Assembly: GCF_011745625.1 (NCBI RefSeq)
Contig: NW_027191499.1
Span: 62,001 to 126,000 of the forward strand
DNA length: 64,000 nucleotides
DNA from: Cladosporium halotolerans
Taxonomy: Eukaryota
Direction: 5' to 3'
Shown here: piece by piece, positions 1 to 64,000 of the stretch
Position numbering within the stretch: the stretch's first letter is position 1
How the letters are laid out: every line of letters starts with the position of its first letter
Translations under genes and position numbers: made by a program
The notes under the pieces: generated by a model
The model's database searches: none
Seen by the model: only the letters and a program-made list of their open reading frames with translations
Told to the model about the DNA's origin: nothing

Positions 1-415
1 ATCGCGATGAAGGGCTTAGCAACCGGGACTGAGATTGAGCCATAAACGAAAATACAAAGCGGACTGCAACAAGCTGCTCTGCCACTGTGACGATGAAGCG
101 ATGGAGAAGACGATGCACCTCTGGAGATCAGGCTGAGGGCATCATGCCAGCTGCTGAAGCGGCCTCGCTGCCTCTACTACATGCTCCATTCTCCCTACTC
201 AGGCAGCATCGCTTAAGCAGGGCTTGCTTGCGCCACGCCCACTGGCTGACCACCTGCAGGGCGTCTCGGCTGAACAGCTCAGCTACGAGTACAGCTGAGC
301 AAGGAAAGGCGCAGAAAGGCGTTCGTGCATCGGAGACCTCCCCCGGTCTAGATTTTGGTCGACCCGAACGATTTGCTGAAAGACCATGCGTGCAGGCAGC
401 TTCCGGCTCTCGTGG

Positions 416-812
416 CTAGACAAATTCCGTTCTTCGATCTTCGATCTTTCGCCTCAGATGATTCGAATAGAGTCTCAGTGAAACAAGCACCACCTCGAAG
501 CCATAGAGCAGATAGTTGGTCTGGCTTTGACAAACTTCGCTCGTGTTCCAAACGCGGCAAGAGCAAAAGTAGACCAGGAGGCATACGCCGATCGCTAGGA
601 TGTATCTAGTTTAGACGCAAGTCAGATTTGTGAGCTTGAGGCTGCTTCTGAATAACATACGAGACCAATTCAGAGAAGCTCAAAGGCTGGGTGTACCACA
701 ATAACAAGTCGTTGAAGTCTTTCGTGAAAGACTTGGTGGACGAGTGTGCCTGTAGGCTTTCATCGAGGCGGGGTTGCTTTGTCGAGATCTCTGCGGTATT
801 TGATGCTACCAT
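416..812 (-). CDS. Small two-exon hypothetical membrane protein (113 aa)
   Basis: Intron 606-660 (GTATGT..CTGAC..TAG) joins ORF 812-661 in frame to 605-416. Product has hydrophobic segments YILAIGVCLLVYFCSC and YLLYGFEVVLVSL. No recognisable family. Confidence 0.45.
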
Positions 813-1165
813 CTTTCACTGATGGCGACGAGGAGACCGTGAGGAATTTGTGTACACGAAGAAATCCTCGTTTGGAAAATGAAGTTCGGAACAGCTTGAG
901 TGGCAGGTGAGTGGTCGAGAAGATTGACATTCTCCAATGATGAAGCCGAAAAGCGACCGCAGGATTGTGCAATTTGTGGGTCTGACCCAGAATACTTGTA
1001 TAAGCGAGATGCCTTTTTGTGTTCAGTCAAACTTGGCTGGGAAAAATTCGAGAGAATGATCTATTGCCGCGAATCTAACAGGGTTATTGTCTCACGAAAA
1101 GTCCATACAAAGAGTGGACCATGCAAAAGCCGACGAAAGCATCTTCCACCGCGGACGCAGCCGCC

Positions 1166-2812
1166 TCACTTCAGCGACAACTCAATGTTCGGCACCAGAT
1201 ACGGCAGCACATCACCCCGGTGCATCGTCATCTGCTCATACGCATACGCATACCCGATCAAGTCCCGCTCCGACCACTTGGCTCCCATGAACGACAGACC
1301 GAACGGAATACTCGGCCCGCCAATCACCAGCGTGTCTCTGCTGTTCCTGGTCACGTTCCAGTCGCCAGGATAAAAGCCCATGGGTACAGTCACGACAGGA
1401 CTTCCCACCAGCGCCGCGATCGAAGGGCTGAGCTGCGTCGGCAGCAGCACGGCGGATGTGTTGGTACGCTCCAGCGCGCCGAGGATTCCGCCTTCGCCGC
1501 CGTAGTAGAGATTCGCTTGGTAGGCGTCCCAGAAGCGCGGGTCGGTGTTGTCCCAGCCTTGGGTTAGGGCGCCGTCGGCACCGTCCCAGATGGCCGTGTC
1601 GCGGTTGGGGTATTCCTCTGCCGGAAAAGCGTGCGTGAAGGCTGTGAGTTGGGCGAGGTCGGTGATGTTGTTGGGGTTGTAGGTCAGCGAGCTGAGATAG
1701 GTACGGAGGTTGGCCAGGAAGTCTGCGTTCAAGACGAGGGTGGAGTTGCCGTCTGAGAGGTAGTCTTCGAAGGCCGTGAAGTTCGCGTCGACGATTGTTG
1801 CGCCGGCGGCTTCGATTTCGGAGACGGCTTGGTGGAAGGCTTCAAGGACGGGCTCATCGACGGCAGAGCCGTAGAGATCGAGGACGTTGCGCGCTACGCC
1901 GATGCGGACGCCTTGCAGCGAGTCTTCCTTGCATGCAGAGACGTAATCGGGAATGGAGCCATTGTCGGGGATTGCAGACGTGTAGTTGTCATTGCTGTCA
2001 AAGCCAGCGATTGCCTGCAGAATGTGGGCGGCATCTTTAACCGTCCTGGTCATTGGGCCCACGGTGTCCTGGTGCTCGGAGATGGGAATCACCAAATGTC
2101 TCGACGTGAGTCCGACGGTCGGCTTGATGCCCACCAAGTTGCTAACGTCGGCAGGACTCAAAATCGAACCACTGGTCTCACTTCCAAGGGAACCCAGCGC
2201 CAGTCCAATGGCACTCGCCACACCAGACCCTGATGAGCTGCCACTCGGATCCTGCTGTGGATAGTAGACACCGTTGGTCTGCCCACCATACGCGGACCAG
2301 CCGTTGGTGCTGTTGTTAGAGCGGTAGTTCGCCCACTGGCTCAGATTAGTCTTGCCCAGGATCACAGCACCTGCTTTCCTCAGCTTCGTCGCAATCGTAC
2401 TGTCTCCTTGCTTCGCACCCCTCAAGGCGAACGAGCCGGCAGTGTTGTTCATCAAGTCATCTGTGCCGATGTTGTTCTTGATCAAGATGGGAATGCCATG
2501 CAGAGGGCCGAGAACAGTTCCATTCTTTCGGAGAGCATCAGCGTGCGCTGCGATAGACAGCGCATCTGGGTTGAGCTCGGTGACAACATGGAGTGTGCTG
2601 TTGACTTGATGGATGCGTGCGCTGTAGGCTTTCACGAGGTCGACGGAGGTGAAAAGATTGCTCGATAGACCGTCGACAAGGTCATCGAGGGTAACTTCCA
2701 GCAGAGAAGGAAAGTTCGTGGCATTCAGCGAAGAGCTGGGGTAGGGAGGGACAGCGAGTGCTGAGACGAGCGAAAGCGTAGTAAGGAGGGCGGGAAAGAT
2801 GAACGGACGCAT
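1166..2812 (-). CDS. Secreted amidase-signature family protein
   Basis: Signal peptide MRPFIFPALLTTLSLVSALA. Motifs LHGIPILIKNN, GKTNLSQWA, GSSSGS and GSETSGS (Ser-cisSer-Lys triad). Intronless. Confidence 0.92.
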   Translation of the reverse strand: MRPFIFPALLTTLSLVSALAVPPYPSSSLNATNFPSLLEVTLDDLVDGLSSNLFTSVDLVKAYSARIHQVNSTLHVVTELNPDALSIAAHADALRKNGTVLGPLHGIPILIKNNIGTDDLMNNTAGSFALRGAKQGDSTIATKLRKAGAVILGKTNLSQWANYRSNNSTNGWSAYGGQTNGVYYPQQDPSGSSSGSGVASAIGLALGSLGSETSGSILSPADVSNLVGIKPTVGLTSRHLVIPISEHQDTVGPMTRTVKDAAHILQAIAGFDSNDNYTSAIPDNGSIPDYVSACKEDSLQGVRIGVARNVLDLYGSAVDEPVLEAFHQAVSEIEAAGATIVDANFTAFEDYLSDGNSTLVLNADFLANLRTYLSSLTYNPNNITDLAQLTAFTHAFPAEEYPNRDTAIWDGADGALTQGWDNTDPRFWDAYQANLYYGGEGGILGALERTNTSAVLLPTQLSPSIAALVGSPVVTVPMGFYPGDWNVTRNSRDTLVIGGPSIPFGLSFMGAKWSERDLIGYAYAYEQMTMHRGDVLPYLVPNIELSLK

Positions 2813-3571
2813 TTTGCCTGCTAGCAACCGCTGCTCGACAACCCACAATCCAGTGAGACCTGTCGCAAAGCAGACACCTAGTGGGCGAGCTCCATAGACG
2901 TTTATATCGTGCTCGCACTCACATACCTCCGATGTAGGTGAGCCATGGCCGCATCATGCTCTTCGATAAGATCCCGAGAGTATGTTCAAGCTTCGGAGAT
3001 GTAGGTTGAGAGCTCGTCCTGCCTAGAATGGAAGTGCTTGGTGCGTCTCAAACCCTAGTCGATCTGACCCTACTCGAGTATCGTGCCGGCAATTGCGCAG
3101 TCCATGCTGTAGATCTTGATTATGTCAGTGGTTGGGACGGGTTACCCAAGGAGCAGCTTTGCGCCAAAGACAGCCATTTTGATGAGCTGCAATACATGGC
3201 ATTTTTCGTGGTTTTTCTTTGTTATTCAATTGGTCTCGAAGGTTTCTAAATTGATGTGACAAAGTGGACGGAAGCCCGGCACGTTCTACTGGGGCGATCG
3301 CAGAAGTCAGACGTGCCATCATTTCTTGCCGAATTAGGCAGGTACTTTGCTATCCCTGGCATTATCAAGCCCCACGATCCGGCGGATCTGCATTTCGGCT
3401 AATGGAAGGAATTCCACGTGCGGGCCATGCAGACGGACATGGAAAAGTTTTATTGACGAGTGGATTCCGCATCTTCAGACAAGATCACTAAGGACAAGCG
3501 TTGAGCATACTACCATGTCTGCCAAGCCACTTTTCGTCATGCGCGGCAAAAGATAAGGAAACAAACATTGA

Positions 3572-5646
3572 CTAAGCGGTTGCTTTTGCCAGTGGAGCAA
3601 AATCCCAATCTTCCTTGATCAGATCCGCCGCTTTCTCTGCCACCGAGTACACCGACGAGACACAATTGCCAGACACATGGTTAGGGAACACACTTGCGTC
3701 GGCGACCCGCAGATTCCGCACACCCTTGACGCGCATTCTCGTGTCGAGCGCGTCGCCTACTGCGCAAGAGCCGACGGGGTGGTATTCGGACATGATGAGG
3801 TCGTAAACCGCGGCTTCGGCTTGCTTGGTATCTGACAAGTCCGCGCTGTCTTTGGGGAACGTGCGTTTCGCGATCTTGCCCTCCAGAGCCTTGGAATTCT
3901 CGACCTTACCGAGCATCTTCACGCCGGCGGCGAGGACGGCAGCATCGGCTGGGTGGGTGAGGAAGCCGGGGTCGAGAGTTGGGTGCTGGGTGGGATCTGC
4001 GCTCTTGATGTGCACGGAGCCACGGCTGAGAGGGTATTGCAGGCACATCGCGGCGGTAATGCTCATCGGTTTGCCTGGCTCGACAGGCGGCCAGAGCTTC
4101 GATTGATCTTGGATGCCTTCGTCGTAGCCGGCTCCGTGGCAGACCAACACGAGCTGGAGGTTTGCAGACTTGTCGTCTTTGAGGTGCTCTGCAGTACGCT
4201 CATACTGCTTCCTCTGGAAAGGTGTGAGGTTGGGCATGCTGTCTTCGATGGACTTGAGGACTTTGGCCTGCTCTTCCTCGGTGGCAAAAAGCTTTGTTGT
4301 GTGAGCACAGCTTCACTTCATCTCCACCGTTATATCAGCTACACGTACCTTGTAAGGGAAAAAACCCTGAGTGCTGGAGATACCGGTGAGAGGACCTCCT
4401 TGGGTTGCCATGAGCTGCTTCTGAGCTTCCTGCATCACTTCTGGGTCGTATATGACCTCTAGCGTTGGCTGACCCGGCGTCAACTCCCAAGTCACAAGCT
4501 GGGCACGTTAGCATAAGTTCCATGGTGGCAATTGAGGCAGACTCACGGTCAGCGAATGATCCTGAAGGTTATTGCCGACGCCCTTGTTCGCGACTTTGCA
4601 CTCAACGCCGGCGGCTCTCAGCACGTCTGGATCTCCAATGCCAGAAAGCTCGAGGATCTGTGGAGTCTGGATGGCACCACCCGTCACGATGACTTCGCGT
4701 TTCACGTCCACGCTGTAAGCTTTGGATTGACTGGAGAAGTTCACGCCAACTGCCTTGTCGCCCTCGAGCTTCACGGAAGAGACTAGAGCTTCGCAGAGGA
4801 CGTGGAGGTTCGGCCTCTGCGCGTTGGCAGCGAAATAACCTCGCGCGGCATAGCTGCGCTTTCCTTTGTCTGGGCCAGCTCGCACGACCGTGCCGAGTGT
4901 GTTGAAAAAGCCGATGTGATCGCCCGACCATCTGCATGAGAGTCAGTGAATTTGGCGTGGAAGAATGGTGAAATGCGTCGAGCTTACGGGTCGATTGGTT
5001 TCTTCGGAATGCCGGTCACCTCGTCACAGGCCTTCTGGAAGTCGTCCTCGATGGGGAGGAAGGTGTCATTGAACGAAGTGTGCACTGGGCCAGACGTTCC
5101 GTGATTTTTGTCCACGTACGGGATCGAGCTGCGATGCAGAACAGCCTCTGGGACAGGGTCAAGCGTCTGGTGCTTTCGCATGTACTGGTTCATCTTATCG
5201 CTGCCCCAAGTAGGGTCGTCCGCGATAATGGCCCAGTCGTCGTAGTCCTGCAGGCTTCCACGGACATACATCATGTAGTTGATGGCGCTGCTGCCTCCGA
5301 GTGCTTTGCCGCGAGGGATGTGGTGGACTTTACCCTTGTTGTTGGGCTGGGGCTCGGTCTTGAACTTCCAGTCGTACTCATCATGGTGAAGCATTTGGGT
5401 GAATGCAGCCGGGGTATCGACCAGCGGATCGCCCAGCTTGTTTTTGCCCGCTTCGAGGACACCCACTGTCACGTCTGGGTTTTCGGTGAGGCGAGCTGCT
5501 ACTGCTAGGCCAGCTGTTCCACCGCCGACGATGACAAAATCGTATTCATGTTTGAGGAAGTCCTCGGCGCTCTCGGCCAGAGCCGGAAGGTGAGCACCAT
5601 TGGTGTGGCCATTGGTATGGCCATTGACGCCGTTTGCATCACCCAT
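3572..5646 (-). CDS. GMC (AA3) FAD oxidoreductase, 4 exons, no signal peptide
   Basis: GGGTAG dinucleotide motif, RGKALGGSSAINYM, TPQILELSGIG, VGNNLQDH, YHPVGSC and LRVADAS across three short GT-AG introns. Confidence 0.92.
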
Positions 5647-5869
5647 GGTGGCAACTGTGGGAATGGTTTATATTCCAGAGTCGATGCGATACTGCAGGCT
5701 GAGCAGATGTCAGGAGAAATCCAGTTGTCCAAAGCTGCCACTTGGGCTGCATTTCCAGCAGCTCCTTATATCCATACGGTACCTCTACTGGCACCTTGCT
5801 GTTTACCTAGGCATACTGGTGATCCCCGCATCAGCTCAACAAGCTTCGGCGCTACAACCACGGGACCCT

Positions 5870-6600
5870 GTATAGAGTTCTAGAGCGCGTCTATAAGCCA
5901 ACCGAAGGGTCTCGGAATCCTACTCGCTCTCGGTGTCCATAGCCGCAACCTCACCTGACGCGGACGGTCTTGGATGGCGGGTCGAAGCGACTGGCGGGTG
6001 CAGCGCGTACCGTGTCGGCAAGTCGTTCACGGCTTTCTATGCGAAGGCTCGCTTTTGGTTTCATGCTTTCTGGACCTTTAGCGCTTGCTTTCGGCCAATA
6101 CCGAAGGATCGGCCTAAGGGAATTAGTTGTTCATGGCCCTGATGCCTGCCACGTCGATACCCCACATTAGGGGCCGGAGTTGGTCGGGGTCGACTCCTAG
6201 CTAGGTACCTTAATGTGAGGAGTACTTCAGGGTTTCTTGCAATATCAGGAGCTCCTGGCGGTACGCTGCCGCCGAATCTTCTCCGTCATAGCGGCAGCAT
6301 TCCTCCAAGGCAACTTCGCGCGGCTATCGTTTGGCCCAGGCGCTTCGTGCTGCGACGTCCGTGTAAGCTTGCGATGAAAGTAAGGTTGTCATCCAGGGTA
6401 CCTATTCCGCCAGATAAAGGATTTAGGCCTATCACACACTCCGAGTGCAGCTCGGCGTTGTTCGAGTAGTGGCAGATAGGGAGAGGAGATTTGCCTGCCA
6501 CGACCTGGGAAGATGTTTGGACGCGGATGTCCGACGATTAGGGTTAGGGTTGGGGTACTGCTCCTCAGAGGTGCACTGTTGCACATTGCATCCTTGTGCA
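5870..6600 (-). ncRNA. Candidate structured ncRNA with a telomere-template-like motif; boundaries and strand uncertain
   Basis: AACCCTAACCCTAA on the minus strand at 6538-6551, many inverted repeats, and no credible ORF. Confidence 0.3.
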
Positions 6601-7084
6601 GGCGTCTACTATTATGCCACCCTCAATACGGCCAGTCTTTTTGCTTTACACATAAAAGAATAACATCCAAGTCTTATCGACCGATCAAACGCAGCGTGCT
6701 AATAGTGGTTTCGCAGATCTCCTGCATGGGACGGTATGTGACAAGCTTCGGGAAAGCCTATCATTACACATGTTCATATGGCTGGCTGTCCTGTTTGTCT
6801 GGGGTGACCAACACGCAACTCGTGTGATTTACCTGTTCCAGAATGCCTTGGAAGTAAGTCCACAGGTCCACTGTACTTCATGATGTGTTTTCCAAGTTCA
6901 AATCGCTGGAGCCTGGCGATCGCAAGTTCTGTTGTTGAACAAGGACCTTCGTACATCACTGGGCAATACAAAGCATTGCAACCAAACCCTCAAGATGACC
7001 GAGATGAAGAGTTCGCTATTTGTTCGCTATCGGCTGCGTTACTAACTTCAATAGTAGACGACCCACAGCACGACCCTTCCAAAC

Positions 7085-8622
7085 TCAAGTCGTCACATAC
7101 AACCCCGCCACAGCCCCATTCTGCAACACCTCGAACATCACGCCCGGAAACTGGAACAACCTCACATTCCCCAACCACGCTTCGCTTCCCCTCGCCCCGC
7201 CATCGTCCGCCTCGTCTCTGTCCTGATCAGGTAGGAAAAAGCCGCTATCCATCGGGTCATCCCAACAGCGATTGATGACGCGACCCATGGCCGTCTGCGG
7301 GTCTCTGGCAGCGGACGTGTAGGTCTGCAGGAGAACGGGCTTGAGTTCGGATTCGAAGTGGCTTTCGGAGTGTAGGAGCTGGTCTGCGGACGGTCGTGAG
7401 GGGGGGAGCTCGAGTGTCCAGCGCAGGCGCCGGTGTCGGTTGAACGCCGCGCTGCCGGGCACGTTGCCTTGGACCACGACGCGTTTGACGACGAGGTCGG
7501 GATTTGTGCCGTTGCTCATGCGGCTCGGTTCGTTGTCGCCTGGTGGGCCGACGAGGATGTCCATGCCGTGGCTGAAGTAGCACCAGTAGGCTGCGCGGTT
7601 GGCGCGCTCGGCGGGGTCTTCATCTGCGTCTTCGGAGTCGAAATCAGTCTCGAAGCTGTCTGTGTTGGTCGATGAATAGCTTGACGGCTGCGAGCCGGGA
7701 TGCAAGCGGCTTCCTGATCTGGGGCGGGTGGTGCTGCCTGTGCGTTTGTGGGTGGTTTGAGCGGGCGCTGTGTCTTTGATGGTGGGCTTGAAGGTAGCGT
7801 CGGGTGCTCCTAGCTCGGTGACGAGATCCTGGGGAGTAGTTTTGTTCAGAACTATGGTGAAGGGCGGCGCCGGGTGCCGTCGCTCGAAAGTTACCCTCTT
7901 GCCAGGCTCAACGCTGGCGGACTCAATCTCTGCAGGCAAGTTGTCGCGCGGTCTAGCAGCCAACGTAGTCGATCTAGGGCCGGTAGGCTCTCTCACGAAG
8001 AGTTCCTTTCTCGTGTCAGACCACGTCTTGCCTTCAAAGATGGCCATGTGAGCCGCGGGACCAGCGGCTTGGGAGCCGAGCAACGAGACATGATCCTTCT
8101 CGGGAGACCAAGCCGAATGTTGAAGAGGGAAGTTGAAGGCTATACCAGGCCAACTTAAGACGTAGGTTCCTTCGCTTTTGCCAGCGGACGGTGCCATGTA
8201 TTCTCCTGGGTATGACGCGCCGAACATCTGGTAGACCCGCTTGAAAGCAGGCCCAGCGGCAGACGAGGTTATCTCTTGAGAGCGGACCAGCTCCATGCCC
8301 TTGTACACCAGTGTACTCTTCTTCAGGTCGGTAACCTCGATCAGACGGAGACGCTGGTCGGCGCCGTCGAAGCGAAGACGGAGCCCATTATGGGGCAAGG
8401 TGATCACGACGGGCGCCGTGAGCGGGTCGGACTGGGAGAAGTGGACGTCGATGCTGGTGAACAGGTCTTTATCGGCGGCTATGGTGGTAAGGATGTCTTG
8501 GAGGGCGGCTCCCAGGGCTATCTCGAAGTTAGCGCGCACCGAGACGATGTTGATTGCAAGAGATACGCACTCATGAAGCCTAGGGCGTGGCCTGGCTGAA
8601 TCGCCCAAGAGTCAGACGCCAT
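7085..8622 (-). CDS. UPF0183 (C16orf70/PHAF1-like) family protein, 494 aa
   Basis: Exon 1 MASDSWAIQPGHALGFM, intron 8518-8570. Motifs GLRLRFDGADQRLRLIEV, FGASYPGEY, TTPQDLVTELGAP and YFSHGMDIL. Confidence 0.85.
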
Positions 8623-9241
8623 GACGATCTCCAGGAGGGGTCAGTGGATGTTGCTGAGGCAGATGTGGGTGAGGTAGGTATCGTGTCAAGGGTATCGCGT
8701 ATGGTCACGGGGGGTGTAGTGGCAGGATGCGATCCTCCACCTTCATGGCGGCAGCAATCATGTGCACATTGTCTCGGGCAGTGGTAGGAATGTTTGCTTG
8801 GTGAATACGATGGACGATGTCGTGAGAGTCAGTGCTTGCGCCCTGTCTAGCCTGTATGGTGTTTGCTCAGGAAACAGTAGGAGAGAGGCGAGTGGAGGCT
8901 CTCAGGCAGATGCGAGATAGCGGCGCATCGCGGTGATGACATGCCCACACACCACAACAAGCTCCCCGCCAGCCCACCGAGCCCACCTGCGCCTCCACCG
9001 CCTGTCAAGTCCCGTGATCCGACACCAAGCGGGGCCTCGCCTCACCTTCCTGCCGCGTCTCTGCAGCCACAAAGCTCCTTCAGCCGCGCTGCGGCCAGCC
9101 AACGGCCACAGCTCCCGGCTGTGTTGATTTGTTTACGCTAGCGCGCATGCGCATGCTGCAGCGCCTTGCACCACACTCTCCCGAGGCCTCATACACCACA
9201 CATCCCGGCACTGCTGAGCTCACCTCGGCCGCCGACACAGT

Positions 9242-12200
9242 ATGGCCGCACCTAACCAGCGCATCGCCGCTGGCACAACCACCAAGAAGGTGCCCACCAT
9301 GCGACCCCCCACCACGCGCCCCGGCCCCAACAGAGCCCAAACTGCCACTCCCACCCTGAACGGCAGAGCATCGCCCACAGAGTCGCTCGCGTCTTCGCGG
9401 CAACGAACGCCAAAGCGCAAGGCGCATTCGGAGATGGAGTTGCCTGGAGGCGAGGAGACCAACATTAACGTCGTCGTGCGATGCCGAGGACGCAACGACC
9501 GCGAGGTGCGCGAGAACAGCGGCGTCGTTGTCGCGACGAACGGCGTCAAGGGTTCTCAGGTCGAGCTTTCGATGGGACCGAGCGCCGTGAGCAACAAGAC
9601 GTATCAGTTCGACAAGGTCTTCTCTCCTGCTGCCGACCAAGGCATGGTCTTTGACGAAGTCGTGGCACCGATCCTGGACGAGGTACGGCTTGATATCATT
9701 GCATGGTATGACGAGACGACTGACTTACCCGTGCCTAGGTTCTCGATGGATTCAACTGCACTATTTTTGCGTACGGCCAGACCGGTACTGGCAAGACATA
9801 CACAATGTCCGGCGACATCTCCGACATGCTTCCCATTCCCGACGGAGCTGGTATCGTGCCGCGAGTACTGAACAGCTTGTTCGGTAAACTTGGAGATGAC
9901 GAGGGCGAGACCGGCGAGCACAGCGTCAAATGCTCGTTCATTGAACTTTACAATGAAGAGCTGCGCGACCTTCTCTCTCCGGACGACGCGACAAAACTGA
10001 AAATCTACGATGAGGCGAACAAGAGTGGCCGCGCATCCACAATGGTGCAGGGTATGGAAGAGACGCATATTAAGAGCGCGTCCAGCGGTATCAAGCTCCT
10101 GCGGGATGGCAGCCACAAGCGACAGGTCGCCGCGACCAAGTGCAACGATCTGTCATCTCGCTCGCACACCGTCTTCACAATCACAGTATACATGAAGAGG
10201 ACGTCTGATGCTGGGGAGGACTACGTTTCGGCTGGCAAGCTGAACCTGGTCGATTTGGCTGGCTCCGAGAACATTCAGCGATCTGGAGCCGAAAACAAAC
10301 GCGCCGCAGAAGCTGGTTTGATCAACAAGTCGCTTTTGACTCTTGGACGTGTCATCAACGCACTTGTCGACAAGAGCAGCCACATCCCTTACCGTGAGTC
10401 TAAGCTCACGCGTCTGCTGCAAGATTCGCTTGGTGGTAGGACGAAAACCTGCATAATTGCCACCTTGTCTCCTGCAAAGAGTAACCTGGAAGAAACAATT
10501 TCGACACTCGACTACGCATTCCGCGCGAAGAACATTAGGAATAAGCCCCAAGTCAACCAGACTGTCTCCAAGAAGACACTGTTCAGAGAATTCACTGGAG
10601 AAATCGAGAGGCTCAAGTCAGAGCTCATCGCAACTCGTCAGCGCAATGGCGTGTACCTGACATCTGAACGATTCGAAGAGATCACGACCGAGTCCGAGAG
10701 CCGGAGGATACTGTCCGAGGAGCAGCGGGACAAGATCGAGACTATGGAAACGAACCTGCGAAACAAAGTCCAGGAGCTCTTCGCCCTGACTACGAACTTC
10801 CAAAGTATGAAGAAGAACAACGAGCAGATCAAGCTGGCCCTGGAAGGAACCAAGAGCGTCTTGGAGAAGACGGAGATAGTGCTCGGACACACCAAGACCT
10901 CTCTGGAGGAAGAGACGTACCTACGCGAAGCTCACGAGCTGACGGAAGGGAAGCTCGCGGGTATTGGTGAGGATCTCATTGGAACACTCGGAACGACGAC
11001 GGATCACATTGAGCGTCTCCATTCGAAGCTGAGGAGGAGGTCGGACCTTCAGTCTACGAACAGATCCAAGTGGGCCGAGTCCAGGACTATGGTTTCGGGT
11101 ACGACTCTTTCAGTCGAGCAGCGCATTGAGGCTTTGCGAAGCCAGCAACAGGAGCTCCTTTCTGGCCTTTCTGGACGTATGCAATCTTTCGTCTCAGACG
11201 AGCTGCAGGAGCTGCAATCGTCCCAGGCGTTTCTGCAGGAGAAGGCGGACGCGTTCCAACGTTCCGAGGCTGAGGTCAACGCGCAGAACGCGGAGAGCAA
11301 GGAGGACCTCAACAAAGTGCTGGAAGAGATCAAGACTCTGCGAGAGGATGTCAAGGAGAAGGTTGGCTCTGGACTGAACGACTTGTCCGCGGCTGCGCAA
11401 CGTATCAGCGCCGGTATCAGCACGGAGCTTGACGCTTTCCACACCCAGCTACAGGATTCCTACGTCTCTCTTGGACGTGAGTTCAAAACCATCTTTGAGG
11501 ATGTCATTAGGCGCATGTACGAGCAGCAGGCTGAGGCACAGAGGCTCAGGGAGCAAATGGCATCGGCAGGCGAGGCGTATGCCGAAGCCAGCAGGGTTTC
11601 CCAGGACCAGCTGCAACAGGCACTTGATGATGAGCGCCAGACCGCGGCCGTGGAGCGTTCCACTCTCCTCGAGAACATCTCCAACCTGATCAACGAATCT
11701 GCCATGGCGCAAGAGGCCCGGATGTCTAGTCACATGGAGATTGCCGACAAGCGTGTCAAGACTTCCGAAGACGAGTATCGAGCAGCCGCGCAAATATACG
11801 GTGATGGCATGGACGCCTGGAACGGCAACTCTCGCGCCCTCATCGAGTCTTCGGTGCAATCCAGGGAGAGCATTAAGTCCAGACTCAAAGGCGACTGGGC
11901 GTCGGCGAACGAGCACACGACAAAGATCACCGACACGACTCATGCCGTGCACGGCGAGACCGTCCGCATCGTCGACGGCCAGATGGCCCAGATGGACAAC
12001 CAGCTCGCCGCCCTCGACGAGATCGTCGCCCGGGTCAAGGCGCAGAACGAGGAGCACCACAAAGCACACACTTCCAGCCTTGCTCAACTGTCCGGCAACG
12101 TTCAAGAAAGCTACACCAGCATCGGCGCCCATTTCGAGACTTCCTATGACCGCACCAAGGCCTTGGACAGCGACATGCAACAGCGTACCTCCGCTCTGCA

Positions 12201-12969
12201 AGAGACACTGCCCAGCCTCGACGCCGACAGCGATATCCGCGCGCCCCTTCGCACCATGCGCGACGAGGTCACCGCCGCCCAGATTGCCGAGTACCAAGCG
12301 ACGGGCCAAACGCCTGCGAAGACTCACTACGCCTACCCCAACTCTCTCCCGCGCACAGAAGATCACGAGAGCCTCCTCGACCGCTTCCGCGGCGGCACAG
12401 GCACCACCTCGCAATCCACCAAACGCCCAGCTTCGCCTCTCAAGCCTTCGTCGCCCAGCAAGCGCTCTCCTAGGAAGATGATGCGCACCGCTCCCAGCAG
12501 CCCGACCAAGACTTCCGCCAAATCCAGTCCGACCAAACCCCTCGCCGCCGCCGGCAGCAGCAGCCCGACCAAAACCCACGTCTTCACCGACACCCCGCCT
12601 GTCCTCAAACTGCCCCAGCCCTCTTCTTCGGCTCCTACGACACGCCCCGGCTCATCGCACGGAAACCCCCCGGCTGACGGCACGCTCCGCGAAGTCGACG
12701 TCAACGTCGCCGCAAACGCGACTGTCGCTCCCAAGGACGAGCCTCAGGACGAAGAGCCTGAAGGCGGCGCGAAGCCTTCTGAGATCCCACCGCTGAAGAG
12801 GCAGTACACTCACCCGCCGCCTACGAGTAAGGATGGTGTGGCGGAGAGTAAGTTGCCGATGAAACGGAGGACGGTCGCGGGGCTTGCTGTTGAGGGCAGG
12901 GAGAACCTGAGTCTTGGGAGAGCTGGGACGGGGAGTAGGAGGACTTTGAGGCCGAGGGGAAGTAATTAG
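9242..12969 (+). CDS. bimC: Kinesin-5 (BimC/Eg5) mitotic motor
   Basis: Intron 9683-9738. P-loop AYGQTGTGKT, SSRSH, LVDLAGSE, HIPYRESKLTRLL, long coiled coil and BimC box TGQTPAK. Confidence 0.96.
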
Positions 12970-13365
12970 GCCTTTTGATGGGGAGTGAGGGGAGGTTCTC
13001 TTTTGTTTGGACCGAGGGGACATTTGCCAGTTCGCTAACTGCGTAGCCTTCGCTGTTTTCGTTGAGTCGGGATTCTTTGTATACAGTTTCAAAATGCACG
13101 CTCGTTTGCGTGGTTGTCCTTCAACCTTTCTCTGATTTCTTGTTGATCTTTCCTCAAAGTCGTCCAGTCAGACATCAGCCTTGCACTTCTTCTGCACAAT
13201 CGCAGTCACCATTACAGACCGCTCCGAATAGTAAACGTGCTTAGTGCGAGCACGGATGAAAGAACGAGAAATGCATTACAACTCTGTACATTGTTCCGCT
13301 TCGTAACCCCACATGAACCACTCCCATGCAAAAATTCTCATCTAGTAGCCCCACGTAAACCGACC

Positions 13366-14934
13366 CTACAACTCATCTTTCACGCCCTCAGCAGCAGACG
13401 CAGTGGCGCTCGCTGCAGCTTCCTTGAGCTTCTGCGCTTCGGCGAGGAGTTCGTTAGGTCGCAAGTTGCCCGACGCGATGGACTTGAAGGCTAGGTCGAA
13501 GCGCGCGCCGAAGTACCATGCTACACCGAGCTGGGAGTCTCATGTTAGCATACCATGATCGAAGGGGTTAGGGAAGGCGGATGGGTGACTTACCATGACG
13601 GCTGAGACGAGAAGGAGAGATGCGCCAACGGCACCGAAGACAATCAGCATGTCGCGCCTGTTCGCCGCGTCCTCCTGCTTCTTCTTCTCCTGCTCTTCGG
13701 GCGTGAGCACCACGGGCGCCACGACGTCCGCGGGAGGCGGCGAGCCAGCGTCGGGGAGAGTGCGGGCGGTCTGGGTGGGGAAGATGGTCTCGATGAAGCG
13801 CTCGATTTTCCCGCACGCGATGCTGATCTCGAGGAAGTTGGGGTCGGTAGGCTTGTTCTTCGCGTGGATCTTGCGCGCGTATTTCCGGAAGACGTCGCAC
13901 ACGAGCTGCAGGTTCTGCGTGCTTTGCCACATCAGAGAGCAGGCCGCGCCCTTGGTGATCTTGATGTTGCGCTCGAACATCGCGTAGTTCTGGAAGCAGA
14001 GCTCGAGGGTTGCAATGGCCATTGTTTGAGGGATTGCGACGAAGTTGAAGACGGACTGCTCTTTCACGCCCGCCATGTAGAAGAGGCACTCTTCGGCGCG
14101 GCGCAGAGCGAGCAGCACCATCTCGCTCTGGCAGTGCAGGGCTTTCTCCTTGTTCTCCGGCAGGAAGATCTCGGGCAGGCTGTTGACGTACTTGCTCCAG
14201 ACCTCGCGCGGCCAGAAGTAGCGCTTGTCATCGTGGTCCTCCCTGATGTCGCGAATGATGTTCGTCTGCTGCAGGAACTGGCCCATGCTCTCCATCAGCT
14301 CCGGCCTCTTCAGCAGCACCGGGTTGGCCAGGCCGGCCTCGACGAACAGTCGCGTGAGACCCTCGCCCACGAGTCCCGCGACGTAGTGGCAGTACAGCTC
14401 GTAGTCCTTGACGGTGTTGACGCCCTTCTCGTTGTGCTCTGCGTTCTTGGCGTAGTCCGCCATGCCGTTGCCCATGCGCTTGGTAATGTCCTTGATGATC
14501 ACCTTGTAAGGCTCCTTGACGCTCTTGAACTCCCGTCCCACAACGTCGAACTTCACAAGCAGCTCCCTGTCCTTCTCGTCCGGTCCATTGCCATTGAAAT
14601 TCCACGTCTCGTCGTCCAGGTATCCGTCGAACTCCCGCAACATCGGCTCCTTCGTGCTCAGCGGAATGGTCATATCATCCTCGACAGTGTCCAGGCCTCT
14701 AAGGATTAGGTAAAACAGGCACACAGGGACCAGCAGCTCCGGGTGCAGCTCCTGAATGACGGCCGCAAAGGAGCGCGAGGTGAGCTTCAGCAGCCGGAAG
14801 CATTCCTTGAGGTTCTCGGACTCCTTCGACTCGTCGCGCTCGTGCACGGCCTCGTGCCACACAGTCCATTGCACGATGGAGCGCAACTCCTGGATGTGGA
14901 AGAGGTAGTAGGCGACGGAGCGGAGGGATGGCAT
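13366..14934 (-). CDS. ERG9: Squalene synthase (farnesyl-diphosphate farnesyltransferase)
   Basis: [47 protein letters not shown] and a C-terminal TM. Intron 13531-13593; last exon ends EGVKDEL*. Confidence 0.96.
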
Positions 14935-15365
14935 GTTGGCGATGGTGGAGGGGAGTCGGGTGGTGTAGAGTTCGGGGTGAGAGAATATGCGCGGTCCGCG
15001 ACCGTTCCAGTTCGGGAGGTGAGGTCAGGTGGTCGAGCGAGTCGGTGGATCTTCAGACGGTGAAGATTGACTTGTCGCGAGAAAAAGCGGCTCGGTCACG
15101 GCCAAGGGTGGTTGAAGAAAGTCCGGGCGCAGTGGTCGGAGACGCTTGCGGGCCCTGGGAAATTGGCTGCTGCGGTGCGGGGAGAACTCGCGGGCGCTTG
15201 TCAAGGGTTCCACTTTGGAGATGTCTCGTTCCACCTCACTTCATGCCAGATTGAGAACGGATGGAAAGCATTGAGATAGAGGGCTAGGAGACTTGCAAAG
15301 TGCCATCCATTTATTCGAGGTGAGGTCGGAGCGGGATTGGCATCCTCACGCATTCCGAGTCCGGT

Positions 15366-15375
15366 ATCGTACGAT
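15366..15375. promoter_or_regulatory. Sterol regulatory element (SREBP/SrbA-type) upstream of ERG9
   Basis: Perfect palindrome ATCGTACGAT about 430 bp upstream of the ERG9 ATG; fits the fungal SREBP consensus ATCRKRYSAT. Confidence 0.6.
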
Positions 15376-16250
15376 CACGACTTCAGAAATCTCATGATCT
15401 TCGCATTTGCAGTCGCGAGACGAATGATACGTACCTCATTGCTCTTCGGGTTTGGATTTCGCATTCTTCTACTTCAATACCGAATATGGGCGTGCTATCG
15501 TCGTCCGACACCGCCCTCGCCTCCAAGATCTAGATGCGTGCCCCTCCAATTTACGAGCCGTATATGGGTTTGCACAAAACGATTATGCCTATCCTGCAGC
15601 AAGCATGCAAGCTTCCACGTGCAAAGCATGCTGTCAGCCCACAGCTGCAGATCAGCCTCGGGCATGGAGCTAAGGCACGCCCCGGCTGCCTTCGATTCTG
15701 CAGCTGCATGATCGGACGCCCGCATTCTGGCGCTTAGAAACGACGAGGCTGGCAGCTCGGTTGGATATAGCTTCGTGCGCCTGAGTGTAGATAGGGTCGC
15801 CGGTGCGGAGGTTGGTTTCCCCTTTGCGCGGCAGGCAACTCACTGTTGTCGCTAAGCAAGCCTATTGGTGCCTCCACTTGGACGAGGCTGACACCTCGAC
15901 GCCCTGAACTTGTTGGTTTGCATGTGGTGAAAGTGTGATCGGCGTCTCTTTGGGCGGCTGTCAGGCCATACTTCCGTTCGATGGCAGGTTCACACGTTTC
16001 GTGGGGCGGCGGGGAGGTTGCCTTCCTGTTGCATTTCGCCAGAGTTTGTGATGGTTTCTACCAACACATGAGAGATGGCTGTAAAGTGCGGCGTGCGGCG
16101 TCAAGGAGAATGTTTGAAGCCAATGAGTACATATAAATACAAGCCAGAGCGGAACATCGTCTAGCTACAGTTCTGTGGCCAGCATTCTCCTCCTCCTATA
16201 CTCCAAAGCACAAGCTGAACCACCAAACACCCGCCATTGCTCGAGGCATC

Positions 16251-16943
16251 ATGGCACTCGTACCCTACTCCCATGCTCCTCCAACCACCCACCAAACTCC
16301 ATATCATCCCGCCAGCGGCAGCTATCATGCAAGTTCCTATTACTCGCCCAGACACCAGCAACCCTCGACCTTCACCTCAGAGAGCTCTTTCGGCCGCCAC
16401 TCATCGTTATCAAGCAACACCAGCTGCTATAGCAGCGGAAGCTCGCACACTTCGATCTCCGTGAAGACTTTCGGCTCGCGAGACCACCCGGATTACGCAC
16501 CGGGCCAGGCCCCAAGAGCTTATTTCTATAATGCTGAGATCCGAGAGCAGTGGGATTGTGCGCCTCGGGGACCGGGCGGGAGGAAGGTGAAGAGTAGTCG
16601 TGGGGAGAGCCGCGGCAGGACTAGAGGGCGTGATGATGAGTGGTCTGGATCAGACAAGGGTTCGCGGCATTCGAGGCACGATAGCTGGTGGGACGACAAC
16701 ACCGTTTCGCCGGCAGATTCGATTTCGCAGGTCTCGTCTAGGCCGTCGAGGGTTTCGCAGGGCAGGTCTCGGACGTCAGGGAAAAGAATAGAGTACCATT
16801 ATTCTGAGTCGGGGGTTTCACAGCAGCTGGAAGGGAAACTTAGTAGCGGCCGGAGTAGGTCGTCTAAGTCGGGTACTAGGGTCCGGGACGGGAGAGTGCA
16901 TGTCGCCAACGATAAGTTCGTGATGGAGCGGATACCGGAGTAG
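16251..16943 (+). CDS. Hypothetical Ser/Arg-rich protein, 230 aa
   Basis: Intronless ORF with TATAAA at 16132 and CATCATGG start context. Low complexity, no domain recognised. Confidence 0.6.
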   Translation: MALVPYSHAPPTTHQTPYHPASGSYHASSYYSPRHQQPSTFTSESSFGRHSSLSSNTSCYSSGSSHTSISVKTFGSRDHPDYAPGQAPRAYFYNAEIREQWDCAPRGPGGRKVKSSRGESRGRTRGRDDEWSGSDKGSRHSRHDSWWDDNTVSPADSISQVSSRPSRVSQGRSRTSGKRIEYHYSESGVSQQLEGKLSSGRSRSSKSGTRVRDGRVHVANDKFVMERIPE

Positions 16944-17053
16944 GCAGCACATCCGCTTCTGTTGTGAATTCTCCGGGTTGTATAGGTAGTGACTTCATGC
17001 AGCATCTTCCAACTCGAAGTTTCTCTCAGAGTGCAGAATGACTGAATAGTCCC

Positions 17054-17491
17054 TCAGGTAGCCGCGGTCGTGGGAGTTCGAGGGGTCGCCGCGACAGCGG
17101 GAGTCCGAGGAGGATGATCGGCCATCTTTTCTCTGAAAGCTGGAGGGTTGTCAGTGGGATGAGGAGATCGCATGGCGTGGTGAGGAACTCACGTTGTCTA
17201 CACATAGGACATTTACCCTGACTCGCGTCTGAGGATATCCAGTCACTGATGCAGTGCTGAGAAGATGTTAGCTCTGAAAACCGCACCCTCGTCCCAAGAT
17301 TCAACACGAACCATGTGAAAGCAATGTCTGCACTCGCCTACTATGATGGGACAGTCATCGCCAGGGAATTTGCATTTGCTGCAGGTCCCTTCGAAGTTGA
17401 CACGACAGATACCGCAGGTATCATCGGACTCTTCGGGTAGATCCCACTTCCAAGTGGCGACAGCCTTGAAGGAGTTGATGGTGACTTTCAT
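17054..17491 (-). CDS. APC11: Anaphase-promoting complex RING-H2 subunit, 109 aa
   Basis: MKVTINSFKAVATWKWD..CGICRVNFEGTCSKCKFPGDDCP..CRHCFHM|HCISDWI..CPMCRQ. Introns 17257-17311 and 17140-17192 give an intact frame. Confidence 0.95.
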
Positions 17492-18072
17492 GTCGATGCA
17501 CCAAGTGGTTCTGAGAAGGACTATCGTATCCTCAGAGCGGAAGTCGTAGACGTTACGTGGTGTCTTCGTTCTGATCGTCGTAAACACTCGGCCAAACATG
17601 GCAAGGCCTGACGAGCAAGGGTCAATGTGCGGAACGAGCCTCCCGTGTGCGGGGCGGGACGGAGACGAAAAGCGGGGAACATCGCGCCAGACAGCGGGCG
17701 AGTGACGTGCGGGCAGGGCGCGAGCTGTGGGAGCTGCGCGCCAAAAGTGGCCGATCACGAAAAAGAAGCCACAAGAGATAAGGTAGCAAGGCGCTGATCC
17801 CGTGACGCGCCCGCAGCTACCACGGCCACAAGTATCCCACAGCTCTCCGAAGCTCCCCTCTCCTTTCTCTCACCACACTTCTCCCCCTTCGTCCGCGACT
17901 CTCCCACATCAATTGACGCGAACGCAAGGGAAACACGCGCAGAGCAATTGCCGACGAGCTCAGCTATCACCACACCCGCGCCCGCACCAAACTCCAAGCT
18001 AGCGCAAACTCCACTCCCTCACCTCACTCACACCTCAATCACATACCCTCAACAAACCCTCCTCCGCCCACA

Positions 18073-19095
18073 ATGGCGACCACCATCCTCCTCCGCCGCC
18101 CTGCCCTCTCTTTCGCGATCTCCGCCAAACACTCCGCCTTCACCCCATTCACCATGTCGCGCGCCCAGAGCACGTTCAATTCCTACCTGGTCAGCCCGAC
18201 GGAGCTGGCCGGAGCCCTACGCCACAACTCCCCCTCCAAGCTCTCCACCTCGCCCAAGACCGTCCCGATCTGCGGCTCCTGGTTCCTGCCCAACGACCCC
18301 GAGAAGCGCACCGGCCAGCAGGTCTTCATGGATGGCCACATTCCTTCCGCCCGCTTCTTCGACCTCGACAAGGTCGCCGACACCTCTTCTCCATACCCGC
18401 ACATGCTGCCCTCGCCAGAGGTCTTCCAGGATGCCATGAGCGAGCTCGGCGTCAATAGGGATGACGTCCTCGTCGTTTATGACTCCGCTGAGCTGGGCAT
18501 CTTCTCCGCCCCTCGCGTCGCCTGGACCCTCCGCGTCTTCGGCCACTTCTCCGTTCACCTCCTCAACAACTACAAACTCTGGGTCGAGCAGGGTCACCCC
18601 GTCGAGCAGGGCGAACAGGCGCAGTATCAGCGCACTCCGTACCCGCTTCCCAAGCTTGACCATAGTAAGGTGGTCGACTTCAAGGAAGTGAAAGAGCTCG
18701 CGAAGGATTGGAACAAGGAAGGCCGCGACGAGGTGCAGATCCTCGACGCGCGCTCCGAAGGCAGGTGGAAGGGCGTCGACCCGGAGCCCAGACCTGGCTT
18801 GTCCAGCGGCCACATCCCGGGCTCCTTCTCCGTCCCTGTCCCGGAGCTTCTCGACCCGCAGACGAAGACTTTCCTTTCGCCGGAGAAGCTGAGAGAGGTC
18901 TTTCAGAAGCGCGGTATTGATCCTAACAAGCCTGTCATCTCCAGCTGCGGCACGGGCGTGACGGCCACGATTATTGACGCCGCGCTGACTGAGGCTGGGT
19001 ATGGAGATGGCAGCAGGCGCGTTTACGATGGTAGCTGGACCGAGTGGGCGCAGAGAGTCAAGCCAACGGACAGCTTGATCCACAAGAGCGAGTAA
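18073..19095 (+). CDS. TUM1: Tandem-rhodanese 3-mercaptopyruvate/thiosulfate sulfurtransferase
   Basis: HIPSARFFDLD, PHMLPS, PEPRPGLSSGHIPGS, active-site loop CGTGVT and VYDGSWTEW. Confidence 0.92.
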   Translation: MATTILLRRPALSFAISAKHSAFTPFTMSRAQSTFNSYLVSPTELAGALRHNSPSKLSTSPKTVPICGSWFLPNDPEKRTGQQVFMDGHIPSARFFDLDKVADTSSPYPHMLPSPEVFQDAMSELGVNRDDVLVVYDSAELGIFSAPRVAWTLRVFGHFSVHLLNNYKLWVEQGHPVEQGEQAQYQRTPYPLPKLDHSKVVDFKEVKELAKDWNKEGRDEVQILDARSEGRWKGVDPEPRPGLSSGHIPGSFSVPVPELLDPQTKTFLSPEKLREVFQKRGIDPNKPVISSCGTGVTATIIDAALTEAGYGDGSRRVYDGSWTEWAQRVKPTDSLIHKSE

Positions 19096-20031
19096 AGGAG
19101 GTCATCGCCACATGACCATTCCGTGTTGTATGAATATGTTTTGGAGAGAGTGCGACATGCCACCGCACCGAGAGAAAAGAAGGCTTCGAGAAAGTGAAGA
19201 CGAAGACGGCATGAGCGTGGAGTTACGAGATACCCTTCGAGTTTCGGTTGCTTGTCTTGAGATCAATCCCATTAACGTCTCTTATCATGCGTCTCTTTCT
19301 TGGTATTGCTACTTCTGCGAGCGTGTCTCTTGCTAACTTGTGACACCAGAGTTTCTGACCATGAGCAGATCCGATTTTCTCTTCATTATTCACACGGCTC
19401 TGAGCCATTGACGTCCGTCTCTATGCTTGTCTTTTCCTGTCTGGATATTCGCGCGATGTACATACGGCCGCATCAGAGATTGTGAAACCAATTTAGAAAG
19501 GTTTCACAAGCAGCTTCCACATACTTTGTGAACGAAAAGAGTGCTAAAGCTAAAGATTTGTGAGAGAATGACATAGGTTTCAGTTCAGGATGGCCGCCCT
19601 CCTGTTGCGCGAACAAACTCCATGGGATCACATGGGATACGAAGTTGGGAATGATGAGACTACTGCGGCCGCAGACGGTATACGACAACCCATCAGCCAC
19701 ACCATCCGGGATTGTAATAAAATCACCAGAACCTCCGATCGACGCCACCTTTCAAGCTAAGGGGGCATCATCGGAGCGGAGCAACTTTGACAACCTTGCC
19801 AGAGACAAGCATCGCTTAGCTTCCATTCCTGCACCAGCGCTAACCTCTTCGGCGTATTTCTGCGAGCTTCAGCCCTGGACGCTAGCCACCCTTTCGTATC
19901 TGGCGCTCTATCAATACATTTGTGCCTTAGCCGCTGACGACAAGATACAGGTATGTAGAAGTACATAAGAGTGAAGCCCTTCTCGAATCCAAGATAACAC
20001 CATCGTCCACCACCTCTCCAACTTCACAGTC

Positions 20032-21090
20032 ATGACCAGCTCATCCCTCCCCTCGACCATGCGCAAATGGAGCTACACCTCCGCCATTCCATCCCTCGAA
20101 CGTAACCTCAATCTCTCGACCACGTCTCCCCTCCCCATCCCAAAACCTACCGAACACCTCCTTCGAGTCCTCGCTGTAGCCCTCAACCCTGTAGACTACA
20201 AGCCCGCTGAAGCACCCCTACTTGGCCGCCTACTCACTCGACTCAACGGCCCAACAACTCCCGGCTTCGACGTCGCCGGCAGCATCATCGCTCCAGCGTC
20301 CGGCTCAGACCTCAAAACTGGCACGCTGGTCTACGGTGCAGCAAGCTCCAACCCTCTCGCCGGCGGCGGCCTGGCAGACTACATCGCTGTCCCTGCCACC
20401 ACTGTGGCTACCATCCCACCGAGCCTCTCACCAACCCTTGCAGCCGGCTTCCCAGTCGCGGCCCTTACGGCCTATGCTTCTCTAGCGCCATACATCAAGC
20501 CCGGCCACTACGTCTTCCTCAACGGCGGCAGCGGCGGCGTCGGCACCTTCGGCATCCAGATCGCGAAGGTGCTCGGCGCGCACGTCACCGTCTCCTGCTC
20601 GGGCGCAAACGCACAGCTTTGCAGAGATCTCGGAGCCGACGACGTGCTGGATTACGCGGCCCGCCCGCTCTTGCATCAATTACAGGAAGCGGTGGAGAAG
20701 AATGACAGGTTGTTCGATCATGTCGTCGATAACGTGTTTAGCGATCCGGAACTGTACTTCAAAGCGCTTACGTATACTTCTGCGGACGCGAGGTTCGTCG
20801 AGGTCGCGAGCGGGCCTTCGTTGGCGTTTCTGCGGTTTGCGCTTGGTGCGTTCCTTGTGCCGGGGTTTCTGGGCGGGGGTAAGAGGAAGTTCGTGCTCGG
20901 GATGGGAGATGTGAGGGGTGAGAAGCTGGAGGAGTTGAGGGGTTGGATTGAGGAGGGGAGGGTGAGAACGGTGGTCGATGGGGTATGGCCGATGGAGAAG
21001 GTCGCGGAGGCGTTTGGGAGGTTGAAGACTGGTCGGGCGAGGGGGAAAGTTCTTGTTGATGTTGCTGGAGAAAATGAGGGTAAAGCATGA
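20032..21090 (+). CDS. MDR-superfamily NADPH quinone/enoyl reductase-like protein
   Basis: ALNPVDYK, PGFDVAG, NGGSGGVGTFGIQIAK and GRARGKVLV. No catalytic-zinc GHE motif. Confidence 0.88.
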   Translation: MTSSSLPSTMRKWSYTSAIPSLERNLNLSTTSPLPIPKPTEHLLRVLAVALNPVDYKPAEAPLLGRLLTRLNGPTTPGFDVAGSIIAPASGSDLKTGTLVYGAASSNPLAGGGLADYIAVPATTVATIPPSLSPTLAAGFPVAALTAYASLAPYIKPGHYVFLNGGSGGVGTFGIQIAKVLGAHVTVSCSGANAQLCRDLGADDVLDYAARPLLHQLQEAVEKNDRLFDHVVDNVFSDPELYFKALTYTSADARFVEVASGPSLAFLRFALGAFLVPGFLGGGKRKFVLGMGDVRGEKLEELRGWIEEGRVRTVVDGVWPMEKVAEAFGRLKTGRARGKVLVDVAGENEGKA

Positions 21091-21309
21091 GAATGGTAAG
21101 CAGAACAAAGTGTGATGATTCCGTGACTTACGCAAAATGGTCATCATTACAATCATCCTGGGATAGATGACAGACGAGTTAGAGGCTGGTCAAATTGCCA
21201 GTCCTCTTTGCGGCATTGTGGTCCCTTAATGAGTATCGACAATTAGAGAATGTGTGATAGATGCACAGGTGAATGTCAATCCTTCAACGCCCCTTTCCAA
21301 CAAAGAGAC

Positions 21310-23622
21310 TCAGTAGTTCGCATTGATCGATCCGTACTGCCTGCCACGGCAGTTCAGAGTGAATTTCATGGGCCCACTTTGAATAATGATGAGAATTTTG
21401 AAGTCAAGCCTCCACCATTTGATCAGTCTGCCAGATGCATCCAACCTCGACTTTCGCTCGAAGAATTCTTTGGGCACTTTAGACAAAAGTGGCCATAGCA
21501 CACAATTTGTGCTCATTCTTCGATCGGGATGGCGCTGCGCAATTCGTTGGACGCTTTCCCAAAGCCTGATTGGGTTCTCATCTAACACGTCGTCCGAGGG
21601 ATTTTCAGGAAAATTCATGAACCAGTCGAATGCGATTGGTCTCGCCCGATCGAGCTCTTGGCCGCGGTAGATGTACCACGTCATTTTCTTGATTTGTCTG
21701 CGGCCGGTGTGCGGATCGATTGTTGTTGGTCTCCCGGCGTCTTTGATCGGATCGATGTCGAATTCTACTCCAGACACGCCGTAATGCTTGGGAGCAACAT
21801 TTGCTGCAACGGAGGTTTGTTGGGGGAGACCAGACACAGTTGCACCGCGGGCTATTGCCGACCATCTATTAACAAATTTGATTAGTTCAAACTCCGAACA
21901 TTACAAGGATGAAAGGGTTTTTCACGCGTTGGTTGGCCTTATGACCAGGATTCCCGGATTTTGCCGTTCAATCTCTTGCTTCAGGTACTCGCTTGCACCG
22001 AATCCTCCAACGAGGAAGATGGCCTATGAACCTTGTTAGCATCATCAGCAGGGGAAATCCCGCAACTTCACAACCTTGATTTGAAATGCATTATGACACT
22101 TCTTCCTTTGACGTATGATCCGCGCTGCATTCACCTGCGTAGCCACAAGTTTTGCAACATCGTTGGCGACAGGGTAGAAGAACCTGTTGAGTGTGTCCCT
22201 TGACCTCATTTTAGTAGACGACCTTTTCAAGAGGATCTAAGTTCTTTGAACCCTACGCTTACCATGTGATTTTCAATGTGTCGCGTTCTAGGCCCTTGTC
22301 GCGGTTGTCTTTGAGCCTCGCCCGTGGGAAGTTCAAAGTGCGGGCCCGTCTTTCTCCGGTGCAAAATGCTGGCTTGATCAAGTCATTGAACGCCGTCATG
22401 CCTGCTCTGAATGATTGTGTTCTCGAAAACGTGGTGAACTGTTCCTCGCCAATGACTCCCTGCAGATGCTTCTCGAAGCGATCGTTGATCAATTTGGAGC
22501 CGAATATGCCTCCTGTACTTTAGCAATTAGTCTTGTCTCAACGGCGGCATGGTACCTCCAGTGTACACAGTGAGCCAGAATCGTAAAACTATAGGCCGTG
22601 ATTATGAGTGATCAGGAATGTGGTCAAGACTTACCTTGAGCTTGTACAAGCTCCTTTAGTTTGAGTGGTCTCGGACCAAACAACTCGTATGTGATCAGAT
22701 CTACTGTTCCCCCTCCAGCGTCACAAACGACGACTGCATCGCCTGCAGAAAGCCATGTCTCGGCTAGTCCGGTTGTGGTCCACAGGGCAGCGGCTTCCGG
22801 CTCTTTCACGAGCTTGGCTGGCCGGATGTTGGCTCTGCGTGCCGCCTGTGAATTGCATCAGTATATCTTCATTGAGGATCATCTTGTGCGACGATGGATA
22901 CTTTCAGAGTCTTGATCTTTGCCCTATCTGACCATACCGCTGGTACTGTCAAGAAGAATCGCTTCTGCACGTGATTGAGAAACCCTGGCGGGTACTTAGA
23001 AGCAATTACTTTGAGGGCGTGGTTCCATAAAAGGCGCAGATAATCGGCCACCACATCCACAACGGACTTGGGAAGCCTTCTGATGGCCCTCTGGGCATCT
23101 CGGGCGGGCGCGTAGTCGGGTCGTATTTGCTCAGGATCTAGAAGAAGCTTAAACGCCTCTATGCGACCTTGGTCGTGGTCACTCACTGCGAATCCCCATT
23201 TGATCTTGTTTGTCGATCCGTATGACAGCACAGTTGGGCATTTCTCGTAGGCCTTTCCGGCGGCGTGTGGCCAGTCTTCGACGTTGAATATCTCTTTGGG
23301 GTTCGACGCGAAGGCATAGGCGACGCCGCTGTACGTCGTGCCCAGATCCTACACAGAGTTAATTGCAGATCGACAAGTTGGAGGATACGTCGTAACATAC
23401 AATGCCAATGATCAAAGTAGGCTTTGTTGCATCGTAGAGCTCATAGTCGTGAAGATCATCAACAACAGCACTTTCGGTACTGTCGTCGCTGCACTCGCTG
23501 TCCTCGCTTTCGTCACTCTCTTCGCTGACGTCGCTGTCTTCGCTGTCATCGTCTTGGGCGCGTTGTATCCGATCAGCGAACGATTCATCGCTGCAATCAC
23601 TTCTTGAGTCGGTATCTGCCAT
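21310..23622 (-). CDS. Atypical Hsp70 (HSPA12-like actin-fold ATPase), multi-exon, acidic N-terminus
   Basis: IIGI|DLGTTYSG, LTVPAVWSD, EPEAAA, VCDAGGGTVD and IFLVGGFGASEYL spread over exons. No EEVD tail; ends INANY*. Confidence 0.88.
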
Positions 23623-24557
23623 GTTCGGTCGTCTTTGCGATTCACTGCGTAGAACGATTTTTAAATTCACGCACGAAGAAACAGCCAATAAGGACGAGTT
23701 CACAGGTTGCCGCGAGGGTCAACGAAACGGTTGCGTAGCAGAACGAACACCAGACTTGAATCCGTCTGACACGAATATTGGGAGATGAAAATTACGGCTG
23801 ATGCTTACTTCGAGACCTTTTCTCCTATGAATCTGGGATCCTTGCTTATTCCTTGTACTCTTGTCTCGCGAACGCCTTGGGAACCTACTGGTGCAACCCC
23901 AATGACTTGCTACATGAACTCGACCGGTGAGCCTGGAAGCGAACAGGTCGCTAGACGCGAGTAAGAATGAGGCCACCTATAGGAAGCTGTGTATCTTGAA
24001 GTGGTATCATGGGTGCCGACTACACAGGACCCCGCCCGAACCTGTTTGCATTTCTGTATCGAGTGATGCCCAAGAGCGAAAATGGTGTCGTACTATGAGA
24101 TTTAGGCACTCGTCCACGTGGTACACACACCTGAACCTGCTTGATGATGTGTCCGACTGTTATTGGTGGGCGCTCGAAAGACATTGCTTCAGCTCAAAGG
24201 CGCCACGTGAGGCCTGATTCGCCGCCTTGTTCACCGGGCTTGATCCATACCACCACGCTTGTCTGACCACCCTTGCATGCGAAATCATACATTCGGCTGC
24301 ATGACCAATAACACAGCATCCCAATTGCATGCGTCATGCGCGACTGACGGTGACGACAATCGTTCACATTCTTGTCAATTTCCCAGTTATATGTCTCAAG
24401 AGGCAGATAGCTGCTTCAGCTCTCGGCTCCAGCTTGTTTCAGATCACGCGCCATTCTTGCAGACTGGGGGTCCATCCGCGACGAAGCCTATGCGAAAAAC
24501 TATTAAGGCAAGCACTGGCATCTCACTCGAAACCAGAGGCAGCAAAAAGCTCATGAG

Positions 24558-25528
24558 ATGGCTCTGCAATTATCAAAAACTTGGAGCAAGCGCGATGCGC
24601 CACAAGCAACTGATCAAGAATCCGAATCGGAATCTGACAGCGACGAGGAGAGCTCAGTGCAAAGCAGGCCGCAGAAATCCCGTACTGCCTCAAAGGCGCT
24701 CAGCCGCACAAGCAAGCGACCTGGTCGAAACGAAGACAAAGCCACGATCCAAAGCCTGACGAGCATGGTTCTCCAAGCCAGGCCTCCGGAAGACCCGCAC
24801 TCGCCGGCTCGAGTCGCAAAAGAATTCACAAAGCTGCGACACTTAATCCGTGAGGTTACAAGCTCTTGTCTTGGTTCTACTTCTGAGGATCAGGATGACA
24901 CTGACAGCGTCGTGGCTCGTGTCATCGCACTTTGGCTCCATGAAAATGTCGTGGTTGGACCAGGTCCACTGTTCAAGCCGCGATTCGGCTTGCCGGAGTA
25001 TTTGGAGGCTCCGTTACGGTCTTTGGAAGAAGAATTTGCATCAAGCGAAAGAGGTATATCGACCTCATCGTAACTCGTATAGACCGTGTACTGACAGTGA
25101 TAGTCGACCAGGAAGCATTGCGGAATTGGACATTGCAGACATTTAGAGTCATGCGAGGCCACCGAGAAAACCTTTTCCTCGAGGATGAGCTGCCCAAGTT
25201 GTCCAAACATCTCTCAAGAGCGATCAAGAAGAAACTGGCCGCACCATATTTCTGGAAGCTTGACGCAGACCAGGGATCTTTGATAGCTGTTTTAGAGCAA
25301 GCTGCCCGTCTAGCCATTGTGTTGAGATCTTGCCGGGTCAAGTACCAGTGGGACCAGCGGGCACCCCGTAGAGGCGTTCATGCCAGTGACTGTGAGGAAC
25401 TCGAGCCGTATGATTCAGACTTGTCTGATCCTATCCTGGAGTTTGCGCCGGTCTACAAGTTGGAAAATGAGGCCAGGAGCCTCCTGACAAAGGGGTATAT
25501 TGTGGTTCCTGATAATGATGATGATTGA
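24558..25528 (+). CDS. Hypothetical protein divergent from the Hsp70-like gene
   Basis: Two ORFs joined in frame by an intron 25054-~25103 (GTATAT..CTGAC..AG). Acidic N-terminus, helical core, C-terminal FAPVYK..LLTKGYIVV. Confidence 0.7.
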
Positions 25529-26181
25529 GATCTCTCACAGTAACAAGCCGAGCGTGATTTTTCGCCACGCGTGTGCGGCAGACGTCAGCATAAGCTTTTG
25601 GATTCGAGCCGAATAGATGGTTTTCCACTCACCAGTGTCGAGCGACATCATCCAATGCATCATCAATCCAACAGTCGAGAGCTGTTGCCAGTTGATTGAC
25701 TAACGGGCTTGTGGTCTGAACGGTTGCAGGCGACGTCTCCGTGTCAGTAGACCCGTGGCGGATCAATACGCATGCTGTTCTGGGATTCGGAAACATCGTG
25801 CTTGGTCCAACAAGCCATCACGCCCTAAGACGGTAACGCAAGCCGAGACAACGGTCTATTCTGGACGCCTGACTCCTTCGTGCTGTGCCGGCAATCCTTA
25901 GTTTTCCGGGCCGAACGCTCGGATGCTCACGACGCATCAATATCCGTACAGCGCTGAAAATCGTTCTCTAGCTCGGCTCGCTTAACATAGTAGTCTTGTT
26001 GGGATGACTGCAAATTGAGGACGTTCTTCGGCGACTTAGAGAAAGACAATTCCTTCCTCCACTGTCTTGCTCAGCCTCTAGCTCCTATTGTTTCATCCAT
26101 TTGTTGTTTCAAGCCACCCAGTACATTTATCAGGTGCCCAAAAGCTCTATTTCCAGACCGACGCCCGCATCAATCACCAAC

Positions 26182-26424
26182 ATGATGAACCCTGAATATC
26201 ACAAGCTCATCAAGAAAGGATCGATCGGCGTTCTCTCTGGGTTCCTTGTAGCAGCAATCTATGACAAGCTTCTTAGGGCAGAGCGCAATGTGCCGGAACC
26301 AAAGAAGTCATCGCAACAAGCTGGAGTGAGGTCAGTGAGCGCTGAGCGTTTGGGACACCACTGGCTGACGGAGAGTATGGCAGGTTGCTGTAACGAGTCG
26401 TGCAACGATCACGCAACTCAATAG
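26182..26424 (+). CDS. Possible small single-pass membrane protein; 3' end uncertain
   Basis: ACCAACATG start, hydrophobic GSIGVLSGFLVAAIY, and a probable intron ending at 26383 (GCTGAC..CAG). Confidence 0.35.
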   Translation: MMNPEYHKLIKKGSIGVLSGFLVAAIYDKLLRAERNVPEPKKSSQQAGVRSVSAERLGHHWLTESMAGCCNESCNDHATQ

Positions 26425-26547
26425 TCTCCAGTCTTTATATCGCTGCTTTGCAGAACAACGTGCATTCTGAGCTTGCCTGTGTACAGTCTTGAGCATTCTT
26501 GTCTTCTCACAAGACCTCACATTCCAAAGATGACCGCTCATTCCCCT

Positions 26548-28166
26548 TCATCTCCGCCTCCTAATCCCCACCCAACACTCTTCCGGCTTCTTCGAAAACC
26601 CCTCCCTCGACTCCAACACCTCCTGATACAGCTCGAAATCATACCGCCTCAGCGCCGTCGCCACGATCAACGACAACTCCATCCGCGCCACATTCTGCCC
26701 CACGCACGCCCGCGGCCCGTAACTGAATGGATTGAAGCAAATGTTCTGCCGTGCTGTCAGGTTGCCTTTCAGCCACCGGTCAGGCTTGAACTCTTCTACA
26801 TCCGTGCCCCAGACTTCGGCGGAGTGGTGGATCGTGTAGCTTGGGACGGAAAGCACGGTTCCGGGCGGGAAGACGGTTTCGCCGTACGCGACGCCTTTCG
26901 GCGCCGTGACTATACGAGGCAGGCCCAGTGCGGAAGTCGAGTGTAGGCGCATCGCTTCGTCGATGTACCGGCGGAGAAGAGGGAGGTTCTTCACTTGCTC
27001 GAACTTGGCGATGGCGGCGTCGGCGGGGATGGCGGCGTCCAGTTCGGCGAGAAGGGGTGCGATAATTGTTCCTGGTGCGGCACGCTCGCCGGCTAGGATC
27101 CAGTAGAAGATCGCGCAGGCTGTGTTGGAGACGGTATCGCTGCCGGCGATCAACTCGGTCAAGGCTTCGGAGATGAGCTCATCGCGTGGCATCGGGGCAC
27201 CAGAGGAGTCGCGGGCATCGACGAGCATTTGCAGGATGTCTCGTCGGCGAGAGGAGGATTTCGAGCTGCCCTCGGCGGCGCTGAGACGTTTGTTGACGGC
27301 GACCTTGGCGATGCCGTGCAGGTTGCGCACGGATTGGAGGCCTTTCGAGAAGAATGGATCAGGTAGGTATTTTGCGAACGGTCGTAGTGCCGGGAGGAGC
27401 CCGAGAGTCGAGCTGACTTCCCCTCGGCGGTTCAAGGTCTCCGCGCCTTTCGTCAAGGTGACGGGATCGTCTGGATGAAGCTGCGATTCGCACTCGTCTC
27501 TGCCTTTGGCTACCATGCCGAATGGAGCGCCGAAAGCAAGGTCTCCGATGACATCGAATGCGATGTACGTACACCAGGGCATCATGTCCAGCTTGGCGTG
27601 ACTATGACTTGGTCCAAGGTGTTCAGCGATGCGATCCAGCTGGCCGACCCATCGGCGAAGGTTCTCGGACATATGATCCTCAAATGCGTGAACCGCCCCA
27701 GGTGAGAAGGCATGCGCTATGATCTTGCGCTTGCGGCTGTGCTCTGTACGGTCGCGGACATTGAAGACGCCTGGGACGCCAGAGACGAACGCTTCATAAT
27801 ACCTACTGGCTTAGACATCAGTGCTGCGCAACAGACGCACATGCATTTCGGGCTCAACACTTACTCTTTGAGGAAGCCATTCCCGTGAGCATACACAGTA
27901 TGCAAGCCCTCGGGCTCTGCGATCGATACATGGTTATACCCAACCCGTACGATCGGCCCGTACTTCTCATGCGCCCGGTGCACCCAGGCGAACTTCTTCC
28001 CTCGTCTCGCCCCAATTGCAAGCCAGATGTTGCTGAACTTGGCGAGAAAAGGACCCGGAATGTCTTGAAGATGCTTGTAGGTCTTCACATATGGTAGAAG
28101 ATAGTAATGTATTGATACGACCACAAAGCAGATCGCAGCAAAACTCCAACCGCTGAGCAGCGCCAT
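26548..28166 (-). CDS. Cytochrome P450, CYP53 (benzoate 4-hydroxylase)-like
   Basis: N-terminal TM, IPGP, FNVRDRTEHSRKRK, FDVIGDLAFGAPFGM, LNRRGEVSSTLG, AGSDT, EAMR and heme motif FSYGPRACVG. One intron near 27803-27864. Confidence 0.9.
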
Positions 28167-28950
28167 CGTGGGCAACGGGTGATTCTCCCGCCGGGTGAAC
28201 GGTCTCTGGGACAGTCACCCATTATATGATGGTTGTCGGATACCGTCCGCCCACTTCCGCCAGCTCTGAGGTGTGACATGAAAGTGGGGAGCAGGCGGGG
28301 TTCGTGCAACATTATGCTGCAGATTAAGCTTATCAGGTGCCCGACATAGCTCATCACAGATCACGAGCCGTGATAATACTCTCCCAATAGGCTTCGCGAC
28401 TCATGTAAAGAGCAGTTTGGTGAGCGCGACGAGGGTGGACGACATCGTGACGACTTGCACATTGCGAGCCCGTGTGAGGGCGATCAAGGAGTGGACGGAA
28501 AGGGCCCCGACAGAGAGCCGTAACTGGACATGAAGGGCAGTCAATTGGACAAGAAGTCATGTCTCAGCTATTACACCCAGGGTTGATGTGAACAGCGTGC
28601 ATGGCGGTGAGGTGGCGGCTGGAAGAAAAGCCTTGATGACCAGTGGGAAACCAGAGGGAGCAATTTGATTAAGCCCTCCCTGAACTTGATTAAGAAAACG
28701 CCCCCCACTTTGCGGGGGTGGGGCCGCTGGTTGTTGGGGCGCGAACGTTGGCAAGAGCCGAAAGCACGGGCTTTATCAGATCGAAATTTGTGCCAGACGA
28801 CTCCATGACGCGACCTTATCGCTGCGCGTCCACCTTGCACTGCGGGAGAGCTGAGTCCGCCATGTATCACGGCTGACATTGCAGGTGATGGCACCATATA
28901 TCATGGCCGGTGTCCGGCGGGTGTCGAAAGCGCTGCGGGCATGCTTCAAC

Positions 28951-30539
28951 ATGGCGGATGCAGCACCCAAGTCAGAGATGCGCGAGGTTAAGACTGTTGA
29001 GCTGAGTGGCGATGGCTTGCCCACTATCGACAAGAAGAAGGAGCGCTTACTCGTGCGGAAGCTGGATCGCTATATCGTGCCGATGATGATGCTGCTCTAC
29101 CTTTTTTCGTTTCTCGACAGGTACAGCAACGACAACTTAAACCCCGTCTTCCAACAGAGAATCTGACTGACGATGAGCAAACAGAGTCAACATCGGAAAC
29201 GCAAGGCTTTACGGGATCGAAGAAGACCTCGGATTGACAGGTAATCAATTTCAAGTCGCCGTCTCGGTCCTTTTCGTCACCTACGTCCTTTCGGAAGTGC
29301 CCTCCAACATCATCCTCAAGCACTACGTCTCGCCTTCGCGCTGGATAGCTTTCATTACCGTCTCTTGGGGACTGATCGCCACTCTCACTGGCCTCTGTCA
29401 AAACTACGCGTCATTACTTGTTTGCCGTCTGCTCCTTGGCCTGGTCGAAGCCGGCCTTTTTCCCGGCTGTGCGATCTATCTGACGTTGTTCTACACGAAA
29501 AGGGAGCTCGCGCTGCGTATCGGGTACCTGTTCGTTGCATCGGCTCTAGCTGGTGCCTTTGGCGGACTGCTCGCGTACGGCATTGGGCACATGGATGGCT
29601 TGGCGGGTCTCAGCGGCTGGCGCTGGATCATGATCATCGAAGGCATTCCGACTGTCATCCTTGGCGTTATCTGCTGGTTCTTCCTCGCCGATGACCCGGA
29701 TACGGCGTACTACCTCAGCGCCGAGGAGAAGGACATGGTCATCGCACGAAGGGCGCGCCAGACTGGCGTGTCGGAGACCTTCGAGTGGAAGGACGTGAAG
29801 AAGGCCGTGACTGACTGGAAGGCGTACATGTTTTATGCCGGTCTCTTTTGCGTCGACACGATGCTGTATGGCTACTCGACATTCCTGCCCACCATCATCA
29901 GAGGCATCAGGCCAGATGCTTCGAGCGCGTTGGTGCAGGTCCTGACCATTCCTTGCTACGCCCTGGGCGCTATAACGTACATGGCGGCTGCTAGATATAG
30001 CGACTGGCGACAATCCCGTGGACCAGTTGCTGTCTTGTTCGGGCTCATTTCTGTGGTCGGGTATGCGATGCTGGTATCGGACAGTGGCCCCGGCGTGCAT
30101 TACGGAGGATGCTTCCTGGTTGCGATGGGCTTGTACGTCGTGGTGGGCATCCCAATTGCGTGGTTGCCGACCAACAGCCCACGTTATGGAAAGCGGACGA
30201 CAGCGACGGCCTTGCAGCTGGCGGCTGGAAATTGCGCTGGTATCATGGCGCCCTTTGTAAGTCATGTCTTTTGTCATCTAGGACTTTTGAAGCGAGTACC
30301 TGCTGACATCGCAATAGCTGTATACAACAGGTGAGGCGCCGCGTTATGTCCGCGGGCATGCTGTGACTATGTCAATGGTCGCAATGGGCTGTTTGTTGTA
30401 TAGCTCCATGTATTTCTATTATGCCAGGGAGAACCGCAAGCGAGCATCGGGCGAGAGGGACGATCTGATGGAGGGCAAGAGCGAAGAGGAGGTGTTGGCG
30501 CTCGGAGATGAGAGTCCGCGGTTTGTGTTCGCAAAGTAG
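28951..30539 (+). CDS. MFS anion:cation symporter (TNA1/DAL5-like carboxylate permease)
   Basis: RKLD, FLDR|VNIGNA, EVPSN, RLLLGLVEAGLFPG, GWRWIMIIEG and GDESPRF. Two introns. Confidence 0.92.
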
Positions 30540-31657
30540 ACGCATCATGGAAAGTCACAACCTGAATGGCCTTCTCGTCTCATGCGGCATACACGCTGTA
30601 TGTACCAGGTCTTCCGAGCCATTCGCCCCTTGTGTTCGAGCAAATGCCGGAGCCAAGGCCGCAGTGCCAACACCTCGTTCAGACGGCGTGTAGCGTCGGC
30701 TTCTGTTGCTCCCGAGCACACGGCGCGCCAACCGGCCAAGGTGGGACAGTCAGCGCCTATACCATCCGCATCTGTACCGTTGTAGACACGCGGGCCGGAT
30801 CCGCCGAGCGTCGGCGTATGAGATGCTCGCCGACCGAAGCTAGAAAGTCGATGGAAGGACGCCTCCCGAGGGCGACAGTCGACTTGAGATCTTCGCCGCA
30901 GAAAGCTTGCGAGCGCCACGTGTGAGGAACGTGGTCATGCGATTCCGCGCATCTCGTGTGGAGGCTGCGAGGGAACGGCGCGAGTCCCGACAGCCTTTCG
31001 AGATCGTCGGCGACCGCTCATCTCGAGGGGCGCACGTGATGCGTCGCAGAGGTTGTGCGCTGTGCTAGAGCGGGATGGGCTTAGCCTGTGCCTTGGGCAT
31101 ACCGCATCTGGTATGCCTGAGGACGCAGTCTCACACGCGCCCCCGGCCGATCTGCGGGAGGCGGCAAGCGCTGCAGAATTCGGGATTGCCCAGCCCTTTC
31201 TTTCTTCAGCAACCAACAACATCACCCTCCATCGCCTCCAAGGCAGATACGGCCATGATGGCTGAACAGCTCGATGTGGTCACCCTGGCCGTGCTCGAAC
31301 ATACCTCCTGCGGCTGTCATGGCGCGAGGCGACACGCGCACGCGAAAGGCGCCATCCACACCTCGGCCCGATAACATTTCGACTCGAGGTCGTAGCGCAA
31401 GAGTCAAGGCTTGGTCCGGTCTGGGCCCCGGTTATCGCCCCAGGCCCCGTGGGGAAAGAAGTCTGGGGCCCGACCTTAGCCGCACGCCCATGTGGAAACA
31501 AATCGGCGTTTGCATTTTTGCTCTCTGACTCTATAAGACTACCGCCCCGTAGCAGCTGACCACCTGCACCAGCTACCGGCACCGGGCACCAGGGCTACTC
31601 CACAGCACACTACTACACTCCACGGGCAGCCACCACTCTGTGGTACCAGAGCTCACC

Positions 31658-33386
31658 ATGGCTGACTCCATCAACGACAAGGAATTCTACGCCACCACCG
31701 AGAAGGAGGCCGGCCTCAAAGATGCCGGCAAAGAGACTATCAACGAGGCCAGGGCCGCCACTGACAAGGAGCACAAGATGACCCTCATGCAAGGTCTTCG
31801 CCTCTACCCCAAGGCCGTCGCCTGGTCGCTCCTTATCTCCACTTGCATTGCCATGGAAGGTTTCGATCTGGCTCTGGTCAATGGTCTCTACGGATTTGCC
31901 CAATGGAGGCAGAAGTATGGAGAGCTGCAACCCGACGGCTCGTACGAAGTCTCCGCAGCGTGGCAAGCCGGCCTTAGTAACGGTGCAAACGTCGGCTCCA
32001 TCATCGGTCTCTTCATCAACGGCTGGATTTCCGAGAAGTTTGGATACCGCTGGACCATCATCAGCTGTCTTACCCTGCTCATGGGCTTCACCACCATCTT
32101 CTTCACTGCCCAGAATGTCGAGACACTCCTCGTCGCTGAGATTCTCTGCGGTATTCCTGTATGTTCTGCACACCTTTACTGCGCGTATTTGACACTGACG
32201 ACTTGTACAGTGGGGCGTCTTCCAAACACTTACCATCACCTACGCCTCAGAGGTCTGTCCTGTCGCTCTTCGCGGATACCTCACCACATACGTCAACTTC
32301 TGCTGGGGCTTGGGCCAGCTCATTGCTGTCGGCGTCATCAAGTCCATGACCAACAGACAGGATGAGTGGGCTTACCGTATTCCCTACGCCCTGCAATGGA
32401 TGTGGCCTATCCCGCTCATCACTGGAATCTTCTTTGCTCCTGAGAGCCCTTGGTGGTTGGTGAGGAAAGGAAAGATTGAGCAAGCGAAGAAGTCTCTTCT
32501 GCGCCTCACTAGCCTGGATCGTGAGACCGACTTTGACGCCGACGAGACTATCTCCATGATCGTGCACACTACCACTCTGGAAAAGAAGATCACTTCCGGA
32601 GGCTCTTACCTGGACTGCTTCAGGGGAATCGATTTGCGTCGCACCGAGATCGTGTGTCTCTGCTGGGCTATGCAGAACCTCAGTGGTAACAGCTTCTCCA
32701 GCTACTCGACCTACTTCCTGCAACAGGCTGGCCTTCCGGAATCCACCTCATACTCGTTCGCAATGGGACAGTACGCGATCAACATGGTCGGTGTCTTCGG
32801 CGCCTGGGGTCTCATGACTCTTGGCATCGGTCGTCGGTCTCTTTACCTGTACGGTCTCTGCGGTCTTTGCGTCATGTTGATGGTCATGGGCTTCTTAGGC
32901 CTCGTTCCGGAAGCAAACAGGGATCAGAGTGCAATGGCAACCGGAGGCATGATGATCGTCTGGGCCATGATTTACCAGCTTACCGTCGGAACCGTCTGCT
33001 ACTCTCTAGTCGCCGAGATCTCCACTCGCCGCTTGCAGATCAAGACCGTCGTGCTCGGCCGCAACCTGTATAACATCGTCGGCATCGTATGTTCTGTCTT
33101 CACTCCGTACATGTTAAACCCGACTGCCTGGAATTGGGGCAACTTCACTGGCTTCTTCTGGGGCGGCATTTGCGCACTTTGCATCGTCTATACCTACTTC
33201 CGTGTCCCGGAGCCCAGGGGAAGGACTTTCGCCGAACTCGATCTTCTGTTCGAGAAGAAGGTCCCGGCCAGGCAGTTCGCTACTACGGAGGTGGATATTT
33301 TCGAGGAGACAAATAACGGCGCTGGGGAGGTCAGCTTCAAGGAGCTGGGTCAGGCGGTGCACGTTGAGACGGCTGCTGCGAAGTAG
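31658..33386 (+). CDS. Alpha-glucoside/maltose permease (sugar porter family)
   Basis: LYPKAVAWS, YASEVCPVALRGYLTTYVN, PESPWWLVRKG, RRTEI and PEPRGRTFAELD. One intron 32159-32210; TATAA near 31532. Confidence 0.93.
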
Positions 33387-33502
33387 ACTTGTTGAGCATG
33401 GTTTGTTTCAAGCCGTTGGGATAAGCGGGTCAGTAGCGTATCGGAATCACATTTTGCAAACTCCAACTCAACCCCACACGTCACCGCGCCTCTTTCGAAC
33501 TG

Positions 33503-35163
33503 CTACATGATTCTCCAATCGTTCTCCCGCTCCCAAGCTGCGGCAACCTGGTACACCGTCCTTTCGCCCCACCACCTGCCGATCACCTGCATTGACACCG
33601 GCAGCTTCACTCCCGCTGCTACTCCCGGCCCTTCCAGCACCTCCAACATCCCGATCGGCATCGCCAGCACCGGATGCCCAGTTTGGTTGAACGGCGCCGT
33701 GTTCGCCGTCAGCCCCACCTGCTTTGCAATCTGCTCCAGCGGCTTTGCGTCCGCCGCAGCGTGGCTTGTCGCGACGTACGGCAGCGTAGGTGTGAGCAAC
33801 ACGTCGAACTTCGAGAGAGCCGCGTCGTAGGCGTCGCGCAGCTTACGCGAGAGGTTCGTCGCTTTGCCCAGCAGGGCTGGGAAGGTCTGGGTCGCGTACA
33901 GGCCGTTCAGGTAGATGTTCTTCGTCGCGCTGTACGCTGCCTCCCAATTCTCTTGCGTCATGGGGTGGAATTTGCAGTTCAGTTCGAGCATCTGGTGCCC
34001 TCTCCTGCCGAAAGCGCCACTGGCTTTGGACAGGAATCCGCCGGGTTTAGAAATCCCGGTCCAGATCGCGGCGCCTTGGGAGTGCATGGGTATTGAGACT
34101 GAGGTGACGGCTGCGCCTAATGCTTCGAAGCGGGATGCTGCTGTTTGGAAAGTCTCGACGATGCGATGATCGGTTGCGGGCGTTGAGAGACTCTCGGTGA
34201 TGATACCGATCTTTTTGCCTGCCAGAGGTTTCCATGAGGCGAGAGAGTCGATTGCTTCGGTGTAGTCTGGCAGGTTGGAGGGCGTGGGTGCGCCGAAGCT
34301 GCGGTCGTCGATGTTGTCTGTTCCTGCGATCGCTTGAAGTAGGACAGCGTTGTCGTGGACTGTTCTGGTCATGGGCCCAATGTGGTCATTCGTTGGCTCA
34401 TTGCTCGCACAGCCTGTATACGGCACGAGCCCGAACGTCGGTTTGAGCCCGACGATCCCACAGTTGGCGGCTGGTACACGGATACTTCCTCCTTGGTCCG
34501 CGCCGATGGAGCCCCAGACTTCTCCCAGGGCGACGAGCACGCCTGAGCCGCTCGAGCTGCCCCCTGCGCTGTACCCTTCGCAGAAAGGATTCTCGACGAC
34601 GCCTGTGCCGGAGGAGTGGCTGGTGGCGGAGTGGCATAGATTTTCGCATACCGCTTTGCCGATGATGTGGCCGCCTGCTTCGAGGATGCGCGTCGCGACA
34701 GTCGCATCTATATCAGGGACATAGTCGCGGATGAAATTGGAGCCAAGTAGCATTGGTACGCTTTTGACGGAGATCATGTCCTTGAGAGCGAGCATCTTTC
34801 CAGAGAGTAACCCTGTGCGCTGCGACTCCGTATCCTTGACGGAACACTTCCATGCCCAGGCGCCGTGCTTGTTCTCTGAGGAGTTGGGATAATGGATGTC
34901 TTCTCGGGGGAATCTAGCTTCGTCTACCGAGGGCACGTAGTCTGTGGACGATTTAGCAGGAGACCCGGGAGGCTCGATGACTCTCCGCACATACCGTCCA
35001 TTTCCATCAACGCTTGACTCGCATCGTGGAAGACTGCAAGCAGCTTTTTGTAATCGTCTTTCTCGTCATCTGGTAGCGTCACCCCAAGGTTGGAACAGAG
35101 CTTGTCTACTGTCCCCAGAGTCACAGGATTTCCTCGGGCGGTTTCGAGAGAGAAAACGGACAT
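33503..35163 (-). CDS. Intracellular amidase-signature enzyme
   Basis: LKDMISV, GKAVCENLC, GGSSSGSG and GADQGGSIRVPA. Intron 34942-34994. Confidence 0.92.
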
Positions 35164-35315
35164 CTTGACGAATTGTTCTCGAAGTTTGGCTAACTCTGCT
35201 GAGCACCATGTCCACGAAAATACTTTTCGCGCGCTTCTCTACGACGAAAACCCCGTAAGCATTGTTCGTGCTGCAGGCCAAGGGCCCTCCTGTTCAATCG
35301 GCGAGTCTCGGTCCT

Positions 35316-35604
35316 TGATAAGCTTGCTGCACAGCCATGGTCTGCAGATGCGGATATGTCATCGTCGCTGCATGTATCATGCGCAATCAACTCTCAAACG
35401 GCCTACTTTATCACATTGATGTGTCGTAGGCCGAAAATAGCAGGCCGGAAGTCAGAAGCCGACGTCGGCACAAAAACGCCCGACGGAGATAATTGACCAA
35501 GCACCTTCCCAATGCATGGACGGGGTGGCCTATCGTGAACCCTGCTGTATTCTTGTTGCAGTATCTACTGATAATGCATGAGGCTCTGCGCAGGCAATCG
35601 ATAA
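35316..35604. promoter_or_regulatory. Cluster of HGATAR (AreA/Nit2-type) sites in a divergent promoter
   Basis: Sites at 35316, 35408, 35487, 35530, 35569 and 35599. Confidence 0.55.
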
Positions 35605-35781
35605 TCATCTCCCGATGGCAAGATGCGCCATGCCCCCACACATCATTCACGCACTCTTACGAGTGGGGCAAGTTGAAAGGCTGTAGTGGGCTTGTTTGGT
35701 TCGCACAACTACTTCTCAAATTGCTTGCGTTGTTATTCGATTCGAAGGACTGTATCTGAGAAAGGGAAGTTTCTGCTCACA

Positions 35782-36886
35782 ATGGTACATGTGGAAGAGT
35801 TAATCCAGTTGCCGCGCGATTTTGAAGGTTCGAGCAGCTTCGCCGGAATCGACAAATGAAAGCTCTAAGAACTGACCGTATGAAGGCTTCGGCGAACATA
35901 GCCATGATCCGAAGTGGCCTAATGGCGCCCGCATTGCGGTGTCTTTTGTTCTCAATTATGAGGAGGGCGGGGAGCGCAACGTTCTGGACGGCGACGCCAC
36001 GTCCGAGCCGTACCTATGGGAGAAAGGTCCCTCGGGTGGTGGCCGAGAGCACCGTCACCTGAACGGCGAACAAGACTTTGAGTACGGCAGTCGCTGTGGT
36101 GGATGGCGTATTGCAAGACTGATGCAAGAGTTTGGCTGGAACATGACAATCTTCGCCGTTGCGGTCGCAATGGAGCGCAACCCGTCTTTTGCGAAGGCTT
36201 GCGTGCGCGAGGGTCATGAGATTTGCGCGCACGGGTATAGGTGGCTTGACATTTGGGACTACGGCCTTGAAGAGGACAAATCTTACATCAAGAAGACGCT
36301 GCTAAAGCTCGAGGAGGTCACTGGCGAATTCCCAGATGGAGCTTACTTTGGTCGTGGGACTCCAAACACAGCGTCACTTCTGCCTGTGGTGTGGAAGGAG
36401 ATGGGTAGATTGATGCTGTATACCTCGGAAGTCTATAACGATGACGTCCCCTACTGGATTGATCACCCGTCCGAGAAGGACTTGCCCAATGAGGAAAAGG
36501 AAGGTCTGCTCATGGTGCCCTACAACTATGATTGTAAGTCATGACGGCCACTCAATTGCAACAATCAGTACTGACAATAAACGTTTGAAGGTAACGATGG
36601 GAAATTCCACATGAGCCCTGGCTTCACCAGCTCGGCCGGCAACACTTACGAGGCATACCTCAAAGATGCTTTCGATTGTCTCTACCGCGAAGGTGCAAAG
36701 ATGATGACCATTCCTCTCCATTCACGGATTACTGGCAAACCAGGAAGATCCGAAGCGCTGCGAAAGTTCATGATGTACATCTCGGAGAAGGAAGGTGTTT
36801 GGGTTACTACCAGAAGAGACATTGCGAAACACTACCGCTCGACCTTCCCTTACAAGCCGGGCTCTAGAGCTGGTGGTGGAAGTTAG
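35782..36886 (+). CDS. CE4 polysaccharide-deacetylase-fold hydrolase, PuuE allantoinase-like
   Basis: PRDFEG|FG..WPNGARIAVSFVLNYEEGGE, FEYGSRCG, HEICAHGYRW, YNDDVPYW, PYNYDC|NDGKF and MTIPLHSRITGKPGR. Two introns. Confidence 0.88.
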
Positions 36887-37416
36887 CTTAAAGATATTCT
36901 TTAGTCTTGTGAGGGGCTTACATTCGGGAATAGCATGCGTACGTGTGATGTTCAATACGACCGTGTTGTTGGCTCTTCATCCACGATTTTGCCTTTCTGG
37001 CGCCTGTCACTTCTGCAAAGCAGCCCTGGCAGAGAGTTCGTTCTTCTTGCTCTCCTGCACCTTTCTACCCCATCTCTGATACTAGATAAGACATCCATGC
37101 GCAAAACACGATGCCAAGCCAGACTAGATCCATGCATAATGATGTGCTGCGTAAGCGACTGCGACATTATCTCTTTGCTATCAGAGCAATCCGCAATCGC
37201 GAGCCTTGGCGCTGTCATCTGCAGCGAAGCACTGATGATAGGCGATCAACTTCTCCCATTGGACTGAGGGATCGGGTCTCAGTCCCGTCTACTTTCACTG
37301 TAACCCTAAAACCCTGTCAAGGGTCCTTGCATCCCTTATTGATAGACGAGAGTGTGTCTCCTCTGGTAAATCTTTGAGACAATCTCTGACTCTTGCATCT
37401 GCCATCTTTATCATCT

Positions 37417-39262
37417 ATGGCACTCTTCGAGAAGAGCAGATTGGTCTTTGCATCCAGGAAAGATATCAAAAATGTACTTGTGGCCGACGGTGCCCCTACG
37501 GAAGGTAAATCGCGACATAACAAGGACTTGCTCCCAACGCCACCCCAGGACCGCACATGGAAATGGACTCACTACTTCGCTTACTACTTGACGTCCACTT
37601 TTTCACCAAGCGGATACAATCTCGGCGCCTCGCTAATTAGCATGGGTCTCCTGTGGTGGCACTGCATGATCGCTGCCGTCATCGGCAGCGGTATACTCAC
37701 CGTTGGTGTCATTCTGAACTCGCGAGGAGCTGCAAAGTACTACATCGGTTTTCCTGTCTATGTTCGCGCAGCAGCAGGAATTAGAGGTGCCAGCCTATAC
37801 ATCCTGGTCAGAGCCTTGGTTGCGACGATCTATTTCTCTACACAGACATACTACGGTGGGCGGCTGCTGTCTGTCTTGATGAGAGCAATCTTTGGGAACG
37901 GGTATTACAACATCCCGAACCATTTGCCAACGAGTGCGGGAATAACCTCGAGAGATCTACTCAGCTTCTTCATCTTCTGGATCGTGCGACTAAGCATTCT
38001 CCCTCCTTGTCACAATCATTGCTAACCGCTTCCAGATTCAATTTCCGGTCATGTTCATCCACCCAAAAGTACTGCGGCATTTGTTTGTCGTAAAGGCAAT
38101 TTATACGACCATTGCTTTGTTTGGAGTACTGGGTTGGGCTATTTCCGCCAATGGAGGAACTATCGGCGATTTCAGCTTCGACACAGACAAACCCCGTTTA
38201 TCCGGCACTGCGCTCATCTGGCCAACGATCTCGGCCATAAACTCGGTAATGGGTGCCCTGGCGCCTCTTTTGGTGAATCAGCCTGATATTGCTAGATATT
38301 CCAAGTCCTTCACTGCAACGACATGGTCACAGGGCTTAGGGATCCTCTCTTCGAAAACGCTCGTGATGTTCCTGAGCACAGCAACGACATCAGCAGCCAC
38401 AGGGGTTCTGGGAAAAAGCTACTGGAATGTATGGGACCTTTACGATGCTATACTTACGAGATACTGGTCTCATGGAGCAAGGGCGGGCATCGTGTTCAGC
38501 TCATTCGGAATGATTCTTGCCACGATTAGTGAGTTCGCTCTTCAAATTTACCTTCGTGATGGCAAGTTCTGACAATGCAAACACCCAGTCACCAACGCTG
38601 GATCGAATTCTCTTCCCGTTGGCGCAGACATCACCGGCATCTTCCCGAAGTGGCTCACAATTGTTCGTGGGCAGTGTCTATGCGCCATTCTAGCGCCTCT
38701 ACTGGTTCCCTGGAAGATAATCGCCAACGCGACGAGCTTCCTTACTTTTCTAGGAAGTTACACCGTCTTCCTTATGCCCATATGCGCATCAATGATCGTG
38801 GACTACTGGATCATCCGTAAAGGCAATTTCCACATTCCATCTCTCTACGTGTTGCATCCGGAAAAACCGTACACTTACTACAAAGGCTGGAACATTCGCA
38901 TGCTGCTCGCTTGGGTGAGCGGCATTGCATTTACCGTTCACGGTATAGCAGGCAGCCTGAATCCTGGCTCCGTCAACGTCGCTAGCACCAACATGTATAA
39001 GCTTGGCTTTGTGCTCAGCTTTCTGATGGGAGGGTTCGTCTACTATCTACTAAGCCTCCTGTGGCCACCAAAGATCTTGCCCAGCATCGATCACCACTCC
39101 AGCGTATCAACCTTCGAAGCGTTGGCTGCTAATGAGGGTTTTTTCGAAGATGAGACTCTTACGAATATTACTGGTGAGCTTCCAGCCGCCGGGAGCGAAA
39201 CCGAGTCCCCAATCGAAATTATTGAGATGGATCACGTGAAAGGCGCGCATAAAATGGCGTGA
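37417..39262 (+). CDS. NCS1 nucleobase/allantoin permease (Fur4/Dal4 family)
   Basis: NKDLLPTPPQDRTW, IGFPVYVRA, NQPDIARYS, LVPWKI and DYWIIRKGN. Two introns. Confidence 0.92.
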
Positions 39263-39414
39263 AGGCATGCTACCTCTTCCGCCATGTCGCACGACTAGAT
39301 GGAGGACCTCGGAGCGGCAAAACCCTTGTTAAAAGATCGTGTGTTCCTCATGAAAGGGCGAACATAGAGCTACACATGCTAACCCTAATCTCCTCCGCCT
39401 GCGCCCAAAGCTCA

Positions 39415-41436
39415 TCAATTCGGTGCATTGGTTTCTCTGCCATTGTATATCTTTGACCCTGGTAGCTTCTCCCAAGGTGCAAAAACATTGGTCTTCGTCG
39501 CCAGTGTGGCTTTCAACTCCGGAAAGTGTCGCCCCAACACATCACGCATAGTAGTATTCTGCACCCACTCGAAACCTTCTTGGGTGTACATCTCCGGATT
39601 CCAACTTCCGGCTATGAATCGATCGCTCTTCAGACGTCGACTCGCCATGAGAATGAAGATTCTGAACGCTGTGTCACTGAACCCGAAGCCTTGCGGCAAT
39701 GGTTCGCTGTGAGATCCCACCAGAGTGTCAACTTTGTTGATGTCCCCATTGTAGATCTCGCTGAGCTTCGCTGCCAGTTGTTTGTTTCCGCCTGTCAGCT
39801 CTTCGAAGGTCTTCGGAACTGTCATGCGAAGCAAGCGGCGGAAGGTCGTGTAGCGAGGGACTCCACGTTCGCGATCGCGCAGGATATCGACCGTACCCAT
39901 GTCCCGCAGCTGGTTGTCGGGTGTGTTGAGGCGCTGCATGACAGCAGGATAGTTGTTATTTGTGATGGCTCCTGGGTAGTTGATGCCAAAGGAGTAGAAT
40001 GCATCGGCAAAGGTCGCGCCAGCTTTTATCGGGTCGAGGGATTTGTTGAAGATGACGCTCTCTGTTGGGACAGTGCTCTTGTGCCTTCCGTCCACAGCGT
40101 CAAAAAGGGCGATGTTGTCTGGTGTTCGTCAGCTGCATGGATCTGGAGGCTGGTGGTGCAGCATTACCTGGGACCAATGAGTGCATCCGATAGACTGAGA
40201 CAAACTCCTCCGTCAAAGAATATGGTATGCCCTGATGGTCGACGCCAGAGCCCGGGATACCACTGATAGCTTCGCTCGTCTTTGAGATCCGTCCGACTGC
40301 CTTCGTAAGCTTTTCACCAACAATGCCCCACCAATTAGCGTTCATGCCGATTTGAAGAGCGGGATGTGCCAGAATGGCGGGTGTCCATTCGACGGTGTGG
40401 ATCTTAGCTAAGAGAGCGCAATTAATGATGCGAGCTTTATCGAAAATTTGATCACTGTCTAAGGTCAGCATGCATTGAGTAAGATCGATCCAATAACCTA
40501 CCCTGTCCAGCCAGGGTGGCCTTCGCGTATCTTGTCACAGATGGCATTGTGTTCGAGGGCGAAAAGCGTATGCAGAAGCTCGACGCCCAGCCACCAATTG
40601 TCGCTGAATCCAGTCTTGGGCGTGCCATCTTCGTTGCGTGGAAGAAATCGGTCCTCCTTCCCAACCTTGTCCAACATGAGCTTGCCATGCGGGTGATTGT
40701 TCCGAAGTGCCTTTGTGACGGCCTCGCTCGACCCGTAGATCTGTGACCCATCCCACCAAGCGGTGTTGGCGTTACGATATCCGGGGCAGTGCTCGTCTGA
40801 CATATCTAAGATACCGTCGGGCTTGGTCTGGAACAGTTTTATCTTGCCGGATGGCCACTGGTCACCTGGTACGAGGGGAACGTCATAGGTCTCGTCGCTC
40901 TGTCTTGGTCAGCTTTGCTACACTCGAACGTTTGTTGATGGTCTCACGATCTCATGGTTGAACCAGTCGTGAACCTGGAACTGAATCCATGCTGCGGCCA
41001 GCAAATTGAGGGTCGTCGCCGGTTTAAACTCCTCTGGCCTCCTTGCCATGAAAGCCAGACTCACCAGTCTTGGATTTGGGTTCCAAAGGTCGTCTTCGGT
41101 TGGCTTTTGACAGTACTTGCGGTCAAAGTTGCGACCAAATCTCATTCCTACGCACCCCATCTTTCGTAGCTCGAGTGAATTGTCTTGGCCGTCTGAGTTG
41201 CGGGTCCCAACGTATCGTTGCTCTGACGCTGACAGGGGTCCCAGTTTGCCTTGAGCATCTGCAGAGGCGTAACCATCGTGGAGATTGTAGTTGCGCAGCT
41301 CTATTCGAAGGAAGTCTAGATTGAACGCTCCAATTACACCCGGAAGGCGATGCCAGGGGATGAAAAAGTTGATGACTCGGAAGATCCTGATGAAGAGCCT
41401 TTCGAAAAAGGCCGGCTTGAAGTTTGGTGACTCCAT
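39415..41436 (-). CDS. Fatty-acid alpha-dioxygenase-like heme protein (peroxidase-cyclooxygenase superfamily), 4 exons
   Basis: AAAWIQFQVHDW, NTAWWDGSQIYG, AKIHTVEWTPA, PYSLTEEFVSVYRMHSL, RDRERGVPRY and FILMASRRLKSDRF. Confidence 0.9.
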
Positions 41437-42035
41437 GGCTATCGGTCAGTTTGACTCTCTGACAAGGCTCTGTCTGTTGTGGAGTATTGAGACTTTTGAT
41501 TCCAAACACAAACCGAGAAGCTGGAAGTATTCGAGTAGGCAGAGACTGATCGATCCGGGAGACCCTGCATTACATCTGCAGAAGCTGAACTTCAGCTTTC
41601 ATCTCCTTGCGCTACCGTCGGTACGGTCACGAAACCTGAAGGATGCACATGAGCAGGAATCTCCGCACTCATGCAGTCAGCATCTGCGGTTCGTTTGCGG
41701 TATTGCCGAGTGTGGCTGCGATTTCAGCTGCGAACCTGCATTCTGCAGGCATGTGATAGGCTGAGTCGCCGCGCACGCAGCTTTGCTTCTGTCTTCTTCT
41801 GGAATAGCTCAGTTTGAATCTAGTGGTACACCAACATGCATGGTCAGCATTGCTCAACCACATGCACGTCACTCGCGTAGATACGACATGTGATGGAGTG
41901 CGTGCCACCCCTTGTCTGCTCCAGACGCTACTGAGCCCCTATCGAGCGCTTTTGCAGCGACGGCAAAATCAAGCTCTTCGGTACCACTTTGCACATTCGC
42001 ATTCCTGTTTCCATCTCGCGACAACTGATCAGAAG

Positions 42036-42809
42036 ATGCATCTGGGGGTTTTTGATCTCGTCAAAGGCCTATTTCGCCCAGTGGCAGGCGACACTGAGAC
42101 GCTGAGCGACGGGAAATCCAACCACTATTACGCTCGAGGAAGAATCCAGGATCGTGGTCCTTGTCCAGCGTTGAACGCTCTGGCAAACCAAGGCTACTTG
42201 TGAGGCCCCCCTTTCTGATGAAGCAACACTTTAGTTTTAACAACCCGCAGACCTCGCAATGGCAAAAGCATCACGATTCCTCAAGTCGAGGATGCACTGA
42301 TGACCAGCCTGCATCAAGATAAAGCATTGGCTTCGTCCATCGCTAGACCGCTGAGGCAGATTATCCACTCCGATGGCACGTTCGATCTTCACGACATGCG
42401 TCGACACAACGTCATTGAGCACGACGCGTCTCTGACTCGACTCGACGCTCGCCAAGGTGACAACTACACTTTTCAGCCGGCAATGTTGCAGGCTATGTTG
42501 GCCGATGCCCACGACGGACCGGTCACGGTCAAGACTCTGGCCAAGTCATACAATCGTCGTAAGAGAGAGCGTAAGGCGGATGGAGGTGCACCGCTCCCGC
42601 TGAATCTGTGGTTTGTCAATATCATCCAGACTGTCTCGCTGCTGAACACGGCAGACACAGGCGGCAAGCTGTCTCGGGAAGTCTTGGAGCCTTTCTACGT
42701 CGAGGAGCGGATTCCAGATGTAATGCTGGAGAGCCGCAACACTCGGACTCTGACTGGGCTCTTGATCTATGCTGCTAAGCTGATGTTCTATATTGTTCTC
42801 GATCACTAG
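42036..42809 (+). CDS. Short heme-thiolate peroxidase / unspecific peroxygenase
   Basis: DRGPCPALNALANQGYL|PRNG (PCP proximal Cys) and HNVIEHDASLTR. Intron 42200-42250. No clear signal peptide. Confidence 0.9.
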
Positions 42810-43051
42810 CTTAACCGTATCATTGCCTCGATCTGTATCTTCATTCTTCCCGAAAGCAGAAAGACAGAAACTCACGTATACTTGTCTGTGATGAGAACTT
42901 GCTGGAGACGATGCCACTGAGCAAAACCTTTCGCTGGATATCAAGGTGGCACGAGACATGCGCTTGGAATGATGCGTACAATGGGCTGTCAAACGAACGT
43001 GCTACCGCGGGGAAACGTAGAGATCCAATACATCATTCGGGGACATCCTCC

Positions 43052-44434
43052 CTAAAGACGGCCAGCAAAGACCTGCTTGAAGAAGTCATTGAGGAACATG
43101 TCATTTGGATCAAATTGCTTGCGAAGCCCCAAGAATTCCTCCAGCGCCTCCTGATCACAAGGCTTATCGTACCAGACGACTGCATTGTCGACCGTCTTGT
43201 TGAGATGCGGAATTCCGCCATGCTGGATTGCCAGCTCACCGAAGGCTTTGCGAAATTGCTTCCATTTCGGGTCTCGTGGATCGTGATGCTCGGGGTCAAG
43301 AATCATCATGTTGGAGTTCTTGCTGCGGGATAGTAAGGAGCTTTCATCCTTGTTCATGCAGTAGACAATGGTGGGTAGAGTGATTAGGAAGTCGTGCTCG
43401 ACTCGGAAGCGTTCGAGTAGCTGACGATAAGCCCGTACCATGCTTGGCCAGTTCTTTTCTGGGAACGCCCAGTCGTGGAATTCAAAATCAGGGTCGTTTG
43501 CGTCCCAAAGGATACCACGATCATTGGGATCGATGATGAACTCGCTCCCTCGGAGAGCGTCGAGAGGGCCTTTGAGGAGGAAGTTGCTCAATGCTTCTGT
43601 GTGCTCAAGGGAGAGATGCAGGCCGGAAAGAGCTTGAGCGGCCGGTAGCACGAGACTGGTGTATAAATTGATGGCTTTGCTCTCGAGCGAGTTTGTCAAA
43701 GGGTGAGGAGGACACTTTTTGACATCCTGGAACTCACGGTGTTGAAGAAGAATGGTGTCAACACTTTGGAAGATCAGGGCGAAGACCTGATCAGACGAAG
43801 CACGCACTTGCGTCATCTGGTTGTCGAAATCGCCGAGAAAATGGTAAAGATTCTGAGTCTCGTAGGTGAAAAGAAGAGACCTGGTCGGCCAAATGCGGAC
43901 GGTCACTTCACACACAACGCCGAAAAGCCCAAAGTGGGACCTGATGGCGGGCAGGTACTGCGCGTTTCTCTTCTCTGAGATTTCCAGCAACTCCCCATGG
44001 CCAGTGACCAGCTTGACGCCAACGACAAAGGAAGAGATCTGAGCGTTGTCGCTCACAGAGGTATCATTTGCGTGGGTGCCGCTGATGGCTCCGAAAAGGA
44101 AGTTGCCATACTCAAGGATGACGGGGGGCTGGTACCCAAGCGGCTCAAGGTGGCCGCAAAGTTGATTGAGGGATACGCCGGGCTGAACAGTAGCAGTGAG
44201 ATTGTCTTTGTCGACGGAGACAATTCTGTTCATCTTTTCACTGGAGATGATGATGTCGCTACCAACGAAGCATGGCGTAACGGAGTGAATTGCTCCGATA
44301 GCCTTGACTTTTGCATTGCTGGCGTGAGCTTGTCTGACTATCCGCTGGACTTCGTCGGTGCTGCTCGGCTTCTTGAACTTGGCATCGTCCACGTGAAACT
44401 GGATGGTGTCGTTCCAATTCCCAAGAGTAGGCAT
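43052..44434 (-). CDS. FAD-linked oxidase, aldonolactone oxidase (GULO/ALO)-like
   Basis: NWN..P, GAIHS flavin-binding region, GAISGTHA, GLFGVVCEVT and C-terminal GGIPHLNK..RKQFDPNDMFLN. Intronless. Confidence 0.85.
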   Translation of the reverse strand: MPTLGNWNDTIQFHVDDAKFKKPSSTDEVQRIVRQAHASNAKVKAIGAIHSVTPCFVGSDIIISSEKMNRIVSVDKDNLTATVQPGVSLNQLCGHLEPLGYQPPVILEYGNFLFGAISGTHANDTSVSDNAQISSFVVGVKLVTGHGELLEISEKRNAQYLPAIRSHFGLFGVVCEVTVRIWPTRSLLFTYETQNLYHFLGDFDNQMTQVRASSDQVFALIFQSVDTILLQHREFQDVKKCPPHPLTNSLESKAINLYTSLVLPAAQALSGLHLSLEHTEALSNFLLKGPLDALRGSEFIIDPNDRGILWDANDPDFEFHDWAFPEKNWPSMVRAYRQLLERFRVEHDFLITLPTIVYCMNKDESSLLSRSKNSNMMILDPEHHDPRDPKWKQFRKAFGELAIQHGGIPHLNKTVDNAVVWYDKPCDQEALEEFLGLRKQFDPNDMFLNDFFKQVFAGRL

Positions 44435-45088
44435 TGTCGCCGACTAGATCACAGTAATAGATTTCTTCAAGAGCAATGACCTGTTGTCATGTATGGGTTC
44501 GGCCAGCCTTTGCGGCGGCGGTAGTAGGAAAATATGGGGTTCAACAAGTTGGTTCTTAGATCAGAGTATCTTATGCGATGTGTAACGTACTGCCAACGCA
44601 TCAGATGTTCAGCTGAAGCTCTGCATGCGCAGGATGCTGCCGTTGAAGTTCGTGCTGACGGCAGACCCGTGGAGAGCTGAAGAAAAAGGAACGTATTCAC
44701 AGCTGAGTCTCGGCATGCGGATCTACATGAGGACAATCCCTATTCTGGAGCGCAATGTGGCTGACGAAATGTGGAGCTGCTCGTATGCTTCATGTGCTGC
44801 AAATTGATAAAGTCTAACATCCAGCAGGGTCAGCAGATGGTGGGCTGCAAAAATGAGTCATCAGTATAGTCTGACAGGCTCCCATGACCATCCAGGGAGC
44901 TCCTTGATAGGTAAATCTCACTGCGTCGTTTGCGGGACGCAGCTAATTAAAAGCGATTGGAGCACTGATCAACCTTCCAGCTCCGGCTGCAGGCACAGCT
45001 CGTGTGGTACGCAGTCTCTACCACTTTTACTCTCCTTTCCGTACAACGTCTTGAATGCGGCACCTTGATTACGTCGATGCGCACTCGA

Positions 45089-48000
45089 TCACCTTTTCGA
45101 CACACCCGATTCTGCATCCTTCACATCGAACGCGTGGTCTTGCATGCTTAGCGCCAGTGCCATTTGCAAGTCTGCGTCGCCCTCATCATCCATCGCCTGC
45201 TCGCAGCCCTTACCTCTGTGCCAATGTCGGTCTTCCAGCAAGCTTTGTTTTTTGACGTACTCTAGTACGATGTCCTCCTCTGTCTTCTCTTGTACCGTTT
45301 TCCCCCTTTGGTCTTGCTGACGCTCTGTCTCGAATTGCATTTGCGTGACACCGGCGAGATGCGAAAGATCATCCGACGGGCGTTGCTGGACTGAGCTGCT
45401 TCCGCTCTCTGTGGTGATGACCATTCCGCTTCCATGACTGCAATCTGCTCGTACAGGGTAAACATGGTCACTGGCATCCTGAGTTCTGTCCGACTCACTT
45501 CTTTCCAAACTTTTTGCTTGCTGAGCTTGACTTTTAGCGGTTGCTGTCGCTGACGGCGACTTTGCTCCTCCGCGAAGGAAGTCTAGACCGTCATGTTGCT
45601 GTTGACGCTGAGAAGCAGGAGTCCAATTCAGATAGCTGACGGCCCCATCATTTTCTGCATAGTCGTGTGTGGTCTCATCTAGAGACAACCGAAGCGTTTC
45701 CTCAATCTCCATAGCTTCCAAGGAATCCTGAGAGGACCGTGAAGAGCTCGTTGTCCGCGCAGAACTGTCGTGTTGCGTAACCGGACCACCTGCAATGCCG
45801 ACGATCGAGCTCCCAGATTCAAACGGCCGGGGATGTTGGCGAACCTCGCCGCCATCTCCAGTCTGCTTTCCCTGCGCCTCGAGCAAATCCCTCATCAATT
45901 CGTCATTGGTCCGCCTCTTCTTCAGATATTTCTGAATCAGTTTCCATCGAGCAACAACGTCTTCCTTCTCAGCATCGGAGCTCCGCAGCCACTCTTCGTA
46001 CCCTTGTGTCGTCCTCGAAGCAATGATGTAATCCTGAACATTTCCCCCAAATAGCTTTTGTACCTCTTTGTGCACTCCCTTCATGGTGTACCCAAGGATC
46101 CCTAACAAACTGGCCGTCGGCTTGGAGATGAATCCACCAATCCCCTTTCCGACACCTTTCATGAAACCACCGACTCCATCCTCTCGTGCGCAATTCCAAG
46201 GCTGCGTTGCAAGCCCAGTCACGCCATCATACCACCCAAGCCCGAAACCTTTGCCGGCCGCTCGAGCGCCAGATGTGAAGTCGCTGACACGCGCTTGCGG
46301 GCGCACCGTGGTGTCATTCCAGAGCTTAGGAAGGTTGTGACAACCCTTTGTCAGGCCCATCGAGAGCTCCATGGGTGATTGCACGAGGGCTTTGGCGAAG
46401 CGGCCAAGGCCTTTCGTCTGGTGGATGTTTGGGCGTAGCATGTCGCGGGGTGTGCTGGAGCTGGATGCATAGCTGTCCAGAGATGGTTTTGCAATATTGC
46501 TGTCTTGAGCAGTGGCTGAGTACGTTCGTGATGGGTTTGGCGTGGTGCTATAGTATCTGCCCACCGTTGATGATGAGCAACTGGAAGGCGTGGAAGGATT
46601 CCTCCTGACGGTGTCGTCTGCTTTCCCGGTCAAGCTTGCAGGACTTGCATCAGAAGAACTAACTGGGTTGGGTGCAAAGATTCCATTCTTCGTCTTGCCT
46701 TCTTTGGCCAACGAGGCCTCAGATCGCTGTTCTCTGTGTTTGAAGGGGAGTTGTAAGGCTTTGTAAGTCTCGGTCGGCATGTCAGCCAGTCCCATGGCCA
46801 TTCCACTAACAGCTTCGCAAGCTGCCACGAAGCCTCCGGAGATTGGGTCCCACGGACCTTCGTCAGTCTCGTATTCTTGTGGTCTGTAGAGCTTTAGATC
46901 ATGGAAATCGACAAGACCTGCGTTGGCTAAAGTGCAGGCGGCGAAAGCGCTCAGTCTTATTTTTGTACGCTTGATACGCCATGTCGCCGCCCGAGATGGT
47001 GTCAAGGTGCAGCGGAGTCGATCTGGCTCTAAATGTTGGTGAAAAGATTGAGAGGCCGTGTCGTTTCCTTGCTCCACAGCAATTTTGCACGCAAGTTCTT
47101 GGGCGCGGGCTTGCGTGTTGGATGACAAGCAAAACTCGATAGAATCAGCTAGCCTGGCCGCAGTCAGCTGCTTATGCGGAATCGGGACAGGACCTGCGCC
47201 TGCTTGCGAGATCATTGTGCCCCAGAACGGCTGATCGCCGAAAAATGGCACAATGGCAGTAGGCCGGCCTGCGGCTATGCCAGCTGCTGTGGTACCTGCA
47301 CCACCGTGGTGAACGACACACGATACCCGCTTGAAGAGCCAGTCATGTGGTACATTGCCTAGCATGAGAACACCATTGGGGACTTCAAGCTCTGCGCCAA
47401 TGCCTCCCCAACCTTTAGAGACGAGCATGCGCTGGCCGGTCATCTTTTTAGCCTCGAAAATGAGACTTGTCATCGCGGCAGGATCGTCTAGGACAATACT
47501 TCCAAATCCTACGTAAACAGGAGGTGGACCGGCATCAAGAAACGCTTGAAGGTCAGCAGGAGGTGTGTAGTCTGATGCGGAGAGGATGCAGTATCCAGAA
47601 ATGGAAATCTGCGGGCCCCAATCCTTTGGCTTAGGCACCAAGGCCGGAGACCAGCAGTACGTGTGAGGGATTTTTAGACGTTGGAGCATCCCAGGAGCCC
47701 AGACCAAACTGATAGGGTCCAGCCCGAGACACCGCCTTCGAAAGCGGTTAATGATGTCGCCCAGACCATGCCATGAGAGAACTTCGATCATAGCGTAACT
47801 CAGATAGTTAGTGAGCTGAGGGTCCGCTTCCGAGGATTGAACATTCGCGAGGGGATGAGGAAATGCCTGAGTGGGCGAAAAGGGCATTGTGAACATGATA
47901 TGGAGAGGAACTCCCATCTTCTCTGCGCAATGGATGTGAGCGAAGCTTGGGGGGTTGGCGATAATGCAGTCGGCAACGAAAGGCTTGTCTTCGTCGGCCG

Positions 48001-48754
48001 GATGGAGACTGATGCCGTTGCCGGCCTGATAGCAGGATCGCCAGCAGCCTTGAATGTATTCTGCAACATCCCTCCTTCGCTGACGGACTTCGCCAGTCAC
48101 AAGGCTGCGGACTCCGGGCATTAAAGCAGGGTTCTTGACCATGAAGGCCATCAGCCGGGCAGGGTCGCCGCCAATGCTGAAGAACTCTAAGCCATTCTTT
48201 TGAACAAAATCCTTGAAATTAGGATGGGTGGCCACGCGAACCCGATGACCGTAAGTTTCCTTCAAAACTTTCCCCAGCGCAATGAAAGGCTGTACATCTC
48301 CGCGTGAACCCACGACTTGCATGACAATATTCAATTGAGGAAATGACTCGACTCCCAAAGAAGGTGGTACGGTAGGCGAAAATGGCTTGGGACTTTCGTC
48401 GATACTTTGTATGTGTTGTCGCAACGCCGGAGCGAACACTTGGGAGAGACGACGGTTTAATTGGTTGATGCGAATATTGACGCGGCCATCGTCAGTGATA
48501 GAGACGCTTGTGTCCAGGCCGTCCTTGCTGGCTCGGACTTCGCCGTTGAGGTCGCCATAAGCAGGAGGGAGAGGATCCCCATCCTCTGTCACGTCGGGGG
48601 CTGTGAGGTCGGTGTTCTCGAGGAAACATTTGTGGCTTGGGAGAGTCGCAGGCTTGGTTTGAGCGGCAGCGGCTGCTTGTGCTTGTTGAATCATGTTTTG
48701 CCGAGCGTCGGCATCGAGGGTGTGCTGCTCATGTTCAAGAGGTTCAACAGCCAT
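45089..48754 (-). CDS. GT1 sterol-glucosyltransferase-like protein with C-terminal extension
   Basis: VGSRGDVQPF, IANPPSFAHIHCAE, YVGFGS, PHDWLF, HHGGAGTTAAG and PFFGDQPFWG, followed by Gly-rich helices and UIM-like ADLQMALALSM. Confidence 0.9.
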   Translation of the reverse strand: MAVEPLEHEQHTLDADARQNMIQQAQAAAAAQTKPATLPSHKCFLENTDLTAPDVTEDGDPLPPAYGDLNGEVRASKDGLDTSVSITDDGRVNIRINQLNRRLSQVFAPALRQHIQSIDESPKPFSPTVPPSLGVESFPQLNIVMQVVGSRGDVQPFIALGKVLKETYGHRVRVATHPNFKDFVQKNGLEFFSIGGDPARLMAFMVKNPALMPGVRSLVTGEVRQRRRDVAEYIQGCWRSCYQAGNGISLHPADEDKPFVADCIIANPPSFAHIHCAEKMGVPLHIMFTMPFSPTQAFPHPLANVQSSEADPQLTNYLSYAMIEVLSWHGLGDIINRFRRRCLGLDPISLVWAPGMLQRLKIPHTYCWSPALVPKPKDWGPQISISGYCILSASDYTPPADLQAFLDAGPPPVYVGFGSIVLDDPAAMTSLIFEAKKMTGQRMLVSKGWGGIGAELEVPNGVLMLGNVPHDWLFKRVSCVVHHGGAGTTAAGIAAGRPTAIVPFFGDQPFWGTMISQAGAGPVPIPHKQLTAARLADSIEFCLSSNTQARAQELACKIAVEQGNDTASQSFHQHLEPDRLRCTLTPSRAATWRIKRTKIRLSAFAACTLANAGLVDFHDLKLYRPQEYETDEGPWDPISGGFVAACEAVSGMAMGLADMPTETYKALQLPFKHREQRSEASLAKEGKTKNGIFAPNPVSSSDASPASLTGKADDTVRRNPSTPSSCSSSTVGRYYSTTPNPSRTYSATAQDSNIAKPSLDSYASSSSTPRDMLRPNIHQTKGLGRFAKALVQSPMELSMGLTKGCHNLPKLWNDTTVRPQARVSDFTSGARAAGKGFGLGWYDGVTGLATQPWNCAREDGVGGFMKGVGKGIGGFISKPTASLLGILGYTMKGVHKEVQKLFGGNVQDYIIASRTTQGYEEWLRSSDAEKEDVVARWKLIQKYLKKRRTNDELMRDLLEAQGKQTGDGGEVRQHPRPFESGSSIVGIAGGPVTQHDSSARTTSSSRSSQDSLEAMEIEETLRLSLDETTHDYAENDGAVSYLNWTPASQRQQQHDGLDFLRGGAKSPSATATAKSQAQQAKSLERSESDRTQDASDHVYPVRADCSHGSGMVITTESGSSSVQQRPSDDLSHLAGVTQMQFETERQQDQRGKTVQEKTEEDIVLEYVKKQSLLEDRHWHRGKGCEQAMDDEGDADLQMALALSMQDHAFDVKDAESGVSKR

Positions 48755-49828
48755 GTTGTGATGGCAATAAGTCAAGCTTGTGTAGTCATGATCAATCAAG
48801 CTGGGTCAGGGCGTGGGGCTGAGATCTTGTACATGGGGCCCAGGCAACAACATTCATGAGCGAAAGCCGGGGATTGGTGGACTCGCTAATCTAATTTTGC
48901 TCGCTACGAAGGAGGGGCATCTAGGCGGCTTATATTTCGACAGCTTGACGGAGTCCTAAAATAGCGCATCGAGCAGGCAGTCGTGACTTCTGCTCCGTCA
49001 CTTGTGAGAATAAACGGCAGCCTGGAATGTTCACGGGAAAGATCCTGCGGTAATCCGCCAGAAGCGCGAGGGGATCGCCGCTCGCTGGCCTATGCGCACT
49101 GAATGCGCATGTCGCCTGTCCGCCTGGTATGAATCTTTACGATCAGGTGTGCGTATGCCAATAGCGTGTGAGCTGCCTGCGTGTAAGCGGGATGAGTGAG
49201 GTCGGCATAACATTGTTTAGCACCGCTCTATCCGCGATGATGACAAGCTAAGAAGCCTGTCCGCGAGAGCCAACGGTGGAATTCCGGCCGAGCAGCGAAC
49301 TTCAAGCCGAATTTACCCGGAGCCACCACGATACCGCATCTTCCCCAAACAGTAACACAACCTGACTTATGCGCGCGACAGCGAATCGCATTGGCCTTGT
49401 CGGTGTCTAATCACTGCTCGCGCCCGACTCATGCTATCTCGGTTGAAATGATGGTCAGGGCAATCGCTACCACCAACTGAGCAGCCGCTGGGGCTAGTGA
49501 TCGTGGCTTACAGGCGCAACGCAAGACTCTCAATGACCTCTGGATGCCAGAACATCAGCCGCACAGCGCAAGACATTGTGAATAACCAGTTGATATCAAC
49601 TTCCGCTGCTGCAGAAATCGTCACTAAGCGTGTTGGACGTGCATTGCGGGTGCATCAAGCCACTGACCCGATGCACGCACTCGGCCAGACGGCTGTCATG
49701 TTTGAGTGCTGCCTTTAGCTGGCCATCCACCATTGAGGTAGCGACGCGGCTAGAGCCACATGTTGTCTACGAAATCCGACTTTGATAAACCGTTGTCATC
49801 AATGAACCAGCCTCATTCAGCTTCAACA

Positions 49829-51644
49829 CTACTTAGGAGCGGACATGCCCATGTTGAAGAAAACCGCTTTCGTCTGCGTGTAGTTCTCCAATACAGCCTC
49901 GCCGCACTCCCTCCCAATCCCACTTTCCTTGTATCCGCCAAACGGTATGCTCCAGTGCACAAAATTATACATATTAACCCATGTGGTACCGGCTTTCAGC
50001 GCGCTCGTCACCCGCAATGCCCGCTCATAGTCTTTCGTGTGCACCGCCGCTGCCAGGCCGTAAGTCGTGTCGTTCGCCTGCTCGAGAACTTCAGACTCCG
50101 ACTTGAACTTGGAGATACAGACGACAGGGCCAAAGATCTCTTCGCGCATGATCTGGGACACGGTCAGCTTGTGATAGTATGCCACATGGACCGAAAGTCG
50201 ACTCGCCTTCATGTCGGGCTTGACGTCCGTGAAGATAGTCGGCTGGATGTAGTAACCGCCCTCGGTCCTTTCGATGGGCTTGCCGCCCAGGTGAACCGTG
50301 GCGCCCTCGTCAACACCGGATTTGATGTAGCCGAGGATTTTCTCGTATTGCATTTTAGAATTTTGCGGGCCTTGGTCCACGCCTTGCTGGTCGTTGGGCC
50401 CAACCTGGATAGCTTTCATCCGGGCAGTGTATTGCTCGACGAACTTGTCGTAGACATCCTCATGAACGTAGATCCTCGTTCCGGCTAGAAGAGAGTCAGT
50501 TGAAATGTCTTCGCGCAAAGCTGCTTTTTAGAAGACGTGCCATGACATGTCTGGCCAAAATTCATGTTGATGCCCCACGCTGACCAGTCCACTGCTTTCT
50601 CGATGTCGGCATCTGGAAAGATGATGTTCTGCTTCCGTCAGTTGACTGGATGCGTTGTTCAGAAATGGCCAGGGCTCACCGGCGATTTTCCACCGAGCTC
50701 CAAAGTAACCTTCTTCAAATTAGAGGCAGCAGAAGCCTTCAAAATGCCCCTCCCGGTAGCGGTCGAGCCAGTGAAGGCAACTTTGTCGACATCCATGTGG
50801 TGAGCGATGGCATTACCAACTGTTTTGCCGTACCCAGAGACCAGATTGACCGTGCCGTCAGGGAAGCCAGCTTCTTTGATGAATTGGCAGACTTTCAGCG
50901 CGGACAGCGGTGTGGCCTCAGCGGTCTTGATCACTACGGTATTGCCAGTCGCGAGTGCCGGGGCAATCTTCCACACGAACATCAGGAGAGGGAAGCTGAA
51001 TCGATACGTTAGAGCCCTCATTAGTACGCGAGGCACGGAGCGACTCACTTCCAAGGAATAATCTGTCCACATACTCCGACGGGTTCCCGTCGCGTAAAAG
51101 CAAACGTGCTCGGGATGTTGGTAGATGTCTGACCCAGGACCTTGTCTGCCCAGCCTGCGTAGTAGCGTAGGGTGCCGATGGAGCCAGGCACGTCGAGGTT
51201 GCCGGCCTGTTTTGCCGTTTTGCCGGTGTCCGCACATTCGATGGCCACCAGATCTTCAGCGTTCCTCTCGAGGATATCCGCGAGCTTGTTCAGCAGGCGA
51301 GCCCGGTAGACGGGATTGCTGTCTTTCCAAGTCTGGAAAGTCTTTCGAGCCACTCGGACAGCCTCATCCACGTCTTCTTCCCGGCCCTCGGCGACGGACA
51401 GCAAAGGCTTTCCCGTAGCAGGATTCTCAGTCTCGAACAAGTTGCCGCCTTTTGCGTTTACGAACTCGCCGCCTATGAAAAGTCCGGTAGGAACCCCGAC
51501 ACTGCGACCCCCGAAACTGATGTTCTTAGTGGCCGCTGTGGTAATAGTCCGCAGATTGGGCAGCAGGAAGCGGGAAACTGGCTGCGCTTTGGATGCGCGT
51601 GTTGGGAGAGCCCTTATTGACAGGCTTCGGACGAAGAAGGCCAT
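49829..51644 (-). CDS. Aldehyde dehydrogenase (ALDH1/2-like), probable mitochondrial presequence
   Basis: [33 protein letters not shown] and [13 protein letters not shown]. Four introns, one GC-AG. Confidence 0.94.
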
Positions 51645-51925
51645 GATGCTGGCTTGGTGCTGTAGGTGCAGGGATTCGTTGTCGAGTGCCTTCCTTGCGA
51701 GGTGCAAAACAAGGTGGAATACTGCGAGGGAGACATCTACAAGACATGGCGGAGAACATCATGACCCAATGGCCCGCCGAGGTTGGCCAGGCACAGGAGC
51801 TTTGGACAGAGAGCTTGAGTATACGGAAGATCGCTCGTTCAGACGCCATCCGGCGGGGTCTCGCTTTCCCGGGTGCCTGGACACGCTGAAGCTGGAATGC
51901 AGCTAGCCAATCAGCTGGGACCTTA

Positions 51926-52020
51926 CAACCCCTTGAAAAATCATCTATAAGAGCGGGGATTTCCGCGCTTCGCAGCGCGCGTCACTAAATTGCAGAACTC
52001 CGAGCTCTTTTCATTAATTA
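51926..52020 (+). repeat. Left terminal inverted repeat
   Basis: CAACCCCTTGAAAA...; matches the reverse complement of 55109-55203 with 5 transition mismatches. Confidence 0.93.
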
Positions 52021-52130
52021 TACCAACTTTATAGCCGGATATTCATAGTATAGCTATTCTTAAGGTATTATTACTATCGCTACTATTAGTAAGTGAGGTT
52101 ATCGCCCGTAGTATAGCTATTCTAACGCTT

Positions 52131-53102
52131 ATAGGTAGCTCCGCGATACGCGCTACGCTTATAGATACCGATATATTACTTCTAAAGTAGTTTATATTCG
52201 TTAATTATAAGCCTCTACTATAGATCGCTACGTATTTTAAGGTTAGAGTACGATCTATATATAACTAGTAGTATTACTTAGCTACGTATAGTACTCCTTA
52301 TCTACCTACGGTTATACTACGCGGCCGGCTACGTATTCTTACTACGGCGTAGGAGGAGGTATTACTACTATATCTAGAAGATCGACTAACTACGCTACTT
52401 AACGAGATCGCGCTTTTTATATAGAATCGTTACGAGCTAGTTATAACTAAGAGCGTAATCTCTAGGGTACTAAAGCGCTTATAGTAGTTATAGAAGGTCG
52501 CTAAAAAGGTCGCTATATAGCGTAATAAGCTATTACGAGTTATATAGTATATAAAGAGGCTCTAGTAGTATAATTAGTAGCTTATATTTATTAATAAGAC
52601 TACCTTATATCCTAAAATAAGCGACCGGAAGTATAGATAGAGTCTAATTAGTAGGCCTTACTACGATATAGTATTATTATATAGGGATAAGAAAGTATTA
52701 ATTTTACCTACGATAATAGTTAAAAGTTATCTATTAGATCCCTTAATTATAGAAGACGTAGTTATTATAGAGCTTTTTAAAGAATAGTTTAAGAATAAGC
52801 TCCTACTATAGCTACTATCTAATTAGGTTATAGTAATAGATAATATAGCGATCTACTACTCTAAGGTCGTAAGAGCGCTCTATATAAGGTATTATATAAA
52901 GCTATAGTATCTACCGCCTTATTCGCCGGATCTAAATCCTATTAAGTAGTCGTTTAATATACTAAAGGTATAGATAAAGAGAAACGTTAAGTAGGCTAGT
53001 ATATTTAGAGACTTCGCTATATTTATATAGTATACGTTAGCGATAGTAGGGATATAAGACGTAGAAGAATAGTTTATAAAAGTAGGTTACGAACTAAACT
53101 AA
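52131..53102 (+). pseudogene. RIP-mutated Tc1/IS630 transposase
   Basis: One frame with TAG stops reads RGRLRIL, LIFINKT (from F[IV]DET), IDN (D at 52839) and YLPPYSPDLNPIK (E at 52944 before RIP). D-to-E spacing is 34 residues. Confidence 0.9.
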
Positions 53103-53618
53103 GAAGAGTAATATTATAATTTAGTACTAATTATATACTTACTTAGTAGTTATTTTAGTTTCTTAAAGCCTTATATTAGTATTATTACTACTTAATAACT
53201 AATTAATATTTTATAGAGATTTTTTAATATATCTCTACTAATAGACCTAAAGAATTAATATTATTAATTTGGTATTAATTAGTTAACTCGTTAGTATATA
53301 ATATATATTATCCTAAGTAGTCTTAAGGTACTTTTATAGCTATAGAGCTCGCTTTAGATATATAGAACTATCCTATATCTATTATAATTAGCTACTTCGT
53401 ATAATAGAGCTACTTATTAGTAGGCTTAGTAAACGATATTTAAGTATAACTTACTCTATCCTTTTTATTATAGCTTACGTATTTTATATATAAATTAGAT
53501 AAAATTAAAACGCTAAATATATCGAAATCCTTTTATTAATTTAATATACTAAAAGTATAAATATATAGTAGTAGTATAGAATAGGAGTATTTAATCTATC
53601 TAAGTAGTTACTCCTACT

Positions 53619-55010
53619 CTAGCTTAAGCTTAATTTCTATAGCTTTATAGCTTTCCTTAGTCGCTTTCTTAAACTACCTATAATACTAATTCTCTACTAA
53701 TCGTTAACTAACGCTACTACTATAGTCTTAAGATTATTACTATTAGTCTTTAGAGCCTCTTTCGTAATATCTAGTATTCTATCTTTATTCTAGAATACTA
53801 GCTACTACTTATACTAAATAAAGAACCGATCTAACTATTCCTTTAATAATCTCTATAGTAACAACGATAGTATACGAAAAGAGCTACTAAGAGGTAGATC
53901 TATAGTAGTAGTAGCTATTATACTACCTATAGTACTAATATTAAGTATAATACTAGGCGCGATCTATTACTACTAGCTCTTTTTATAACGACGACTTCTA
54001 CTAGCTTTCTTCTTACGTTTCGCTATAAATATACTCTAGATTATCTTAGGCTATAGCTCTTTAGCTATAGTTATACTATCTCTAATCGCTTTTAACTATA
54101 CTATTAGTATAGCTTATATAATTAGAACGTAGTAGGAGGCGTTATCGTAATTACTCTACTAATAAAGGCCTTTACTATAGTTTATATATATACGCGCGTA
54201 GTATACCTATCGCTTAGTTATACTAGAGGTATAATTACTACTAGCTTTAAGCTCCTTACGCTCGCCTAGTAATATAGCGAGCGCTCTATTAGTAGCTATA
54301 TTATATAGTTATAGAGCCTATAAGGATAACTACGATTATAGTAGCGTCTATAGCGATAGTAGTAGTTCGACGATAACCTCCTTTATAGCTATAGTAATCC
54401 TTAACCTTAGATCCGACTTACTAGAGAAATACTACTACTATAGGTTACTAACTAATATAGTATAGTTAAGAAGCCTCCTATAGAGCTAATAACCTAAAGC
54501 GAGAGCTAGATAACTAGTAGTAATATCTATATCGTCTACTAATTCGATTATAGGATATTTTAGTATCTCTTCTTCGATCTATATATTAATATTAGTTATA
54601 GGATCCGAGGGCTCTACTATATTATAGCTCGCGTACCTTTACGTAATTACCTTATTCTTACTATTTCTAATAAACTACTACGTAGTATATATAAACTCTA
54701 ACGACTACTCTAACGACTACGTAGGCTTCGTAATAGGCTCTACGATAGTTATTTAACCTAACGGCGGTAGTAACGACTACGCGCGAAGTAAGTTTATTAT
54801 ACGCGTATACTAGCGAGCGCGTACGTATAGTCGTCTTTTACTATCGACGATACGACTAGTCCCTAATAGGGCTATAGTTACGCTATTAGCCCTCTTATCC
54901 TTCTTCTATACTACTCTTTTAGTAACCTTCTTAGTAGTCGGCGGAGCTATAGTAGGTAGTAACGGCAACTACGTAGATCGCGTCGGTTTTAGCGTACGCC
55001 GTAGTCGTAT
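53619..55010 (-). pseudogene. RIP-mutated second ORF of the transposon (464 codons)
   Basis: Single frame without apparent frameshifts. Internal stops are TAG/TAA, revertible to CAG/TGG/CAA. Starts ATA CGA CTA CGG CGT (from MRPRR). Confidence 0.7.
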
Positions 55011-55108
55011 AGTAGCAATAGGACTATTAGATAGCTCCGGGGTTATAGTAACAACACCTCGATCCGGCTATACTATAGGAAAAACGATAACACGATTATC
55101 AAGGTGGG

Positions 55109-55203
55109 TAATTAGTGAAAAGAGCTCGGAGTTCTGCAATTTGGTGACGCGCGCTGCGAAGCGCGGAAATCCCCGCTCTTGCAGATGACTTTTCAAGGGG
55201 TTG
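55109..55203 (-). repeat. Right terminal inverted repeat
   Basis: ...TTTTCAAGGGGTTG followed by TA. Confidence 0.93.
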
Positions 55204-55381
55204 TACCGCAGCGCTGCAGCAGCTAGATCCGCATCCGCGTTATCCCCAAGGCTGACCCCAGCGAAGGCCCGGGGATAATCTGAAGAGGCTGGCTGGTGCC
55301 GCTTAGATCCCGCTTGATCTCAAATACCTTACCTGGCGTCTGGTATGACGTGAGATTTGTATGCAGCAGTCCCCTGATCCG

Positions 55382-56843
55382 TCACCCGCGAAAGAACAGC
55401 GATGTTAAGAGACTATGTCGGTGCCAGATGGTTGCCGGTGCATTCGGTTTACATGACAAGTGGATTCTGACGCTCAAAAATGACGCTCTTGTTTCAGATC
55501 TAGTGTCTGATACGACTGCCCAGTCAAACACTTTCGAAAGTAGATTACACCAGGGATTCTTGGATCGACTCGATTTCCAGGCTGGTATGTTCGCCTTACA
55601 TGCGGTAGAAAAACGCAAAGAAGCTAGCATGGTGGGTTTATCGACAGTCTCCTCCGCCGTTTGCGTGTCTACACCTGGACCGAAGATGATCGACTTGATT
55701 CCACGTCTTTCAACCACATTCTCGAATGCTTGCTGAGCGTCTTCGAACGCGTACTGATGCGTGACCATGCCGTGTAGATTGACCCTCCCGTCTTTAAGAA
55801 GGATAACTGCAAGCTGGTAGTCGCCGGGTCCATACCGAAAGCTGCCCTTGAACGTCGCTTCTTTGTCGCAAATATCGCCAACAGGAAAGCTGACTTTACG
55901 CGCGCCCAGTCCGACTTGGACAAACGTGCCGCCGCGCTCGAGCATCTGGACTCCGCAATCGATGCAGATCTCTGATCCTGTCGCATCCATCACGATAGAG
56001 GCGCCATTCTTAAGGCCATCAAGCCTTCGTAGCTGTGCAGACGTGTCTGTGGAACTCGCGCCCATTTCTGTATGATGGACGACTGTCGCGCCTTTGGCCA
56101 GCGCGAATCTAAGCCGACTCTCCACCACGTCTGATACGACAACCTTGCTTGCGCCAAAGGCTTTGGCAACGGAACAGCAGAGCTGGCCGATGGGGCCTGC
56201 CCCAAATATCAGCACAGATCGCCCTTGCATGTCCCCAGCCTGACGACATGCGTGGACTGCGATGCTGAGAGGCTCGACCAGGGCGCCGTCTTGTAGAGAA
56301 ACCTCCGGAGGCAATTTATAGCAGCATTCTTGTGGTAGACAATAATATCTGGCCAAGGTGCCGTCATGCGGTGGAGTCGCGGCAAATCGCATCGATGAGC
56401 AGAGATTGTAGCGCCCTGAGCGGCAGCTGGAGCAATTGCCGCAGGAGATGCCGGGTTCCATCGCGACTCTGTCGCCCACTGTGAGGTCATGCGCTTCGGG
56501 TCCGCAGGACGTTACGATTCCGGAGGATTCATGGCCGAGTACTAGTGGGCTCTCGACTTTGTAAGGTCCGACTTGACCATGCTGCCAGTAGTGGATCTGC
56601 GCTCGATGTCAGGAAACTGCTATGAGACACCACATCCAAGCATTTACATCTGAGCCACACAGGCCTGTTGCAATAACGCGGACGACTACATCTCGTGGGG
56701 TTTTGATGCACGGTGCTGCCCTGCTTTCGAACTTGAAGGTTCTGTCTCTGCCGAGCACGAAAGAGATATTGTCCTGGCCACAATTAGCGAAAGTCCTTGG
56801 CGTCTGAGGAGAGCACGAACTAGTTGTGTCAAACGACTGTCAT
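55382..56843 (-). CDS. Zinc-dependent polyol (sorbitol/xylitol) dehydrogenase; both ends uncertain
   Basis: NISFVL, TGLCGSD|IHYW, LGHESSG, DRVAMEPG, CGNCSSCRSGRYNLC, FAATPPHDGTL, GAGPIG and GSFRY. Confidence 0.88.
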
Positions 56844-56940
56844 GATGAAAGAGAGAGTATCATGCCGTTCCAACCTCGTCTGAACGTGGAGATAGTGCAC
56901 CTCATTATATTGCCTTTGTCGACGTGCCTGGATCCATGAA

Positions 56941-57174
56941 CGGTTCCGTTATCCAGATAGATTCGGAAGCTTAAGCCTTTCTTACTAGTTGAATGCACAG
57001 TCGTCTACTAGTAGCGGTGACGAAGCCGGCAGCTGCTAGTTAACGTCGGACTGTTCATTTCGGTTTCTGCGACTGCGACGCTGGAGATGCGCACATCTTC
57101 TCCGTCGGAACCGAGTGGATTTCTCAAAGTCTCCAGCGGAAGCGTGGATCCTCGCTGCGGTTCCGCCGGAACCG
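56941..57174. promoter_or_regulatory. Four copies of CGGAACCG/CGGTTCCG, candidate Zn2Cys6 sites
   Basis: Copies at 56941, 57106, 57158 and 57167 in the dehydrogenase/transporter divergent promoter. Confidence 0.55.
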
Positions 57175-57502
57175 GTCGCGTCACCACCGGCAAAAAGTCG
57201 TGGAGGCTCCGCGAGGCTTGGCACACGAAAGCTTGGCTCGCTTGACCCTCTGCAGGTTCACTCCTCACCCCCCCACAATACGGTAACCCGCGCGACAGAT
57301 GCGGTGGGTCAGCAACATGATTCACCCGCTTAGCCCATGGTTTGCCCCATGGAGAATGGGTCCCCGGGGTGGAGAGAGCTGGATAATCGGGGCCTCACGG
57401 CGTAGCTATAATAGCCGCGACTCCCCTCATGGGATTGTGCAGCGTCTGATCAACACGTTCATATCTTAATGGTCAAGAGCCGGAAAGGCATTTCAGCTCG
57501 AC

Positions 57503-59331
57503 ATGGCAGGGACAAAAAAGCCATACTTTGGTCTGAGAGGGACTGCTCTCACGGCCTGGCTGACGGTGGCATGCGCAACAGACATGACATTGTTCGGATA
57601 TGATCAAGGCGTCTTCAGTGAGTTGATGGCGTGCCTGAGCTTGATCGAGAGCAGAAAGCTGATGTGAAATTCTCTCAGGCGGCGTCATCGTCTCGGACGA
57701 CTTTCTCCGGCTACATAGCATCGCTGGCCAATCTGAACTCATCAGCATCACCACCGCAATCTACAACATTGGCTGCTTTCTGGGCGCCATCGCCGCCGCC
57801 ATTTATGGAGATCACCTCGGACGCAAGCGTACAATCATCATCGGTACCACGATCATGGCCATCGGAGCAGCCCTGCAGACAACGTCGTACTCTCTGGCGC
57901 AGATGATTGTTGGCAGGATCGTCGCTGGCATCGGCAACGGCTTGAACACTTCCACTGCTCCGGTGTGGCAGGCAGACTCTGCAAAATCTAGCTGGCGCGG
58001 CTTCCTGGTCGTTGTAGAGTGCGTGATGAACATTGTAGGGTTTTGCGCGGTCAACTGGATAAGTATGCGCACCTTTCCTTCCTGTGACCCAATACAATGA
58101 GTACTGACAGCATGAAGATTACGGCATGTCGTTCGCTGGAGGCAGTGCGGCGTGGAGAGTACCCCTAGCGATCCAATTCGTCTTCATCGTCATACTATTT
58201 GCGACGGTACCCTGGTTGCCCGAATCACCGAGGTATTATCATGCCAATTTCGCTTCCATGCCCACTCCGGTGATTGAGACTGACTAACGACCATAGATGG
58301 CTCATGGGCCGCGACCGAGAGATAGAAGCCACCGAAATCGTCGCACTCATCGAAGATCGGGAGATCGATGACCCGGTAGTCGTTCTTCTGGTTGCAGACA
58401 TGAGATGGGCCGTAGAGTACGAACGAGAGAACGCACCCACATGGCGAGAGCTATTCAGTGGCAAAACGTCATCAAAAGGTGGCACTGGCACTTTGCAGCG
58501 CGCGTTCCTCGGCATTGCCTGCTTTGCAATGCAGCAAGGGACTGGCATCAACGTCACCAGCTACTACTTGCCGACTTTGCTGATCGAATCAGTCAACCTT
58601 GGCAACGAGACGTCAAGGCTCTTGACAGCCTGCAATTCGGTGCAGTATCTCTTTTTCACTGCGCTCGCGCTAGTGTTTGTCGAGAGACTCGGAAGGCGGA
58701 GAATGCTGATCACCGGCGCCGCCGGGCAGGCGATCTCTTTCGTTCTGATTGCCGCACTCCTCTCCCAGAGCGAAATGGCCACCACCGATGCTGAACGAGA
58801 AGTGTGGGCATCGGCATCCATCGCATTCTTCTTCTCGTTCTTTTCGTTCTTCGGATTCGGCTGGATGGGCTGCTCTTGGCTATATCCCACCGAAATTGTG
58901 TCACTGGCCATGCGCGCCAAAGCCACGGGAATAGGTGTTGCGACGAATTGGATAATCAACTTCATGGGTGCGTATAGCCAATGCTGTACAGCTTTTCGAG
59001 GAGAAAACAATACTAACACTTCATAGTCGTGCTCGTCACCCCGATTGGTATCGACAATATCGGCTGGAAATTCTACATCATCTGGGCCATCTTGAACGCC
59101 TGCTTCGTCCCAATCATCTATCTCTTCTATCCTGAAACGGCGAACCGACGCCTCGAGGACATTGACCGGTATTTTGCCGAAGGTCAGCATGTGATCGTCT
59201 GTTTCGACAAGGAGGCCACGTCCAGCAAGCGTCCAGAAAGATTCGCAATTCAGGAGGCAAACGACATGCAAAAGCACCAGTCGGACGACTTTTTGGAGAA
59301 GCCCCGCCAGGAGTCTATACATGTGGAATAA
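57503..59331 (+). CDS. Sugar porter, STL1-like polyol/sugar:H+ symporter, multi-exon
   Basis: PYFGLRG, LFGYDQGVFS, LGRKR, PESPR, QQGTGIN, WLYPTEI and YPETANRRLEDID. Confidence 0.92.
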
Positions 59332-59641
59332 TGAGGCTCTTTGGGTGAAAAGTGCATTCCACAGCACATCTGCTGTCGACCTCCCCCCGGACGCCTACTC
59401 AAGCTGCGCGATTCTCAACTGTGGATGCGCCGACGTCAAGACCCATGATTCTTGAGAGCGCGCAACTCGGCCATTACTGCAGGGCCGGTGTGTATAACGT
59501 ATGAATAGGAAGGCATAGAATACCGTTGAATGTGAATGAATCGTCTCGCGGACGCGAGGTCGGTCAGGCTTGCTAGCTTGCCACTTCAATTTGTTGAGCC
59601 TCGAAAGAGACAACGTCAGCTATCGATTCGCCCCGCTGATC

Positions 59642-62183
59642 TCACCACGCGCCATCGCCACTTCTGCTGCCAGTCCCATAGTCGCAATCCCACATCGGGT
59701 CCCAGAACCAGTAAAAGCCGTTACTGGCGTCAGCTGAGCCCGTACTCCACTCACTGGAAACTGTAGCGGCGCCCATGTCGAACTGTGGCAGCTCGCCTAC
59801 GTTGTCAAAAGCGCGTGTATCACCAAGAAAGTTTGTTAAGTCTGCAGCCAATGCCGGGCCATGAATGTTTTCTGCTTCTGCATGCTGTGAATCTAGAAAC
59901 GCAGGGATAGTGAACGCTGAGAAAGGTCAGCTAGGTCATATTGCGATCGGGTTTCTCGCCTACCTCGCTGGACAGAAGCTAAGCCATCGTTAAATCGTGA
60001 GTGAGGTTGCGAAGGTGCAACCTCCGTTGATGATGAACTGTTGCGTGGCAAAGTAGAAGTCAGACTTCCCAGCGGCATCTCTAGCGTCTCCCGAACTGAA
60101 GCATATGAGGGGTGAGGGTGCGCTTCATTGGCATTTTCGGAAACGGTATCAGGCTCCCAGGTGACGTCAAGCAACATGGCTTCAGATTCTCTACGCGACA
60201 AGAGTAAGACAAGGTCTCGCAAGACGATGATACTTCGCTTCGATAGACTGGATCGAGCACCGAGGGCTCCCTGCAGCCTGTAGATGCGAGCGATGGCTCT
60301 TTTGGCCTCTTGCGCTGCGTTGGTCAAAGGATCTGACAAAGCGATGACTATCATCACGATTGCAGCATTGAAGAGATTGATAGCCAGAAAAGCGACAAGG
60401 TGGCCGTCGCAAGCAAGTTCAGTGAGCCGAGGCAACTGGACCACGCTAGTTGTCCTCGCGGCGGCCTTCCACCATTGCTCCTGACTGCTGTGGCCCGGTA
60501 AAACCACATCTTCTTCCGGAGGTGACGATCTGGCAGGCCATGTCGACTCCTGCGGTTGGGCGTCTCGAAGGCCGGAGACGCCGAGCCCGTGATCTCCACC
60601 AAGCCCATGACTTTGCAGTACCTCCATTTGCGGCCTGAGGAATGGTCGGTGTAGGATGATGAGCAGGCTGTCGAATGTCAAATGCAATGAAAGCGATTGC
60701 AGGTAATGTGCTTTCCGACCAAAGTCAAGTGAAGGAGGACAATCCTCGGATGTGTCGAGTGATAGGTCACTCGGCAAGCCATGCCGCCACTGCCACAGCC
60801 GAGACGTCACCTCCTCTACCAAGAGGAGGTACTCGTGAGCTTTGGAGCAAGTTGTGGTCTTGGTAGGTCTGTAAACCTGCTTGATCGCTGGAGACGCTAT
60901 TAGGTAAAGTTTGTTCAATTCCCTCTGGTAGGCGGAGAAGCAAATTGGAGCAGCACCTGAGCCCTCTTCATTCTTGAAGTCGATGGTTTCTTCAACATCT
61001 CCAGGCATCGACACGCTGCAATCGTCGTCGTGGATGCTCACAGGGCGGCCATAGGTGACCGAGGAAAACCGGTCCCATGTATAAACAGTCCACCACACAC
61101 GCTTCCGTTCTTCTTGCTCCGCATCTGACACACTAGTAGATTCCTTGTGTAGTCCAGCTGCATGCGCCGATTTTATGGTCGCGCCCAGCAATGAGAAAGA
61201 GAGGTTCGGCCGTCCATGGTATACAAAGAATGAGCCGAGCAAGATCAATGTTTGCACCGCTGTCACTGAGCTCTGGTCCAAAAGCTCTACGATTTGTGAC
61301 TCGGCATTGGCAATGAGTCTCCCGCTCCACGACCGCGACTCTGCAGGCGTTGGCTGCTCCGACGTATGCTGTCTTTGCCCACGATACCAGGCGCCTAGCC
61401 CGAGCACTACCGACAACAACAAGAGGAACGGACGCTGAGAGGGCCGCGCGCGTCCTGTGCGTATTGAATCGAAGGCGGGCCGGAAGCGAGGTTCATAGAT
61501 GACCAACGAGAACCAGTGCACAGAGTTGAAGTACTCCTCCAGGAAAGCGATCATAACTTCATCCGAGGGTAGGTCATGGGTGAGGTAAGACGAGGCTGCT
61601 CGCTGGCCGGCCACGGTATCCGACCCTCTGTTGTCCCGCTCCCTTGCTCTTGATGCATGGCCGGTAGGCTTGCGCCCTTCGTCCACTGTTCGTGTCGGGG
61701 TATTCTAGTCCGTCTCAGCCTCTCATGGTATGTATGATTGCTCGTCCGTCAATGCCCATCACCTCTTGTGCAGGTCGCGCGCTCCGGTTCCCGTTGCGAC
61801 CGACGTCCGTACTTGACTCGCTCGGTAGGAAGGAGCTCTCGTCATGACTGCGGCGCCTGCGTTTCCTGCGGCCCTCGGACTCATCCTCGACTGTTCGCGC
61901 ATTCGCTCCCGGTAGTCGCCTTTGGACGGTATTGTCGACTCTACTGTTGGAGCTGGAAATAGAAGGACGACTTGTGTTTGCGCAATGAGCATTTGCGCGT
62001 AGACATAGTGAGCATGGTCGGAACGAATCACACTGTTGTACTCGGGTCAATGTCCTAGAATTGTGAAGCTTCTGTGAACCGAGCGTCGGCGGTCACAGTC
62101 ATTATACGTACCCGAGACTTGTTCCGCCGGCAACGGTCGCAAGCTGCAGTAACTCGTGTCGGTAGCATACGGTGGGAATCCAT
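59642..62183 (-). CDS. Zn2Cys6 transcription factor with fungal middle homology region
   Basis: Spliced ACDRCRRNKSR|CDSFRPCSLCLRANAHC, then AGLHKE, ERKRVWWTVYTWDR and ILHRPF. Acidic/aromatic C-terminal exon. Confidence 0.9.
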
Positions 62184-62229
62184 TGCTAGGTATACTCGAG
62201 GATATCTTCGAGTTGGTTTCGCTCGGCGA

Positions 62230-62680
62230 TCTCTACACTACTAGTATGTACTAGTAAATACTAAACCCCAAACGATAACTTGTAAGCCAAATTTTGGCTT
62301 AAGGCATAATTAACCGCACTCCTTTTTATTTAGAAATATGATCTCGAATAGTTTCAATACTCCTATAATATAGCTTCTATAAGTTTTTTTTATACTAACG
62401 AGAATTCTATAATTAAGATACAATTTTAATAGGATATATTCTTAACTACATTTATAGCTATTAAGCTACAAGGAAGACTTTATTATAATCTAGATTATAA
62501 TAAAGCATACTAGTATATCTTGAAAATATAAGTTAGCTTTCGTTCTTACTTAGATAGGAATTATATTATTACTAATCTCACTAATTCTAGATAACTCTGA
62601 AAATTATAAGTACTAAAATACTACTAGTAAATTTAAGTATATATACGCTTAAGCACTCTAGTAATTTGCTTGAGTAGCTT
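62230..62680. repeat. AT-rich RIP-like island (degenerate repeat remnant)
   Basis: Abrupt rise in AT and TpA with loss of CpA/TpG. No family recognisable; boundaries approximate. Confidence 0.65.
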
Positions 62681-63853
62681 CTTAGTATCCGCCGGCCGTA
62701 AAATCCCCTGATTAGAGCCAAATCCATTATACTCGTCTATTACGCTCTCCAAAATCTCAATCTGATCACTAGAGAGTATGCTAGGCTCTTCGAGGCCTTG
62801 ATCTTCGTGTAAACCAAGCACATGCTCCATCCGGTCCACTAAGTAATGCAAGTGGTTGCAATAGAATATACCTTGGGCGCAGGACGTCTTCAGAGACCCG
62901 TCTTGGGGCATAAGGTCAGGCATCTCGTTCGGAGGTCCAAGATCGGTTCTTTCAATTCGTTCTACCAACCTGTCAATCATGAACTCGTATATGTAGAGAA
63001 GCCGGCTGAAGACGCTTGTTATGCCCGCAGCTAGAGGGGGCGAAAGGTGTCCCGAAAGAGATTGCGGCAGTCGAGCCATCCCAGAATGCAATCTCTGATG
63101 GGTGCTTCTCAATTGGTATTCGGCGTTGAGAATGCTAAGTTGCAGACGCTCTAGAATTTGCAAGAACGATTCCGATGTCATCATCACGAAGTTCGCGAGC
63201 GTGCTGTTGTCCAGGAACAGCGGACTGTCTCGATAGACGATCGCATCGAAATCCAGCGTTTGCATCATCGATACTATCATGGCGCCGCGGGTCTGTAACT
63301 CGGAATACAATCTGCCAAGTTTGGCCTCATCATCCTCGAAGATGTGAAATTTTGATGAGCTCGGGACCTCAACAGACGTGTTGCGTGAAGATTGGTGTGT
63401 ACTTTTCCAAGGATAAATTTGAAGCGCACTCGCTTCTTCAGAGGTCTCGTTCACATCCATGGGGAGCAGTGAAAAGTCATTGTTCACCTCGGGGTCCGCT
63501 GCAGATATTGGAGAAAGTTCTGTAATCTCGACAATTGGCGGAGAAGATTGCGCTGGCGCGATGTTGTCCGCGCCGAGGAGGAACATTGAATTGGTCGACT
63601 CATGGACGTGTCCCTCGCGTTGACGAAAGGCTTTCTTCGCGCATTGGCCCTTTGGTCTTACACGCTTGGATTGAGGGCGCGATGTCGAGGTTCTCGGGCG
63701 ACCGACCGACTTTCGCTCTCCGATGTAGCAATGTGTATCGAGCATCATACAACGCGCACATTTTGAATCATGTGGTCGGATGCGTTGGCAGCGCGTTTTG
63801 TGTTTTTTGCATACCTCGCAGGAAGTGCGTCTTTGCGAAGGGTGGACGTTCAT
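62633..63853 (-). CDS. Zn2Cys6 transcription factor lacking a clear middle homology region; 3' end RIP-affected
   Basis: SCEVCKKHKTRCQRIRPHDSKCARCMMLDTHC followed by VGRPR. Intronless. Confidence 0.82.
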   Translation of the reverse strand: MNVHPSQRRTSCEVCKKHKTRCQRIRPHDSKCARCMMLDTHCYIGERKSVGRPRTSTSRPQSKRVRPKGQCAKKAFRQREGHVHESTNSMFLLGADNIAPAQSSPPIVEITELSPISAADPEVNNDFSLLPMDVNETSEEASALQIYPWKSTHQSSRNTSVEVPSSSKFHIFEDDEAKLGRLYSELQTRGAMIVSMMQTLDFDAIVYRDSPLFLDNSTLANFVMMTSESFLQILERLQLSILNAEYQLRSTHQRLHSGMARLPQSLSGHLSPPLAAGITSVFSRLLYIYEFMIDRLVERIERTDLGPPNEMPDLMPQDGSLKTSCAQGIFYCNHLHYLVDRMEHVLGLHEDQGLEEPSILSSDQIEILESVIDEYNGFGSNQGILRPADTKKLLKQITRVLKRIYT

Positions 63854-64000
63854 GGCGCCAGGCCGATGACGGATTTGCCTCAACGTGCGTCGAAGGATTG
63901 TGGGTGATAGTGTGCAGCGGCATGCTCGCTGTGATGATAGTCAGGTGCTACGGCCGAGACGAAGTTGGACCGTGCAAAAATGTCCAGGCGTCGGAGGGTT

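Follow-up and report, generated by a model that had tools for sequence, protein, structure and literature searches.

A conserved fungal gene cluster encoding an alpha-dioxygenase, a haem-thiolate peroxidase and a flavoenzyme, with a possible role in fatty-acid oxidation at carbon 2

Gene content and transcription of the locus

We analysed a window of 64,000 nt from Cladosporium halotolerans (GCF_011745625.1, contig NW_027191499.1, positions 62,001-126,000); all coordinates are positions in this stretch. The segment 39415-44434 contains three intact and transcribed genes: DOX, an alpha-dioxygenase of 625 aa; HTP, a short haem-thiolate peroxidase of 240 aa; and FADox, a VAO-fold flavoprotein of 460 aa. 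It runs from the first base of the DOX stop codon (39415) to the A of the FADox ATG (44434), both on the minus strand.

39415..40118, minus strand: DOX exon 4, including the stop codon (39415-39417); Arg-Arg carboxylate site; Pfam An_peroxidase 9e-39; splice joint 40118/40168 seen in X2 and X5
40119..40167, minus strand: DOX intron 3, 49 nt, GT..AG; skipped in X2 and X5 contigs, splice ends checked
40168..40454, minus strand: DOX exon 3; His311 equivalent and YRMH motif, from the alignment to 4hhr and 4kvj
40455..40501, minus strand: DOX intron 2, 47 nt; skipped in an X5 contig
40502..40899, minus strand: DOX exon 2; Pfam An_peroxidase 6e-23
40900..40947, minus strand: DOX intron 1, 48 nt; skipped in X2 and X5 contigs
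40948..41436, minus strand: DOX exon 1, ATG at 41436-41434; distal His, from the alignment to rice alpha-DOX 4kvl
41437..42035, no strand: divergent spacer between DOX and HTP, 599 bp from ATG to ATG, from the gene-model coordinates
42036..42199, plus strand: HTP exon 1; PCP haem-thiolate motif (Cys43), Pfam Peroxidase_2, without signal peptide
42200..42250, plus strand: HTP intron, 51 nt, GT..AG; skipped in an X2 contig
42251..42809, plus strand: HTP exon 2, including the stop codon; Pfam 1e-25, EHD motif, Gln in place of the acid-base Glu, hydrophobic C-terminal helix
43052..44434, minus strand: FADox, intron-less, 460 aa, stop codon 43052-43054; Pfam FAD_binding_4 and ALO, model pLDDT 88

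All four introns (three in DOX, one in HTP) have GT..AG ends, and their positions were set by contigs of runs X2 and X5 in which they are spliced out. Two runs from different studies contain spliced DOX and HTP transcripts together with contigs over FADox; these are assembled contigs, which report the presence of transcripts and give no reading on co-regulation. The three products can be aligned collinearly with annotated homologues from end to end (84% identity for DOX, 76% for HTP and 73% for FADox), and the 625-aa DOX model is collinear with homologue P0001. The layout is the one described in an earlier note on this DNA, i.e. DOX and HTP diverging over 0.6 kb with FADox convergent: the spacer measures 599 bp, and the stop codons of HTP and FADox lie 242 bp apart. 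The three family assignments of that note also agree with the Pfam matches (An_peroxidase, Peroxidase_2, and FAD_binding_4 with ALO). An ALDH gene is found at 49829-51758, 5 kb from the trio.

DOX has the catalytic residues of plant alpha-dioxygenases

The frames of all four DOX exons match Pfam An_peroxidase (E-values between 1e-13 and 9e-39). When compared with solved structures, exon 4 matched the rice and Arabidopsis alpha-DOX at 1.8e-37 and lactoperoxidase at 1e-4, a lead of over 30 orders of magnitude for alpha-DOX over other peroxidases. The structure matches of exons 1 and 3 are all alpha-DOX (3/3 each). Every catalytic residue of rice alpha-DOX is present: the equivalents of the distal His, His311, Tyr379, His382 and Arg558/559 are aligned and conserved. 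The corresponding motifs are HDW (distal His, residue 156), YRMH (catalytic Tyr and proximal His, residue 384) and SRRL (the Arg-Arg carboxylate site, residue 551). No P450 domain was detected in the 625 aa of DOX. The protein belongs to the alpha-dioxygenase family. Because its catalytic residues are fully conserved, we infer that it would add O2 at C-2 of a free fatty acid, yielding an unstable 2-hydroperoxide.

HTP is a haem-thiolate peroxidase with Gln at the acid-base position

Both HTP exons match Pfam Peroxidase_2. The earlier note had proposed that the protein lacks a signal peptide, and this holds: no hydrophobic stretch is present at the N-terminus (12-aa hydropathy at most 1.17), and residues 1-29 of an orthologue model have pLDDT below 50 and are modelled as disordered. 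The C-terminal helix is hydrophobic by hydropathy, and HTP is probably cytosolic and tethered to a membrane. The orthologue model adopts the short-UPO fold (TM 0.72-0.80), with short UPOs as nearest solved relatives. The clade is compact and distinct, with 34 of 1918 HTP representatives at E<=1e-30.

The haem-thiolate Cys is invariant (35/35 orthologues), and the clade retains both the PCP and the EHD motifs. The acid-base Glu column holds Gln in 34 of the 35 orthologues, and in none of the 35 does the helix that aligns with the Glu157 helix of MroUPO contain an acidic residue. The HMMER alignment near this column has low posterior support; its register is supported by the other HTP representatives, since Glu is the commonest residue there (36 of the 80 with a residue at that position). 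Glu is also found at this column in 2 of 10 close representatives. One helix earlier, Glu161 is invariant and could substitute for the missing acid-base Glu. The name peroxygenase may be wrong for the activity of HTP, since the clade lacks the acid-base Glu. As Gln replaces the Glu needed for H2O2 activation, HTP would be dedicated to hydroperoxide conversion, like the P450 domains of DOX-P450 fusions or caleosin, and is probably not a general H2O2 peroxygenase.

FADox is a VAO-fold flavoenzyme

The 463-aa FADox frame matches Pfam FAD_binding_4 (3e-21) and ALO (1e-9), and the Foldseek top matches of its model are GalLDH, alditol oxidase, DprE1 and cholesterol oxidase. A helical insert at about residues 250-294 has lower model confidence. 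The ALO match, the source names of relatives ('D-arabinono-1,4-lactone oxidase', 'L-gulonolactone oxidase') and the fact that aldonolactone dehydrogenases are the best solved relatives would fit a fungal D-arabinono-1,4-lactone oxidase for erythroascorbate, which could supply reductant for peroxidase-type hydroperoxide reduction or be an unrelated housekeeping gene. We regard this as very improbable. The ALO match is weak and partial (profile 125-257 of 258), identity to GalLDH is 17-19%, and the family is small, with 78 proteins at E<=1e-10, and repeatedly linked to DOX or HTP. On TIGR01678, the sugar-1,4-lactone oxidase model, FADox scores 129 bits for a cutoff of 396.8, so it does not qualify as a canonical sugar-lactone oxidase. 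Its identity to solved relatives (14-19%) is too low to infer a substrate.

The earlier note had also suggested that the locus carries its own peroxide source. FADox has a His at the covalent-FAD position, but a Leu aligns to the oxygen-gatekeeper Ala113 of GalLDH, which makes oxidase activity uncertain.

The linkage is conserved across Pezizomycotina

We used consecutive gene or accession numbers as a proxy for adjacency in most species. In 16 of the 17 species with comparable identifiers, drawn from the best-120 match lists and not a random sample, the locus tags or accession numbers of DOX and HTP follow each other directly or nearly so. These species span four classes:

Dothideomycetes: Cladosporium fusiforme, Fulvia fulva, Hortaea werneckii, Aureobasidium pullulans, Lophium, Mytilinidion
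Lecanoromycetes: Ikaeria, Kuettlingeria
Leotiomycetes: Drepanopeziza, four Cadophora species, Leptodontidium, Rhexocercosporidium
Eurotiomycetes: Exophiala xenobiotica

Cladorrhinum (Sordariales) is the sole exception, with about 135 accession numbers between the genes. In fungal-type metagenome contigs the two are adjacent in 2/2 cases and divergent, as in the window. The FADox gene number is at most three away from that of DOX or HTP in 10 of the 11 species compared (Fulvia, Hortaea, Aureobasidium melanogenum, Cladosporium inversicolor, Alternaria atra, four Clonostachys species and Aspergillus luchuensis); in Xylogone the genes are on different contigs. In Fulvia fulva all three have consecutive accession numbers, in the order of the window. 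Cadophora, Exophiala and the lichens keep the DOX-HTP pair and have no FADox among the matches listed (best 120). Hence, FADox is not essential and appears to be accessory.

As adjacency recurs across classes, the arrangement is beyond chance. The earlier note had named a linkage unique to this genome as evidence against its proposal; the linkage is instead found well outside it. One could argue that the locus is held together by a bidirectional promoter and by shared control under stress (e.g. peroxide stress) or in development, each enzyme having its own substrate. DOX and HTP do share a divergent promoter, and another HTP was reported as peroxide-induced in Chaetomium (PMC5041501). Such co-regulation without metabolic coupling is nonetheless quite unlikely, given adjacency in four classes, the compact and distinct HTP clade, and three enzymes of O2- or peroxide-linked chemistry that possibly act on one substrate series. 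The spacers point the same way. The divergent layout recurs at two other loci, L055 (543 bp) and L075 (322 bp), and no k-mer of at least 8 is common to these and the window spacer, so that no conserved regulatory element was detected. Distantly related moulds, lichens and black yeasts have kept these genes side by side, which is indicative of a pathway of fatty-acid oxidation at C-2 not described before. We found no description of the trio in the literature searched, and the earlier note likewise knew of none.

A putative pathway and its known counterparts

With moderate confidence, we read the locus as a conserved fungal cluster oxidising fatty acids at carbon 2, in which DOX acts with a hydroperoxide-converting HTP and FADox is an accessory. 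We infer the following order of steps. HTP would take the 2-hydroperoxide made by DOX as its peroxide substrate, and either reduce it to the 2-hydroxy acid or rearrange or cleave it. In part of the lineages, the window included, FADox would be a covalent-flavin enzyme of the aldonolactone oxidase/alditol oxidase/DprE1 subgroup, whose chemistry is the oxidation of a hydroxyl beside a carbonyl, and may turn the 2-hydroxy acid into the 2-oxo acid. Loss of CO2 from the latter would shorten the chain by one carbon, leaving a fatty acid or an aldehyde. On this best reading, DOX and HTP are an unfused analogue of the fungal DOX-P450 fusions and of plant alpha-DOX1/caleosin.

The plant analogy, drawn in the earlier note, is apt. 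On the lipid droplets of Arabidopsis leaves, alpha-DOX1 acts with the caleosin CLO3 (Shimada et al. 2014, cited from PMC11823117). In both cases an alpha-dioxygenase with the same catalytic residues works, or would work, in tandem with a second haem enzyme handling the 2-hydroperoxide. However, the fungal partner is a haem-thiolate Peroxidase_2 protein with another fold and a Cys ligand, and the fungal genes are clustered with a flavoenzyme attached. One may take the analogy literally. HTP would then be a true H2O2- or ROOH-driven peroxygenase, coupling reduction of the 2-hydroperoxide to epoxidation or hydroxylation of a second fatty acid; FADox would make the H2O2 that primes DOX and feeds HTP; and 2-hydroxy and epoxy oxylipins would serve as signals or antifungals. 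The conserved trio, the fold and motifs of HTP, the acceptance of R-OOH besides H2O2 by UPOs (PMC8772875), the covalent-FAD-position His that the GalLDH dehydrogenase lacks, and the plant route from alpha-DOX1/CLO3 to 2-HOT (PMC11823117) are consistent with this. We nevertheless find it unlikely, in view of the Gln in 34/35 orthologues, the Leu at the Ala113 position, and the many pair-keeping lineages without FADox among the matches listed.

The preferred reading, with HTP as a converter, is also akin to the fungal DOX-cytochrome P450 fusions (Ppo, linoleate diol synthases, DOX-AOS and DOX-EAS; PMC13049297), where a dioxygenase of the peroxidase-cyclooxygenase superfamily is paired with a haem-thiolate converter of its fatty-acid hydroperoxide that needs no external peroxide. 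The missing acid-base Glu would fit such a role. In contrast with these fusions, the cluster has two separate genes, HTP has the UPO/CPO fold, and DOX falls in the alpha-DOX clade (C-2) and not in the 8R, 9S or 10R linoleate DOX clades. MroUPO (PDB 5FUJ/5FUK) is a short UPO; it oxidises the alpha carbon of fatty acids and trims the chain by one carbon via alpha-hydroxy and alpha-keto intermediates (PMC5725704). HTP resembles it in fold (TM 0.74-0.76) and in the PCP and EHD motifs. However, MroUPO is a secreted, disulfide-linked dimer with Glu157, whereas the HTP clade (25-28% identity) lacks a signal peptide, carries Gln in place of this Glu and has a C-terminal helix that is hydrophobic. FADox shares the FAD_binding_4 fold, the ALO-type cap (TM about 0.8) and the covalent-flavin His position with VAO-family enzymes (GalLDH 8QMY, AldO 2VFR), but differs in its low identity, a score far under the family cutoff and the extra insert.

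In plants and cyanobacteria, alpha-DOX followed by aldehyde dehydrogenase constitutes alpha-oxidation (PMC10947199). Here too the 2-hydroperoxide would be expected to lose CO2 and give a shorter aldehyde or acid, and an ALDH gene lies near the trio, but the conserved partners of fungal DOX are HTP and FADox. The link between DOX and FADox is thin in bacteria, with a FADox-like ORF within 6-10 kb in 4 of 158 loci and directly downstream in 2. Bacterial alpha-DOX loci have a thiamine-diphosphate enzyme upstream in 19/78 cases and a P450 in 5/78, which fits further processing of C-2-oxygenated acids.

Gene models, transcription and layout

The three genes placed at 39415-44434 by the earlier note are all present as it described them, judging from the Pfam matches of the open frames and from spliced contigs of public sequencing runs:

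39415-41445, minus strand: alpha-dioxygenase gene (DOX), frames taken from stop to stop, four pieces that each match Pfam An_peroxidase
41808-42809, plus strand: haem-thiolate peroxidase gene (HTP), two frames matching Pfam Peroxidase_2
43052-44443, minus strand: flavoenzyme gene (FADox), one frame of 463 aa matching Pfam FAD_binding_4 and, weakly, ALO

The modelled proteins measure 625 aa (DOX), 240 aa (HTP) and 460 aa (FADox). They are collinear from end to end with annotated proteins of Cladosporium fusiforme, Fulvia fulva and Hortaea werneckii, with identities of 84% for DOX, 76% for HTP and 72-73% for FADox, which puts the source of the window among dothideomycetes near Cladosporium. All four introns of DOX and HTP (40900-40947, 40455-40501, 40119-40167 and 42200-42250) have GT..AG ends and are skipped in contigs of two runs from different studies (X2 and X5). 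Hence, DOX and HTP are transcribed and spliced as modelled. Contigs from both runs also cover part of FADox. The divergent promoter of about 0.6 kb proposed for DOX and HTP corresponds to a spacer of 599 bp, and FADox is indeed convergent to HTP, with 242 bp between the two stop codons. When the promoter of the window was compared with those of two fungal-type metagenome contigs (L055 and L075), the three shared no k-mers of at least 8 nt and three of length 7 (shuffled mean 1.36), and a conserved element was not detected.

Two other runs gave contigs of a different kind. One from an RNA library (X4; 1162 nt, 40628-41789) is identical to the window and contains unspliced DOX exon 1 and intron 1, extending 353 nt into the spacer. 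It may stem from carried-over DNA, from pre-mRNA, or from an antisense or upstream transcript, and was left out of the splicing evidence. In a contig of run X1, 106 nt of the 3' spacer between HTP and FADox (42925-43032) are replaced by 107 different letters, a difference between strains or species that falls in the convergent terminator region.

Conservation of the linkage in fungi

We used locus tags and accession numbers, which are given in gene order, as a proxy for linkage, requiring that both identifiers came from one assembly. In 16 of the 17 species with comparable identifiers, the numbers of DOX and HTP follow one another directly or with FADox as the only gene between them. They are adjacent in Cladosporium fusiforme, Fulvia fulva, Hortaea werneckii, Aureobasidium pullulans, Lophium mytilinum and Mytilinidion resinicola; in Ikaeria aurantiellina and Kuettlingeria erythrocarpa; in Drepanopeziza brunnea, four Cadophora species, Leptodontidium and Rhexocercosporidium; and in five strains of Exophiala xenobiotica. 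The species compared cover Dothideomycetes, Lecanoromycetes, Leotiomycetes and Eurotiomycetes. The sole exception is Cladorrhinum sp., where the two identifiers are about 135 numbers apart. Several contigs of 4.3-18.6 kb also bear both proteins, as judged from matching sizes. A metagenome scan with the DOX alignment, in which we kept 80 of 553 confirmed loci (78 intron-less bacterial-type and 2 fungal-type), gave the same picture: both fungal-type contigs, L055 and L075, carry an HTP orthologue divergently upstream of DOX, with exon 2 identities of 83% and 59%. The linkage of DOX and HTP is thus conserved, and not a peculiarity of this genome.

FADox is less widespread, with 78 proteins at E<=1e-10. 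In 10 of 11 species its gene number differs by at most three from that of DOX or HTP, namely in Fulvia fulva, Hortaea, Aureobasidium melanogenum, Cladosporium inversicolor, Alternaria atra, four Clonostachys species and Aspergillus luchuensis. In Fulvia fulva, the accession numbers run consecutively through DOX, HTP and FADox, in the order of the window. The one miss is Xylogone, where the genes are on separate contigs. The species in both counts were taken from lists of best matches, and are therefore not a random sample, and adjacency mostly means order of identifiers. On these synteny counts we reject chance adjacency of the genes.

The neighbours of bacterial alpha-dioxygenases

HTP was found beside none of 158 bacterial-type alpha-DOX loci, and a FADox-like open reading frame near four of them. 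In two of these (L019:9995-13187 and L009:5469-8857), a gene for a FAD_binding_4 (+ALO) flavoprotein, 24-25% identical to the FADox of the window, follows alpha-DOX at a distance of 74-75 nt and in the same orientation. In the other two (L044 and L123), the frame lies about 3.5-4.5 kb upstream of alpha-DOX.

Further neighbours were counted in loci L001-L080. An open reading frame of about 456 aa without Pfam match occurs in 29 of the 78 bacterial loci (for example L074:11788-13374 and L069:1634-3535), and in 18 of the 29 it follows alpha-DOX in the same orientation at a distance under 300 nt. It was considered as a relative of HTP and found to be unrelated (hhalign probability 0.2%). A thiamine-diphosphate enzyme is encoded upstream in 19/78 loci, which suggests cleavage of 2-oxo- or 2-hydroxyacyl compounds, i.e. 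alpha-oxidation. Cytochromes P450 (5/78) and Old Yellow Enzymes (3/78) are less frequent. The general pattern is that a fatty-acid dioxygenase is accompanied by a partner that handles hydroperoxides, and HTP is the fungus-specific form of that partner.

Another haem partner is seen at L044:5004-7826, a bacterial frame of 940 aa in which a catalase-like N-terminal domain is fused to an alpha-DOX domain. The bacteria closest to the fungal DOX clade are Saprospiraceae, whose intron-less genes give 58-59% identity (metagenome-assembled genomes L081 and L082; L001 and L002), against 38-48% for other bacteria. A transfer of alpha-DOX between bacteria and fungi is possible.

DOX belongs to the alpha-dioxygenase clade

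All four exons of DOX match the peroxidase-cyclooxygenase fold (Pfam An_peroxidase), and their sequence assigns the protein to the alpha-dioxygenase clade. The best solved relatives of exon 4 are the alpha-DOX of rice (1.8e-37) and of Arabidopsis (9e-36), with lactoperoxidase at 1e-4, while for exons 1 and 3 three alpha-DOX sequences are the only matches to solved structures at E<=0.001. The HDW, AKIH, YRMH and SRRL motifs align respectively with the distal His157, with His311, with Tyr379/His382 and with the carboxylate-binding Arg558/Arg559 of the rice enzyme (chain numbering is offset by 3 in these alignments), so that an equivalent of each is present. His311 and Arg559 are reportedly important in alpha-DOX. 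The YRMH motif, which holds the catalytic Tyr379 and the proximal His382 and was aligned to 4kvj/4hhr, is invariant in 30 fungal homologues, across which mean column identity is 68%.

Fungi also have Ppo/linoleate-diol-synthase enzymes, where a P450 is fused C-terminally to the dioxygenase. Pfam finds no P450 domain in the 625 aa of DOX, and the nearest P450 gene in the window (26548-27810) is 11 kb away. We therefore exclude that DOX is of this type.

HTP is a short peroxygenase-like protein with a probably altered active site

Our structure model of HTP was built from an orthologue, P0126 (76% identical to the protein of the window), with 34 relatives, and reached pLDDT 74. It has the fold of short unspecific peroxygenases (UPOs), with Foldseek TM of 0.72-0.80 to CviUPO, HspUPO and MroUPO at 25-28% identity. 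Together with the Peroxidase_2 domain, this fold is that of the short (family I) UPO/HTP proteins. The HTP of the window has both PCP (residue 42), which holds the haem-ligand cysteine, and EHD (residue 111); no orthologue departs from Cys43 or Glu111, and His112 is almost as constant. HTP has no hydrophobic N-terminal segment, differing in this from classical, secreted UPOs and agreeing with the earlier suggestion that it lacks a signal peptide. The C-terminus, about 17 residues, is a hydrophobic helix that may be a tail anchor; its hydropathy has a median of 1.68 over 35 orthologues.

The description as a peroxygenase holds for domain, fold and PCP/EHD motifs, and falters at the distal acid-base residue. 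We take this catalyst to be Glu157 in MroUPO, a position confirmed by counting. The HTP helix aligned to the Glu157 helix has an acidic residue in 0/35 orthologues and Gln in 34/35, with low local alignment confidence. We also surveyed this column in the best 150 HTP cluster representatives, of which 122, with lengths of 150-400 aa, were aligned to the profile. In the lower-scoring clades, Glu is the commonest residue (36 of the 80 sequences with a residue there) and 42/80 have an acidic residue within one position, whereas the 10 closest representatives with a residue there have Gln six times and Glu twice. These alignments, whose local confidence is low, give a strong hint, short of proof, that the HTP clade lacks the acid-base Glu and has Gln in its place.

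Natural fusions would be a further sign of association. Among the same best 150 representatives there are 11 long proteins, none with a DOX or FADox domain; they carry HTP repeats, ricin-lectin, tyrosinase or other domains. Three proteins of 1375-2104 aa (P0459, P0460 and P0539) have Peroxidase_2 domains in two or three copies, accompanied by a ubiquitin-like piece or by lectin repeats of the ricin type. These architectures are unusual among HTPs and not related to the cluster.

FADox is a flavoenzyme outside the sugar-1,4-lactone oxidase family

The FADox model (pLDDT 88) has as nearest folds aldonolactone dehydrogenases/oxidases, alditol oxidase, DprE1 and cholesterol oxidase (TM about 0.72-0.81, identity 14-19%), which places the protein in that subgroup of the VAO fold. 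It had been called an ALO-like flavin oxidase. The FAD_binding_4 domain, the weak and partial ALO match and His50 are in keeping with that name, but the score for the sugar-1,4-lactone oxidase family (TIGR01678) is 129.4 bits, far under the cutoff of 396.8. Hence, ALO and GULO are not suitable names for FADox.

His50 is invariant and lies opposite a Leu of the non-covalent aldonolactone dehydrogenase GalLDH. It occupies the covalent-FAD position, and the flavin of FADox is predicted from this alignment to be covalently linked. The position of GalLDH Ala113 is presumably the oxygen gatekeeper. In FADox it is aligned with Leu107, and in PDB 8qnc it is the position altered ('A113G variant'). As to peroxisomal targeting, a conserved PTS1-like C-terminus is absent across 86 DOX, 47 HTP and 63 FADox homologues; the C-terminal GRL in the FADox of the window recurs in only 4 of the 63.

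A possible pathway

A dioxygenase with a haem partner that converts its hydroperoxide is a known kind of system. In plants, the partner of alpha-DOX1 is a caleosin, whereas here it is a Peroxidase_2 protein, and the caleosin family has no match among the 41 long open frames scanned (102 listed) in the 64-kb window. What appears to be new is the pairing of DOX with HTP. In agreement with the statement that no description of the trio was known, a search of openly accessible full texts for alpha-dioxygenases in Ascomycota, or alongside peroxygenases, chloroperoxidases or haem-thiolate peroxidases, found neither pair nor trio. Alpha-DOX homologues in Ascomycota are known only from a phylogenetic tree, none of them characterised in the sections concerned (PMC8720084), and the relevant sections of an article of 2026 name only plant and cyanobacterial alpha-DOX (PMC13049297). 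For UPOs, the pertinent part of PMC8772875 states that natural functions are almost unknown, and that about 30% of the sequences have no signal peptide and no known function.

From the genes, their transcription and splicing, the conserved residues and the kept adjacency, we infer the following chemistry. We find it quite probable that DOX and HTP are functionally coupled. DOX, given its sequence, would form a 2-hydroperoxy fatty acid, the 2(R) form being the defining product of plant and cyanobacterial-type alpha-DOX. According to the part of PMC10947199 that deals with them, alpha-DOX products spontaneously decarboxylate to shorter aldehydes, so a partner capturing the unstable 2-hydroperoxide makes sense. 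HTP, if deprived of its acid-base Glu, would be ill-suited to the activation of H2O2. It could react directly with an organic hydroperoxide, as do the P450 domains of DOX-P450 fusions in the account excerpted from PMC13049297. HTP might reduce the hydroperoxide to a 2-hydroxy acid, dehydrate it to a 2-oxo acid, or cleave it in a controlled way. The nearest characterised UPO, MroUPO, is described in the portion of PMC5725704 concerned as binding fatty acids carboxylate-first and shortening them via alpha-hydroxy and alpha-keto intermediates.

The balance tips slightly towards FADox taking part in the pathway. It would oxidise the 2-hydroxy acid to the 2-oxo acid. This fits the chemistry of flavoenzymes of the aldonolactone-oxidase type (EC 1.1.3.8), which oxidise a hydroxyl adjoining a carbonyl. 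Should FADox be an oxidase, the H2O2 that it releases would serve two ends, the priming of DOX and the decarboxylation of the 2-oxo acid. The specific chemistry given here for the three enzymes is a tentative proposal that we consider less likely than not.

Equally speculative is a broader interpretation, in which the Glu-less, tail-anchored, intracellular HTP would represent a new class of haem-thiolate enzymes converting fatty-acid hydroperoxides, with the UPO fold in the role that CYP74, CYP8A-like domains and caleosin have elsewhere. Its substrate would be the 2-hydroperoxide of alpha-DOX, and the carboxylate of that substrate might act as the acid-base catalyst, as it does in CYP152 peroxygenases. 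With the flavoenzyme, HTP would form a self-priming, peroxide-recycling alpha-oxidation/oxylipin pathway ancestral to Pezizomycotina. If this is true, the third of the UPO superfamily that lacks signal peptides would gain its first natural function.

The occurrence of the DOX-HTP pair across four classes of filamentous ascomycetes, which include plant pathogens, black yeasts, lichen fungi and industrial Aspergillus and Aureobasidium, provides a concrete, testable physiological context for both families. It suggests a non-peroxisomal fungal route to 2-hydroxy, 2-oxo and odd-chain fatty acids or aldehydes. HTP would become the fourth kind of haem partner for fatty-acid dioxygenases, beyond P450, catalase-related proteins and caleosin, and its putative Gln-for-Glu variant is of mechanistic and biocatalytic interest.

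Other genes in the window

In the loci compared, the GT1, ALDH and NCS1 permease genes, considered as cluster members, had no match beside DOX except one weak ALDH in 1/80 bacterial loci; the two fungal contigs are too short to show them. Three genes flank DOX on its upstream side:

33503-35065, minus strand: amidase
35876-36886, plus strand: polysaccharide-deacetylase-family gene
37390-39262, plus strand: cytosine/purine/allantoin-type permease

Together (33503-39262) they look like a small cluster for the utilisation of nitrogen heterocycles, with no apparent relation to DOX, HTP and FADox. An AT-rich block at 51900-54700 (GC 0.21-0.38 against about 0.53 around it), devoid of long open frames, divides the ALDH gene from the genes beyond and is probably a degraded repeat.
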